Below, piece by piece: positions 1 to 64,000 of a stretch of 64,000 nt of DNA. Every line of letters begins with the position of its first letter. Positions within the stretch are counted from its first letter, which is position 1. A program made the position numbers and the translations under genes. The notes below the pieces were generated by a model. That model made no database searches. It was not told the DNA's origin and saw only the letters and a list, made by a program, of their open reading frames with translations. Origin of the DNA: SAR202 cluster bacterium (GTDB taxonomy: Bacteria > Chloroflexota > Dehalococcoidia > Lucifugimonadales > Australimonadaceae); assembly GCA_016872415.1 (NCBI GenBank), contig VGZX01000003.1, forward strand, positions 3,118 through 67,117, given 5' to 3'.

Positions 1-2
1 GG

Positions 3-977
3 CACGATGGCCGGTAACACGACGATTACCGTGATCTGGTTCGCCTCGCGCTCGGTGGGGGTGACGGCCCCGAGGGCGCCCATGAGCGTGGCGAAGAAAG
101 CGTAGCCGAGCAGGAAGTAGAGCAGGCCAACGACGATGGCCGCGGGCGGGACAGCGACCTCGAACGGCAGATCGACGCGGGTGCCAAGGACGGCGAGGGC
201 GCCAATGGCGCTGGCCGTCCAAACCGCCATCTGCGTGAGGCCGGCGGCGCCGAGCCCAATGAGCTTGCCCGCCATGAGGTTCTCGGGCCGCAGCGACGAG
301 AGGAGCACCTCCATGATGCGGTACTCTTTTTCCTGGCTGAGGCCCTGGAGCAAGTATCCGGCGGTGGTGAACACCGACGTGAGCAGCAGCAATGCGAAGG
401 CGCCGAGGATGACCAGCGTGCCGAAGTCGGTCGCCGGTTCCGCTGGCGCGCCGGTTTCGTCGATCTGCAATGTAGACAGCACCACCGGCGTGAAGACCCG
501 TTCGGAACGGTTGGAATCGATGTCGGCCAGGATGTTGTCGAGCAGGAAACGCGCGAGCGGGGTGCCGGTCGCGGGGCCGCCGTCGATCGGAATGCCCTGG
601 CTCTCGCGCGTGACCTGCAGCACGTTGCCCGTTTCGAGGTAGTCGGGCGCGATGATGTAGAGCACGCCGATGTCGTCGGCGAGGAGCGCCTCGACGCCTT
701 CGCGCTGGCTCGAGAAAGGCTCGAACGTGGTTGCCCCCTGGTCTCGAAAGCCGGTGAACAGGCCTTCTCCATCGGGGCCCGCCGTCAGGTCGACATAGCC
801 CACGACACGCTGCTCCGGCGGCCGGTCCTGCCGGATGGCCTGCACGACGGTGAGGGCGATGAGGCCGAGCAGCGCGGCGAAGGGCACGAGGGCGGTGAAG
901 ATGATGAAGCCGGGGCGCGCGACCGTCGTACGGAACTCGCGGCGGGCCACCAGCAGGGTGCGATTGCGCCTAGCCAC
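3..977 (-). CDS. ABC-2 type transporter permease (NatB-like), partial; runs off the window start
   Basis: Not in the ORF track. Manual translation from GTG at 977: MARRNRTLLVARREFRTTVARPGFIIFT...SQEKEYRIMEVLLSSLRPENLMAGKLIGLG. The EK..R..EVLLSS....L..GK motif is typical of ABC-2 permeases. Overlaps the stop of the upstream ABC ATPase. Confidence 0.85.
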   Translation of the reverse strand, partial: MARRNRTLLVARREFRTTVARPGFIIFTALVPFAALLGLIALTVVQAIRQDRPPEQRVVGYVDLTAGPDGEGLFTGFRDQGATTFEPFSSQREGVEALLADDIGVLYIIAPDYLETGNVLQVTRESQGIPIDGGPATGTPLARFLLDNILADIDSNRSERVFTPVVLSTLQIDETGAPAEPATDFGTLVILGAFALLLLTSVFTTAGYLLQGLSQEKEYRIMEVLLSSLRPENLMAGKLIGLGAAGLTQMAVWTASAIGALAVLGTRVDLPFEVAVPPAAIVVGLLYFLLGYAFFATLMGALGAVTPTEREANQITVIVVLPAIV

Positions 978-1884
978 GGCGGTCGCGCACCATCCGCAAG
1001 AAGATGTCCTCCAGGCTGGGCATCTCGACCTCGAACCGCTCGATGCGCGCGCCCCGCTGAAGCAGACGCGCGAGCACCGCCTCGGGGCGGATATTTCGCA
1101 GCAGCCGCATGGAGTAGCCGCCACCATCCCGCTCGATGCCCGTCACGCCGTCGTCGCCGGCCGGTGGCGTGTCGGTCACCATGAAAAGCCGGTCGCCGCG
1201 AAAGCGCCGCTTCACGTCAACCAGAAGATCGTCGAGCACGACGGTGCCCTGGTCGATCATGATGACGCGGTCGCACAACTCCTCCACGTCGGTCATCTGG
1301 TGCGTGGAGAACAAGGTTGCGGCGCCGCGCGCCTGTTGCTCGCCAACGACGGTCTTCATGAGGCGCACGTTCACCGGGTCGAGGCCGGAGAACGGCTCGT
1401 CGAGCACGATGACGTCTGGCTCGTGGAGGATGGTCCCGGCGAAGGCGATGAGCTGCGTCATGCCCCGGCTCAATTCCCTTACCTGCTTCGCGCGGTGCGC
1501 CGTCATGCCAAGGCGGTCGAGCAGCACATCGGCCCTCCGGCGGGCGTCGTCGCGCGTCATACCCTTCAGCTCGCCAAGGTATTGCAGCATCGGGATGACG
1601 CGGACATCGCGGTAAAGCCCGCGCTCCTCGGGGAGGTAGCCGATCGCCTCCTGCGCTTGCTGGTCCAGTGGGCGGCCGTCGATCGTCACCGTGCCGCGGT
1701 CGGGCCGGAGAATGTTCAGCACCATGCGGATGCTGGTGGTTTTGCCCGCGCCGTTCGGGCCCACCATGCCGACGATCTCGCCGGGGCGAATGCGAAACGA
1801 CACGTCGCGAACGACATCACGGGTGCCGAACCGTTTCCAGAGGCGGTCGGCGGCGATGGCGTCGCTGGCCGAGGCGGTGGTCAC
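970..1884 (-). CDS. ABC transporter ATP-binding protein
   Basis: Walker A GPNGAGKTT, signature LSRGM, Walker B VIVLDEPFSGLDP, H-loop STH; C-terminal PSLEDIF. Confidence 0.95.
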   Translation of the reverse strand: MTTASASDAIAADRLWKRFGTRDVVRDVSFRIRPGEIVGMVGPNGAGKTTSIRMVLNILRPDRGTVTIDGRPLDQQAQEAIGYLPEERGLYRDVRVIPMLQYLGELKGMTRDDARRRADVLLDRLGMTAHRAKQVRELSRGMTQLIAFAGTILHEPDVIVLDEPFSGLDPVNVRLMKTVVGEQQARGAATLFSTHQMTDVEELCDRVIMIDQGTVVLDDLLVDVKRRFRGDRLFMVTDTPPAGDDGVTGIERDGGGYSMRLLRNIRPEAVLARLLQRGARIERFEVEMPSLEDIFLRMVRDRRG

Positions 1885-2021
1885 GAATGTCTCGCCATTA
1901 CCATGAGGCTGCGTAGGTTACCAGAGGCGCCGCGATGGCGCACCCCCCGTCGCGACGAAATGGAACCGCGCGGCTGCTAGGATCGTCTCCGTCATGGAAC
2001 ATCGCACTCGAGGTATTGGAC

Positions 2022-2451
2022 ATGTCGCGGACCCTGCCGATGGCCGCATTGCTCGTGTTGGGGCTGCTCGCGTGCAACGCCCAGCCCACGCCAACCCCCA
2101 CGCCGGACCCAAATGCCGCGCTGCGCGGCGGCGTGCTGGCGACCTTCGACGTGACCGGCAACCAGTTCAAGGCGTGGGTCACGAACGACGAGACGATCGA
2201 CGAGCTGCTCCGTTGGGAGCGCGGCGAGCGCGAGTCGGGAATTCCGAATGGGAAGGTGCGGCGCGGGCGACCATAACACGCCCTACGACTGGCACCTCGA
2301 TCCCGAGGAGACGGAGATCGCCGACGTGACCATCGAGCTGTGCGATAGCTCGCCGGTCTACGTGCAGGAGCACTTGGACGAATGGATCGAGACCGTTGGC
2401 CGGTATTGCCCCTGGGGCGCCGAGCTGGTGAGCCTGCGGGATTTCCGGTGA
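2022..2451 (+). pseudogene. Predicted lipoprotein (BP74-related domain), frameshifted near 2258-2272
   Basis: ATG 2022 with GAGG upstream; lipobox-like LGLLAC and a PTPTPTP linker. The frame reading GIPNGKVRRG continues in the next frame as AGDHNTPYDWHLDP...IELCD...YCPW to the stop at 2451. Span of 430 nt is not a multiple of 3. Confidence 0.6.
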
Positions 2452-2601
2452 GCGCGCCACATCGCCGGCCGGCCGACGCGGGCGCCTGGCCGCGACGGAT
2501 TTAGGCGGGGTTTGGGCAACCGAGGTGCCGTTTCGGCGATCGCCACCGTGTCGCATCGGCCAGCGACGCGCTCTGTTATGGTTTCGTGGGGAGGTAAGGG
2601 C

Positions 2602-3549
2602 ATGCGCGTGTTGGTGGCTGGAGCGACCGGGTTCATCGGTGGCGCGTTGTGCGCCGAGCTGGTGGCCGCCGGCCATGAGGTCGTGGTGCTCTCGCGCGAC
2701 GCCGCATCGGCACGGGCAAGGCTGCCCATGGTCGCCGGCGCGTTCGCGTGGCCTTCCCCCACGGCGGCGGCGCCGCCGCCGGACGCATTCGACGGTGTCG
2801 ATGGCGTCGTCAATCTCGCCGGCGAGCCCGTGAGCGGCCGGTGGACCGATGGGAAGAAGCGCCGCATTCACGACTCGCGGGCGCTGGGCACGCGGCATCT
2901 CGTGCAGGCGATGGGGGGCTTTGCCCGCCGCCCGCGCGTGCTCGTCAACGGCAGCGCGGTGGGGTATTACGGCAACCGGGGCGACGAGGAGCTCACCGAG
3001 GCGAGCCCGCCGGGCGAGGACTTCTTGGCCGGCGTGTGCAGGGACTGGGAGGCCGAGGCGCGCCGGGCGGAGGAGCTTGGCATGCGTGTCGTGCGGTCGC
3101 GCACGGGCCTGGTGCTCGGCAGCGACGGCGGGATGTTACGGCCCATGCTGCCGCTGTTCCGCTTCGGCCTCGGGGGGCCGCTGGGTGACGGCAACCAGTG
3201 GTGGCCGTGGGTGCATCGGCGCGACGTGGTGGGCATGGTGAGGCTGGCCTTAGAGGACGACCGGATCGCGGGCCCGCTGAACGCGACCGCGCCCAACCCG
3301 GTGCGCCAGGGTGTGTTCGCGAAGACGATGGGACGCGTGCTGGGCCGGCCCGCGCTCGTGCCCGTGCCGGCATTCGCGCTGCGGCTGGTGTTGGGCGAGT
3401 TCTCGGCGGAAGTATTGAACAGCAAGCGGGTGCTGCCGAGGGCGGCGTCGCGCGCCGGCTATCGGTTCCACTTCGCCGACCTCGAAACGGCCCTCCGCGA
3501 CGCGCTGCGAAAGCCAGCGCGCGTCACCTCCTCGGCGGCGCCCCCGTAG
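2602..3549 (+). CDS. TIGR01777-family NAD-dependent epimerase/oxidoreductase
   Basis: GGAGG RBS; N-terminal MRVLVAGATGFIG Rossmann motif; VNLAGEP, SAVGYYG, W(P)WVH..D, GPLNATAPNPV motifs. Confidence 0.9.
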   Translation: MRVLVAGATGFIGGALCAELVAAGHEVVVLSRDAASARARLPMVAGAFAWPSPTAAAPPPDAFDGVDGVVNLAGEPVSGRWTDGKKRRIHDSRALGTRHLVQAMGGFARRPRVLVNGSAVGYYGNRGDEELTEASPPGEDFLAGVCRDWEAEARRAEELGMRVVRSRTGLVLGSDGGMLRPMLPLFRFGLGGPLGDGNQWWPWVHRRDVVGMVRLALEDDRIAGPLNATAPNPVRQGVFAKTMGRVLGRPALVPVPAFALRLVLGEFSAEVLNSKRVLPRAASRAGYRFHFADLETALRDALRKPARVTSSAAPP

Positions 3550-4388
3550 CCGCCACCGCGCCCGGCGCCGGCCAGCGACAGCTCGGCGATCCGCGCGAAC
3601 AGGCGCAGCGGCGCGGAGAGGTACTTGTCTCGCCGGAGCACGACGCCATAGGTAGTGCGGCCGCGAAACTCCGGGGGTATGACGATCGCCTCGAGGCGGC
3701 CTTGGTCTTCTTGCGTGAGGCAAATGCCGGAGGTGACGGCGATGCCGAGCCCCAGCCGCACGTAATGTTTCAGCGCGTCGGTCGTGCCGAGCTCGAACGC
3801 CACGTTGAACGGAAGCCCGAGCCGCTCCAGCGCTTGCGCCACGCGGCTGTGCGCGGGGTCGCCGCGCTCCGGCACGATCAGCGGGTAACGCATCACGTTC
3901 TCGCGAGTGAGCAGGTCGGTGAAGGCCGGCTTGCCCAGTCGCAGCAACGGATGGCCGAGCGGCACCAACAGGTAGGCGTCGAACGACTTCCATGCGTGGA
4001 AGGCCAGGCCGCCGTCGACTGGGACCTGCGACACGATGCCCAGGTCGGCCTCGCCCGAGCGCACCATTTCCAGCACCTCGGGCACGCCGCGACTGACGAT
4101 GCGGAGGCGCACGTCGGGGTGCTCCTGCATCATGCGTTGCACGACGGACGGCAGCAGATACCGCAGCGTGGCCTCCTGTGTCGCGATGGAAAGTGCGCCG
4201 CCGCTCGCGCCGGCAAGCAGCTCTTCTTGGAAACGGCGCAGACGGTCGAACAGCGACACCGCCATGTCCACCAGCTGCCGGCCGACGGGGGTGAGCCGCA
4301 ACCGGCCGCCGGGCGCCTCGTACAGCTTGTGGCCGACCTGTCGCTCCAGCGCCGAGGTGAGATGGTCGACGAACACCGGGGTGGTCAC
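3459..4388 (-). CDS. LysR-type regulator (CysB/CmpR-like effector domain) with a truncated N-terminal HTH
   Basis: LERQVG..L....RLRLTP.GRQL linker helix followed by a LysR substrate-binding domain (LPSVV...HPDVRL, GEADLGI, GLGIAV). GTG start with GGAGGAG RBS overlaps the upstream stop (GTGA). Confidence 0.75.
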   Translation of the reverse strand: MTTPVFVDHLTSALERQVGHKLYEAPGGRLRLTPVGRQLVDMAVSLFDRLRRFQEELLAGASGGALSIATQEATLRYLLPSVVQRMMQEHPDVRLRIVSRGVPEVLEMVRSGEADLGIVSQVPVDGGLAFHAWKSFDAYLLVPLGHPLLRLGKPAFTDLLTRENVMRYPLIVPERGDPAHSRVAQALERLGLPFNVAFELGTTDALKHYVRLGLGIAVTSGICLTQEDQGRLEAIVIPPEFRGRTTYGVVLRRDKYLSAPLRLFARIAELSLAGAGRGGGYGGAAEEVTRAGFRSASRRAVSRSAKWNR

Positions 4389-4993
4389 GCGCGCTCCTCC
4401 GTGGCTGGGATGTCCGGCACGCCAACCGCGCGTCGCGGCCGCGGCAGGAACCGCCCGGTCCGCGCCATGTACGCACGGTACGCGGCGCCGAGCTCCGATG
4501 AGGCCAAGCGGCGCTCCTCGCGCGCCGCCGTGACATTGAGGGCCACGAACCCGTAGGCAGCGGCGGCAAGTGCCATCGGTTGCGCACTCGCGAGGAAGGC
4601 GCCGGCGAGGGCGAGCAAGAACGCGGAATAGAACGGATGCCGCACGCGGGCGTACGCGCCGTGCATCACAAGGTGCCGTGGAGCGTCGTCATCCTGATGC
4701 CACAGCGCGACCGGCCGGCGGTGCGTGCCCAGCGTCAGCATGATGAATCCGACCGAGGCCGTGGCGAGCGCGACGCCCGCCGTCTCGATGGCACCGTGCC
4801 GCCAGAGGCGCGGCGCGAGCCAGGTGTTGACGCCGGCGAACGAGATGACGGTCGCGGCGAATGCCGTGAAGAATGGCAGCGCCGTGAGCCACCACCGGAG
4901 GTTGAGCCGTCCGCCTTTCTCGAAGAAGACCCGTGGCAATGAGCCGATCAGGGCGAAGTTCATGACGACCACAGTGAACGCCGCTGCGCTCAT
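4385..4993 (-). CDS. Isoprenylcysteine carboxyl methyltransferase/PEMT-family membrane methyltransferase
   Basis: Hydrophobic helices plus LV.HGAYARVRHPFY and REERRL....G..Y..Y...TGRFLP motifs; ATG 4993 has GGGAGG upstream (the ORF track starts at 5023). Confidence 0.85.
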   Translation of the reverse strand: MSAAAFTVVVMNFALIGSLPRVFFEKGGRLNLRWWLTALPFFTAFAATVISFAGVNTWLAPRLWRHGAIETAGVALATASVGFIMLTLGTHRRPVALWHQDDDAPRHLVMHGAYARVRHPFYSAFLLALAGAFLASAQPMALAAAAYGFVALNVTAAREERRLASSELGAAYRAYMARTGRFLPRPRRAVGVPDIPATEERA

Positions 4994-5286
4994 CGACAAG
5001 CCCTCCCGCGACGATTTCCCCATCCCAGGCGAGCCCGCCGGCAGCGCTCCATCGTTGGGCTCGCCCCAGCGCCATCATTCTTGGGCGTGTGGCAGCGCGA
5101 CGCCACGGCAAGACAGCGGGAGGCCCATAAGGAATGCATATGACCGGAGGCGGATGGCGCACCGAAGCGCGGAGCGAGGCCAAGGAAAGTGTCGGATCGA
5201 GGGAGTATCCGGACGGCTCGCGGCTAGGCGCGGCGCGTGAGCGCCGAGGCGGCGGAGCAGGCACGGGGCTGTTGACGGCTCCCGTC

Positions 5287-5362
5287 TGGTGGACCTGAGG
5301 GGACTTGAACCCCTGACCTCCTCAATGCCATTGAGGCGCGCTCCCAACTGCGCTACAGGCCC
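5287..5362 (-). tRNA. tRNA-Ala(GGC)
   Basis: Reverse complement GGGCCTGTAGCGCAGTTGGGAGCGCGCCTCAATGGCATTGAGGAGGTCAGGGGTTCAAGTCCCCTCAGGTCCACCA: 76 nt cloverleaf, anticodon GGC, encoded CCA. Confidence 0.97.
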
Positions 5363-5401
5363 ACGCAAGGGCGCTGGAGCATGTGCCCCAGCGCACCAGC
5401 A

Positions 5402-5411
5402 ATCATAGCAC
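5402..5411 (-). promoter_or_regulatory. Extended -10 element (TGCTATGAT) upstream of tRNA-Ala
   Basis: Forward aatcatagca reads TG-C-TATGAT on the minus strand, about 40 nt upstream of the tRNA 5' end. Confidence 0.5.
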
Positions 5412-5436
5412 CGGCAGCTGCCTGCTCACAACCGCG

Positions 5437-6855
5437 TCACAGCGGCGGGCGGCGCGTGTGCCAGTCCGTTGCGCCCTGATAGGCATGCGCCGCGCGTAGC
5501 ACAAGCGCGTCCTCGAATGGCCGCCCAACGAGCTGCAGCGAGAGCGGTAGCCCCTCCGCCGAGAACCCATTTGGCATGGTGGCCGCCGGCAGCCCCACGA
5601 CGTTGAATACTCGCAGCATGCGGTTGAACGTGTCGCGAATCGCCATCTCGCGTCCATCCCACGTGACCATGAGCTGGTCAATGGGTGGCGCCGGCGTCCA
5701 AGAGGCGGGCGTCGCCAACAGGTCGACCTGCTGGTAGACGCACTTGAGGGCACGGCCGAGGACGACGCGGGCTCGCATGGCATGCGGGTAGCTGGGGGCC
5801 GGCATGAAGAAGCCGCTGAGCATGCGTATGCCGACCGCGCGGTCGAACTTGTCGAAGTCGGAGCGCAGCCGGCGCCCGTACAGGGCCACGGCTTCGGCGG
5901 TGATGATGGTGCCGGCGATGGCGTTGGCCGTGGCGAGCTCGGGGATGTGGACCTCGCTGATGAACGCGCCGAGACGTCGCAGCTCGTCGATGGACTTGTC
6001 GAAGGCAGCCTCGACCTCGGGCCGCACCATCTCGCCGATCCATGCGCGGGGCACCCCAATGCGGACGCCACGGATGCCGCCGTCGATCTCGCGCATGTAG
6101 TCGTGCCGGGGCTGGTTGGCCGAGTAGGGGTCGAGCGAGTCATGGCCGGCAAGCGCGTTCATCGCGATAGCGACGTCTTGCGCGGTACGAGCCATGGGGC
6201 CGGCGTGGTCGAGCGACCAACTGAGTAGGTTCACGCCATGCCGGCTGACCAGGCCGAAGGTTGGCTTGAGGCCGGTGAGGCCGCAGAACGCGGAGGGGAG
6301 CCGTATGCTGCCGCCGGTGTCGGAGCCAAGGGCGAGCGGCGCGAACCCTGCGGCCACGGCGGCCGCCGAGCCAGCACTCGATCCGCCCGGCAAGCGCCCC
6401 GGCTTCCAGGGGTTCTCGGGAATGCCGTAGTGCGCGTTGCGGCCGGTCGGGTCGAACGCGAATTCGGTCGTCTTCACCTTGCCGATGGAGTAGGCGCCCG
6501 CCTCTTGCAGCTTGCGGACGGCGGTGGCGTCGGTGTCGGGCACGAAGTCGGCGTCCAGCAGCGAGCCGGAAGTGGTGCGGACGCCTGCCGTCCAGTAGAG
6601 GTCCTTCGTGGCGAAAGGGATGCCGTGGAGCGGCCCTTTGTATGCGCCCCGGGCGATCTGGCTTTCAGCCTCCCGGGCCGCGTCGAGGGCTTGCTCGGTG
6701 GTCTGGGTGATGAACGCGCCGACCCTCGGCTCGAGCTGCTCGATGCGTTGGACGAACGCTCGCGCCACCTCGACCGGCGAGACGCTCTTGCGCTGGATGC
6801 GTCGGCCAAGCTGCGCGACGGTGAGCTGCGTGAGGTCGTCGGTTCGGGTGGTCAT
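5437..6855 (-). CDS. Amidase-signature family amidase (not canonical GatA)
   Basis: ATKDL (Lys), GGSSAGSAAAVAAG, GSDTGGSIRLPS (Ser-cisSer-Lys triad), SLDHAGPM; no gatB in the window. Confidence 0.92.
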   Translation of the reverse strand: MTTRTDDLTQLTVAQLGRRIQRKSVSPVEVARAFVQRIEQLEPRVGAFITQTTEQALDAAREAESQIARGAYKGPLHGIPFATKDLYWTAGVRTTSGSLLDADFVPDTDATAVRKLQEAGAYSIGKVKTTEFAFDPTGRNAHYGIPENPWKPGRLPGGSSAGSAAAVAAGFAPLALGSDTGGSIRLPSAFCGLTGLKPTFGLVSRHGVNLLSWSLDHAGPMARTAQDVAIAMNALAGHDSLDPYSANQPRHDYMREIDGGIRGVRIGVPRAWIGEMVRPEVEAAFDKSIDELRRLGAFISEVHIPELATANAIAGTIITAEAVALYGRRLRSDFDKFDRAVGIRMLSGFFMPAPSYPHAMRARVVLGRALKCVYQQVDLLATPASWTPAPPIDQLMVTWDGREMAIRDTFNRMLRVFNVVGLPAATMPNGFSAEGLPLSLQLVGRPFEDALVLRAAHAYQGATDWHTRRPPL

Positions 6856-7061
6856 GCGCCACCCCCGCGCAGGTAGGCGTCAGGGTCGTTCGCGTCGATA
6901 CCGCTGGTGTCGATGGCCCACAGTGACTCGACGTTGCGGAGGAGCGTCCGCACCTCTGGGTAGAGCGCCTCCAGCAGATGCAGGTCGGAAGCGACGCCGA
7001 TCTCTCGCGCGTACCAGAAGAATGCTTCCTTGCTGAGCCCGCCGTCGGCTCCGGTCGTCAC
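6852..7061 (-). CDS. Small GatC/AtzG-like amidase partner protein
   Basis: 69 aa, stop overlaps the amidase start (ATGA); helical pattern; paralogous to 9267..9488. Confidence 0.65.
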   Translation of the reverse strand: MTTGADGGLSKEAFFWYAREIGVASDLHLLEALYPEVRTLLRNVESLWAIDTSGIDANDPDAYLRGGGA

Positions 7062-7126
7062 GGAACGCCTCCATGGTGAGAGTGGCCGCAGTATAGCGTT
7101 CTCGCGCGGCTGCGTGCGGTGCGATA

Positions 7127-7849
7127 ATGGTGGACGTGACAGTTCGCGCTATTGTCTTCGACTTCGACGGCACGATCTTGGAAACCGAGAGTCCCGCGTA
7201 TGAGAGCATGCGCGAGATATTCGACCGGCTTGGCGTGCCGTTGACCATGGACATCTGGGGCCGGGTCATCGGCGGCACCGCAGGCAAGTTCGACATCTTC
7301 GACTTGCTGGAGTCGCGCCTCGGCCGCATGCTCGACCGCGATGCCTTGCGCTCGGAGCAACGCGCGAAGCACCACGACATCGTCATGCGGCTGCAGGTGT
7401 TGCCGGGCGTGGCCTCGCACCTGCGCGAGGCCAAGTCGCGCGGGCTGAAGCTGGCGGTCGCGTCGAGCTCCTCGCGTGGCTGGGTGGAGGGCCATTTGGA
7501 GCGACTGGCGTTGCTGCCGCACTTCGATGCCCTGCGGACGCGGGACGACGTGGCGAGGACGAAGCCGGAGCCCGACGTGTACCTGGCCGCGCTCGCGGCG
7601 CTCGGCGTTGAGCCGCACGAGGCAATCGCCATCGAGGATTCGCCCAACGGCGTCACGGCGGCGCGGGCGGCCGGCATCTTCTGCGTGGCCGTGCCCAACT
7701 TGCTCACGCGCCAGCTATCGCTGGAGCATGCCGACCTCGTGGTCGAGACGCTGGAAGCGATACGCTTGGAGCAGCTGCTGACCATGGCGGTGGCGCGACA
7801 TGCCGCCGCGCGGGCAACGCTTGGGCCGGCGCTGCCGCCGACCGGCTAG
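7127..7849 (+). CDS. HAD-superfamily phosphatase (HAD-IA, beta-PGM/CbbY-like)
   Basis: FDFDGTILET, ASSS, KPEPDVY, IEDSPNGVTAARAAG motifs. Confidence 0.92.
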   Translation: MVDVTVRAIVFDFDGTILETESPAYESMREIFDRLGVPLTMDIWGRVIGGTAGKFDIFDLLESRLGRMLDRDALRSEQRAKHHDIVMRLQVLPGVASHLREAKSRGLKLAVASSSSRGWVEGHLERLALLPHFDALRTRDDVARTKPEPDVYLAALAALGVEPHEAIAIEDSPNGVTAARAAGIFCVAVPNLLTRQLSLEHADLVVETLEAIRLEQLLTMAVARHAAARATLGPALPPTG

Positions 7850-9264
7850 AGCTCGGGCTTCCGCAGGTGATGGTCGGTCGCCTGCTGGAAGGCATGGGCG
7901 GCGCGTAGCACCAAGGGGTCGTCGAACCACTTGCCGGCTAGCTGTAGGCTCAACGGCAGCCCGTCGCGCGAGAACCCAGCCGGGAGGGAGACGGCCGGCA
8001 CCCCGTTGATGTTGTAGATGCGCATCATGCGGAGCACCAGCTCGACGTGGTGCACCTCCTTGCCGCGCACCGTCACCAACTTTTGGCCGATAGGGAACGC
8101 GGGCACGAGGTTCGCCGGTGTCGCCAGCAGTTGGTAGGTCTGGAATACCTGCGCGAATTTTCGACCCAGCCCGCGACGCAGCCGCTGCGCGTGGACATAG
8201 GCGGTCGCGGGAACGAAGAAGCCCGTCTCGATGCGCCGACGGATGTCTTGGTGGTATTCCTTGGCGTGCGCCTTCAAGCGGTCGCGGTGCATCTCCGCGA
8301 CCTCGACGCCGCTGATGACCGGGAACATGGCGTCGGTCTGATCGAGCTCCGGTATCTTCACCTCCTCGACCCTTGCGCCGAGCGACTCCAACGTCTTGAG
8401 CGCGTTGAGGAACGCCGTCTCGACCTCGCCATCCCACAGCGGGCGAATGTAGTCCCACGGCACGCCGACGCGCATGCCGTCGATGCCATTGCGGATGCCG
8501 CGCGTGTAGTCGGTCTTCGGGCGCTGGACCGTCGACGCGTCGCGTGGGTCATGGCCGACGAAGACGTTGAGGGCGATGGCGCAGTCCAGGGCGGAACGGG
8601 TCATGGGGCCGACATGGTCGAGGCTCCATGAAATGCCGGTGACGCCGAAGCGGCTGACGAGGCCGAAGGTCGGCTTGATGCCCGTGATGCCGCAGCTGGC
8701 TGACGGCATGCGGATGGAGCCGCCGGTGTCAGTGCCGATGGCGAGCGGCACCACGCGGGCGGCGACCGCGGCCGCGGAGCCGGTGCTGGAGCCGGTCGTC
8801 ACGCGGCCCGTGTTCCAAGGGTTGCGGGCGTCGCCGAACCGGGCGTCGTGCTCGATGCTGCCGTAAGCGAACTGGACGGTGCTCGTCTTGCCGACGCCGA
8901 TGGCTCCTGCCTCGGTGAGCCGGGCGACGACGGTGGCGTCCTCGGATGGAATGTGGTCCTTCTCGAAGTAGGCGCCGGACGATGTTGGCACGCCCTTGGT
9001 CGCCACCAGGTCCTTCACCCCAAGCGGGATACCGTGGAGGGGGCCGCGATACTTGCCGTTCAGGATCTCGGTCTCGGCGGCGTGCGCGGCGGCCATCGCG
9101 CGTTCCGGCGTGAGCGTGATGAAGGCGTTGATCTTCGGCTGCAACGCCTGGGCGCGAGCCAGCGTCGCCTCCATCACCTCGACCGGCGACACCTGCTTCG
9201 CCTTGATGTGTTTGCCCAGCTCGGCGATGGACATGTCGGTGAGCGATCGAATGGCGGTCGTCAC
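7846..9264 (-). CDS. Amidase-signature family amidase, paralog of 5437..6855
   Basis: GVKDL, TGSSTGSAAAVAA, GTDTGGSIRMPS, SLDHVGPM; same length (472 aa) as the other copy. Confidence 0.92.
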   Translation of the reverse strand: MTTAIRSLTDMSIAELGKHIKAKQVSPVEVMEATLARAQALQPKINAFITLTPERAMAAAHAAETEILNGKYRGPLHGIPLGVKDLVATKGVPTSSGAYFEKDHIPSEDATVVARLTEAGAIGVGKTSTVQFAYGSIEHDARFGDARNPWNTGRVTTGSSTGSAAAVAARVVPLAIGTDTGGSIRMPSASCGITGIKPTFGLVSRFGVTGISWSLDHVGPMTRSALDCAIALNVFVGHDPRDASTVQRPKTDYTRGIRNGIDGMRVGVPWDYIRPLWDGEVETAFLNALKTLESLGARVEEVKIPELDQTDAMFPVISGVEVAEMHRDRLKAHAKEYHQDIRRRIETGFFVPATAYVHAQRLRRGLGRKFAQVFQTYQLLATPANLVPAFPIGQKLVTVRGKEVHHVELVLRMMRIYNINGVPAVSLPAGFSRDGLPLSLQLAGKWFDDPLVLRAAHAFQQATDHHLRKPEL

Positions 9265-9266
9265 GG

Positions 9267-21338: not shown

Positions 21339-22811
21339 TTACTCTAGCGTTCGTACCTGCGGGAAGAGTACCACGTCGCGAATGCTGGGCTGGCCCGTGA
21401 GCAGCATGACCAAGCGGTCGATGCCGATGCCAAGTCCGCCGGTCGGCGGCATGCCGTGCTCCAACGCGGTGATGAAATCGTCGTCGAGCCGGTCCAAGTC
21501 CTCGCCCTGGTACTGCTTGCGGAGGCGTTCCTGCTCCTCCAGCCGTTCGCGTTGGACCTTCGGGTCGTTCAGCTCGGTGAAGGAGTTCGCGATCTCCATG
21601 CCGGCGGCGAACGCCTCGAACCGCTCGGCGTAGCCGGGGTTGTCCGGGCTCTCCTTCGCGAGCGGCGACATTTCCACGGGATAGTTCACCAGGAACGTCG
21701 GCTGGATGAACTTCGGTTCGACGTAGGTGCCGACGAGCTTATCGACCAGCTTCCCGCGGCTTTCGCCATACGTCACCGGTATGTTGTCCTGGCGCATCCG
21801 GTCGGCGAGCGAGCGGGCATCCGGGTATTGGTTCAGGTCGATGCCCGTGTGTCGCAGCACCGCGTCGCGCAGGTCCACGCGCGGCCACGGCGCCTTCAGG
21901 TGAATCTCCCGCCCTTCGTGGGAGATCGTCGTGGTGCCCAGCGCCTCCAGCGCCACCCACGGCACCAGCTCCTCCACCATGCGCATCACGTCATTGTAAT
22001 CGGCGTAGGCCTCGTAGCTCTCCAGCAACGTGAATTCCGGGTTGTGGTCCTGGTCGATGCCCTCGTTGCGGAACACGCGGCCGATCTCGTAAACCTTGTC
22101 CATGCCGCCGACGATCAGGCGCTTGAGATACAGTTCCGTGGCGATGCGAAGGAACAGCTGCCGGTCGAGCGCGTTGTGGTGGGTGACGAACGGTTGGGCC
22201 ATGGCGCCGGCGGGCACGGGCACCAACACCGGAGTCTCGACTTCGAGGAAGCCGCGGCCATCGAAGAAGCGTCGTATGGCGCTCACGATGCGGCTTCGCC
22301 GGCGCATGACTTCGAGCACGTCGCGGTTCGATATGAGATCGAGGTAGCGCTGGCGGTAACGCTTCTCGGTGTCCTGCAGCCCATGAAATTTCTCGGGCGG
22401 CGGCAGCACGGCCTTGGCGAGGAGGCTGAGGGACCGCACCTCGACCGATATCTCGCCCATCTTCGTCCGGATCAGCGTGCCGGTGGCGCCGACGAAATCG
22501 CCAAGGTCCAGCTGCTCCAACAGACCGTAAGACTCGCCAAGCGCATCCTGGCGCATGAACAGCTGAATGCGCCCGTCGCCGTCCATCACGTCGGCGAACG
22601 ACGCCTTGCCCATGCCGCGCATGCGGATGACACGCCCCGCCACGGCCACCGTCGCCGGCTCACCGGGCGGCGTGCGCTCGAACAGCGCGACCGCCTCGGT
22701 CGTCGTGTGGGTGCGGTGAAACCGCGGCGGATAGGGGTCGACGCCACGGTCGCGGAGTCGCGCGAGCTTGGCTTCGCGGCTCGCCCTCAGTTCATCACCA
22801 CGTTGCGGCAT
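21339..22811 (-). CDS. lysS: Lysyl-tRNA synthetase (class II)
   Basis: RYRQRYLDL, FLEVETP, LRIATELYLKRLIVGG, FRNEGID..HNPEFT, GMPPTGGLGIGIDRL. Confidence 0.98.
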   Translation of the reverse strand: MPQRGDELRASREAKLARLRDRGVDPYPPRFHRTHTTTEAVALFERTPPGEPATVAVAGRVIRMRGMGKASFADVMDGDGRIQLFMRQDALGESYGLLEQLDLGDFVGATGTLIRTKMGEISVEVRSLSLLAKAVLPPPEKFHGLQDTEKRYRQRYLDLISNRDVLEVMRRRSRIVSAIRRFFDGRGFLEVETPVLVPVPAGAMAQPFVTHHNALDRQLFLRIATELYLKRLIVGGMDKVYEIGRVFRNEGIDQDHNPEFTLLESYEAYADYNDVMRMVEELVPWVALEALGTTTISHEGREIHLKAPWPRVDLRDAVLRHTGIDLNQYPDARSLADRMRQDNIPVTYGESRGKLVDKLVGTYVEPKFIQPTFLVNYPVEMSPLAKESPDNPGYAERFEAFAAGMEIANSFTELNDPKVQRERLEEQERLRKQYQGEDLDRLDDDFITALEHGMPPTGGLGIGIDRLVMLLTGQPSIRDVVLFPQVRTLE

Positions 22812-22855
22812 GGGGGCTCCGGTGCGAAAGGGCGTTGGGTGGGCGCACGAGCAGG

Positions 22856-23344
22856 TTAGCGGACTTCCAGCACCTTGAGGCGCTGCACGCCCGAGGGCAC
22901 CGTGAACTCGACCGTCTGCCCGACCTTCTTGCCGAGCAGCGCGCGGCCGATGGGCGATTCGTTGGAGATGCGCCCTTCCGCCGGCGCCGCCTCGGTGGTG
23001 CCGACGATGGTATATTTCCGCTTCTTGTTGTCGGCTGCCGATTGCACGGTGACGATGGAGCCAATCTCGATCACGCCGGACTTCGTGCCGCCCTTGGACT
23101 TGCTGTGATCGGGAATGATGACGGCGCTTTGAATCATGGCTTCCAAGTCGATGATACGCCCCTCGACGAACGATTGCTCATTCTTCGCCTCTTCGTACTC
23201 GGCATTGTCCACCGTGCCGCCGATCTCCTTGGCCTCTTGGATGCGGTCGGCGACCTCCTGGCGGCGGACCGAGCGGAGCTGATCGAGCTCCTCCTGGAGT
23301 TGCCGCAGGCCCTGGGGTGTGAGGTAGGTCTCTTCGGGAGCCAC
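22856..23344 (-). CDS. greA: Transcription elongation factor GreA
   Basis: LTPQG..QL..EL, DNAEYEEAK.EQ, GRISNESPIGRALLGKK. Confidence 0.96.
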   Translation of the reverse strand: MAPEETYLTPQGLRQLQEELDQLRSVRRQEVADRIQEAKEIGGTVDNAEYEEAKNEQSFVEGRIIDLEAMIQSAVIIPDHSKSKGGTKSGVIEIGSIVTVQSAADNKKRKYTIVGTTEAAPAEGRISNESPIGRALLGKKVGQTVEFTVPSGVQRLKVLEVR

Positions 23345-23395
23345 GTGACACCTCCCAAGAATGGCCGTCTTGGAGCCGGGAATCGGACACTTAAG

Positions 23396-23450
23396 AAAAA
23401 ACTGAGACGCAGGCGACGCCTTTTGGATACGACATCGCCCGTTTGCTCAG
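23396..23450 (-). terminator. Intrinsic terminator-like hairpin in the greA 5' leader
   Basis: Minus-strand RNA CUGAG..GGCGAUGUC-loop-GGCGUCGCC..CUCAG followed by UUUUUU. Confidence 0.6.
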
Positions 23451-23458
23451 CTCGCGAC

Positions 23459-23488
23459 ATTTTACCCGTGCGGCCCACCGAGTGTAAA
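23459..23488 (-). promoter_or_regulatory. Sigma70-type promoter for greA-lysS-serS
   Basis: Minus strand TTTACA-18 nt-TAAAAT in an AT-rich intergenic stretch. Confidence 0.55.
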
Positions 23489-23637
23489 CGTGAGCCTTTC
23501 GACCATGCAGAATATGAAACGAAGCCTAAAATCAAATTTACATGCAAATCTAATCCATTGACCAAGATAATGGTCCCCCGTACCATGCCGTGCGTGATGC
23601 ACTTCGTAACGGCGTGCGGCGTCCCGCGGGGCGCGGC

Positions 23638-24198
23638 ATGCGCGTAACCGGAGGATCAGCCAGGGGCGTTCCGTTGCAGTCGCCCAAGGCTCCCGGCGTC
23701 CGCCCCACGATGGATCGCGTCCGCAGCGCCCTGTTCAGCATCCTGGCGCCGTCTGGGCTGGAGGATGCCGAGGTGGCGGACTTGTTCGCCGGCACGGGTT
23801 CGCTGGGCATCGAGGCGTTGAGCAGAGGCGCCGCCCACTCGGACTTCGTGGAGGCGAACGCCAGGCAGGTGGCGGTGATCCGCGCCAACCTGGCGGCTGC
23901 GAAGGTGGCGGACCGGGCCCGGGTGCTGCACATGAAGGTGGAGCGGGCGCTGGGCCAGCTCGACCGGCGGTATGACTTGGTGCTGATGGACCCGCCGTAC
24001 GCGCAGCCATTCCCTGCGCAAGTGGTGGAGCAGTTGGCGAGCGCGGGGCTATTGACGTCCGACGCCATCGTGATCGTGGGCCACGCCACCAGGGTGGCCG
24101 TGCCCGGCCGCTGTGGCGGGTTGGTGTTGTGGCAGGACCGCCAGTACGGCGACTCCTCGCTCGCGTTCTATCGCCGTGACGCGGAGGCGGCATCGTGA
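23638..24198 (+). CDS. rsmD: 16S rRNA m2G966 methyltransferase
   Basis: MRVTGGSARG, VRPTMDRVR.ALF, DLFAGTGSLGIEALSRGA, DPPY; precedes coaD. Confidence 0.93.
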   Translation: MRVTGGSARGVPLQSPKAPGVRPTMDRVRSALFSILAPSGLEDAEVADLFAGTGSLGIEALSRGAAHSDFVEANARQVAVIRANLAAAKVADRARVLHMKVERALGQLDRRYDLVLMDPPYAQPFPAQVVEQLASAGLLTSDAIVIVGHATRVAVPGRCGGLVLWQDRQYGDSSLAFYRRDAEAAS

Positions 24199-24683
24199 CC
24201 ATCGCGGTGTACCCTGGCCGGTTCGATCCGGTCACGAATGGGCACTTGGACATCATCCGGCGCGCCGCCAAACTGTTCGAGCGCGTCGTCGTTGCCGTCT
24301 ACGACGCGCCGGAACGACCCACGCTGTTCACCGCTGGCGAGCGCGTGGCCTTGATTCGCGAATCCATTCAGGATTTGAGCAACGTATCGATAACCAGCTT
24401 CCACGGACTCGTCGTCGATTTCGCCAGGAGGCAGAACGCGACGGCGATCGTGCGCGGCATCCGCAAGAACGCCGACTTCGAGTATGAGTTCGAGATGGCG
24501 CTCATGAACCGGAAGCTGGCGCCGGACATTGATGTGGTGTGCCTGATGACGGACCTGCAGTACCAGTACGTGCGGGCCAGCCTGTTACGAGAGGTCGCGC
24601 GGCTTGGCGGTGACGTCACCAGCCTGGCCCCTCCCAACGTGATCACGGCGTTGAGAGCTAAGCAGGGACAGCGGAAGAGTTAA
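24195..24683 (+). CDS. coaD: Phosphopantetheine adenylyltransferase
   Basis: AVYPGRFDPVTNGHLDII, IVRGIR...DFEYEF.MA.MN. Confidence 0.97.
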   Translation: MTIAVYPGRFDPVTNGHLDIIRRAAKLFERVVVAVYDAPERPTLFTAGERVALIRESIQDLSNVSITSFHGLVVDFARRQNATAIVRGIRKNADFEYEFEMALMNRKLAPDIDVVCLMTDLQYQYVRASLLREVARLGGDVTSLAPPNVITALRAKQGQRKS

Positions 24684-24707
24684 CACACGGAACCGAGGAG
24701 TTGAGCC

Positions 24708-25217
24708 ATGGAGATCTTGGAGTTGGTCGACCGGTTGGAAGCGATGGCTACCCACGCCAAAAAGGTGCCCATCACTGGCCGCGCCATGATCGACGCGGAG
24801 AAGTTGCTGGAGCTGGTGGATCAGATGCGCCTGTCGATACCGCGCAACATCGGGGAGGCGCAGGAGGTGCTGGACCGCCGCGAGCAGATCTTGAACCAGA
24901 CGATGATCGACGCCAAGCGCGTGAAGGCGGCGGCGGAGAACGAAGCCGGCAAGCGCGTGGACGACAACGAGCTGGTGAAGAACGCGAAGAAGCGCGCAGA
25001 CGAGATCGTTCAGGAGGCGCACGTGAAAAGCGAGCGCCTGCTGCAAGCCGTGGAGATGGAAGCCCGCAACCGCAAGGCCAACGCCGACACCTATGCCCAC
25101 GAGGTGTTGACGAAGCTGGAGGAAGAGGTCGCGAACATCCTCAGCACCGTCCGCACGGGCATCCGCGTGCTCTCGCCCAGCTCCGACGGCTCGGAGCGCT
25201 TCGTCAAGTCGTCCTAG
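24708..25217 (+). CDS. Conserved coiled-coil protein following coaD (DivIVA/ATP synthase b-like)
   Basis: MEILELVDRLE....AKKVP.TG, coiled coil, ADxYA; this position after rsmD-coaD is a common gene order. Confidence 0.7.
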   Translation: MEILELVDRLEAMATHAKKVPITGRAMIDAEKLLELVDQMRLSIPRNIGEAQEVLDRREQILNQTMIDAKRVKAAAENEAGKRVDDNELVKNAKKRADEIVQEAHVKSERLLQAVEMEARNRKANADTYAHEVLTKLEEEVANILSTVRTGIRVLSPSSDGSERFVKSS

Positions 25218-25407
25218 GCGGCAATCGCTGCCCAGCGGAACAACCAACGGGCAGGGGACGGGCCGCTCGCCCGCGCGCAACATGCGGGGCGGGCGGCCCG
25301 TCGGCATTCCGGGGCGGCGCTGGCGGCATAGCCGTGCGCTATACTCGGCGGATAACACCCCGGCCCACCGAGCGCGCAGGCTCCAGGGGCCGTCGCTGGA
25401 GGCCCAT

Positions 25408-26766
25408 ATGCCGCCGACCAAGACGCTCGCGGAGTTCGTGATCGACACGAAGGCCGACGCGATTCCCGATTGGGTCTTGCACGAGTCGACGCGTACCCTC
25501 ATCAACCTGCTCGCGATCTCGCTCTCCGCGTCCCGCCACCCCACCGCCGGCACGCTGGAGGCATGGGCCAGGGCCGAAGGCGGCAACCCGCGCGCCACGG
25601 TCATCGGCAGCGGCATGCGGACGAGCCTCGGCCACGCCTCGCTCATCAACGGCTACCTCGCCCACCTGCAGGACTACGACGACACGCACTTTCCCACCGT
25701 CCTGCACCCGACCGCGCCCACCTGGCCCGCCGTGCTCGCCGCCGCGGAGACGACCCGGGCTCGCGGCCGCGACGTGCTCGCCGCGTTCGCCCTTGGCGCC
25801 GAGGCCTGCTGCCGTGTCGCGCTGTCCACCCACCCCTGGCACTACGACGAGGGTTGGCACATCACCGGCACCGTCGGCGCGTTTGGCGCCGCGGCCGGCG
25901 CCGGGTGGCTGCTCGGCCTCGATTCGACTCAAATGGTGCACGCGTTCGGCCTCGCCGGTACGCAGGCGCTCGGCCTCCGCGAGGTGTTTGGCAGCACGGG
26001 GAAGCCGCTGCACCCGGGCAAGGCCGCCAGCAACGGATTGCAGGCGGCGCAGCTCGCCAAGGAGGGCATGACCTCGACCGATGAAATCCTGGCCGGGCGG
26101 CGCGGCTTCTGGGCCGTGCTGTGCGGCGGCAAGTCCAACGAGGAGGCGCTGCTGGCCGGGCTCGGCGAGCGGTGGGAACTGAAGAACAACGGCCTGAAGC
26201 CGTACGCGAACGGCATCGTCTCGCACCCCATTCAAGAGGCGGTCATCGCGTTGCGGAACCGGCACCACCTCCAGCCGGACCAAGTGCAGTCCATCGCTGC
26301 CCGCACCCACCCGCTGGTGCCGGAGCTGATGAACAGGCCGAACCCGCGCGTGGGGCTCGAAGGCAAGTTTTCGTTCCAACATTGCGCCGCGGCTGCCCTG
26401 GTCGACGGCGCCGGCCACGACGCGCAGTTCACCGACGCCAAGGTGCTCGACCCCGTCATTTCCGCCGTTCGAGCAAAGGTTTCGGCGACGCCGGACAAGT
26501 CGATCGAGGAGGAGGAGGTACACCTCTCGATCACGCTGACCGACGGCCGCGTCGTGTCCATGCACATCGAGCATGCCGCCGGCTCCCCCAAGAACCCGAT
26601 GTCGGACGCGGCGCTGGAGGCGAAGTTCCGCGCGCTCGCGACCGAGGTGCTCGACGAGCAGCAGGCCGAGCGGCTGCTGGAAGCCGCGTGGCGACTGGAC
26701 CAGGCCTCGAACATCCACGAGGTGATGACCCTGGCTTCACGCCAAACGGCCGCCAGCCCCGGCTGA
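25408..26766 (+). CDS. MmgE/PrpD family protein
   Basis: HLQDYDDTH....LHP, GWHITGT.G, GKPLHPGKAA, LKPY.....HP, KFS..HC.A; GGAGG RBS. Confidence 0.92.
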   Translation: MPPTKTLAEFVIDTKADAIPDWVLHESTRTLINLLAISLSASRHPTAGTLEAWARAEGGNPRATVIGSGMRTSLGHASLINGYLAHLQDYDDTHFPTVLHPTAPTWPAVLAAAETTRARGRDVLAAFALGAEACCRVALSTHPWHYDEGWHITGTVGAFGAAAGAGWLLGLDSTQMVHAFGLAGTQALGLREVFGSTGKPLHPGKAASNGLQAAQLAKEGMTSTDEILAGRRGFWAVLCGGKSNEEALLAGLGERWELKNNGLKPYANGIVSHPIQEAVIALRNRHHLQPDQVQSIAARTHPLVPELMNRPNPRVGLEGKFSFQHCAAAALVDGAGHDAQFTDAKVLDPVISAVRAKVSATPDKSIEEEEVHLSITLTDGRVVSMHIEHAAGSPKNPMSDAALEAKFRALATEVLDEQQAERLLEAAWRLDQASNIHEVMTLASRQTAASPG

Positions 26767-26808
26767 CGCCGGCTGCCGTTCCGTTTCGACGTGGCAAAGG
26801 GCTGAAGC

Positions 26809-27708
26809 GTGGCGAAACAGCAATCGGCCGCCGGACATGCGCGCGCGACGGGCACCTACGGTTGGTTGGCCGTGGGTGTCCTCAGCGTATCCGGCGCGTC
26901 CATCTTCATCCGCCTCGCCGACGCCCCATCGCTCGCGATCGCCGCGCTGCGAATGCTCATCGCCTCGGCGGTGGTGGCCGGCGGCGCGCTGCTGCTGGCG
27001 CGCGACGGGCTGCGCCGGCTCACCCGCGACGATGTCAAATGGCTGGCGGTTTCAGGGCTCTTCCTCGCGGCGCACTTCGCCGCCTGGATCACGTCGCTGG
27101 ACTACACCTCGGTCGCGAGCAGCGTCCTGCTGGTGACAACGACGCCCATCTTCACGGCCGTCGGTTCCGTCGTCTTCTTGCGGGAGCGCGTCAGCGGCGC
27201 GATGGCCGTGGCAATCGCGCTCACCATGGCGGGCGGCTTCCTGCTGGCCCTGGACAACAGCGGGGGTGAGCGGCACCTGCTGGGCGACGCGCTGGCCCTG
27301 CTGGGTGCCGTGGCGGTGGCCGGCTACTGGATGGTGGGACGGAAAGTGCGCGGTCACATCGGCATCCTGCCATACGTCGCCGTCGTGTACCCGGTGGCGG
27401 CGCTGACGCTGCTGGCGGTCGCGATGATGTTCCAAACGCCGATCGCGGGCTTGCCCGCCTCCGCCTATGGCTGGATAGCCCTGGCGGCGCTGCTACCGCA
27501 GGTTGTCGGCCACAGCCTGCTCAACTGGTCGCTGGCGCACGTGCCGCCCATTGTCGTGACCATCGCCGTCCGGGGCGAGACGGTCGTCGCGACGTTGCTG
27601 GCTATCCCAATCCTGGGCGAGGTGCCGGGCTGGACGGTGGTGCCAGGCGGTGCGCTGCTGCTCGCCGGCGCCTTACTCGCCATAAGAGACGAGCGCGCGA
27701 CCGGCTAG
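26809..27708 (+). CDS. DMT/EamA family transporter
   Basis: About 10 hydrophobic segments; FLAAHFAAWITSLDYTSVASS, PQVVGHSLLNWSL. Confidence 0.9.
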   Translation: MAKQQSAAGHARATGTYGWLAVGVLSVSGASIFIRLADAPSLAIAALRMLIASAVVAGGALLLARDGLRRLTRDDVKWLAVSGLFLAAHFAAWITSLDYTSVASSVLLVTTTPIFTAVGSVVFLRERVSGAMAVAIALTMAGGFLLALDNSGGERHLLGDALALLGAVAVAGYWMVGRKVRGHIGILPYVAVVYPVAALTLLAVAMMFQTPIAGLPASAYGWIALAALLPQVVGHSLLNWSLAHVPPIVVTIAVRGETVVATLLAIPILGEVPGWTVVPGGALLLAGALLAIRDERATG

Positions 27709-27747
27709 CCACCGGCTCTCTATAATGACGACAGCCGGGCCCGCGCA

Positions 27748-29508
27748 ATGGCAATCATGCTCGCCGAACTCTCGGTCCGTAACTTCGCAGTGATTCAAGA
27801 GACCCGGCTGAGCCTGGGCCCTGGATTCAACGTGGTCACCGGCGAAACCGGCGCCGGCAAATCGCTGCTGGTCGACGCGCTCGTCGCCGTGCTGGGTGGC
27901 CGCGCCGACCGCGACCTCATCCGCTCCGACGCGAACGCGGCCTACGTCGAGGCGGTCTTCCACCTGCCTATCGACGGAGGCGACTGGCCGGAGGCGCTGG
28001 CCGAGCATGGCGTGGAGATCGGCGCGGACGGCGTGCTCGTTCTCTCCCGCGATATCGCTCGCGAAGGCCGCACCACGAGCCGGGTGAACGGACGCGCCGT
28101 CCCCCTGCACGCGATCAAGGCCATCGGCTCCCGGCTCGTGGACATTCATGGGCAAAGCGCGCACCTTTCGCTGCTGGAGCCGTCCTTCCAACTCGCGCTG
28201 CTGGACGCCTCCGCCGGGCTGCAGCCGCAGCGGGCCGAAGTGGCCGCCGTCGTCGCCGAGGCGCGGCGCATCGAGCAGGCCATCGCGTCCATCGCGACCA
28301 ACGACCGCCTTGCGGAGCAACGTCGCGACCTGCTAGCCAACCAGATCAACGAAATCAACTCCGCGAAGTTGACTCTCGGCGAGGAGGACGAGCTGCTCCG
28401 AGCCCGCGATGTGCTGGCGAACGCCCGGGCGATTCAGGAAGCGTGCGCCGGCGCCTACCGCGTGCTCTACGAGGGCGGGCGCAACGCGAGCGACCTGATC
28501 GCCAACGCGCTGCGAACGCTGCGGCACGCGCCGGACCCGACGGGCGCCCTGGCGCCGCGGATCGCCGTGCTTGAAGCCGCGCTCATCCAGGTGCAAGACG
28601 CCGCCCGGGAGATACGCTCGTTCGGTGAGTCGATCGAGCAAGACCCGCGAGGGTTGGACGAGATCGAGGACCGCTTGCAGTTCCTCAAGCGGCTGAAGCG
28701 CAAGTATGGCGACTCGGTTCCGGCGATGCTCGCCTTCGCCGCGAACGCCCAGCGTGAGCTGGAATCGCTGGATACCTCGGCCGAGCGGCGATCCGAACTG
28801 GAACGGCAGCTCCAGCGAGCGGTGGACGAGGCGGGGCGCTTGGCATGGTCGCTCGCGGAGGCGCGAGGGAAGGCCGCCGCGGCGCTCGAATCGGCGGTGG
28901 CGAGCGAGCTTGCCGATGTCGGCCTCGGCCGCGTCCGGTTCGCCGTCTCGCTCGCGAGACGGCCATCGGCTCAGGGGATACCGGGTGCCGACGGGCAGCG
29001 TTACGCGTTCACCGCGAGCGGCATCGACCAGGTCGAATTCCTCGTTGCCACCAACCCCGGCGAGGCGCTGAAACCGCTTGGCCGCGTCGCGTCCGGCGGC
29101 GAGACATCCCGCCTGATGCTGGCGATCAAAAGCGCGCTGCGGGCATCCAACGGCGTGCCGACGCTGGTGTTCGACGAAGTCGACAGCGGCATCGGTGGCC
29201 GCGCTGGGGAGGCGGTAGGCCGCAAGATGGCACGCCTCGGCCGGCACAGCCAGGTGCTTTGCGTGACCCACCTACCGCAGATCGCCGCCTTCGCCGACGG
29301 ACATTTCCGGGTCGACAAGGCCGTGCTGGAAGAGCGGACGTTCGCCCAGGTGGAGATGCTTGGGGCGGAGGAGCGCGTGCGCGAGTTGGCGTTGATGCTG
29401 GCGGGGCACGACACGCCGGACTTGCGCGAAGCGGCGCGACAGATGCTGGAGCGGGCCCGCGCGCCCTCCGCCACGTCGGCATCCGGTCGGCGCGACGGCA
29501 AGCGTTAG
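27748..29508 (+). CDS. recN: DNA repair protein RecN
   Basis: LSVRNFAVI, TGETGAGKS, DIHGQ, ASGGETSRLMLA, VFDEVDSG, CVTHLPQIAA; TATAAT at 27721-27726. Confidence 0.97.
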   Translation: MAIMLAELSVRNFAVIQETRLSLGPGFNVVTGETGAGKSLLVDALVAVLGGRADRDLIRSDANAAYVEAVFHLPIDGGDWPEALAEHGVEIGADGVLVLSRDIAREGRTTSRVNGRAVPLHAIKAIGSRLVDIHGQSAHLSLLEPSFQLALLDASAGLQPQRAEVAAVVAEARRIEQAIASIATNDRLAEQRRDLLANQINEINSAKLTLGEEDELLRARDVLANARAIQEACAGAYRVLYEGGRNASDLIANALRTLRHAPDPTGALAPRIAVLEAALIQVQDAAREIRSFGESIEQDPRGLDEIEDRLQFLKRLKRKYGDSVPAMLAFAANAQRELESLDTSAERRSELERQLQRAVDEAGRLAWSLAEARGKAAAALESAVASELADVGLGRVRFAVSLARRPSAQGIPGADGQRYAFTASGIDQVEFLVATNPGEALKPLGRVASGGETSRLMLAIKSALRASNGVPTLVFDEVDSGIGGRAGEAVGRKMARLGRHSQVLCVTHLPQIAAFADGHFRVDKAVLEERTFAQVEMLGAEERVRELALMLAGHDTPDLREAARQMLERARAPSATSASGRRDGKR

Positions 29509-29733
29509 AGCTGGCGGTACTGCGCGAAGGCGCGCCGCCGCCAGGCCATCGCCCCGATGAGGGGCGCCACCACCATCCAAAGCCCGATCGTCACGACCAT
29601 CGCCTTGACGTACCCGATGGTCCCGACCCCCACGTCGGGGGGCGACAATGCCCCAAAAGAGCATGGTGAGCCAAGAGCTGAAAAAGAAGCTGATGCCGGC
29701 CGTGGGAATCGCGAGGATGGCGAGGCAACCCAT
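29505..29733 (-). pseudogene. Small two-TM membrane protein, frameshifted in a G6 run at 29637-29642
   Basis: AGGAGG RBS; MGCLAILAIP...FWGIVAP. Removing one base gives DVGVGTIGYVKAMVVTIGLWMVVAPLIGAMAWRRRAFAQYRQL* (75 aa). Span of 229 nt is 3n+1. Confidence 0.6.
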
Positions 29734-29768
29734 GGACGGACCTCCTGCGCGACGGTTGGCTTGGCCGT

Positions 29769-30689
29769 CTAGGGATTGGGCGCCGGCGCCGCGGCTGTCG
29801 CGGAGCGGTCGCCCTCGATGGCCGTGTTCATCGCCGCGATGGCGACCTCGATCTGCTGGTCGTCAGGTGGGCGCGTGGTGAGCTTCTGCATGGCGAGGCT
29901 GGGCAGCGTGAGCAGCCGCACCAGCGCGTTGGCCTCATGCCGGGCATTGAAGCGGATGACCTCGTAGCTCACGCCCGCGATGAGTGGGATCAGCAAAATG
30001 CGCGACGCGATGCGGAGCGGCAGCGCCGGCGTGCCCAGCAGCGCGAAGACGACGATGGACACCAGCATCACCGTGAGGAGGAACGCGGTGCCGCAGCGCG
30101 GGTGGGCGGCGGGGAACTTCCGCACGTTGGCCGTGTCCAGCGGCAGGCGGTGCTCGTGCGCGTGCACGGCCATGTGCTCGGCGGCATGATAGGCGAACAC
30201 GCGGCGGATGCTGGGCATCATGCCGATGAGCGAGATGTAGGCGATGAAGATGAGCAGCCGCAACACGCCCTCGGTGAAGTTGCTGGCGACGGAGTTGCTG
30301 ACGAACCGGTCGACCAGGGAATGGGTGATGACCAGCGGCAGCACGAAGAACAAGCCGATGCCAAGGCCGAGCGATAGGGCGATCGTCAGCGCGAGGCTCC
30401 ACGCCGGTATCGGCTTGTCGTTCTCCTTGCCTTCCTCGCCGGCCGCGATCTGCGCCGAGAAGGTCAGGGCCTTCATGCCGACGACGAGCGTTTCGATGAG
30501 GACGAGCGTGCCCCGGAGCAGCGGTATCTTCCGCCAGCTGCCGGCGCCCCACACCGGCACATGGTTCAGCTCGGTGCAAATCGTGCCGTCGGGACGGCGC
30601 GCGGCCACGCTGTAGACGTGGCGCCCGCGGATCATCACGCCCTCGATGACCGCCTGTCCGCCATAAGTAAACTGTTGTTGCTGGGCCAT
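29769..30689 (-). CDS. DUF1385 family membrane protein
   Basis: YGGQAVIEGVM, RVFAYHAAEH, HPRCGTAF, Q.LTTR.PDD.Q.EVAI; typical neighbour of rpmE. Confidence 0.92.
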   Translation of the reverse strand: MAQQQQFTYGGQAVIEGVMIRGRHVYSVAARRPDGTICTELNHVPVWGAGSWRKIPLLRGTLVLIETLVVGMKALTFSAQIAAGEEGKENDKPIPAWSLALTIALSLGLGIGLFFVLPLVITHSLVDRFVSNSVASNFTEGVLRLLIFIAYISLIGMMPSIRRVFAYHAAEHMAVHAHEHRLPLDTANVRKFPAAHPRCGTAFLLTVMLVSIVVFALLGTPALPLRIASRILLIPLIAGVSYEVIRFNARHEANALVRLLTLPSLAMQKLTTRPPDDQQIEVAIAAMNTAIEGDRSATAAAPAPNP

Positions 30690-30788
30690 GTCGTAACCTC
30701 TAGCCGCGCGGCGACCCCGCCGATTACAGGACCGCCCCGAGCGGTGTCGGGGCGGTCGAACGAACTGCATTCTGGTCCAGGGCTCGTC

Positions 30789-30992
30789 TCACTTCAGGTT
30801 GAAGCGGCGCTTCAGGCGCTCGACGCGGCCCTCGGTGTCCACGATGCGCGATTCGCCGGTGTAGTGCGGGTGGCAATTCGAGCAGATTTCCACCTTGATC
30901 AGCGGCTGCGTCGCGCCGGTGGTGAAGGTGTTGCCACAGATACAGACGACCTGCGCGTCCGGGTAGTACTTGGGATGGATCTCGGTCTTCAT
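30789..30992 (-). CDS. rpmE: 50S ribosomal protein L31 (Zn-binding C+ type)
   Basis: MKTEIHPKY, CICG, EICSNCHPHYTG, VDTEGRVERL. Confidence 0.96.
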   Translation of the reverse strand: MKTEIHPKYYPDAQVVCICGNTFTTGATQPLIKVEICSNCHPHYTGESRIVDTEGRVERLKRRFNLK

Positions 30993-31020
30993 CGATTCCT
31001 CCTCGGCGACTTCGCCGCTG

Positions 31021-31284
31021 CTAAGCGGTGCCGACGGGCACGACGTTCGCCCGCTTCTTACCCTTAGATGCGTAATCAAAATCGACGGTGCCGTCGACGA
31101 GCGCGAACAGCGTGAAGTCCCTGCCGACGCCCACGTTGCGGCCCGGCGCGACCTTGGTGCCACGCTGGCGAATGATGATCGTGCCAGCGCGCACGTCTTG
31201 GCCGGCGAAGCGCTTCACGCCGAGGCGCTGGCCGTGACTGTCGCGGCCGTTGCTGCTGCTGCCGCCTGCTTTCTTTTGTGCCAC
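31021..31284 (-). CDS. rpmA: 50S ribosomal protein L27
   Basis: [29 protein letters not shown]. Confidence 0.97.
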
Positions 31285-31288
31285 GAGA

Positions 31289-31636
31289 CTAACTCCTTGC
31301 GCGCGCCGTCGCCGAGTCGCCGCCCACGATCTCCTTGATCGCCAGCTCGGTGAGCTGTTGGCGATGGCCGCTCTTCACGCGATAGCGCACCTTGCGCTTG
31401 TACTTGAACACGACCACCTTGTCGCCCTTGCCCTGCTGGGCCACCTCGGCGACGACCCTGGCACCCGCGACGGTCGGCTGACCGACGGTCAGACCTCCAT
31501 CGCCCGACACCGCGAGGACGTGGTCGAACTCGACGGTGGAGCCGGGCTCCGCCGTCAACTTCTCCACGGTGATGTGGTCCCCGGGTGATACCCGGTACTG
31601 CTTACCGCCCGTGTGGATGATTGCGTATTGCGTCAT
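31289..31636 (-). CDS. rplU: 50S ribosomal protein L21
   Basis: [25 protein letters not shown]...GHRQ. Confidence 0.97.
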
Positions 31637-31703
31637 AATCGCTCGATTCTAGGTGACGAAGGCGCCGCTGGCAAGTAGCCGGCACTCAGCGCCGCGCAAA
31701 CGA

Positions 31704-31730
31704 GAGGGCCCCGATGCCATCGAGGCCCTC
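31704..31730. terminator. GC-rich hairpin downstream of gyrA (possible terminator)
   Basis: GAGGGCC-C-CGAT-GCC-ATCG-A-GGCCCTC inverted repeat; no clear U-tract. Confidence 0.35.
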
Positions 31731-31758
31731 GAATCCCCAAGAGGGAGTTTATCAGAAC

Positions 31759-34401
31759 CTAGGCGCCCTCGTCCTGGTCTGGGTCGCCGGCTTCCTCGGT
31801 TTCGTCGAGCGGCTCATCGTCCTCATCCTCGGCGGCCTCCGGGCCATCGTCGTCGAGGCCCAACGCGAGCTGCGGCGCCGTCTTGTGGCCGTTGCGGCCG
31901 TTGACCGACGGCGCGGCCAGCGTGGGCATGTCTTGGAGCACGCTGGCGTCCCGTTCCTTGAAGGCGCTGGCCGAGATGACCTCGTCTCCCTCGGTCAGCT
32001 TGCTCATCACCTTCACGCCCTGCGTCTTGCGGCCCATGCTGCGGATCTCGTCCAGGCTGGTGCGGAACACCATCGCCTTCAACGAGCCGACCATGATTTC
32101 TTCCACGTCGGGCCCGGTCACGACCGCGGCCGCGATGGGGCCCGTCTTTTCGGTGATCTTGTACGCGGTGACGCCCTGCACCCCGCGGCCTGTTTGGCGG
32201 AAATCCTTCACGGGCGTCTGCTTGCCATAGCCACGCTTCGTGAGGATGAGCAGCTGGCTGTCCTCGGTGGCGACGTCCATCGAGACCACTTCGTCGTCAC
32301 CCAGCAGGCGCACGGCGCGCACGCCGCCCGCGCCACGCCCTTGGCGCACCTTCACGCCCTTCTCGCCGTCGAGCGGGAAGTGGACGCCCTTGCCGTTGCG
32401 CGTGACCATGATGACGCTCATGTGCGCGTCGGCCAGGCGGGCCGTGAGCACCTCGTCGCCCTCCTCCAAGTCCATGGCGGCGAGGCCGTTCTTGCGGATG
32501 TTGGCGAACATCCGCAACTCCATGCGCTTGATCTCGCCCTTGCGCGTCGCCATGACGATGTATTTGTCGGCCTGCGGGTCGGCGATGTCCACGACGGCGG
32601 TCACGCGCTCGTCGCCGCTGATCTCCAAGTATTCCTTGAGGTGTTGCCCGCGCGACTGGCGGCTGTTGTCCTGTCGGATGGCGAAGACGCGCTCACGGTA
32701 CACGCGGCCGCGGTCGGTGAAGAACAGCAGCCAATCGTGGGTGTCCGCGACGACCAATTGCGCGACGGCGTCGCCTTCGCGTGGTTCCTGGCCGCGCACG
32801 CCCTTTCCGCCCCGGCGCTGGAGGCGGTAGGCCTCGATGGGCAGGCGCTTGATGTAGCCGCGGTCGCTCAGCGTGATCACGACATCGGCATGGGCGATCA
32901 GCTCTTCGTTCGTATAGCCCTTTGCCTCTTCATCGGCGATCTCGGTGAGCCGGTCCTCGCCGAAGTTCTTGCGGAGGTCCGTCGTCTCGTCCTTGATGAC
33001 CCTCAACACACGGACGGGGTTCGCGAGCAGCGATTCCAAGTCGGCGATACGGTCTTGCAGCTGTTGGTACTCCTGCTCGATCTTCTCGCGTTCGAGCGCC
33101 GCCAGGCGGCGGAGCTGCATGTCGAGGATGGCCTGCGCCTGAATCTCGCTCAGGCCGAACCGAGTCATCAGTCCGACGCGCGCCGAGTCGACATCGTCGG
33201 ACTCACGGATCAGCTTGATGATCGCGTCGAGGTTGGCGAGCGCGATGCGGAGGCCTTCCAACACATGGGCGCGCTCGCGTGCCTTGCCCAGGTCATACTC
33301 GGCGCGCCGGCGCACCACGACCCGCCGGAACTCGACATAGTGGTGCAGCGCGGTCCGCAGGGTGAGCGTGCGCGGTTGACCATCGACGAGCGCGACCATG
33401 TTGACATGGAACGCATTCTGCATGGGGGTGTGCTGATACAGGTTGTTCAACACCTGCAACGGCGAAGCGCCGCGTTGCAGCTCCACCACCACGCGCAAGC
33501 CCTCGCGGTCGGACTCGTCGCGCACCTCGGAGATGCCGTCGATGCGCTTCTCCTTGGCGAGGTTCGCGATCTTCTCGACGAGCGCGGCCTTGTTCACCTG
33601 GTAGGGCAGCTCCGTCACGACGATGCGCTGGCGAGTTCCGCGCTCGGCCTCTTCCACGGCGGCGCGGGCCCGCACGGTGATGCGCCCGTGCCCTGTGTGA
33701 TAGGCCTGATGTATGCCCTCGCGGCCCATGATGATGCCGGCGGTCGGGAAATCCGGCCCCTTCACGAACTTCATCAATTCGTCGACGGTCGCGTCCGGAT
33801 GGTCGATCAGATGGATGATCGCGTCGCACACTTCCCGAAGGTTGTGGGGCGGTATGTTGGTGGCAAGGCCCACCGCGATGCCGGCCGCGCCGTTCACGAG
33901 CAGGTTGGGCAGGCGGGCGGGCAGCACCATCGGCTCACGCTGCGAGCCGTCGTAGTTGTCCGTGAAGTCGACCGTGTTGCGGTCGATGTCGACGAGCATC
34001 TGTTCCGCGATCGCGGCGAGGCGGGCTTCCGTGTACCGCATCGCCGCCGGCGGGTCGTCGTCCACCGAGCCGAAGTTGCCCTGGCCGTCGACGAGGGGAT
34101 GGCGCATGGAGAAGTCCTGCGCCATGCGCACCAACGCGTCGTACACCGGCGCGTCGCCGTGGGGGTGGTATTTGCCCAGCACCTCGCCGACCACGCCGGC
34201 GCTCTTTTTGTACGATGCTCCGGGGCGCAGCCCCATGCCCTGCATCGCGAACAAGATGCGGCGCTGGACGGGCTTCAGGCCATCGCGCACGTCCGGCAAG
34301 GCACGGGCGACGATGACGCTCATGGCGTAGTCGAGATACGCCTCGCGCATCTCCTGCGCGATCTGGCGAGACTCGATCCTGCCTGGGTTGGCCAAGGTCA
34401 T
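31759..34401 (-). CDS. gyrA: DNA gyrase subunit A
   Basis: [30 protein letters not shown] (catalytic Tyr), GyrA-box QRRGGKG, acidic tail. ATG 34401 with AAGGAG RBS. Confidence 0.98.
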
Positions 34402-34603
34402 GGATGCTCCTTTCGACAACGGCCGTGGACGGACAGACGCATACCGGCGCGGAGGTTCCGCGAGAGACTGAGGGGTGCGCCGTGACACGCACGAATGGCA
34501 CGGAAAATGCCGTTTCTCAGTATACCTTAAACGGCATCATGAAGCGAGCGATGGGCATCGCATAGAACAAGTGTCCTATGGATGGACGGCCGGGCCGCGG
34601 CTC

Positions 34604-35086
34604 CTAGGAGCGAGCCTTGTAGAGCGCGATCGGCAGCTTCGACCAGCGGAGGAACTCGACCAGCAGCAGGTCGCCCTCGCGGAACTGCTCGTAGACGGAC
34701 CGCGCAATTGGAAACTTGCCCTTGCCGACGACCATGAAGGTGCGGTGCGGGGAGTAGATATTGAACGCCCACACCGGATACAGCTTCTGCAGCCGGCCTT
34801 GATAGAACCCGCGTGGGGTCAGCAGGTCGTTGACGCCGACCATCGCGCGCGCGCCGAAGAAGACGGCCACGGCGACGCCGATGTTGAACCACAAGGGGCC
34901 GTAGTAGTTGCCGGCGAGCACGAATAACGCCGCGATGATGATGCCCAGCGCCAGGTTCCGCCGGAGGATAGCCGTTCGGCCGTACCGCGATTCTCGCCAC
35001 GCCTCGACGAATTGAAGGCCGCACTTGACGCAGCGGCCCTCCTGCGTGATCTGGGCGTGGTCGCATGCCTCGCGGTTCACCTTCAC
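34604..35086 (-). CDS. Hypothetical membrane protein with an N-terminal Cys/His cluster
   Basis: GTG 35086 overlaps the upstream TGA, GGGAG RBS; C.H...CxxC followed by two TM helices and a basic beta-rich C-terminus. Confidence 0.6.
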   Translation of the reverse strand: MKVNREACDHAQITQEGRCVKCGLQFVEAWRESRYGRTAILRRNLALGIIIAALFVLAGNYYGPLWFNIGVAVAVFFGARAMVGVNDLLTPRGFYQGRLQKLYPVWAFNIYSPHRTFMVVGKGKFPIARSVYEQFREGDLLLVEFLRWSKLPIALYKARS

Positions 35087-35790
35087 GTGCGCGCTCCCGA
35101 TGTTTCGAATTCGTCCGCCCAAGCGTTCAAGCTGGTGAACAGCCGTTGGAAGCTCTTGGGCACCTCGGTCTCACGCTCCGGGTGACACTGCACGCCGATC
35201 ACCCAAGCGTGCTTCGTGCTTTGCAGGCCTTCCACCACGCCGTCCTCCGGATGGTAGGCGGTGGACAGCAGTCCCGGCGCGCGGTTGCGCTCCTTCAATC
35301 CTTGGTGGTGCCACGAGTTCACCTTGTAGAACGCGCCGCCCCCAACGATAGCCGCGAGCTTGCTTGGCGGCGTCACGTAAATCGTGTGTGTCACTGGCTG
35401 CCCGTTCTTCTCGCCGCTGCCCGACCCATGGTCGGGCAAGTGCTGGATGAGCGTTCCGCCGAACGCCACGTTGAGCAACTGCATGCCGCGGCAGATCGCC
35501 AGCACCGGCATGTCATGAGCGAGCGCCTCGCGGAGCAGGGCCAACTCCATCTCATCGCGCTCCGGCCACGTCTCAACGTGGGCGGACGGGTCGATCCGCT
35601 CACCGTAATACTTGGGATGCACGTCGACGCCGCCGCACAGCAGCATGCCGCCGGCGCCACCCATCGCCAGCGCGACGCCCTTGAAGGTGCCAGGCGTGAT
35701 CAAGCGAGCCGTGGCGCCTTGGCGCTCCACGGCGGCGACGTATGGCGCGCCTTCCTCGGCGTTGGAGGCCGTGACGACAACGGTGGGCAT
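35083..35790 (-). CDS. Peptidase C26 / gamma-glutamyl-gamma-aminobutyrate hydrolase family glutamine amidotransferase
   Basis: GGVDVHP..YG, LAICRGMQLLNVAFGGTL.QHL, VNSWHHQG, GVQCHPE. Confidence 0.92.
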   Translation of the reverse strand: MPTVVVTASNAEEGAPYVAAVERQGATARLITPGTFKGVALAMGGAGGMLLCGGVDVHPKYYGERIDPSAHVETWPERDEMELALLREALAHDMPVLAICRGMQLLNVAFGGTLIQHLPDHGSGSGEKNGQPVTHTIYVTPPSKLAAIVGGGAFYKVNSWHHQGLKERNRAPGLLSTAYHPEDGVVEGLQSTKHAWVIGVQCHPERETEVPKSFQRLFTSLNAWADEFETSGART

Positions 35791-35916
35791 GGAGATGGTA
35801 CCCCGCGAAAGGACGGTTATCGCCATTATACGAGGCGGCGCGGGCTCGACGGCCGGGGGGGGCCGATGTAGCTTCAACCGGACAGGGTGGGGCGGGCCGT
35901 AGGCGCGATGGCGGCG

Positions 35917-36780
35917 CTATTTATCTTCCTCGTCATCGGCGTCGTCCTCGTCATCGACTTCGCCTTCGATGGCCTCGTCGTCCTCGTCGACGTCGAGATC
36001 CTCCGAGAAGACATCCTCTTCCTCGGCGGCCCAGTCGCCCGCGGCGGCGGCCGTCACGGCATCCGCGTCATCGTCGTCGTCTTGTTGCCGGGGCGGCTCC
36101 GCCACGGGCTGCGCGATGCGCTCGCGCGTTGGGAACGACACGACGTTGCGCTGCGAGGGGTGCTGGAATGTCTCGCGCAGCAGCACGGTGATCTGCTCCG
36201 GCGTGTTCGACGAGACGGCGCCCTCGTAGCGGTTGCCGGCCTGCAGCAGCTTCGCCAGACGTGCGCCCAGCAGCGGCGGCAGCAGGCCCAGGTATTGCCC
36301 CGACGAGCCATCGTGGACGGCTAGCGTATCGCCCTGCTTGCGTAACTCGACCGACGTTCCCCCGGCGATGGTCGAGCGTTGCTCATGGGGGGCGGGTGCC
36401 AGCAACGGCACCTGCGTCGTCTTGCCGCTGTCCTCGATGAACAGTTGTGGCGTGATGCGCTGGGTCGAGGCCTGGCGGATGTTGCCGCCCAACGCGTCGA
36501 TGCGCTCCAGGTTCTTCTTCGCGATGGTGTTGCCTGTCGCTATGCGGAGGGTGTAGCCGAACGCCTCCCGGGCCGCGGCGCAGTCGCCCGCTTCCAGCAG
36601 TGCCTTCCCCAGACGGTTCGACGCGTCGATGTCGCTCGGGTCGAGTTCGAGCAACTCGCGGTTCACCGTCGCCGCCTCCTGCCAGCGGCTCTCCATCGCC
36701 AGGCCGATTGCCTCGCGCGATTTCTCACGTATCAGTTTTGTCCGTTCATCGAGTTGGGTCACCATGCAATCTGTCGTCAC
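35917..36780 (-). CDS. Tetratricopeptide-repeat protein with an acidic C-terminal tail
   Basis: TPR-like AI.LA...RW.EA..VN..LL..DP.D.DA.NRLGKA; Asp/Glu-rich tail. Confidence 0.75.
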   Translation of the reverse strand: MTTDCMVTQLDERTKLIREKSREAIGLAMESRWQEAATVNRELLELDPSDIDASNRLGKALLEAGDCAAAREAFGYTLRIATGNTIAKKNLERIDALGGNIRQASTQRITPQLFIEDSGKTTQVPLLAPAPHEQRSTIAGGTSVELRKQGDTLAVHDGSSGQYLGLLPPLLGARLAKLLQAGNRYEGAVSSNTPEQITVLLRETFQHPSQRNVVSFPTRERIAQPVAEPPRQQDDDDDADAVTAAAAGDWAAEEEDVFSEDLDVDEDDEAIEGEVDDEDDADDEEDK

Positions 36781-36804
36781 GCGTCCTTCGTTCGATTTTG
36801 GCGG

Positions 36805-37227
36805 TCAGCCCTTGCCGGGCAACTTGCCCTGGCGGACTAACTCGCGGTGTTCAACTCTCATGCATTTATCCATCACGACGTCGACCCCCGCGTCACGGGC
36901 CTTCGCCGCCGCCGCTTCGTTCACGATGCCGAGCTGCATCCACACCTCTCCCGCCCCGGTCGCGATCGCCTCCTCCACGACCGGCGGAACGTCCTCGGCC
37001 TTTCGGAAGATGTCCACCACGTCCACGCTCACCGGCACGGAGCGCAGGTCCGGATAAGGTTGCTCGCCCAGGACGGGGCCCGTGAGGTGGGGGTTCACCG
37101 GTATCACGCGGTAGCCTTGCGATTGCAGATACCGGGCCACGTCGTGGCTTGCTCGTTCCGGCCTGTCGGAGAGCCCGACGACGGCGATCACCCGTGCGTT
37201 TCGAAGTAGCCGCTCAATGCTCACCAC
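36805..37227 (-). CDS. CoA-binding protein (YccU-like)
   Basis: IAVVGLSDRPERAS..V..YL...GY.V.PVNP, VDIFR, VWMQLG, MDKCM; exact start uncertain. Confidence 0.9.
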   Translation of the reverse strand: MVSIERLLRNARVIAVVGLSDRPERASHDVARYLQSQGYRVIPVNPHLTGPVLGEQPYPDLRSVPVSVDVVDIFRKAEDVPPVVEEAIATGAGEVWMQLGIVNEAAAAKARDAGVDVVMDKCMRVEHRELVRQGKLPGKG

Positions 37228-37493
37228 GAGGCACCGCTTTCCGCATTCCATTCAACCATAACTAACTCGCGGGCCCCGGCCTGCCGACAGTGACGCCTTT
37301 CTCAAGGGAGACGAGGCTAGTTTTGAGCGTGGTGAAAAGTCAGTCAAGGGGTTTTTCGACGAATCCACGCGCACTTTGCGCTTGGCCGCGAGGTGTTCAC
37401 GATGAGCCAGCGCGAGCGTGGATGAGCGCGGCGGCGCATGGGTCGCCACGGCGCGAGGTGCGCGGCCGCCGGACCGCGAGGACGATGCGCCGG

Positions 37494-38720
37494 CTAGCTC
37501 GCGGCGTCGAGCTCGAAGGCCTTGTGCAGCGCCCGCACGGCCGCCGGCACTTGCGCCTCGCCGACGATACAGGTGATGCGGATTTGCGACGTGGTGATCA
37601 TCTCGATGTTGATCTTCGCGTCCGCCAGCGAGCGAAACATGGTCGAGGCATATCCCGGCGCGTTCTGCATGCCGGTGCCCACGATGCTCACCGTGCCGAG
37701 GCTGTCGTTGCTCACGACGTCCTTCGCTCCCATTTGTTGAGCGACCGGCCTCACCACGTCCAGCGCGCGGTGCAGGTCGACCTTGTCCACCGTGAAGGAG
37801 AGGTCCGTCAGCCGCTCGGCGCTGGCATTCTGCACGATGGTATCGACGCTCACACCGGCGGCCGCCAGCGGATCGAACAGCGACGCGGCGATGCCGGGCC
37901 GGTCCGGCACCGCGCGGACGGTAATACGCGCGACGCCCTTCTCGTAGGTCACGCCGCGCACCTTCTTGGTTATCTCCACCCCGTCACCTCCGGCGATGTC
38001 ATGGATCAGCGTCCCGGGCGCATCCTTCACGCTGTGGGCCACCAACACGGGGATCTTGTACCAGGCGGCGAGCTCGATCGAGCGCGGGTGCATCTTGGCG
38101 CCGTAGCTTGCCAACTCCAGCATCTCCTCGTAGCCCAGCTCGGTGAGCTTGCGCGCCGTTGGCACGATGCGCGGGTCGGCGGTGTAGATGCCCTCGACAT
38201 CGGTGTAAATCTCGCAGAGGCTGGCCCCCAAGGCGGCTGCCAGCGCCACGGCCGTCGTGTCGGAGCCGCCCCGGCCCAGCGTGGTGACGTCCATCTCCTC
38301 GTTCACGCCCTGGAAGCCGGCGACGATGACGACGCGCCCCTGGTCGAGCTCATACCGCACCCGGGCTGGGTCGAGCGCGACGATGGACGCCTTACCGTGC
38401 AGCCTGTCGGTGCGGATGCCGGCCTGCTCGCCGCTCATGCTCACGGCGCCGACGCCCATGTCGCGCAGGGCCATCGCGACCAGCGTGCAGGACACGATCT
38501 CGCCGGTCGACAGCAGCAAGTCCATCTCCCTCGGGTCCGGGTTGGCGGAAACGGAAGCCGCCAGCGCGATGAGCTCGTCCGTGGTGTCGCCCATCGCCGA
38601 GACCACCACGGCGACCTGATTGCCCGCCGCGTGCGCGCGCTGGATGCGTCGCGCCACATTGCGGATGCGCTCGGCGTTCGCCACCGAGCTGCCGCCGTAT
38701 TTCTGCACGATCACGGCCAT
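37494..38720 (-). CDS. lysC: Aspartate kinase
   Basis: VQKYGGSSV, VVSAMGDTTDEL, TTLGRGGSDTTAVALA, YTDVEG.YTADPR; two ACT domains. Confidence 0.96.
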   Translation of the reverse strand: MAVIVQKYGGSSVANAERIRNVARRIQRAHAAGNQVAVVVSAMGDTTDELIALAASVSANPDPREMDLLLSTGEIVSCTLVAMALRDMGVGAVSMSGEQAGIRTDRLHGKASIVALDPARVRYELDQGRVVIVAGFQGVNEEMDVTTLGRGGSDTTAVALAAALGASLCEIYTDVEGIYTADPRIVPTARKLTELGYEEMLELASYGAKMHPRSIELAAWYKIPVLVAHSVKDAPGTLIHDIAGGDGVEITKKVRGVTYEKGVARITVRAVPDRPGIAASLFDPLAAAGVSVDTIVQNASAERLTDLSFTVDKVDLHRALDVVRPVAQQMGAKDVVSNDSLGTVSIVGTGMQNAPGYASTMFRSLADAKINIEMITTSQIRITCIVGEAQVPAAVRALHKAFELDAAS

Positions 38721-39662
38721 CTAGTCCTCCACGCCCAACGCAAGCACCTGCGCCCCCACGGCGGACGGCTCGAGTACGCGGAACGCGCCGGGAAACCGCA
38801 GTTTGTCGGCGGCGTCGGCCATCTCATAGCCGATGGTCATGGCGCGGTGCTCGCCCTTCGTCGTGAGTGCGATGACGGACGACCCCGCACCGGACAGAAA
38901 CACGCCGCGCGCCCCGGCCTTCCGCGCCGCCGCGAACAGGTGCTTCATCTCGGGGTACACCGTCTGCCGCGCCGGCTGGTGGAGCATGTCTTGCGTGGCG
39001 ATGCCGAGGTATTCGGGATGGTCCGTCGCGAACGCGGCGACGAGCAATGCCGCCCGCCCGATGTTGAACACGGCGTCGGCGCGCGACAGCTGCGGCGCCA
39101 GCACGGACCGCGCCTTCTTTGTCGCCAGCGGCATCTCCGGAATGAACACCACGCATTGCAGGTCGGTGGGCAGGGGGATCGGCGCGGCGAGCACCTTCTC
39201 GTGGTCGCGCACGGCCACGACGCATCCGCCCAGCAGCGCGGGCGCCACGTTGTCCGGGTGGCCTTCCAGATCGGTCGCGAGTTGGAGCAACCGTGGCGGA
39301 GACACGGGGAAGTCGAACAGCGCGTTCGCCGCGACCATCGCGCCCACAATGGCGGCGGACGAGCTGCCAAGGCCGCGCGACAGTGGAATGTCTTGCCACG
39401 TCTCGATGCGGACCTCCGCGCCCTCATGCCCCAACTCGGCGAAGATCAGCTGCGCCGCGCGGTACATGAGGTTCGACGAGTCCGTGCGGAGGTGTCCCGC
39501 GCCGTCGCCGTGGACGGTGATGGCCGTGGGGCCGCCCCAGCGCAGGCGTATGCGGTTCCACATGCCCAGGGCCATGCCCAAACAATCGAAGCCGGGCCCC
39601 AGGTTCGCACTCGTGGCCGGAACGCGGACGGTGACGGTTTGGTGAAGGGGCGTTTTGCTCAT
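38721..39662 (-). CDS. thrB: Homoserine kinase
   Basis: VPATSANLGPGFD.LGMAL, IPLSRGLGSSSAA, EGHPDN, LSGAG; AGGAGG RBS at the ATG at 39662. Confidence 0.96.
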   Translation of the reverse strand: MSKTPLHQTVTVRVPATSANLGPGFDCLGMALGMWNRIRLRWGGPTAITVHGDGAGHLRTDSSNLMYRAAQLIFAELGHEGAEVRIETWQDIPLSRGLGSSSAAIVGAMVAANALFDFPVSPPRLLQLATDLEGHPDNVAPALLGGCVVAVRDHEKVLAAPIPLPTDLQCVVFIPEMPLATKKARSVLAPQLSRADAVFNIGRAALLVAAFATDHPEYLGIATQDMLHQPARQTVYPEMKHLFAAARKAGARGVFLSGAGSSVIALTTKGEHRAMTIGYEMADAADKLRFPGAFRVLEPSAVGAQVLALGVED

Positions 39663-39802
39663 ATCCTCCTGCCAAACTGGGAGTATATCGGACGCCGCCA
39701 CCACCCACAACCGCGCCACGATACGGATTGTGCTTCTCGTCACATATGGCCGCACGCTCTATAATCGCCGCGCAACGTTCTTCGAAAGGCTGACCCGCTC
39801 AC

Positions 39803-40786
39803 ATGGGTGTTCTCTACATCGCCGGATCGCGCCCCGGAGCCGGCGCCACCGCCACCGCCATGGGCATAGCCGGCGCCCTTCGCGCGAGAGGCCACCGGGT
39901 GGTCGCGATCAAGCCGCTGTCGACGCGAGACGGCGATGCCGACGCCGCACTGCTCGCCGGCGCCGCGGCCGTCACTTCGCTCACGGTGGTTGCCGAAGGC
40001 GCGTCGCGCGAGCTGCTCGCCGCCGCCGAGACGCGGGTGCGGGCGGTCGCGAAGGATGCCGACGTCACCGTGGTCGAGGGCCTGCCGCTTACCGTCGAGG
40101 GCACGGCGGCCTTCGCCGAGCGGTTGCAGGCCACCGTGATCGGCGTCGTGCCCTACGCTCGTGCTCTGGGCCAAGCCGACGCGTCGGTTTGGCGCGCGGC
40201 GTTCGGCACGCGGCTCGCGGGCGTCGTCATCAATCGACGCACGCTGTACGGCCAGCATGACGCATCCGAGCGCCTGGCCTCGGAACTGACTGCTGCCGGC
40301 GTCCCCGCGCTCGGCATCGTGCCGGAGGACCGCCTGTTGCTCGCGCCCACCGTCGGTCAAATAGCGTCGCGCATCGGCGCCGCTTATTTCACGGCGCCCC
40401 AGGAGAGCGAACGCCTCGTGGAGCACTTCATGATAGGTGGGCTGTTCCTCGAATGGGGCGGCAACTACTTTGGCCGGTATCCGAACCAGGCCGTCATCGT
40501 GCGCGGCGGCCGCGCCGACTTGCAGATGTCGGCGCTCAACTTCCCGCTCGCTTGCCTCATCCTCACGGGAGTCAAGCAGCCTCCGCAATACGTCTCCTCG
40601 CGCGCGGAGGAGCAAGACGTGCCGCTGCTGGTGGTGGGCACGCCGACGCTCGAAACGGCGGCCGTGCTGCAGGACCTTCCACGGTCGGCGACGATACACC
40701 ACCCGGCGAAGGCGGAGCGCGCATCGTTGCTCTTCGGCCAATACGGCAAGTGGGCCGGGCTTACCGCGGCAGCTTGGCTGCGCTGA
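39803..40786 (+). CDS. Phosphotransacetylase-family BioD-like/DRTGG-domain protein
   Basis: BioD-like N-terminus (...IKP), AVIVRGGRADLQ..AL (DRTGG-like), LILTG; TATAAT at 39760-39765. Confidence 0.75.
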   Translation: MGVLYIAGSRPGAGATATAMGIAGALRARGHRVVAIKPLSTRDGDADAALLAGAAAVTSLTVVAEGASRELLAAAETRVRAVAKDADVTVVEGLPLTVEGTAAFAERLQATVIGVVPYARALGQADASVWRAAFGTRLAGVVINRRTLYGQHDASERLASELTAAGVPALGIVPEDRLLLAPTVGQIASRIGAAYFTAPQESERLVEHFMIGGLFLEWGGNYFGRYPNQAVIVRGGRADLQMSALNFPLACLILTGVKQPPQYVSSRAEEQDVPLLVVGTPTLETAAVLQDLPRSATIHHPAKAERASLLFGQYGKWAGLTAAAWLR

Positions 40787-40817
40787 TGCCTTCGCCCGAT
40801 ATCCATGCCGAAAACTA

Positions 40818-40847
40818 TTGAATGCCCCCATCCCTTTTTGATACTCT
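40818..40847 (+). promoter_or_regulatory. Sigma70-type promoter for speD-speE
   Basis: TTGAAT-18 nt-TACTCT with TG extension in an AT-rich gap. Confidence 0.45.
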
Positions 40848-40900
40848 GAACCTCTGCGCGTTTTTTTAGCGCTAGTTCCTCGTAAAGGGGGGCTTTGTGA

Positions 40901-41275
40901 GTGAACGCACTCGGAAGGCACATCCTGCTTGAACTTCGGGACTCCAACCCGGAGAAGTTGAACGATCTGCCGTTCATCCGCTCGTCGCTGCTCAATGCCG
41001 CCAGCGAGACGGGCGCGACCATCATCGACCACATCTTCCATCAGTTCAGCCCGCAAGGCGTGACGGGTGTGATCGCGATCGCCGAATCGCACCTATCCAT
41101 TCATACGTGGCCCGAGTACGGCTATGCCGCGGTGGACATCTTCACCTGCGGAGAGTCGTTCGACCCCATCGACGCCGCGCGGCTCATCATCCGTGACTTC
41201 GAATCGAGGGACCCGGAGATCACGAAGATCGAGCGCGGCACCTTGAACATCCCTGCGTCAATCAGGAACAGATAG
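40901..41275 (+). CDS. speD: S-adenosylmethionine decarboxylase proenzyme (SpeH-type)
   Basis: GRHILLE, FSPQGVTG, AESHLSIHTWPEYGYAAVDIFTCG (E-S self-cleavage site). Confidence 0.96.
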   Translation: MNALGRHILLELRDSNPEKLNDLPFIRSSLLNAASETGATIIDHIFHQFSPQGVTGVIAIAESHLSIHTWPEYGYAAVDIFTCGESFDPIDAARLIIRDFESRDPEITKIERGTLNIPASIRNR

Positions 41276-41283
41276 GACTGGAA

Positions 41284-42213
41284 ATGCTTTTCCCGCCCGA
41301 CCACACGACGTGGTACCTCGAAGTCATCACGCCGGACTTGGTGCACGCCTCCGGCCTCAAGAAGATATTCCACCAGGGCCAGACGCCGTTTCAGCATGCC
41401 CAGGTGCTGGAAACCGGGTCATACGGCCGCATGCTCGTCCTCGACGGCAAGACGCAGTCGTCCGAGGCCGACGAATGGGTCTACCACGAGGGGTTGGTGC
41501 AGCCGGTGATGGTGGCCCACCCCAACCCCCGCACGGTGTTTATCGCCGGCGGCGGCGAGGGCGCGACAGCCCGCGAGGTGCTGCGCCACCGCACCGTGAC
41601 CAAGTGCGTGATGGTCGACCTCGACAAAGAGGTCGTCGACCTGTGCAAGCAATACCTGCCGAACCACCACGCCGGCGCGTTCGACGACCCGCGCCTGACG
41701 CTGCTGCACGATGACGCGCTGAAGTACCTGGAGGACACGGACGAGCATTTCGATGTCATCATCATCGACATCCCCGACCCGCTGGAGGGTGGCCCGGCGT
41801 GGCTGCTCTATACCGTCGACTTCTATAAGCTGGTGCAACGGCGGCTCAACCCCGGTGGCCTCACGGTGCTGCAGTCCGGCCCTTGCGGCCCCGTGAACTA
41901 CACCGACGTGTTCACCGCCATCCACAAGACGGTGGCGACCGCGTTCCACCACGTCCACCCGTACCGCGTCTACATGCCGGCATTCGTCAGCACCTGGGGG
42001 TTCCAGGCCGCCGGCATGGCGGATTCCCCGGACCTCGGCAAGATCAGCGCCGAGGAGATCGACCGTCGCATCGCCGAGCGCCTCGCGTCGCCGCTGCGCT
42101 ACTACGACGGCATCGCGCACCACGGCCTGCTGGGCTTGCCCAAATACGTCCGCGATGGGATGAAGGCGGAGACGCGCGTGATCACGCGCGATAATCCCAT
42201 TTTCTTCGTGTAG
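41284..42213 (+). CDS. speE: Polyamine aminopropyltransferase
   Basis: TPFQ..QV, LVLDG.TQS, YHE.LV.P, GGGEGAT.REVL, FDVII.D..DP. Confidence 0.94.
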   Translation: MLFPPDHTTWYLEVITPDLVHASGLKKIFHQGQTPFQHAQVLETGSYGRMLVLDGKTQSSEADEWVYHEGLVQPVMVAHPNPRTVFIAGGGEGATAREVLRHRTVTKCVMVDLDKEVVDLCKQYLPNHHAGAFDDPRLTLLHDDALKYLEDTDEHFDVIIIDIPDPLEGGPAWLLYTVDFYKLVQRRLNPGGLTVLQSGPCGPVNYTDVFTAIHKTVATAFHHVHPYRVYMPAFVSTWGFQAAGMADSPDLGKISAEEIDRRIAERLASPLRYYDGIAHHGLLGLPKYVRDGMKAETRVITRDNPIFFV

Positions 42214-42326
42214 TTTCACCATAACGGCCAGCCAAGTTCATTGCCCGCCGTCTTCGCGGACGGCTATAGTCTCAGCCTGTGGCCGCGACACGCTCGCGGC
42301 CAACGCGCCCCCAGGAGACCGGGCAC

Positions 42327-42869
42327 ATGAACTGGGTCGACATCGTCATCATCGTCGTCATCGCCATCTCCGCCTTCTTCGGCTGGCGCAACGGCGTCAT
42401 CCGGTGGGCGGTGACCCTCGTGGGGCTGCTCCTTGGCGTCATCGCCGCCAGCCGCCTATACACCGCCGCCGCCGACCTGATGACCTTCATCGAGAGCGAG
42501 TCGATTCAGAAGGCCGCCGGCTTCGCCGCCGTGTTCCTGCTCGTCTTCGTCGGCGCCTGGCTGGTTGGCCGCGCCGTGAAGACGGTGCTCAACGTGCTGA
42601 TGCTCGGCTGGGTCGACCATGCGGCCGGGCTGGCGGTCGGCGTGCTCACGGGCGCGCTGGCGGCCACGGCCTTGGTCACGGCGTTCGGGCTCGTGCCGCT
42701 TTCCTCCATGGAGAAGGCCGTGCAGGCGTCGACGCTCGCCGGCCCGCTCGCCGAGCGGACGGGGTTCATCACCGCGCTCATGCCGAAGGAGTTCCAGCGC
42801 GTGAAGGACCTCCTGCAACAGGGCAAGGACCTGATCGACGATAAGGTCGGCGGGCTCACGTCAGGCTAA
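42327..42869 (+). CDS. CvpA (colicin V production) family membrane protein
   Basis: MNWVDIVII, G..NG, LGWVDH.AG...G, S.LA; AGGAG RBS. Confidence 0.88.
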   Translation: MNWVDIVIIVVIAISAFFGWRNGVIRWAVTLVGLLLGVIAASRLYTAAADLMTFIESESIQKAAGFAAVFLLVFVGAWLVGRAVKTVLNVLMLGWVDHAAGLAVGVLTGALAATALVTAFGLVPLSSMEKAVQASTLAGPLAERTGFITALMPKEFQRVKDLLQQGKDLIDDKVGGLTSG

Positions 42870-42946
42870 ACCAAGGGCCGTCGCACGGGATTCGCGTTGC
42901 GCCGGCGATTCGCTTCGGCCTATGATGGTCGCGACGAAGCCACCGG

Positions 42947-43549
42947 TTGTTGGATAGCAACGTGAGCCTACCTGTCTTGGTACTCAACCAGAACTATGAG
43001 CCGCTGAGCATCTGCGGAGTCCGTCGGGCCGTGGTGTTGCTCATGCGCGACAAGGCACGGTTGCTGGAGAACGGCCGGGGCGAACTCCGCACCGCCGGCT
43101 CCGCGTTTCCGATCCCCACCGTCATCCGTCTCGTAAGCATGGTGCGACGGCCGGTGTTCAACCGGCGCATGTCGCGCCGCGAGGTGTTCCTCCGCGACGG
43201 CTACACCTGCCAGTATTGCGGGAGGCAAGGACGCGACCTCACGCTCGACCATGTGATGCCGCGCGTGCGAGGCGGCCCGCACACCTGGGAGAATGTCGTG
43301 GCGGCCTGCGTCACGTGCAATCATCGTAAGGCGGGCAGGACCCCGAAAGAGGCCGGGATGAGGCTGAGACGGGAACCGCAAGCGCCGCGATTGAACCCCT
43401 ATGCCCATTTCATGCACCGGCAACTGCCCGACGAGTGGCGTCCTTACATCCCCTGGCTCGACAAGCTCGGCACCGCGCCCCACGTGATTTCACTCTCCGC
43501 CGCCTCCTCCAACAACGGCTCCACCATCGTCACCGCCGCCTCCGCCTAA
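42947..43549 (+). CDS. Standalone HNH endonuclease (McrA-like)
   Basis: VLVLNQNYEPL, RDGYTCQYCG, LTLDHVMP...GG..TWEN.V.AC..CN..K. Confidence 0.92.
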   Translation: MLDSNVSLPVLVLNQNYEPLSICGVRRAVVLLMRDKARLLENGRGELRTAGSAFPIPTVIRLVSMVRRPVFNRRMSRREVFLRDGYTCQYCGRQGRDLTLDHVMPRVRGGPHTWENVVAACVTCNHRKAGRTPKEAGMRLRREPQAPRLNPYAHFMHRQLPDEWRPYIPWLDKLGTAPHVISLSAASSNNGSTIVTAASA

Positions 43550-43588
43550 CGCGTCGTTGCCTGCCCGTGAACCGGCCGCCGTCGGGCG

Positions 43589-44023
43589 TCACGCGAAGAA
43601 GAAATCGCCGATGTAGCCATCGCGATCGGACAGCGGCGGCACGAAGTAGTACCCACCCGCGACCGCCGTGTAGAAACGTTCGATCGCGTCCTTCCCCACG
43701 TGCCGCCCATTCGTCGCCGGGCTCACCATCTGGTTCTTCACCGCCTCATACTGCGCCGGGTCGCGCACGAAGCACACGAACAGCAGCCCCGCCTCGCGCT
43801 CGTCGGCATAGGGAAAGCTGCGCCGCAGCATCTCGACCTCGGTGCCGTCCGCCATCGTGACGCTGCTCTTTTCCTTGTGACTGTCGAGCGGCGCGCCCTC
43901 GCCCCCGCCGATGTCGAGCGGCGCGCTGTCGGCCTTGCGCCGGCCGACGACCCGCTCCTGCTCGTCCACCGGCAATCGCTCCCACTCGGCCAAGTCTTCT
44001 CGGATCTTACGGAAGACGAGGGA
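43589..44023 (-). pseudogene. Dyp-type peroxidase, C-terminal half only
   Basis: SLVFRKIREDLAEW...QERVVGRRK, DSH (proximal His), MLRRSFPY, GLLFVCF, GGYYFVPP. An in-frame TAG (the upstream gene's stop) lies 8 codons before LVFRK, so no N-terminal domain is encoded. Confidence 0.7.
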
Positions 44024-44044
44024 AGCGCGTCGATGGCGCCGGGC

Positions 44045-44886
44045 CTACTCCGGGCGAACGTCGGCGCACGGGAGCTCGATAGTGCGCATCGCATCTTCCG
44101 GCGAGCGACGGTCGAGCAGCACCGACACGGTGCCCTTCAGCGGGTGGCCGACGATCACTTTACCGTGGCCTTCGGCCGTCGTCACGCGCGAGCCGATCTT
44201 GGGCAGCTGCTTGTTCATCTCGCGGTAGGTTTCGTGCTCATAGCACAGGCAGCACTTCAGCTTGCCGCACATGCCCGCGAGATGCTCGGCGCTGACGGGA
44301 AGCGATTGCTCCTTCGCCATGCGGACCGAGATCGCCTCGAACTTCGTGAGCCAGGTGGAACAGCACAATGTTTGGCCGCAACGCCCAATGCCGCCGACGT
44401 TCTTGGCTTCGTCGCGCGCGCCGATTTGCCGCAGCTCGATGCGCGCCTGCAGCGACGCGCCCAGCCTGCGGAGCAGCTCGCGGAAGTCCACGCGCTCGGG
44501 CGCCGTGAACTCCAGCAGCAGCTTGCGTCCGTCCAGGCTGTAGCGGGCGTAACTGAACTTCATGGGCAGGCCGAGCTGCTTCGCCTTGATCTTGGCGAGC
44601 ACCAAGGCCTCCTTCTCGTGGAGGTCCAGCCCCTTCCGGTGCGCCAAATCCTCGTCGGTGGCAAGGCGCAGCACCGGCAGCAGCGGCAGCATCGAGTCGC
44701 GGTGCACCAGCAGCCGCGGCTCCAGAATCACGGGGCCCACGTCCAAGCCGTGCGCCGTTTCGACGACGACCGCCGCGCCGGCGGGGAACTCCTGGTCGCC
44801 GGATCGCAATACGTCGCCTCGTGCCTCGCCCGCTGCCGGACGCCGACGACTCGGGTCGCGGTCCGAGAAACGCCCTGTGCCAACAT
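44045..44886 (-). pseudogene. PSP1/RicT(YaaT)-family protein, frameshifted near 44800
   Basis: ATG 44886 gives ..VVGVRQRARHEATYCDP; the next frame continues GDQEFPAGAAVVVET...RVDFRELL...IELRQIGARDEAK..GG.GRCG..LCC...GMCGKLKCCL.YE. Span of 842 nt is 3n+2; follows holB, the usual gene order. Confidence 0.8.
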
Positions 44887-44997
44887 GAACACGCTCCCGC
44901 GTGAAAATAGGCCGTGGCCCGGCACCATCCCATACTACGCGGCACCCGTGAACTCGCCGTGCAAAAAGCCGCGACGCGGGTGTAGAAGCCGTGAACG

Positions 44998-46026
44998 TCA
45001 GGCGGAAGCCGCCGGTGCCACGGCGGGCGCCTCGAGGAGCATCACTTCGAGCGCGAGCCGAGTGTTGACATTGCGGTCGACGTCTTCGAGCACTTCGAGC
45101 ACGCCATGGAGCCACCGGACGACCTGCGCCGGCGTGAAGGCGGCCGCCTGGCGAGCCAGCGTGTCGCGCCAGGTCAGGTGGGCGATCCCGTCGCCACGGT
45201 CTTGCTGCGTCAGCATGATGTCGCGCAGCCATCGCAGCCACAGGTAGAGCTCGTCGCGGCCGGCGGCGCGGTCGCGTTGGAACCGCCGCGCCAGTTCGTC
45301 GGCATAGGCGAACCGCGTCTCCAGGTCTCCCTCCACGATGTCGGCGATCTTCTCCAGCCGTTGCTGCATCGCCGCGAGCAATGCCGAGCCTTGCGACGCC
45401 TCGATCGCCCAGCCGATGCAGCCGCGCGACAGCCGCGCCAACGACTCCGCATGCTCGGCGTCGACGTGGTGCTCCTCGCGCAGCACCCGCGCGACCTCGG
45501 CCACGGGCAGCGGCTTCAGATCGACGAGCGCGCACCGCGAGCGGACGGTCGGCAGCACGTTTGGCGCGTCGGTCGACAGGAGCAAGAAGAGCACGTCGGG
45601 CGGCGGCTCCTCCAGCAGCTTGAGCAGCGCGTTCGCCGCGTCGGCGCTCATGCGGTCGGCATCCTGCACGATGAAGACGTGCCGCTTGCCCTCGTAGGGA
45701 CGCAGGTGGGCGGCCCCGATGGCGTCGTGCACCGCGTCGATGCCAATCTGCGTCCTGGGGCCCTTGCCGTCCTCGCCTCCGGTGGGGTCGACGGCGATGA
45801 CGCGCACGTCGGCATGCTGCCCGGAGGCCACGCGCCGGCACGGCTTGCACGTGCCGCACGGGGGGTCGACGCCCTCGCACTCGGCGGCGGCGGCCAGCTG
45901 CAAGGCGAGCGTCATCTTGCCGACATGCGCGGGCCCGGCCAGCAGATAGGCGTGGTGCAGGCGCCCCTCGCGAAGGCTGCGCTCGAAATACCGCACGGCG
46001 AGCGCGTGTCCGTGAACGCGGAACAT
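44998..46026 (-). CDS. holB: DNA polymerase III delta' subunit
   Basis: HAYLLAGP..VGK, CG.C..C...H.DV, AANALLKLLEEPP, LPTVRSRC. Confidence 0.95.
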   Translation of the reverse strand: MFRVHGHALAVRYFERSLREGRLHHAYLLAGPAHVGKMTLALQLAAAAECEGVDPPCGTCKPCRRVASGQHADVRVIAVDPTGGEDGKGPRTQIGIDAVHDAIGAAHLRPYEGKRHVFIVQDADRMSADAANALLKLLEEPPPDVLFLLLSTDAPNVLPTVRSRCALVDLKPLPVAEVARVLREEHHVDAEHAESLARLSRGCIGWAIEASQGSALLAAMQQRLEKIADIVEGDLETRFAYADELARRFQRDRAAGRDELYLWLRWLRDIMLTQQDRGDGIAHLTWRDTLARQAAAFTPAQVVRWLHGVLEVLEDVDRNVNTRLALEVMLLEAPAVAPAASA

Positions 46027-46029
46027 GGG

Positions 46030-47352
46030 CTACAGCACGTCACCGATCATGAGGTCGGCGTAGCTTTCGCGCCGGCGGATGAGCCGCGCGTTGCCATCGG
46101 CCACGACCACGATCGGCGGGCGCCCGTTCAGGTTGTAATTGCTCGCCATCGACGGCGCGTAGGCGCCGGACGCGGGAATCGCGATCAGGTCGCCGGCTTG
46201 CACCGGCGCGAGCTTCGCGTCCCGTATCAGCACGTCTCCTGATTCGCAGTATTTACCCGCGATCGTCACCGTCGTCGAAGGCGCTTCGGCGGCGCGGTTC
46301 GCGACGGTCGCCACGTACTTCGAGCCGTAGATCGCCGGCCGGATGTTATCGCCCATGCCGCCGTCCACCGCGACGTAGGTGCGGATGCCGGGCACCTCCT
46401 TGGTGGCGCCCACGGTATACAGCGCGACGCCGGCCCGGCCCGCGATCGCGCGCCCCGGCTCGACGATCAGCTCCGGGTCGGGCAGATCGTAGTCGCTGAG
46501 CCCCTGCCGGAACGCGTCCACGATCACTTCGGCGTAGGCCTCGGGCGCTGGCGGGTGGTCCGCCTCGGTGTAGGCGATGGCGAACCCGCCGCCGGGGCTG
46601 AAGCGGCGCAGCTGCAACCCCTCCTCGCGCATCTTCGACGCGAACCGGAGCACGACGCCGATGGCCTCGGCATACGGCTCCAGCTCGAAGATGGGCGAAC
46701 CGAGGTGGAAGTGCAGCCCTTGCAATTCCAGGTTCTTCGAGGCGATGGCCCGGCGCACGGCTTCCGCGGCTTGCCCCGTCTCGATGGGGAACCCGAACTT
46801 GCTGTCGAGGATGCCTGTCGTGGTGTGCGCGTGTGTGTGGGGGTCGACGCTCGGCGACACGCGTACTAGTATGTTCTGTTTGCGCTCCTCGCGCGCGGCG
46901 ATGCCGTCCAGCAGGTCCAGCTCGTGGAAGCTATCGACGACGATATGGCCGATGCCCGCCGCCACCGCCTCGTGGAGCTCTTGCGGTGTCTTGTTGTTGC
47001 CGTGGAAGAACAGCTTGGCCGGCTCCACGCCGGCGGCACGCACCACCGCCACCTCGCCACCCGAAACGACGTCGAACCCCAGGCCGTAGCCCGCCAGCAG
47101 CCGCGCGAGGCCGACGTTGATGAACGCCTTGCTCGCATACACCACCTGCGTGCGCTGGTAGCGCGACCGGAACGCGTCGATGAACCCGCGCGCCATGAGC
47201 TTCAGTGTCGCCTCGTCGTAAATGTAAAGCGGCGTGCTAAACTGTTGAGCCAGCGCGACCGTGTCGCACCCGCCGATGACGAGGTGGCCCTTGGTGTTGA
47301 TCGTCGCGGTGACCGGGTAGATCTTAGTCTGCGCTGGCGCCACGGTTGTCAC
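46030..47352 (-). CDS. lysA: Diaminopimelate decarboxylase
   Basis: TPLYIYDE, YASKAF (PLP Lys), DVVSGGE, FHGNNK, HFHLGS, EPGR, GKYCESGD, GAY..SMASNYN. GTG 47352 with GGGAG RBS (the ORF track starts at 47394). Confidence 0.96.
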   Translation of the reverse strand: MTTVAPAQTKIYPVTATINTKGHLVIGGCDTVALAQQFSTPLYIYDEATLKLMARGFIDAFRSRYQRTQVVYASKAFINVGLARLLAGYGLGFDVVSGGEVAVVRAAGVEPAKLFFHGNNKTPQELHEAVAAGIGHIVVDSFHELDLLDGIAAREERKQNILVRVSPSVDPHTHAHTTTGILDSKFGFPIETGQAAEAVRRAIASKNLELQGLHFHLGSPIFELEPYAEAIGVVLRFASKMREEGLQLRRFSPGGGFAIAYTEADHPPAPEAYAEVIVDAFRQGLSDYDLPDPELIVEPGRAIAGRAGVALYTVGATKEVPGIRTYVAVDGGMGDNIRPAIYGSKYVATVANRAAEAPSTTVTIAGKYCESGDVLIRDAKLAPVQAGDLIAIPASGAYAPSMASNYNLNGRPPIVVVADGNARLIRRRESYADLMIGDVL

Positions 47353-47412
47353 GGCCGCACTCCCATTCGAAGGATAGCGGGCGAAGGATAGCACGGGGCG
47401 CCACGTCGCCGC

Positions 47413-48240
47413 CTACGCCAGGACATAGCCGTCATCCGTTGCCTTCGCGCGCCGCTCGCGCACCAGCTTGGCGAGCCCGCTTTGCACCTGCGCCTCCGCC
47501 AGCGGCACGCGCGCCGCCGACAGCTCGCCATAGATGCGCTCCCGCAGGCCCGGCACGCTCGCCGGCCCCGACGCCAGCGCCGCCAGCAGCTGCTCCTCGC
47601 GCTCCTGACGGTGGCGCATCAGCGTCCGAATCCGCGCTTCCGGGTCCCGCACGGCGGGGCCGTGGCCGGCATAGAGCGTCTTCGCTCCGATGGCGAGCAG
47701 CGCGTCGAGCGCCTCGGCATACTGCCCAAGGTCGCCCTCGTTGGGGCGCACGACGGTCGTGGATATGCCCATTACCGTGTCGGTGGTGAACAGCGCGCCA
47801 CGCTCCGGAAGGTAGGCGGCCAGGCAGCCGGCCGTGTGTCCCGGCGTGAACAGCACATGGAGCGTGAGCCCGCCGAGGGGGATGCTGTCGCCCTCCTTCA
47901 ACAGCAGGTCCACCTCGCCGCGCCCGGCGAACCGTTCCCTCTCGATGGCGTCCTTGTCGAGGGCGTGCGCCGCGATGGGCGATCCGGTGGCCGCGCGCAT
48001 GCGGAGCGCGCCGCCGGCATGGTCGGCGTGCCGGTGCGTCACCAGCAATTGAGCGACAGGCGGCGCCCCCACCTGCCGCATGTAGGCCATGCGGGCCTGG
48101 TGGTCGCGCTCGTCGTCCCAGCCCGCGTCGATCAGCACCGAGACCCTCGTGCCGCAAACGAGGAATGCGTTCGGCGACGGAAACCCGGCGAACGGCTCGC
48201 GGCCAAAGGTGAGTTGATGGATGCCCGGTTCCAGTTCCAT
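47413..48240 (-). CDS. MBL-fold metallo-hydrolase (LACTB2-like, C-terminal winged helix)
   Basis: THRHADH, TPGHT, FTTD, AGHG; C-terminal IY.......LA...V...L.KL. Confidence 0.88.
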   Translation of the reverse strand: MELEPGIHQLTFGREPFAGFPSPNAFLVCGTRVSVLIDAGWDDERDHQARMAYMRQVGAPPVAQLLVTHRHADHAGGALRMRAATGSPIAAHALDKDAIERERFAGRGEVDLLLKEGDSIPLGGLTLHVLFTPGHTAGCLAAYLPERGALFTTDTVMGISTTVVRPNEGDLGQYAEALDALLAIGAKTLYAGHGPAVRDPEARIRTLMRHRQEREEQLLAALASGPASVPGLRERIYGELSAARVPLAEAQVQSGLAKLVRERRAKATDDGYVLA

Positions 48241-48317
48241 GGCCTGCCTTTTAGTGGGTTACGCGGATTGTAACTCCACCGGTCTATACTCCGATGCAAA
48301 CACCCGGGAGGCGAGCC

Positions 48318-48959
48318 ATGGCGCTGGTGTTCGATGGCCCATTCCAACTCTTCAAGGTCGCCGGCATGGGGCCTTACGACAACAACGGCTACGTCATCAC
48401 CGACCCCAAGAGCCGCGAGGCTTACATCGTCGACGCGCCCGCCGAGTTCGAGCGGCTGCTCGCGGAGGCGCGCGACTTCCGCGTGAAGGGCGTGCTCGTC
48501 ACGCACACGCATCCCGACCATATCGCCGGATACGCGGACCTCAAACGTCTCACCGACCTGCCGGTCGGCGTGCATCCCGCCGACGAGCCGCGGCTGCCAG
48601 GCAAGCCGGAATTCACGCTGGAGCACGACGACGACCTGCGCCTTGGCGCGTTGCGCGTGCGCGTGATCCACACGCCGGGCCACACTCCCGGAGGTGTCTG
48701 CCTCCATGTCGGCGATTGTCTCGTGTCCGGCGATACGCTGTTTCCTGGCGGGCCCGGCATGACGCGCGGCCCCGAGGCATTCCACCAGGTCGTCGACAGC
48801 ATCACGACGCGCCTCTACACCCTGGCCGACGGCACGCGCGTGCTGCCGGGCCACGGCGGCGACACGACCATCGGCGAGAGCAAGCGGGAATACGCCGTCT
48901 TCGCGGCCAAGCGACGGTCCGAGGACGTATCCGGTCACGTGAACTGGTTGCGAACGTAG
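48318..48959 (+). CDS. MBL-fold metallo-hydrolase (glyoxalase II-like)
   Basis: THTHPDH, HTPGHTPGG, SGDTLFPGGPG, LPGHG; GGAGG RBS. Confidence 0.92.
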   Translation: MALVFDGPFQLFKVAGMGPYDNNGYVITDPKSREAYIVDAPAEFERLLAEARDFRVKGVLVTHTHPDHIAGYADLKRLTDLPVGVHPADEPRLPGKPEFTLEHDDDLRLGALRVRVIHTPGHTPGGVCLHVGDCLVSGDTLFPGGPGMTRGPEAFHQVVDSITTRLYTLADGTRVLPGHGGDTTIGESKREYAVFAAKRRSEDVSGHVNWLRT

Positions 48960-48976
48960 ATCGAAGAGGCAAGGAC

Positions 48977-49351
48977 ATGGTGAAGGTCGCCGCGTTCCGC
49001 TCATGGAATTTCAACGCCCGGGACATCGACGCGACCGTGCGCTTCTACCAGGACGTGCTGGGGGCCGACGTGAGCATGGAGCATACGATCGGCGGCGCGC
49101 GCGTGGTCCGCATGCGCGTCGGTGGTGTCGGCCTCGGCGTGTTCGACGCCACAGATGGCCCGCGCCCTGGTGTGCCGCACCACACCTTCGCGGTCGAAGG
49201 GCCGGCCGATTCGCGCGAGCTCGTGGACGAGATCGAGGCCAAGGGCTTCAAGGTCGAAAGCGTGCGCGAGCACCGGGGCGGCGCCGGCTATTCCGTCTAC
49301 GTGTCCGACCCCGCCGGCAACCGGGTCGAGCTATCCGTGGGCGAGGGGTAG
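48977..49351 (+). CDS. VOC/glyoxalase family protein
   Basis: RDIDATVRFYQDVLG, HHTFAV, YVSDPAGNRVEL. Confidence 0.85.
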   Translation: MVKVAAFRSWNFNARDIDATVRFYQDVLGADVSMEHTIGGARVVRMRVGGVGLGVFDATDGPRPGVPHHTFAVEGPADSRELVDEIEAKGFKVESVREHRGGAGYSVYVSDPAGNRVELSVGEG

Positions 49352-49434
49352 GCGCTCGCCCGCCCGCTCCCCGGCGGCGCGAGGGACGCCGTCGCCTTCA
49401 CCGTCTCGGCGCGCCCTGCTATCATCGCCGCACC

Positions 49435-51111
49435 ATGCTAATTCGAGACATCATTGCCCAGCGGCTGGCCGAGGCGGTGGAAGAGGCGCAACGCCAAGCC
49501 ATTCTGCCGTCGGCCGCGATGCCGGTCGTTCCGATCGAGCGCCCGGTGAACCCAGAGCATGGCGACTTCGCGTCCAGCCTGCCGCTGCGCCTCGCGCGCG
49601 TCGCACGCATGGCACCCCTGGAGATCGCGAACCGCCTTCAGCCGCTGGTGAAGACCGACGGCGTGATCGAGGCGGTGGAGGTCGCGCCCCCCGGTTTCCT
49701 CAACTTCCGGGTCACGTCGCGCTGGCTGCAGCAGCAGGCGGTGGACGCGGTGAAGGCGGGCGCGGCCTACGGCAACACGGACACTGGCAAGGGCAAGCGC
49801 GTGCAGGTCGAGTTCGTGAGCGTGAACCCCACCGGCCCCGTGCACGTGGGCCATGCCCGAGGCGCCGTGCTCGGCAGCGCGCTGGCGAATGCGCTGGCGG
49901 CCGCGGGGTTCGAGGTCACGCGCGAGTATTACATCAACGATGCGGGCACGCAGATGCGGCTCTTCGCCGAGTCGCTGTACGTCCGCTACGCGCAGGCCGC
50001 CGGAAGCGACGAACAGCTGCCCGAGGGGGGCTATCGCGGCGCCTATGTCACCGAGCTTGGGCAAGAGCTGGCGCGGCGGCATGGCGATCAGTTCCTGCGG
50101 ATGGACCGCGCCGCCGCCGTCAGCGAGATGCTGCGTATCGGCCTCGACTACATGATCGCCAACATCCGCGATGACCTGGCGAGCGTTGGCGTGCGGTTTG
50201 ACGTCTGGTTCAGCGAGCGATCGCTGTTCGACAGCAAACAGGTCGATGCGGCGATGCGGATGCTGCGCGACCGCGGCTACACCGCCGAGCGCGAAGGCGC
50301 GTTGTGGTTCACGTCGTCGCTGCTCGGCGAAGACAAGGACAACGTGCTGGTGCGCGGCACGGGCCAGCCGACCTACTTCGCCTCCGACATCGCCTACCAC
50401 TACAACAAGTTCGCGGCGCGCCAGTTCGACCGCGTCATCGATATTTGGGGGGCCGACCACCAGGGCCACGTGCCCCGCATGAAGGCGGTGGTGGGCGCGC
50501 TCGGCATCGACCCCGACCGTCTCACCATCATCATCTCGCAGCTCGTGACGTTGAAGCGCGGCGGCGAGGTGGTGCGCGCCTCGAAGCGCACGGGCGAGCT
50601 GGTCACCCTGCGCGAGCTGGTGGACGAGGTGGGCGCCGACGCCTGCCGCTTCTTCTTCCTTGCCCGCTCGGCCGAGGCGCAGATGGAGTTCGACCTGGAG
50701 CTGGCGAAAAAGCAGTCGGCCGAGAACCCAGTCTACTATGTGCAATACGCGCACGCGCGCATCGCGGGCATTCTGCGGCAGGCGGCCGAGCGCGGCGTGA
50801 CGTGGGCCGACGGCGACGTGTCGCTGCTGACGCACGAGGCGGAGTTGGCCCTGCTGCGCAAGATGGCGATGTTGCCCGAGATCGTCGACGGCATCGCGGT
50901 GACACTTGGCCCCCAGGCGCTGCCGCACTACGCGCTGGAGCTCGCCAACGCCTTCCACTGGTTCTATGACCACTGCCGCGTGCTGCCCAGCGACGACGGC
51001 AGCCTGCCGCTGGCGGTCACGAAGGCCCGCCTGCGGCTGTGCGAAGCCAGCAAGACCGTGCTCGCGCGCACGCTCGACCTCATGGGCATGAGCACGCCCG
51101 AGAAGATGTAG
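49435..51111 (+). CDS. argS: Arginyl-tRNA synthetase
   Basis: HGDFAS, PGFLNF, EFVSVNPTGPVHVGHARGA (HIGH-like), YFASDIAYH, WGADH, YVQYAHAR. Confidence 0.98.
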   Translation: MLIRDIIAQRLAEAVEEAQRQAILPSAAMPVVPIERPVNPEHGDFASSLPLRLARVARMAPLEIANRLQPLVKTDGVIEAVEVAPPGFLNFRVTSRWLQQQAVDAVKAGAAYGNTDTGKGKRVQVEFVSVNPTGPVHVGHARGAVLGSALANALAAAGFEVTREYYINDAGTQMRLFAESLYVRYAQAAGSDEQLPEGGYRGAYVTELGQELARRHGDQFLRMDRAAAVSEMLRIGLDYMIANIRDDLASVGVRFDVWFSERSLFDSKQVDAAMRMLRDRGYTAEREGALWFTSSLLGEDKDNVLVRGTGQPTYFASDIAYHYNKFAARQFDRVIDIWGADHQGHVPRMKAVVGALGIDPDRLTIIISQLVTLKRGGEVVRASKRTGELVTLRELVDEVGADACRFFFLARSAEAQMEFDLELAKKQSAENPVYYVQYAHARIAGILRQAAERGVTWADGDVSLLTHEAELALLRKMAMLPEIVDGIAVTLGPQALPHYALELANAFHWFYDHCRVLPSDDGSLPLAVTKARLRLCEASKTVLARTLDLMGMSTPEKM

Positions 51112-51188
51112 TCCCCGCCGCCCTCGCCTCGGCCAGCGCGGTCACGCGCCTCTGGCCCATCGCCCGCGTGTCCGTTAGGCTAACGCGC

Positions 51189-53720
51189 GTGACGACGCAA
51201 GCCCAACCCGACCGCCTGCGGGCCCTCCGGCGCATCCTGGCGCTGGAAGCCGACAACGGCTTCGCGAACAGGGCAGTGACGGGCGGGATCGACCGGTTCC
51301 TCCAAACGCTGGCCCGCGGCGCCGCCGACAACTTGGAGGTGCACCGCCTCGCCGCTGAGGGGCTGCTGTCGGCCGACTACGCCGCCCTGACGGCGGCTCA
51401 ACGCGAGCGCTGGGTGGAACGGGTACGGCACGTTATCGGCGACCCACCCTCGCCAACGCCGGCCGCCAAGCCGCCCGCGCCCGCGAAAACGAGTGCCGCG
51501 CCCGGTGGCGTTCCAACGCCGCCTGCACCGCCACCGGCGCCGGAAGTCGGCGACCCGGTCACGTCGCTGCGCTCGGTCACGAACCCCACCGCCGAAAAGC
51601 TGGTGAAGCTCGGCATACGCACCGTCCGCGACCTGCTGTACCACTTCCCCAACCGGCACTTGGATTACAGCCAGCGGCGGACCGTGGCGGCGCTGGAGAT
51701 CGACAGGGACCAGACCGTCGTCGTGACGCTGTGGGGCGCGCAAGAAACGCGCCTCGGCCGCGGCGGCCGCATCCGCGCGACGGAGGCCGACGTCGGCGAC
51801 GAAACGGGCAACATGCGCGTGCTGTGGTGGGGCAATCCTTGGCTGGCGCAGCAGTTCAAGCGGGCGGCCGAACGGCCGGCCGGCGCGCCGGTGCGGTTGG
51901 CGCTCGCGGGCACGGTGACGGCGTTCCAGGGCAAGAAGCGCATGGAGTCGCCGGAGTGGGATATCCTCGACGACGTTGAGACCGCCCGGCTCGTGAACAC
52001 CGGCCGCCTGCTGCCCGTGTACCCGCTGACCGAGGGCGTGCCGCAGCGCACCATGCGCCGCATCGTCCGCGATGCGCTCGACGGCGTGTTCGGCCCGGAG
52101 GGAAGGCGTCGCCCGGACCATTTGCCCGACCACATGTCGCCCGCCGACCGGCAACGGCTGTCGCTGCCGTCGTTGGGCGAGGCGGTGCTGCATCTCCACT
52201 ATCCGCCGTCGCTCGATGCTTTCGAGCGCGCGCGGCAGCGGTTGGCGTTCGACGAGCTGCTCGTGCTGCAGCTGGCGATGGCGACGCGGCGACAGGTGGC
52301 GCAGACGGCCAGTGGCATACCGTTGCGCCCCAATCCGGAGGTCGTGCGAGCGTTCGTCGAGACGCTGCCCTTCAACCTCACGGAGGGCCAGCGCAAGGCC
52401 ATGGCCGAGGCCAGCCGCGACATGGAGACGGCGGAGCGGCCCATGAGCCGGCTGCTCCAGGGCGATGTCGGCAGCGGCAAGACGGTGGTCGCGGTGGCAT
52501 TGCTGCTGACCGCCGTGGCGGACGGCTACCAGGGCGCGCTGATGGCGCCAACCGAGGTGTTGGCCGAGCAACACTTCATCAACGTCGAGCGGTTGTTGAG
52601 CGGCCTCAGCCAGCCCGCTCACCACAGTCACTGGTTCTCCGTGTACGTCGACGGCCACCCGAAGCCGGTGAGCGTGGGCCTGCTCACGGGCAGCACGCCA
52701 GCAAAGGCGCGGCGCGAACTGCAGGCGCGCGCGGCCGATGGCACCCTCGACATCCTGATCGGCACGCACGCGCTCATTCAGGGCGACGTGGAGATACCGC
52801 GCCTGGCGTTGGCCGTGGTCGACGAGCAGCACCGTTTCGGCGTGCTGCAGCGGGCGGCCCTGCGGCAGCGTGGCGCGCTTGGCGTGGGCGAGCCGCACCT
52901 GCTGGTGATGTCGGCGACGCCGATTCCGCGGACGCTGGCCCTGACGCTCTATGGCGACCTGGACGTGTCGGTGATGCCGGAGTTGCCGGCGGGCCGCCAG
53001 GCGATCATGACGCGGATCGTGGAGCCGGGCCAGCGCGACCGCGCGGAGCGGTTCGTGGTCGAGCAGGTGTCGCAAGGCCGCCAGGCGTTCATCGTGTGCC
53101 CGCTGATCGAGGAGTCGGAGGCGGTGCAGGCGCGCGCCGCGACGGAAGAGTACGAGCGGTTGCGGACGACGTCGCTGCGGGATGTGCGGGTGGGCCTGCT
53201 GCACGGCCGCATGCCAATCGCCGAGAAGCAGTCGGTGATGGATGCGTTCCGCGCGCGCGCGATCGACGTGCTCGTGGCGACGCCGGTGATCGAGGTGGGC
53301 ATCGACGTGCCGAACGCGACGGTCATGCTCATTGAGGGCGGCGACCGCTTCGGCCTGTCGCAGATGCACCAGCTGCGTGGGCGGGTGGGGCGCGGCGCGC
53401 ACCAAAGCTACTGCTTCCTGCTGACCGACTCGGATTCATTCGAGGCGCGCGAGCGGCTCCAGGTGTTGGTGCGGAGCGCTAACGGCTTCGAGATCGCCGA
53501 GGCCGATCTGCGGCTGCGTGGCCCGGGCGACTTCTTCGGGACGCGGCAGTCGGGCCTGCCGACGCTGCGCGTGGCGAAGTTGTCCGACCGCGACATTCTG
53601 GAGCGGGCCCGCGAGGAGGCCAGGCAGATCGTCGCGCGCGACCCATCGCTGCGGCGGCAGCCGGCGCTTGCCGCGGCGGTCGAGCGCTACATTGAGACGG
53701 CCGCCGACGAAGTGAGCTAG
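51189..53720 (+). CDS. recG: ATP-dependent DNA helicase RecG
   Basis: RLLQGDVGSGKT, MAPTEVLAEQH, VDEQHRFG, MSATPIPRTLAL, QLRGRVGRG, DLRLRGPG; start estimated at GTG 51189. Confidence 0.97.
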   Translation: MTTQAQPDRLRALRRILALEADNGFANRAVTGGIDRFLQTLARGAADNLEVHRLAAEGLLSADYAALTAAQRERWVERVRHVIGDPPSPTPAAKPPAPAKTSAAPGGVPTPPAPPPAPEVGDPVTSLRSVTNPTAEKLVKLGIRTVRDLLYHFPNRHLDYSQRRTVAALEIDRDQTVVVTLWGAQETRLGRGGRIRATEADVGDETGNMRVLWWGNPWLAQQFKRAAERPAGAPVRLALAGTVTAFQGKKRMESPEWDILDDVETARLVNTGRLLPVYPLTEGVPQRTMRRIVRDALDGVFGPEGRRRPDHLPDHMSPADRQRLSLPSLGEAVLHLHYPPSLDAFERARQRLAFDELLVLQLAMATRRQVAQTASGIPLRPNPEVVRAFVETLPFNLTEGQRKAMAEASRDMETAERPMSRLLQGDVGSGKTVVAVALLLTAVADGYQGALMAPTEVLAEQHFINVERLLSGLSQPAHHSHWFSVYVDGHPKPVSVGLLTGSTPAKARRELQARAADGTLDILIGTHALIQGDVEIPRLALAVVDEQHRFGVLQRAALRQRGALGVGEPHLLVMSATPIPRTLALTLYGDLDVSVMPELPAGRQAIMTRIVEPGQRDRAERFVVEQVSQGRQAFIVCPLIEESEAVQARAATEEYERLRTTSLRDVRVGLLHGRMPIAEKQSVMDAFRARAIDVLVATPVIEVGIDVPNATVMLIEGGDRFGLSQMHQLRGRVGRGAHQSYCFLLTDSDSFEARERLQVLVRSANGFEIAEADLRLRGPGDFFGTRQSGLPTLRVAKLSDRDILERAREEARQIVARDPSLRRQPALAAAVERYIETAADEVS

Positions 53721-53726
53721 GCTTCC

Positions 53727-53746
53727 GCGCGGCGGCGCCGCCGCGC
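53727..53746. repeat. Perfect 20-bp GC palindrome between recG and tRNA-Ser
   Basis: GCGCGGCGGCGCCGCCGCGC, 7 nt after the recG stop; possible terminator hairpin. Confidence 0.45.
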
Positions 53747-53797
53747 CGATGCCATTTGCGACGCACGACACGCGGTCGCTATCATGATCGAGGCGCC

Positions 53798-53887
53798 GGA
53801 GGGATGGCAGAGCGGACGATTGCGACAGTCTTGAAAACTGTTGTAGCCGCAAGGCTACCGTGGGTTCGAATCCCACTCCCTCCGCCA
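53798..53887 (+). tRNA. tRNA-Ser(UGA)
   Basis: GGAGGGATGGCAGAGCGG...ACAGTCTTGAAAACTGT...long variable arm...GGTTCGAATCCCACTCCCTCCGCCA; 90 nt. Confidence 0.97.
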
Positions 53888-53928
53888 ACCGCTTAGGGTT
53901 CGAGCCGTCACCTTCCCCGCGAGTCGAT

Positions 53929-55197
53929 GTGCAACAGATACAACCCGCCCGCTCGTCGCGTGTCTACTACGGATGGGTCATCGTCGGCGTCACCTTCGTC
54001 GGCGGGTTCTTCACCAGCGTCGGCAGCGTGTGGGCCATCGGCCAGTTCGCGCAGCCGATGGGAAGCGATCTCGGCTGGACGCGATCGCAGATATTCCTGG
54101 CCCTCACCATCCGCACCTTGCTCAGCGCCGTCGCCGGCCCGCTGCTCGAACCGTTCCTCGACCGCCGCAATGGCGCGCGCTATATCTCGCTGCTCAGCGC
54201 CGCCGCCATGGGCGTCTCCTTCCTGGGCATCCGCTGGGTCGACGCCGTGTGGCAGTTCTACCTGCTGTTCGGCGTGCTCGGCGCGCTCACGCAAGCCGGC
54301 TCGGGCTACGTGGTCGCCATCACGACGATCCCGAAGTGGTTCGTGCGTAACCGCAGCCGCGCGCTGGGCGTGGCGCTCATGGGCACGGGGTTCGGGGCCT
54401 ATGGCGTGTTCCCCGTGCAGGCCGCCATCTCCGGCCTGGGCTGGCGCGATGCGTGGTTCGCCCTCGGCATCGTCACGCTGGCGCTGCTCGTCCCCGCGAG
54501 CCTATTGCTCCGCACGCGCCCCGAGGACATGGGCCTGCTGCCCGACAACGCGAGCGCGAGCGGCGATGGCTCCCCCGCCGCCAAGGCACGCCGCCGCCCC
54601 GACGAGCGCAGCCTCACGCGCGGGCAGGCCACGCGCACGTCAGCGTTTTGGCTCGTCATGGCGGTGTTCGCGTTCGTGGGCTTCGGGCTGCCCGGCTGGC
54701 AGGCGAACTGGACATCCTTCCTCACGGACCGTGGCTACACCGCCGGCGACGCATCGGTTGCCTACCTGATGTACGGCACGTTCTCCATGCTGGCGCGCGT
54801 CGCCTGGGGCTGGCTCGGCGACCGCTTCGCCGTGGGGCATCTCCTCGTCGCGTGCACCGTGCTCACGGGAGCTTGCGTGTTGGTCATGCTGCACATCTCC
54901 GGCATGCCCGCGTTGGTCGCGTACATGGCGGCGACCGGCTTCGGCGTCGGCGGTTGGGTGCTGTTGGGACCGCTGCTGGTGGCGGACTACTTTGGGCGCG
55001 CGAACCTGGGAGCGGTCGGCAGCCTGCTGCGGCCGGCCTCCACGGTGGCGACCGCCGCGGGCCCGGTCGCCATCGCGCTGGTTTATGATGCGTCGGGCGG
55101 GTACACGTGGGCATGGATGATGGTGGCGGCCGCCTGGTTCGCGGCCGCGGCAACCGTGCTGCTCGCGCGGCCGCCCCGCCCGAACGCCGGCGCCTGA
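53929..55197 (+). CDS. MFS transporter (OFA/MCT-like)
   Basis: YYGWVIV, KWFVRNRSRALG, GWLGDRF, VADYFGRANLG; about 12 TM. Start estimated. Confidence 0.9.
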   Translation: MQQIQPARSSRVYYGWVIVGVTFVGGFFTSVGSVWAIGQFAQPMGSDLGWTRSQIFLALTIRTLLSAVAGPLLEPFLDRRNGARYISLLSAAAMGVSFLGIRWVDAVWQFYLLFGVLGALTQAGSGYVVAITTIPKWFVRNRSRALGVALMGTGFGAYGVFPVQAAISGLGWRDAWFALGIVTLALLVPASLLLRTRPEDMGLLPDNASASGDGSPAAKARRRPDERSLTRGQATRTSAFWLVMAVFAFVGFGLPGWQANWTSFLTDRGYTAGDASVAYLMYGTFSMLARVAWGWLGDRFAVGHLLVACTVLTGACVLVMLHISGMPALVAYMAATGFGVGGWVLLGPLLVADYFGRANLGAVGSLLRPASTVATAAGPVAIALVYDASGGYTWAWMMVAAAWFAAAATVLLARPPRPNAGA

Positions 55198-55226
55198 GCC
55201 GCGTTCGCGGCCCTACCGAGGCTCGC

Positions 55227-55796
55227 ATGCGACACGCCGGCTTCACGATCGAGACGTTCGACGCCGACGATGCCAGCGCGGTGGAGCAAGCCGCCGCCAT
55301 CTTGCACGCGGAGATTGGGCCGCCCCGCCATGCGGGCTTCGGTTCCCTCGCCGGCGCGCGGGATGAGGTGCGAGACTGTCTTGCCGACGGCCGGCACGCG
55401 TTCCTCGCGCGCGCCGCCAACGGCGACATCCTGGGGTGGGCCGGCGCGCGGCCGGAATATGACGGCCACGTGTGGGAGTTGCACCCGCTCGTCGTGCGCC
55501 GGGACGCGCAGCGACGCGGCATCGGCACGGCATTGGTCGCCGCCGTCGAATCGCTGGCCCGCGACAAGGGTGGGCTCACGCTGCTGCTCGGCGCCGACGA
55601 CGAAGACTTCCGCTCATCGCTCGGCGGCGTCGACCTTTATGATGCCCTGCCCGCGCGACTGGCAGCGGCCTCCACCGACCGCGACCACCCGATCGCGTTC
55701 TATACGCGCATCGGCTTCACCATCGTGGGCGTCATCCCCGACGCTAACGGGCGCAGGAAGCCGGACATCCTTCTCGCCAAACGGTTGCGGCCATGA
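55227..55796 (+). CDS. GNAT acetyltransferase similar to aminoglycoside 6'-N-acetyltransferases AAC(6')-Ia/Ii
   Basis: WELHPLVV, QRRGIG, LG.DDE...SSL, HP..FY..IGF.IVGVIP.ANG..KPDI motifs. Confidence 0.85.
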   Translation: MRHAGFTIETFDADDASAVEQAAAILHAEIGPPRHAGFGSLAGARDEVRDCLADGRHAFLARAANGDILGWAGARPEYDGHVWELHPLVVRRDAQRRGIGTALVAAVESLARDKGGLTLLLGADDEDFRSSLGGVDLYDALPARLAAASTDRDHPIAFYTRIGFTIVGVIPDANGRRKPDILLAKRLRP

Positions 55797-55973
55797 CCCA
55801 CCATGCCGCCGCGTTCGACCCGTTCGTAACGCTCGTGAGTGGGGCAACGTGCCCGGCGGATCCGCCGCGGAGTTGCGGGAAGGGCGTCCTCGCTCGCCCA
55901 CGCCGCGCGGGAGCCTGACCGTAAGCCATTACTTAAATTACAATGCCGCACATTGCATGCCAGGAGGCGCGCG

Positions 55974-56381
55974 ATGCCTGACTCTATCGAAGTGTCCCAG
56001 ATGATTCCCGCCACGCCGGACGAGATTTACGAGGCGTGGCTGGACGCCGACAAGCACGCGGAGATGACCGGCGGCGGCGCGACATGCGATGCCCGCGTCG
56101 GCGGCAAATTCACCGCATGGGACGACTACATCTCGGGCACCATCCTCGAGTTGGAGCCGGGCAAGCGCATCGTGCAAGCGTGGCGCACCACTGAGTTCCC
56201 CGCCCGGTCGAAAGATTCGCGCCTCGAAATCGTCCTCGAGGCGGTGAAGGGCGGCACCCGCGTCACGCTGCGGCATTCCAACATTCCCAAGGGCCAAGGC
56301 CCCAGCTACGAGCAGGGCTGGACCGACTACTATTTCGCGCCGATGCTCGAATACTTCGGCGCCGAGATCGACGTGGACTGA
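55974..56381 (+). CDS. SRPBCC/AHSA1-like protein
   Basis: ATPDEIYEAW, GGKF.AWD, IVQAWR, GTRVTLRH..IP, GW..YYF; AGGAGG RBS. Confidence 0.88.
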   Translation: MPDSIEVSQMIPATPDEIYEAWLDADKHAEMTGGGATCDARVGGKFTAWDDYISGTILELEPGKRIVQAWRTTEFPARSKDSRLEIVLEAVKGGTRVTLRHSNIPKGQGPSYEQGWTDYYFAPMLEYFGAEIDVD

Positions 56382-56484
56382 ACTCCGCTCCGTCGCCTCC
56401 AACGGGTGCCGCGCTCGCTTGCGCGCCGGCACGCAGCCGGTTTGCATGCCGTCCCTCACGACGCCCCCACCGCCCAATGCGTAA

Positions 56485-57129
56485 ATGGTAGGCGACGGGG
56501 AGTGCGTCCACGAAACAGGCGCTCCCGGTCGAGGGGGCACCTTGCTCGGCGCGTTGCGAAAGGCGGCCGCGCGGCGAACGGTGGAGTGCACCGACACCGG
56601 TGTCGCCGTCGTGCGCGTGTCCTTGTATTCCATCTGCGTCCTGCTGCTGTTGAGCCAGCGCGACGCGGTGCCCGCGTGGGACTCGTTCTACTGGCTCACC
56701 GTTGGACTCGGCCTCACCAGCATCACGCTGCTGTTCTGGGCGCGGTCGCGCGGCGCGAACGCGGCGCTGACCGTGAGCACCGGCCTCGACCTGCTGTTGC
56801 TCTTCACGGCCACGTTCGTCATCGCGTGGGGCACCGCCGGCGGCACGATGCCGGTGGGCTTCGGTGAGTTGGTGCTGGTGCTGGCCGTGCCGGTGTGCGT
56901 GCTGCACTTCGGCCCGCTCATGGGGCTCGCATCGTCGAGCGTGCTCGGCGCATGGCACTTTCTCACCCACGCGCAGATCGCCCGCCCGCAGGACAGCATG
57001 GGCATACCGCTCATCGGCGGGATGGCCGCGCTCGGCGTGGGCGCGCTCATCGCCCTCATGGTGACGGCCATGCGGCACGAGCATGCCCTCCGCGCCGAGG
57101 CGGAGTTCCAGGCCGGTTACGAGGGCTAA
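56485..57129 (+). CDS. Hypothetical multi-pass membrane protein
   Basis: Five to six hydrophobic segments; no recognised motif. Confidence 0.55.
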   Translation: MVGDGECVHETGAPGRGGTLLGALRKAAARRTVECTDTGVAVVRVSLYSICVLLLLSQRDAVPAWDSFYWLTVGLGLTSITLLFWARSRGANAALTVSTGLDLLLLFTATFVIAWGTAGGTMPVGFGELVLVLAVPVCVLHFGPLMGLASSSVLGAWHFLTHAQIARPQDSMGIPLIGGMAALGVGALIALMVTAMRHEHALRAEAEFQAGYEG

Positions 57130-58517
57130 CCGCCCGTTTCCCGCTCGGCCCGGGATGGCCGCGAGCGCCGCGCGATGAGAGCGGACGTCGGCAGCGCGAC
57201 GGCGGCGAAGAACGCCAGCATCACGCCCAACGACTGCGTGAAGGCCGCGGCGATGCCCCCCGCCAAGAACAAGCCCAGCAGCGTCGCCGCGAGCGCCCCG
57301 CCGATCGAGTTCGATCCGTGCCCGGTCAGCACGAACACCGCCGGCGCGAGGCTCAACTTCTCCGCCGGGACCGACGAGAAGATGATGCGTTGGTTCGGCG
57401 GTATGAACATGCTGAACCCGGAGCCCACGACGAACAGCGAGACGACGATGCGCCACGGCGGCGGCTCCTCGCCGAGCGTCACGAGTAGGGCGCACCCGAC
57501 GATCATCAGCACGATGGCCGCCAGCGCCGGCTTGCCCGGCCCCACGCGGTCCGCCAGGTAGCCGGAGATGGGGCCCATCACCGGTCTCCCAATGGTGAAC
57601 GCCACCAGCACCAGGCCCGCGTGCGACCCGCTCCAGCCGAGCCCCTGCACGAAGTAAAACGGCAGCAGGGTGTTGAGCGTCGCCAGCAACAGGGCGCCCG
57701 CGACTTGCCTGCCGATGGTGAGCCCGAAGATGCCACCCTTGAACAGGCCCAGGTCGATGAGCGGGCGAGGGCTGCGTCGCTCGTTGAGGATGAACGCGGC
57801 GCCCGATACGATCGCCGCGCCGAGCAGCGCGAGACCGAGCGCCCGCGTGCCGGCGGCGGCGAAGCGCTGCGCGCCCAGCGTGAGCGCGGCGAGGAATCCG
57901 CCGATGAAGACGACGCCGAGGTAGTCGAACGTGCGGAGCGAGAAGCGTTCGTTCCCGGTGGTCGACGATTCCTTCGCCACGAGGAACACGACGAGCCACA
58001 GCAGCGCGTACATGAACGCGGTGATGAGCAGCAGGTAGCGCCAGCCGAAATTGTCGGCCACCACGCCCACGACGAGCGTTTGCGCGACTTGCCCGATGCC
58101 AATGCCGATGGACATGAGGCCGAGCACCTGGCCTCGACGCTCACGGGGCCACGCGACGACCGCGAGCGGCGGGAGGTTCGACACGGTGATCGCGTTGCCG
58201 ATGCCGCCGATGGCCCGTATCGCCACCAGCATGGAGAACGACGGCGCCAGAAACAGGCCGAGCTGCGACAGCATGTCGATCGCCACGCCGAACAGCACGA
58301 GCCTGCGCCGTCCAAGCGTGTTGCCGAGGAACGCCATCGGCAACAGCATCGCCGCCGTCGTCAGCGTATAGGCGATATACATCCAGATAACGGTGGTGCG
58401 CGCGACCTCCAGGTCAGCCTGGATGAACGGCAGCAGCAGCAACATGCCGACGATGTGCATCGGCCCGGCGATATCGAAGAGCCACTGGGTCAGCAGGATC
58501 CGGGCGCGATAGGACAA
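57126..58517 (-). CDS. MFS transporter (DHA2/EmrB-like, about 14 TM)
   Basis: GNTLGRRR motif A, RAIGGIG, ERRGQVLG, FDYLG, PLIDLGLFK. Confidence 0.88.
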   Translation of the reverse strand: MSYRARILLTQWLFDIAGPMHIVGMLLLLPFIQADLEVARTTVIWMYIAYTLTTAAMLLPMAFLGNTLGRRRLVLFGVAIDMLSQLGLFLAPSFSMLVAIRAIGGIGNAITVSNLPPLAVVAWPRERRGQVLGLMSIGIGIGQVAQTLVVGVVADNFGWRYLLLITAFMYALLWLVVFLVAKESSTTGNERFSLRTFDYLGVVFIGGFLAALTLGAQRFAAAGTRALGLALLGAAIVSGAAFILNERRSPRPLIDLGLFKGGIFGLTIGRQVAGALLLATLNTLLPFYFVQGLGWSGSHAGLVLVAFTIGRPVMGPISGYLADRVGPGKPALAAIVLMIVGCALLVTLGEEPPPWRIVVSLFVVGSGFSMFIPPNQRIIFSSVPAEKLSLAPAVFVLTGHGSNSIGGALAATLLGLFLAGGIAAAFTQSLGVMLAFFAAVALPTSALIARRSRPSRAERETGG

Positions 58518-58709
58518 GGGCGCGGCACCCCTATCTCACGGCGGATAGTCAAAAAGCCGTCAAACATCGTAGCACTCTCGGCTTTCACGGCCTGCCGCCG
58601 CCCGCGGCTTTACACCCATCCACAACAGCGATACCGTCACCGGCGCGGCGCTTGCGGCGGCCGGGGCCGCGGGCCGGCTGACCGACAATCTTTCGCCAGG
58701 GCGTGTGCA

Positions 58710-59969
58710 ATGACGATGACGGCACCAGGCATCGAGCAGGCGCGGAATGTCGAACTGGTCGCCTACCATGACCTAAACGGCAGACCCGGGTTCAAGATGG
58801 CGATGCAGGTTGTCGACGGGCGGTGGTATCTGCACGTCGCGCACCTGTGGGACCCGGGTTGGGGTGTCGTGGACGTCACCGACCCACGGAGGCCCTCGGT
58901 GTCGCACTTCGAGCCGTGGCGCAAGAACACGTGGACGATTCAAGTGCAGGTGGCCGACGGCCTGATGGTGTGCGCGCTGGAGGCCATCGCCGCCGGGGCG
59001 CCCTTCGCCGAAACCGTCGCGTGGGGGTTCGAGCCATCGGGCCCTCCACATGAGGCCGGCATTTTGCTGTGGGACGTGCTGACTCCCACGGCTCCGAAAC
59101 TGGTGAGCCATTTCAACACCGGCGGCTCCGGCACGCACCGCAACTTCTACGTGGGCGGCCGTTACGCCTACCTGGCGGCCGGCGTCGAGGGGTTCGCCGG
59201 GAACATTCTCGTCATCGCGGACCTAAGCGATCGCGCGCACCCGGTCGAGGTCGGCCGTTGGTGGTTTCCCGGCCAGTGGCTGGCGGGCGGCGAGGCCGGC
59301 ACGCCGGGCGTCAGCCTGCACGGCCCGGCTTACGTCGACGACGGACTCGCGTATCTGCCCTATGGGAAGGCGGGCATGGTGATCGTGGACGTGTCCGACC
59401 CCACTCGGCCACGGTTCGTCAGCCGCGTCTCGTTCGGCGATCTCGGCGGCTTCATCGGGCTGCACACCGTGCTGCCGATACCGCGCCGCAAGCTCGCCGT
59501 CGTCAACTCCGAGGCGATTCTGGAGGATGGCCTCGACTTCGCCAACTACGCGGCGGTGGTCGACATCGCCGATGCCCGCAAACCGCGCATCATGTCGCTG
59601 TTCCCGACGCCGGCGCCGGAGCCGGGCATGCCTTACCGCAACTTCGTGGCGAAGGGCGGCAGGTTCGGCCCGCACAATCAGCACATGCCCCACCACCAGC
59701 CGCACCTGATGCCCGTCGACAACCTCGTGCACATGACCTACTTCAACGCCGGGTTGCGCGTCTACGACATCTCCGACCCTTACATGCCCACCGAGGTCGG
59801 CCATTTCGTGCCGGCGGACCCCACGGTGCGCCGAGGCCCGCTGCCCACGAAGCTGGTGACGCAATCCGAGGATGTGCTGGTCGACGCGCGCGGCTACATC
59901 TACGTGACGGACAAGAACCACGGCCTGCTCGTCCTGCGGTACGTGGGCCCGGGCGCTCCGAGCGCCTAG
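58710..59969 (+). CDS. LVIVD-repeat beta-propeller protein
   Basis: Repeated xVDVxDPxxP units (VVDVTDP, IADLSDR, IVDVSDP, VVDIADA, VYDISDP); no signal peptide. Confidence 0.85.
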   Translation: MTMTAPGIEQARNVELVAYHDLNGRPGFKMAMQVVDGRWYLHVAHLWDPGWGVVDVTDPRRPSVSHFEPWRKNTWTIQVQVADGLMVCALEAIAAGAPFAETVAWGFEPSGPPHEAGILLWDVLTPTAPKLVSHFNTGGSGTHRNFYVGGRYAYLAAGVEGFAGNILVIADLSDRAHPVEVGRWWFPGQWLAGGEAGTPGVSLHGPAYVDDGLAYLPYGKAGMVIVDVSDPTRPRFVSRVSFGDLGGFIGLHTVLPIPRRKLAVVNSEAILEDGLDFANYAAVVDIADARKPRIMSLFPTPAPEPGMPYRNFVAKGGRFGPHNQHMPHHQPHLMPVDNLVHMTYFNAGLRVYDISDPYMPTEVGHFVPADPTVRRGPLPTKLVTQSEDVLVDARGYIYVTDKNHGLLVLRYVGPGAPSA

Positions 59970-60110
59970 CGAGCCATCGCCCTGGTTCCGGCCGCGCCGT
60001 GCGTCGAGGCTCAATTTTCCGCTACATACGGCAGTCGGTGGGATGCTCTGCTATCATGCGCCAGCCCCGCGGCGCCGCCGCCGGGTCCATCCCCGATAGG
60101 AGTGAGACGG

Positions 60111-61262
60111 ATGAAGCTTCACGAATACCAGGCCAAGAAACTCTTGGCTGGCTATGGCGTGCCGATCCCGCAGGGCTCCGTCGCGAGCACGCCGGCCGAG
60201 GCGACGAAGGCGGCCGAGCAGCTCGGCGGCCGTGCCGTGGTCAAGGCGCAGGTGCACGCGGGCGGTCGCGGTAAGGCCGGCGGCGTGAAAGTGGTGTCGA
60301 GCGGCGCCGAGGCCGCCGAGGTAGCCAAACGGCTCATCGGCAGCACGCTCGTCACTTTCCAGACCGGCCCGCAAGGCGCCCCCGTACATCAGGTGCTCGT
60401 CGAGCAGACCGTCGACGTCGCGCGCGAGCTCTACCTCAGCATGACGACCGATGGTGGGCGCCGGCGCCCCGTCATCATTGCCTCGCAGGCGGGCGGCATG
60501 GAGATCGAGGAGGTGGCGAAGACCCACCCCGATCAGATCATCACCGAACCCATCGATCCGGCCATCGGGCTGTACCCGTTCCAGGTGCGCCGGGTGGCCG
60601 AGGCGTTGAACGTGACGGGCGAGGCCGCGCGTCCGTTCGCGATGCTGCTCAATGCCTGCTACAACGCGTACATGGAAAAAGACTGCTCCATGATCGAGAT
60701 CAACCCGCTCGTGATCACGAAGGACAACAAGGTGCTGGCGCTGGACGCCAAGGTCACGATCGACGATGACGCCCTCTACCGCCACAAGGCCGAGGCGGAG
60801 CTTCGCGACAAATCGCAGGAAGACCCGCTGGAAGTGCAGGCTTCGGAGCATGGCATCGCCTACGTGAAGCTCGACGGCGATGTCGGCTGCATGGTCAACG
60901 GCGCGGGCCTCGCGATGGCGACCATGGACATCGTGAAGTTCGCCGGCGCGCAGCCCGCCAACTTCCTCGACGTGGGCGGCGGCGCCAACGAGGAGAAGAT
61001 CGCGAAGGCCATCGAGCTCATGCTCTCCGACAAGAGCGTCACGCAGGTGCTCGTGAACATCTTCGGCGGCATCCTGCGGTGCGACGTCGCCGCGCGCGGC
61101 CTCATCGCCGGCATCGAGGCGGCTGGGCGTCAGCCCCGCATGGTCGTCCGCATGCTGGGCACCAACGTCGACGAGGGCAAGCAGATCCTCGCCGGCTCCG
61201 GCCTCAAGATCTCGCTCGTCAACACGCTGCAAGAGGCCGCCACGGCCATCGCGGCGAAGTAG
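60111..61262 (+). CDS. sucC: Succinate-CoA ligase (ADP-forming) beta subunit
   Basis: [62 protein letters not shown]. Confidence 0.97.
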
Positions 61263-61272
61263 GGGGAATCGG

Positions 61273-62157
61273 ATGAGCATTCTCGTCGACAAGAACACTC
61301 GCCTGCTGGTGCAGGGCATCACCGGCCGGGAGGGCAGCTTCCACGCCGAGCGGTGCATGCAATACGGCACCAACCTCGTCGCCGGCGTGACGCCGGGCAA
61401 GGGTGGCGAAAAAGTGTTCGACAAGGTGCCGGTGTTCAACTCGGTGTCCCGCGCGGTCAAGGAAACCGGCGCGAACGTATCGCTGATCTTCGTGCCGCCG
61501 CCCTTCGCCGCCGACGCGATGATCGAATCCGCCGACGCCGGCGTGCCCCTGGTCATCTGCATCACCGAGGGCGTGCCGGTGAAGGACTCGATGTACGTGA
61601 TGCGCTACCTGGAAGGCAAGCAGACAAGGCTCATCGGCCCCAACTGCCCCGGCCTCATCACGCCCGGGGCGAAGGCCAAGGTCGGCATCATGCCGGGCAA
61701 CATTCACATGCCGGGCAAGGTCGGCGTCGTCTCGCGCAGCGGCACGCTCACCTATGAAGCGGTGCAGCAGCTCACGACCCTTGGCATCGGCCAGTCGTCG
61801 TGCGTCGGCATCGGTGGCGACCCGGTGTCCGGCACCACCTTCGTGGACGTGCTGAAGCTGTTCAACGCCGACCCCGAGACCGAGGCCATCGTGCTCATCG
61901 GCGAGATCGGCGGGGTCAAGGAGCAGGAGGCCGCGGCCTACATCAAGGCGAACGTGAAGAAGCCCGTCGCCGCCCTCATCGTCGGCCAAACGGCGCCTCC
62001 GGGGCGGCGCATGGGTCACGCGGGCGCGGTCATCACCGGCACGGCGGCGCTGGCGAGCGAGAAGATGAAGGCCCTGGCGGAGGCCGGCTGCCACGTGATC
62101 CCGAGCCCGGCCGAAATCGGCTCGACCGTGCGCGCGATGCTGGCGAGCCGGAAGTAG
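61273..62157 (+). CDS. sucD: Succinate-CoA ligase alpha subunit
   Basis: [38 protein letters not shown] (phospho-His). Confidence 0.97.
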
Positions 62158-62191
62158 CGCTGCTGGCCGGCGAAAAACGACGCCGACGTGG

Positions 62192-62222
62192 GAAGGGCCC
62201 CGAGCACGCTCGGGGCCCTTTC
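62192..62222. terminator. Bidirectional hairpin terminator between sucD and the convergent ABM gene
   Basis: GAAGGGCCCCGAG-CACG-CTCGGGGCCCTTTC, 12-bp perfect stem. Confidence 0.75.
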
Positions 62223-62244
62223 GTATCGCGTGCCGCGCATCCGG

Positions 62245-62547
62245 CTACCGCGCCCTCGCGACCTCTTGGTAGCGCGTGAACTCGACTTCGCCAATCAGGC
62301 TTGGATACAGCGCGTCCACGAACCGCTTCGTATTCGCCAACGCCGCGTGTCGCCGCTCCGCCGCTTCGTCAGCGAAGCGGAAGAAATGGACGAACGCGTT
62401 GGGATCGTCCACCGGCCGCACCGATGTGTATTCGAGCGTATCGGGCTCGCCGGCGCGGATGCCCGCCACGAACTCGCGTATCGCCCGCAGGCAGGCGTCG
62501 CGGGCGTCGGCGCGCACCCGGAACCGGGCGGTGACGTAAACGGACAC
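62245..62547 (-). CDS. Putative quinol monooxygenase / ABM-domain protein
   Basis: V.ARFRV.......L..I..FV......EP.TL.Y......DDP..FV.F..F.DE.A...H...T..F...LYP. Confidence 0.82.
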   Translation of the reverse strand: MSVYVTARFRVRADARDACLRAIREFVAGIRAGEPDTLEYTSVRPVDDPNAFVHFFRFADEAAERRHAALANTKRFVDALYPSLIGEVEFTRYQEVARAR

Positions 62548-62549
62548 GA

Positions 62550-62938
62550 CTATCGCGGCGGCATGAGGCCGATCGTCTGGACCACGCCGATCATGTTGCC
62601 CCCTGGGTCCTTGAACAGCCCAATCTTGATGCCCATGCCGGGCACCTCGCCGGGCTTCATGACCTCCGTGCCGCCGGCCTTCACGATCTTGGCGGCGTAG
62701 GCGTCCGCGTCGTCGACGTTGGCGTAGATCCGCAGGCCGGGCCCCGTCGGGTCTTGCGGGGCGCCCGTCTGGAAAATGCCGCCGTCGATGCCGAAGTCGG
62801 CCCCTGCTTGCCGTCGATCACCCCGTAGTGCATCGGATTGTTGGCGTCGATCTTCCAGCCGAACACGGATGAATAGAACTGGCCCAGCTTTTTCGAATCC
62901 CTCGCCGAAATCTCGAAGTGGACAATGGGCTGTGGCAT
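62550..62938 (-). pseudogene. VOC/glyoxalase family protein, frameshifted at the C4 run 62801-62804
   Basis: GGAGG RBS; MPQPIVHFEI......LGQFYSSVFGW..., then the next frame GIDGGI...IYANVDD.DA...KI..AGG...FKDPGGNMIG. Span of 389 nt is 3n+2. Confidence 0.8.
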
Positions 62939-63010
62939 GAGTTCCTCCCTTGGAACGGGCCTTGGCGGCTCCGTTCATCGAATCTCCAAGCACATGGGGC
63001 GGCGGCCGTG

Positions 63011-63451
63011 TCAGGCGCACTCCATCAACGCCTTCAGCCGGGCCAGGTCCTTCCGGTTGGCGCGCCGCATCGCCATCGCCATGAACGGCCCGGCGATCCT
63101 CGCGAACCCGCTGGGGTTGCCCCGGTTTCGCAGCGTCATCCGCGTGCGGCCCGCGCCCACGGTCTCCCAGGCATAGGCCGTCTCCATTGGGAACGGGCCT
63201 TCTTGTGTGCGCATGACGAGCCGCGACGCGGGCGCGAACTCGATCACCTCGTAGGTATAGGCCAGGCGGCGGCCGAGGAAGCGCGCGACGAAATCGAGCC
63301 GCGATCCGACGCGCAGCGGCGGCGGTGTCTTCCATTCGGCCGAGACGATGTTCACATACCACGCCGGCGCGCTGGCCGGGTCCGCGGCGAAGGCGGCCAT
63401 CTGCTCGCGCGGACGGTCGATCACGATGTCGGTCACCACGTCGACGGCCAT
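63011..63451 (-). CDS. SRPBCC (polyketide cyclase/dehydrase-like) protein
   Basis: I.RP....AAF..DP...P.WY.NI, PPL.VGS...F.A.FLG..L.YTYE, GPFPMET.Y, TLRNRG.P.GF. Confidence 0.88.
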   Translation of the reverse strand: MAVDVVTDIVIDRPREQMAAFAADPASAPAWYVNIVSAEWKTPPPLRVGSRLDFVARFLGRRLAYTYEVIEFAPASRLVMRTQEGPFPMETAYAWETVGAGRTRMTLRNRGNPSGFARIAGPFMAMAMRRANRKDLARLKALMECA

Positions 63452-63499
63452 GCGATTCCCTCCTCGCCCCAGGCAAGCCCTTGGCGGCGTCGCTCGCCG

Positions 63500-63952
63500 C
63501 TACATGCCGGGCCGGACGTGCGGGCCGGCGTCGCCCCCCGCGCCGGCGATGACGAGCCGTGCCAGGTAGTGCTTCCAACCCATGGCGTGCAGGCCGCGTT
63601 CGTGTTCGTCAGGCAGGCCGAAGTGGCGCAGGTGGACGCGCGTGCCTTGCCCCTCGCGGCGCAGGGTGATCTCCACCGTGGTCGACCCCGGGGGCACCTT
63701 GGGGCTGCCCTGCCAGCCGAAGGAGTAGACGATGCGCGGGAACGGCGTGACCTCGATGTAGCTGCCCGCCATGACGATGCCATCGCCAAGGTCGACCGTA
63801 TACTCGCCGCCCGTGCGTGGGTCGAGACTCGCGGCGACGCCGTTCCACCGCACCATCTTGGAAGGGTCGGTGAAGAACGAAAACACGGTTTCGGGGCGCG
63901 CCGCGATCAACACGTCGCACCCGGCGATGTCATCGCTCGTCGGCGGGGTCAT
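63500..63952 (-). CDS. SRPBCC/AHSA1-like protein
   Basis: I.A.PETVF..FTDP.....W.G, DP..GG.Y, STTVEITL...G.GT.V.L.H, GW.HYL.RL. Confidence 0.88.
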   Translation of the reverse strand: MTPPTSDDIAGCDVLIAARPETVFSFFTDPSKMVRWNGVAASLDPRTGGEYTVDLGDGIVMAGSYIEVTPFPRIVYSFGWQGSPKVPPGSTTVEITLRREGQGTRVHLRHFGLPDEHERGLHAMGWKHYLARLVIAGAGGDAGPHVRPGM

Positions 63953-63999
63953 CGTCCCTTCCCCCGTTCGTTTCGTTCTTCGGCCTCGGCGGCCTCCGC
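63949..63999 (-). CDS. 3' end of an upstream gene (possibly an ArsR-type regulator), partial
   Basis: Reads AEAAEAEERNERGKGR* with an ATGA overlap onto the SRPBCC start; identity inferred only from common ArsR-SRPBCC operons. Confidence 0.3.
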   Translation of the reverse strand, partial: AEAAEAEERNERGKGR

Positions 64000-64000
64000 G

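Follow-up and report, generated by a model that had tools for sequence, protein, structure and literature searches.

The open reading frame at positions 55227-55796 of the window (i.e. the whole stretch of 64,000 nucleotides that was analysed) is an intact gene for a protein that, as judged from its sequence, is a small acetyl-CoA-dependent acetyltransferase and clearly related to the aminoglycoside acetyltransferases AAC(6')-Ii and AAC(6')-Ia. According to the phylogeny and the family models, this protein (hereafter the query) is a member of a very large, mostly Chloroflexota, and uncharacterised branch that lies outside the AAC(6')-Ia and AAC(6')-Ii resistance clades. The gene is thus an ordinary one of a populous known kind, be it a rather divergent one, and it is not a proven resistance gene. 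We consider it very probable that the explanation as a whole is right, namely, that the gene is a patchily distributed accessory gene for an AAC(6')-Ii/Ia-type acetyl-CoA-dependent N-acetyltransferase, which is probably dimeric, from an uncharacterised Chloroflexota branch.

The gene, its start and its translation

The frame comprises 189 codons and a TGA stop on the plus strand and is uninterrupted over its full length. The features that define the gene are the following:

55213-55226, plus strand: ribosome-binding region, with GAGG at 55218-55221 (read from the sequence)
55227-55796, plus strand: gene for an AAC(6')-Ii/Ia-like GNAT N-acetyltransferase (translation, Pfam, NCBIfam, PDB, AlphaFold2, Foldseek)

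An alternative GTG start at 55107 yields a longer reading frame whose overlap with the transporter gene upstream (end at 55197) amounts to 91 nucleotides. The GAGG, in turn, lies 5 nucleotides before the ATG at 55227, within the 29-nucleotide spacer that follows the transporter gene, and the N-termini of the homologues coincide with this ATG in the alignment. For these three reasons this ATG is to be preferred as the start.

The five motifs on which the original prediction was built are all present in the translation and in the order given there, i.e. WELHPLVV (residues 83-90), QRRGIG (residues 95-100), LGADDEDFRSSL (residues 121-132), HPIAFY (residues 154-159) and IVGVIPDANGRRKPDI (residues 166-181). 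The motifs that had been listed for the known enzymes could likewise be retrieved from the real sequences: AAC(6')-Ii carries WELHPLVV, LGTDD, HPYEFY and IVGVLPNANGWDKPDIW, and AAC(6')-Ia carries WELHPLVV, LGTDDE, HPYEFY and IVGIIPNANGKNKPDIW.

Homology, fold and conserved residues

Pfam yields generic GNAT domains only: the match to Acetyltransf_1 (PF00583; 54.9 bits versus a cut-off of 20.7, E 1.3e-14) places the protein, with its QRRGIG loop, in the GNAT superfamily. A phmmer search against the PDB was more specific and recovered the AAC(6')-Ii of Enterococcus faecium (1N71; E 1.9e-29, residues 45-189); the entries for this enzyme were the only strong matches, the next being a mycothiol synthase at E 1e-3. 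The AlphaFold2 model, for which 102 homologues were used as input, has a pLDDT of 94.5 and a pTM of 0.90 and is least confident at residues 31-40 (pLDDT about 70). When this model was compared with known structures using Foldseek, 1N71 was again the best match (TM 0.88/0.92, rmsd 1.6 Å over 183 columns, 36% identity, E 8e-21). The top seven matches were all AAC(6')-Ii (TM 0.74-0.88 when normalised to the length of the query and 0.89-0.93 when normalised to that of the target, with an rmsd of 1.6-2.3 Å), and the next GNAT followed at a TM of 0.65. The model thus has the fold of the AAC(6')-Ii/Ia structural type, including the 'wing' at about residues 129-152, which aligns without gaps and is of equal length. 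In AAC(6')-Ii this wing (residues 117-140) has been called an insertion unique to the enzyme among GNATs (PMC5053276). That the gene encodes a full-length homologue of AAC(6')-Ia/Ii on an environmental chromosome of the Chloroflexota type, as originally proposed, is therefore borne out by the phmmer and Foldseek matches and by that to the NCBIfam model of the AAC(6')-Ia family, NF033078 (E 2.9e-40).

The residues of the query were mapped onto those of AAC(6')-Ii by means of the phmmer alignment, and the numbering was confirmed with the residues named in PMC4964394 and PMC5053276. The correspondence is as follows:

Glu72 in AAC(6')-Ii, Glu84 in the query: catalytic
His74-Pro75 in AAC(6')-Ii, His86-Pro87 in the query: beta-bulge
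Leu76 in AAC(6')-Ii, Leu88 in the query: backbone amide
Arg83-Gly88 in AAC(6')-Ii, Gln95-Gly100 in the query: pyrophosphate loop, with the canonical QRRGIG in the query
Tyr147 in AAC(6')-Ii, Tyr159 in the query: contacts the CoA sulfur
Asp112, Asp113 and Asp168 in AAC(6')-Ii, Asp124, Asp125 and Asp180 in the query: acidic residues

The query thus has the catalytic and CoA-contacting residues of the structural type (Glu84, His86-Pro87, Leu88 and Tyr159), and two of its acidic residues are part of the run Asp124-Asp125-Glu126-Asp127. The roles of Glu72 and Leu76 in AAC(6')-Ii were reportedly described by Draker and Wright in 2004. Those of His74/Pro75 and Tyr147 are given in PMC4964394.

AAC(6')-Ii (PDB 1B87, 1N71, 2A4N, 5E96 and 7BXZ; NCBIfam NF000165) and the query belong to the same length class, share the fold and the wing at about 36% identity, have an identical WELHPLVV, and are both encoded by a chromosomal, single-copy gene. 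They differ in the CoA loop, which is atypical in AAC(6')-Ii (RKNQIG), at Trp25 of AAC(6')-Ii, where the query has Phe38, and in the C-terminal motif (PDANGRR in the query versus PNANGWD). In addition, the N-terminal 44 residues of the query fall outside the phmmer alignment, and the hosts are an uncultured Chloroflexota bacterium and E. faecium, respectively.

Among 101 homologues, 56 alignment columns are conserved at 90% or more, and the query keeps 50 of them. The six deviations (L11F, F30I, W38F, R114K, T130S and G177R) are all conservative; nevertheless, no other sequence in the set of 102 has as many, the median being one. Because the near-invariant Trp38, Thr130 and Gly177 are among the residues replaced, and because residues 31-40 are the part modelled with the lowest confidence, the substrate preference of the protein may differ from that of the named enzymes as well as from that of its own clade.

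The number of deviations and the long branch of the query in the tree (see below) could also be taken as signs of a decaying, non-functional remnant, or even of an artefact of ORF calling, given that high-GC sequence contains many spurious open reading frames on both strands. Such frames do occur in this stretch; no homology supports them, and DNA with about 70% GC commonly gives rise to such frames. The frame at 55227-55796, however, is full-length and preceded by a ribosome-binding site, its GC3 (0.83) is like that of the neighbouring genes, none of the invariant or catalytic residues has been lost, and the structural model is very confident, so that we regard a remnant or artefact as highly improbable.

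Position outside the named resistance clades

The reference enzymes were taken from plasmid records and comprised AAC(6')-Ia, AAC(6')-33, AAC(6')-F72, AacA16/AAC(6')-Iaf and AAC(6')-Iae, together with two unnamed plasmid GNATs. The five named enzymes, which make up the AAC(6')-Ia family (NF033078), align with the query from end to end at 32-36% identity, and share with it the family-invariant residues G70, W71, Y78, E84, P87, G98, G100, G122 and D125 as well as F158, G163, G168, P171, N174, G175, P179, D180, I181 and K185. The genes of this family are borne by integrons or plasmids, whereas that of the query is located neither on a gene cassette nor on an integron or plasmid.

Despite these likenesses, the curated family models set the query apart. 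It scores 138.1 bits with NF033078, for which the curated cut-off is 265, and 130.5 bits with NF000165 (AAC(6')-Ii), for which the cut-off is 300, i.e. about half of the required score in both cases. As controls, AAC(6')-Ia (331.4 bits) and AAC(6')-33 (326.1 bits) both passed the cut-off of NF033078. The environmental homologues scored 145-185 bits with the same model and an unnamed GNAT from a Klebsiella plasmid 126 bits; the score of the query is the lowest among the chromosomal members of the environmental branch that were tested.

The phylogeny was reconstructed with IQ-TREE from 63 sequences under the LG+C20+F+G4 PMSF model. In this tree the five named enzymes of the AAC(6')-Ia family group together (support 96/93) inside a wider clade (100/98), the AAC(6')-Ii enzymes form a clade of their own (98/97), and the query is outside all three. 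It pairs with P0002 (100/99), a metagenome protein that is 60% identical and its nearest relative, and the pair falls within a set of uncharacterised environmental proteins. The backbone of the tree is comb-like, and the branch leading to the query is long (0.71 for the stem shared with P0002 and 0.57 for its own end branch). An AU test rejected a position of the pair within the group of five named Ia enzymes (p = 0.006); a sister-group relationship with the wider Ia clade was not rejected (p = 0.20), nor was one with the Ii clade (p = 0.36). An initial quick tree of 124 rows proved sub-optimal, in that a constrained search beat the free one, and its AU test was therefore disregarded.

The query can thus not be considered an equivalog of AAC(6')-Ia or AAC(6')-Ii, and its assignment to a named resistance family, which the original prediction had put forward as one option, does not hold: the NCBIfam scores, the position outside both clades and the AU test against the named Ia enzymes all speak against it. 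The best matches are in fact uncharacterised environmental GNATs at 50-60% identity that lie outside the AAC(6')-I clade, an outcome that had been specified beforehand as contradicting the assignment. The query's own branch consists of environmental proteins annotated as 'aminoglycoside 6'-N-acetyltransferase I' or GNAT (e.g. P0002, P0005, P0013 from Ardenticatenales and P0079 from Thermomicrobiales), to which it is 46-60% identical over the full length. These proteins have the same motifs and the same length, and they are similarly encoded by single-copy, chromosomal genes that lack conserved neighbours; the query is among the most divergent members.

The above bears on the possibility that the protein is a working aminoglycoside 6'-N-acetyltransferase (EC 2.3.1.82) that has been selected for protection against the aminoglycosides of neighbouring organisms, i.e. 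that the gene is a true resistance gene of the environment and might act as a reservoir. The query has retained the catalytic machinery and the acidic pocket of AAC(6')-Ii and AAC(6')-Ia in full, and 24 out of 28 predicted new aminoglycoside-modifying enzymes were reported to raise the resistance of E. coli, including F72, which falls within the Ia clade in our tree (Lund et al. 2023, PMC10400643). Moreover, an uncharacterised member of the family that belongs to neither clade is found on IS91-flanked plasmids of Klebsiella and Citrobacter. However, the query is far below the curated equivalog cut-offs, and the enzymes tested by Lund et al. scored above the model thresholds and came from pathogens, not from the branch of the query (PMC10400643). 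Furthermore, the acidic pocket is invariant over thousands of genomes from many phyla, which fits better with a common cellular substrate than with defence against a single class of antibiotics, and even AAC(6')-Ii has histones and small basic proteins among its substrates (PMC4964394). Taken together with the genomic context described below, this makes the role in antibiotic protection an unlikely one in our view.

Abundance and distribution

Homologues of the query are abundant. A collection of 5.8 billion proteins contained 3,884 at E <= 1e-5, with an identity of 60% for the best and of about 50% for most, and many of these already bear the automatic JGI name 'aminoglycoside 6'-N-acetyltransferase I'. 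At E <= 1e-10 they form 387 clusters at 50% identity. Two motif patterns were found in at least 584 species genomes; among the species genomes listed the Chloroflexota dominate (Anaerolineae, Chloroflexia, Dehalococcoidia and Ktedonobacteria), and Cyanobacteriota, Poribacteria, Acidobacteriota, Gemmatimonadota, Bacillota, Deinococcota and others are represented too. Predicted aminoglycoside-modifying enzymes have been described before as ubiquitous in environmental phyla, including Chloroflexi (Lund et al. 2023, PMC10400643).

At the level of the own lineage the presence of the gene is patchy. The source assembly (2.0 Mb, 93% complete) contains a single copy, and within a sample that consisted of this genome and 60 relatives from the same family or order the gene occurs in seven of the 61 genomes and in four of the 42 genera, the copies of the relatives sharing no more than 51% identity with the query. 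In a sample of the phylum it was present in 35 out of 401 genomes (about 9%), always in single copy and mainly in a small number of families whose genomes are larger. The proposal that the gene is a housekeeping gene does therefore not stand in the sense of a core gene; apart from that sense, an ancestral housekeeping acetyltransferase is possible. In a further quick tree, which included named loci, the query and P0002 group with the copies from two genomes of the same family (G013 and G026; SH-aLRT 91), all of them on long branches. Although it derives from a quick tree only, this grouping suggests an old, fast-evolving resident that was lost many times and not a recent import. Within its own lineage the gene would accordingly seem to be an old, fast-evolving and patchily retained accessory gene.

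The distribution is also informative with respect to a second reading of the function, in which the protein acetylates a non-antibiotic cellular amine (e.g. a polyamine, an amino sugar, or the lysines or N-termini of basic proteins) and any activity on aminoglycosides is incidental promiscuity. The gene is chromosomal, single-copy and of native GC, the family is broad (Chloroflexota, Cyanobacteriota, Poribacteria, Acidobacteriota, Bacillota) with strongly conserved pocket residues, and the reported acetylation of histones and small basic proteins by AAC(6')-Ii (PMC4964394) points in the same direction. On the other hand, the patchy distribution speaks against a housekeeping function that is essential. 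The latter point is not specific to a cellular substrate, as it counts against an essential role when the protein is taken to provide resistance just as well. We rate the chance that the selected substrate is such a cellular amine at somewhat less than even.

Genomic context

The gene is located in a region with the following order of features:

upstream of recG: argS
51039-53720: recG
53798-53887, plus strand: tRNA-Ser, anticodon UGA (ARAGORN)
53888-60101, no strand: lineage-variable segment of 6.2 kb, from tRNA-Ser to sucC (comparison with relatives)
53929-55197, plus strand: MFS transporter of the oxalate/formate-monocarboxylate (SfMCT-like) type (Pfam MFS_1, NCBIfam, PDB)
55977-56381: AHSA1/SRPBCC protein, in the variable segment
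56485-57129: membrane ORF to which no family was assigned, in the variable segment
57126-58517, minus strand: DHA2/EmrB-like MFS transporter
58746-59969: LVIVD-repeat protein, in the variable segment
60102-62157: sucC-sucD, after the variable segment

The transporter encoded directly upstream has an uncertain start, in that the naive GTG at 53860 would make it run through the tRNA gene. It scores 149 bits with the NCBIfam SfMCT model and 102 bits with that of the OFA family, both of which are under the cut-off, and it matches the lactate transporter 6G9X in the PDB (1.3e-18). A promoter scan yielded promoter-like sites at 53756-53785 (before the tRNA) and at 55915-55944 (before the AHSA1 gene), and none in the 29-nucleotide spacer between the transporter and acetyltransferase genes, so that the two probably constitute one transcription unit. 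The pairing as such is not conserved: it was absent from 80 named loci, from the relatives within the same family and from the contig of the closest homologue. As the transporter is not a drug pump, has 24 paralogues in the 2.0-Mb genome and is not consistently paired with the acetyltransferase, we refrained from deriving a function from the association.

A comparative analysis of the wider neighbourhood gave a similar picture. None of the 80 named loci has homologues of the neighbours in the window within 6 kb of the AAC-like gene, and the family lacks a conserved neighbour, the largest neighbour family being present in only six of these loci. The copies in the same family sit among genes for Rieske, SDR and HAD proteins, and P0002 follows genes for Fe-S assembly and a GCV_T-like protein. 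For an environmental resistance gene, the DHA2-type efflux transporter gene 1.3 kb downstream could be considered a suitable neighbour. Yet the context is not of a resistance type, as the co-oriented neighbour is a transporter of the monocarboxylate/oxalate-formate type and no neighbour is conserved. The varied metabolic surroundings, i.e. GCV_T-like and Fe-S genes in one case, SDR, HAD hydrolase and Rieske genes in another and an MFS gene here, are more in line with acetylation of a cellular amine, although no conserved neighbour indicates any particular substrate.

The segment between tRNA-Ser and sucC differs between relatives. In one of them (G010) sucC-sucD comes about 0.7 kb after the tRNA, in a second (G004) the tRNA is followed by an ortholog of the AHSA1 gene (65% identical), with neither the MFS nor the acetyltransferase gene, and in a third (G013) the same tRNA has an AAC-like copy 4.2 kb downstream of it. 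These differences are the reason to call the 6.2 kb lineage-variable. Such variability next to a tRNA gene might bring a genomic island to mind, but we rejected this option: there is no integrase, a distal att-like repeat of the tRNA-Ser 3' end was not found (an 11-mer shared with position 59025 does not extend into a longer repeat), and the GC content of the segment (0.65-0.74) is like that of the flanks. The original statement that no mobile element is adjacent can be upheld in so far as there is no integrase or transposase within about 10 kb of the gene; it has to be qualified by the tRNA-Ser(UGA) 1.3 kb upstream and by the variable nature of the segment. Signs of a cassette, integron, transposon or plasmid, or a foreign base composition, as would be expected for a mobile resistance gene, were not observed.

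Proposed reaction and acceptor

Given the retained residues, we expect with good confidence that the protein is an active N-acetyltransferase of the AAC(6')-Ii type that uses a cationic amine. In AAC(6')-Ii the binding of acetyl-CoA precedes that of the amine acceptor, and the acetyl group is transferred by direct attack in a ternary complex (PMC4964394). By analogy, acetyl-CoA would bind to the query first, its pyrophosphate resting on the loop Gln95-Arg-Arg-Gly-Ile-Gly100; the beta-bulge at His86-Pro87 would offer the backbone amide of Leu88 to the thioester carbonyl, and Tyr159 would touch the CoA sulfur. Glu84 and the invariant Asp124, Asp125 and Asp180 would then place a positively charged primary amine, which would attack the acetyl group directly within the ternary complex.

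The acceptor is likely to be a cationic amine on the basis of the same analogy. The characterised relatives acetylate aminoglycosides at the 6'-amino group, and the query may well act on these compounds too. We would put the prospects of a measurable acetylation of aminoglycosides in vitro at about even, and consider it improbable that protection against them is the function for which the gene was selected. The searches made did not return an AAC(6')-Ii structure with a bound aminoglycoside, and in the literature searched we found neither a characterised member of the environmental branch nor biochemical or expression data on the query.

At the level of the family, a scenario can be put forward that we regard as speculative and rather doubtful. 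The huge, mostly Chloroflexota branch may have a conserved, non-antibiotic cationic substrate and may be the pool that gave rise to AAC(6')-Ii and to the integron-borne AAC(6')-Ia, and the sub-lineage that consists of the query, P0002 and the long-branch copies from the same family (Trp38Phe, Thr130Ser, Gly177Arg) may have shifted to another acceptor.

Implications

The case illustrates that environmental genomes often contain likenesses to a clinical resistance enzyme at the level of motifs, and that these do not equal the presence of a resistance gene. It is by means of curated cut-offs and phylogeny that the query is told apart from the named enzymes of the AAC(6')-I type. If the query or its branch should acetylate aminoglycosides efficiently, this would add to the very large latent pool of aminoglycoside-modifying enzymes that has been documented (Lund et al. 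2023, PMC10400643). If the natural substrate is another one, its identity would help to explain the pre-antibiotic role of chromosomal enzymes of the AAC(6')-Ii type, an old and moderately pressing question.

A variable segment between tRNA-Ser and sucC

The interval between tRNA-Ser and sucC (53888-60101) spans 6.2 kb and holds six genes, as compared to approximately 0.7 kb in the relative G010 (locus L120), and its content differs also in the relatives G004 (L119) and G013 (L115). The segment is thus a variable hot spot, and no recognisable integration machinery was found within it. At its tRNA side, the 3' end of the tRNA recurs in degenerate form (GGGTTCGAGCCGTCACCTTCCCCGCGA) 8 nt past the tRNA gene; this copy may represent an old integration scar or have arisen by chance. 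The features at this boundary and upstream of it are:

49003-51111, argS, open reading frame listed from its first start codon
51039-53720, recG, open reading frame listed from its first start codon
53798-53922, tRNA-Ser(UGA) with the copy of its 3' end

Two of the gene starts in this region probably call for revision. The lactate/oxalate-formate-type MFS transporter (53929-55197) probably starts at GTG 53929, because the naive start (GTG 53860) falls inside the tRNA-Ser(UGA) gene. Taken from their first start codons, argS and recG overlap by 73 nt; in a relative, the region matching recG begins near residue 51, and the true recG start probably lies downstream of 51039.

Expanded and recurring families

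The MFS transporter has 24 paralogues in the 2.0-Mb genome to which the window belongs (E <= 1e-30), and 6-25 paralogues are present in most genomes of the same taxonomic family, numbers that constitute a striking lineage expansion. In addition, three genes of the SRPBCC superfamily occur inside 8 kb of the window:

55977-56381, AHSA1-type SRPBCC gene
63011-63451, Polyketide_cyc2-type SRPBCC gene
63500-63952, second AHSA1-type SRPBCC gene

Long and plasmid-borne members of the GNAT family

Five representatives of the GNAT family to which the AAC(6')-Ii/Ia-like protein belongs (P0124, P0144, P0146, P0182 and P0195) are 340-530 aa long, and P0124 contains three matched stretches; judged from these sequences, the family appears to include tandem-duplicated or fused forms.

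Another, uncharacterised member, WP_070085966.1 (44.8% identity to the window's protein), is encoded on an IncQ2 plasmid (NZ_AP022205.1, CDS 2920-3459; locus L002), where it adjoins an IS91 transposase. Identical matches occur on further Klebsiella and Citrobacter plasmids, several of which apparently stem from one wastewater survey. Some depositors have labelled it aac(6')-I, and it scores 126 bits on the AAC(6')-Ia family model NF033078 (cut-off 265). WP_070085966.1 is a mobilised member of the GNAT family from outside the AAC(6')-Ia and AAC(6')-Ii clades.
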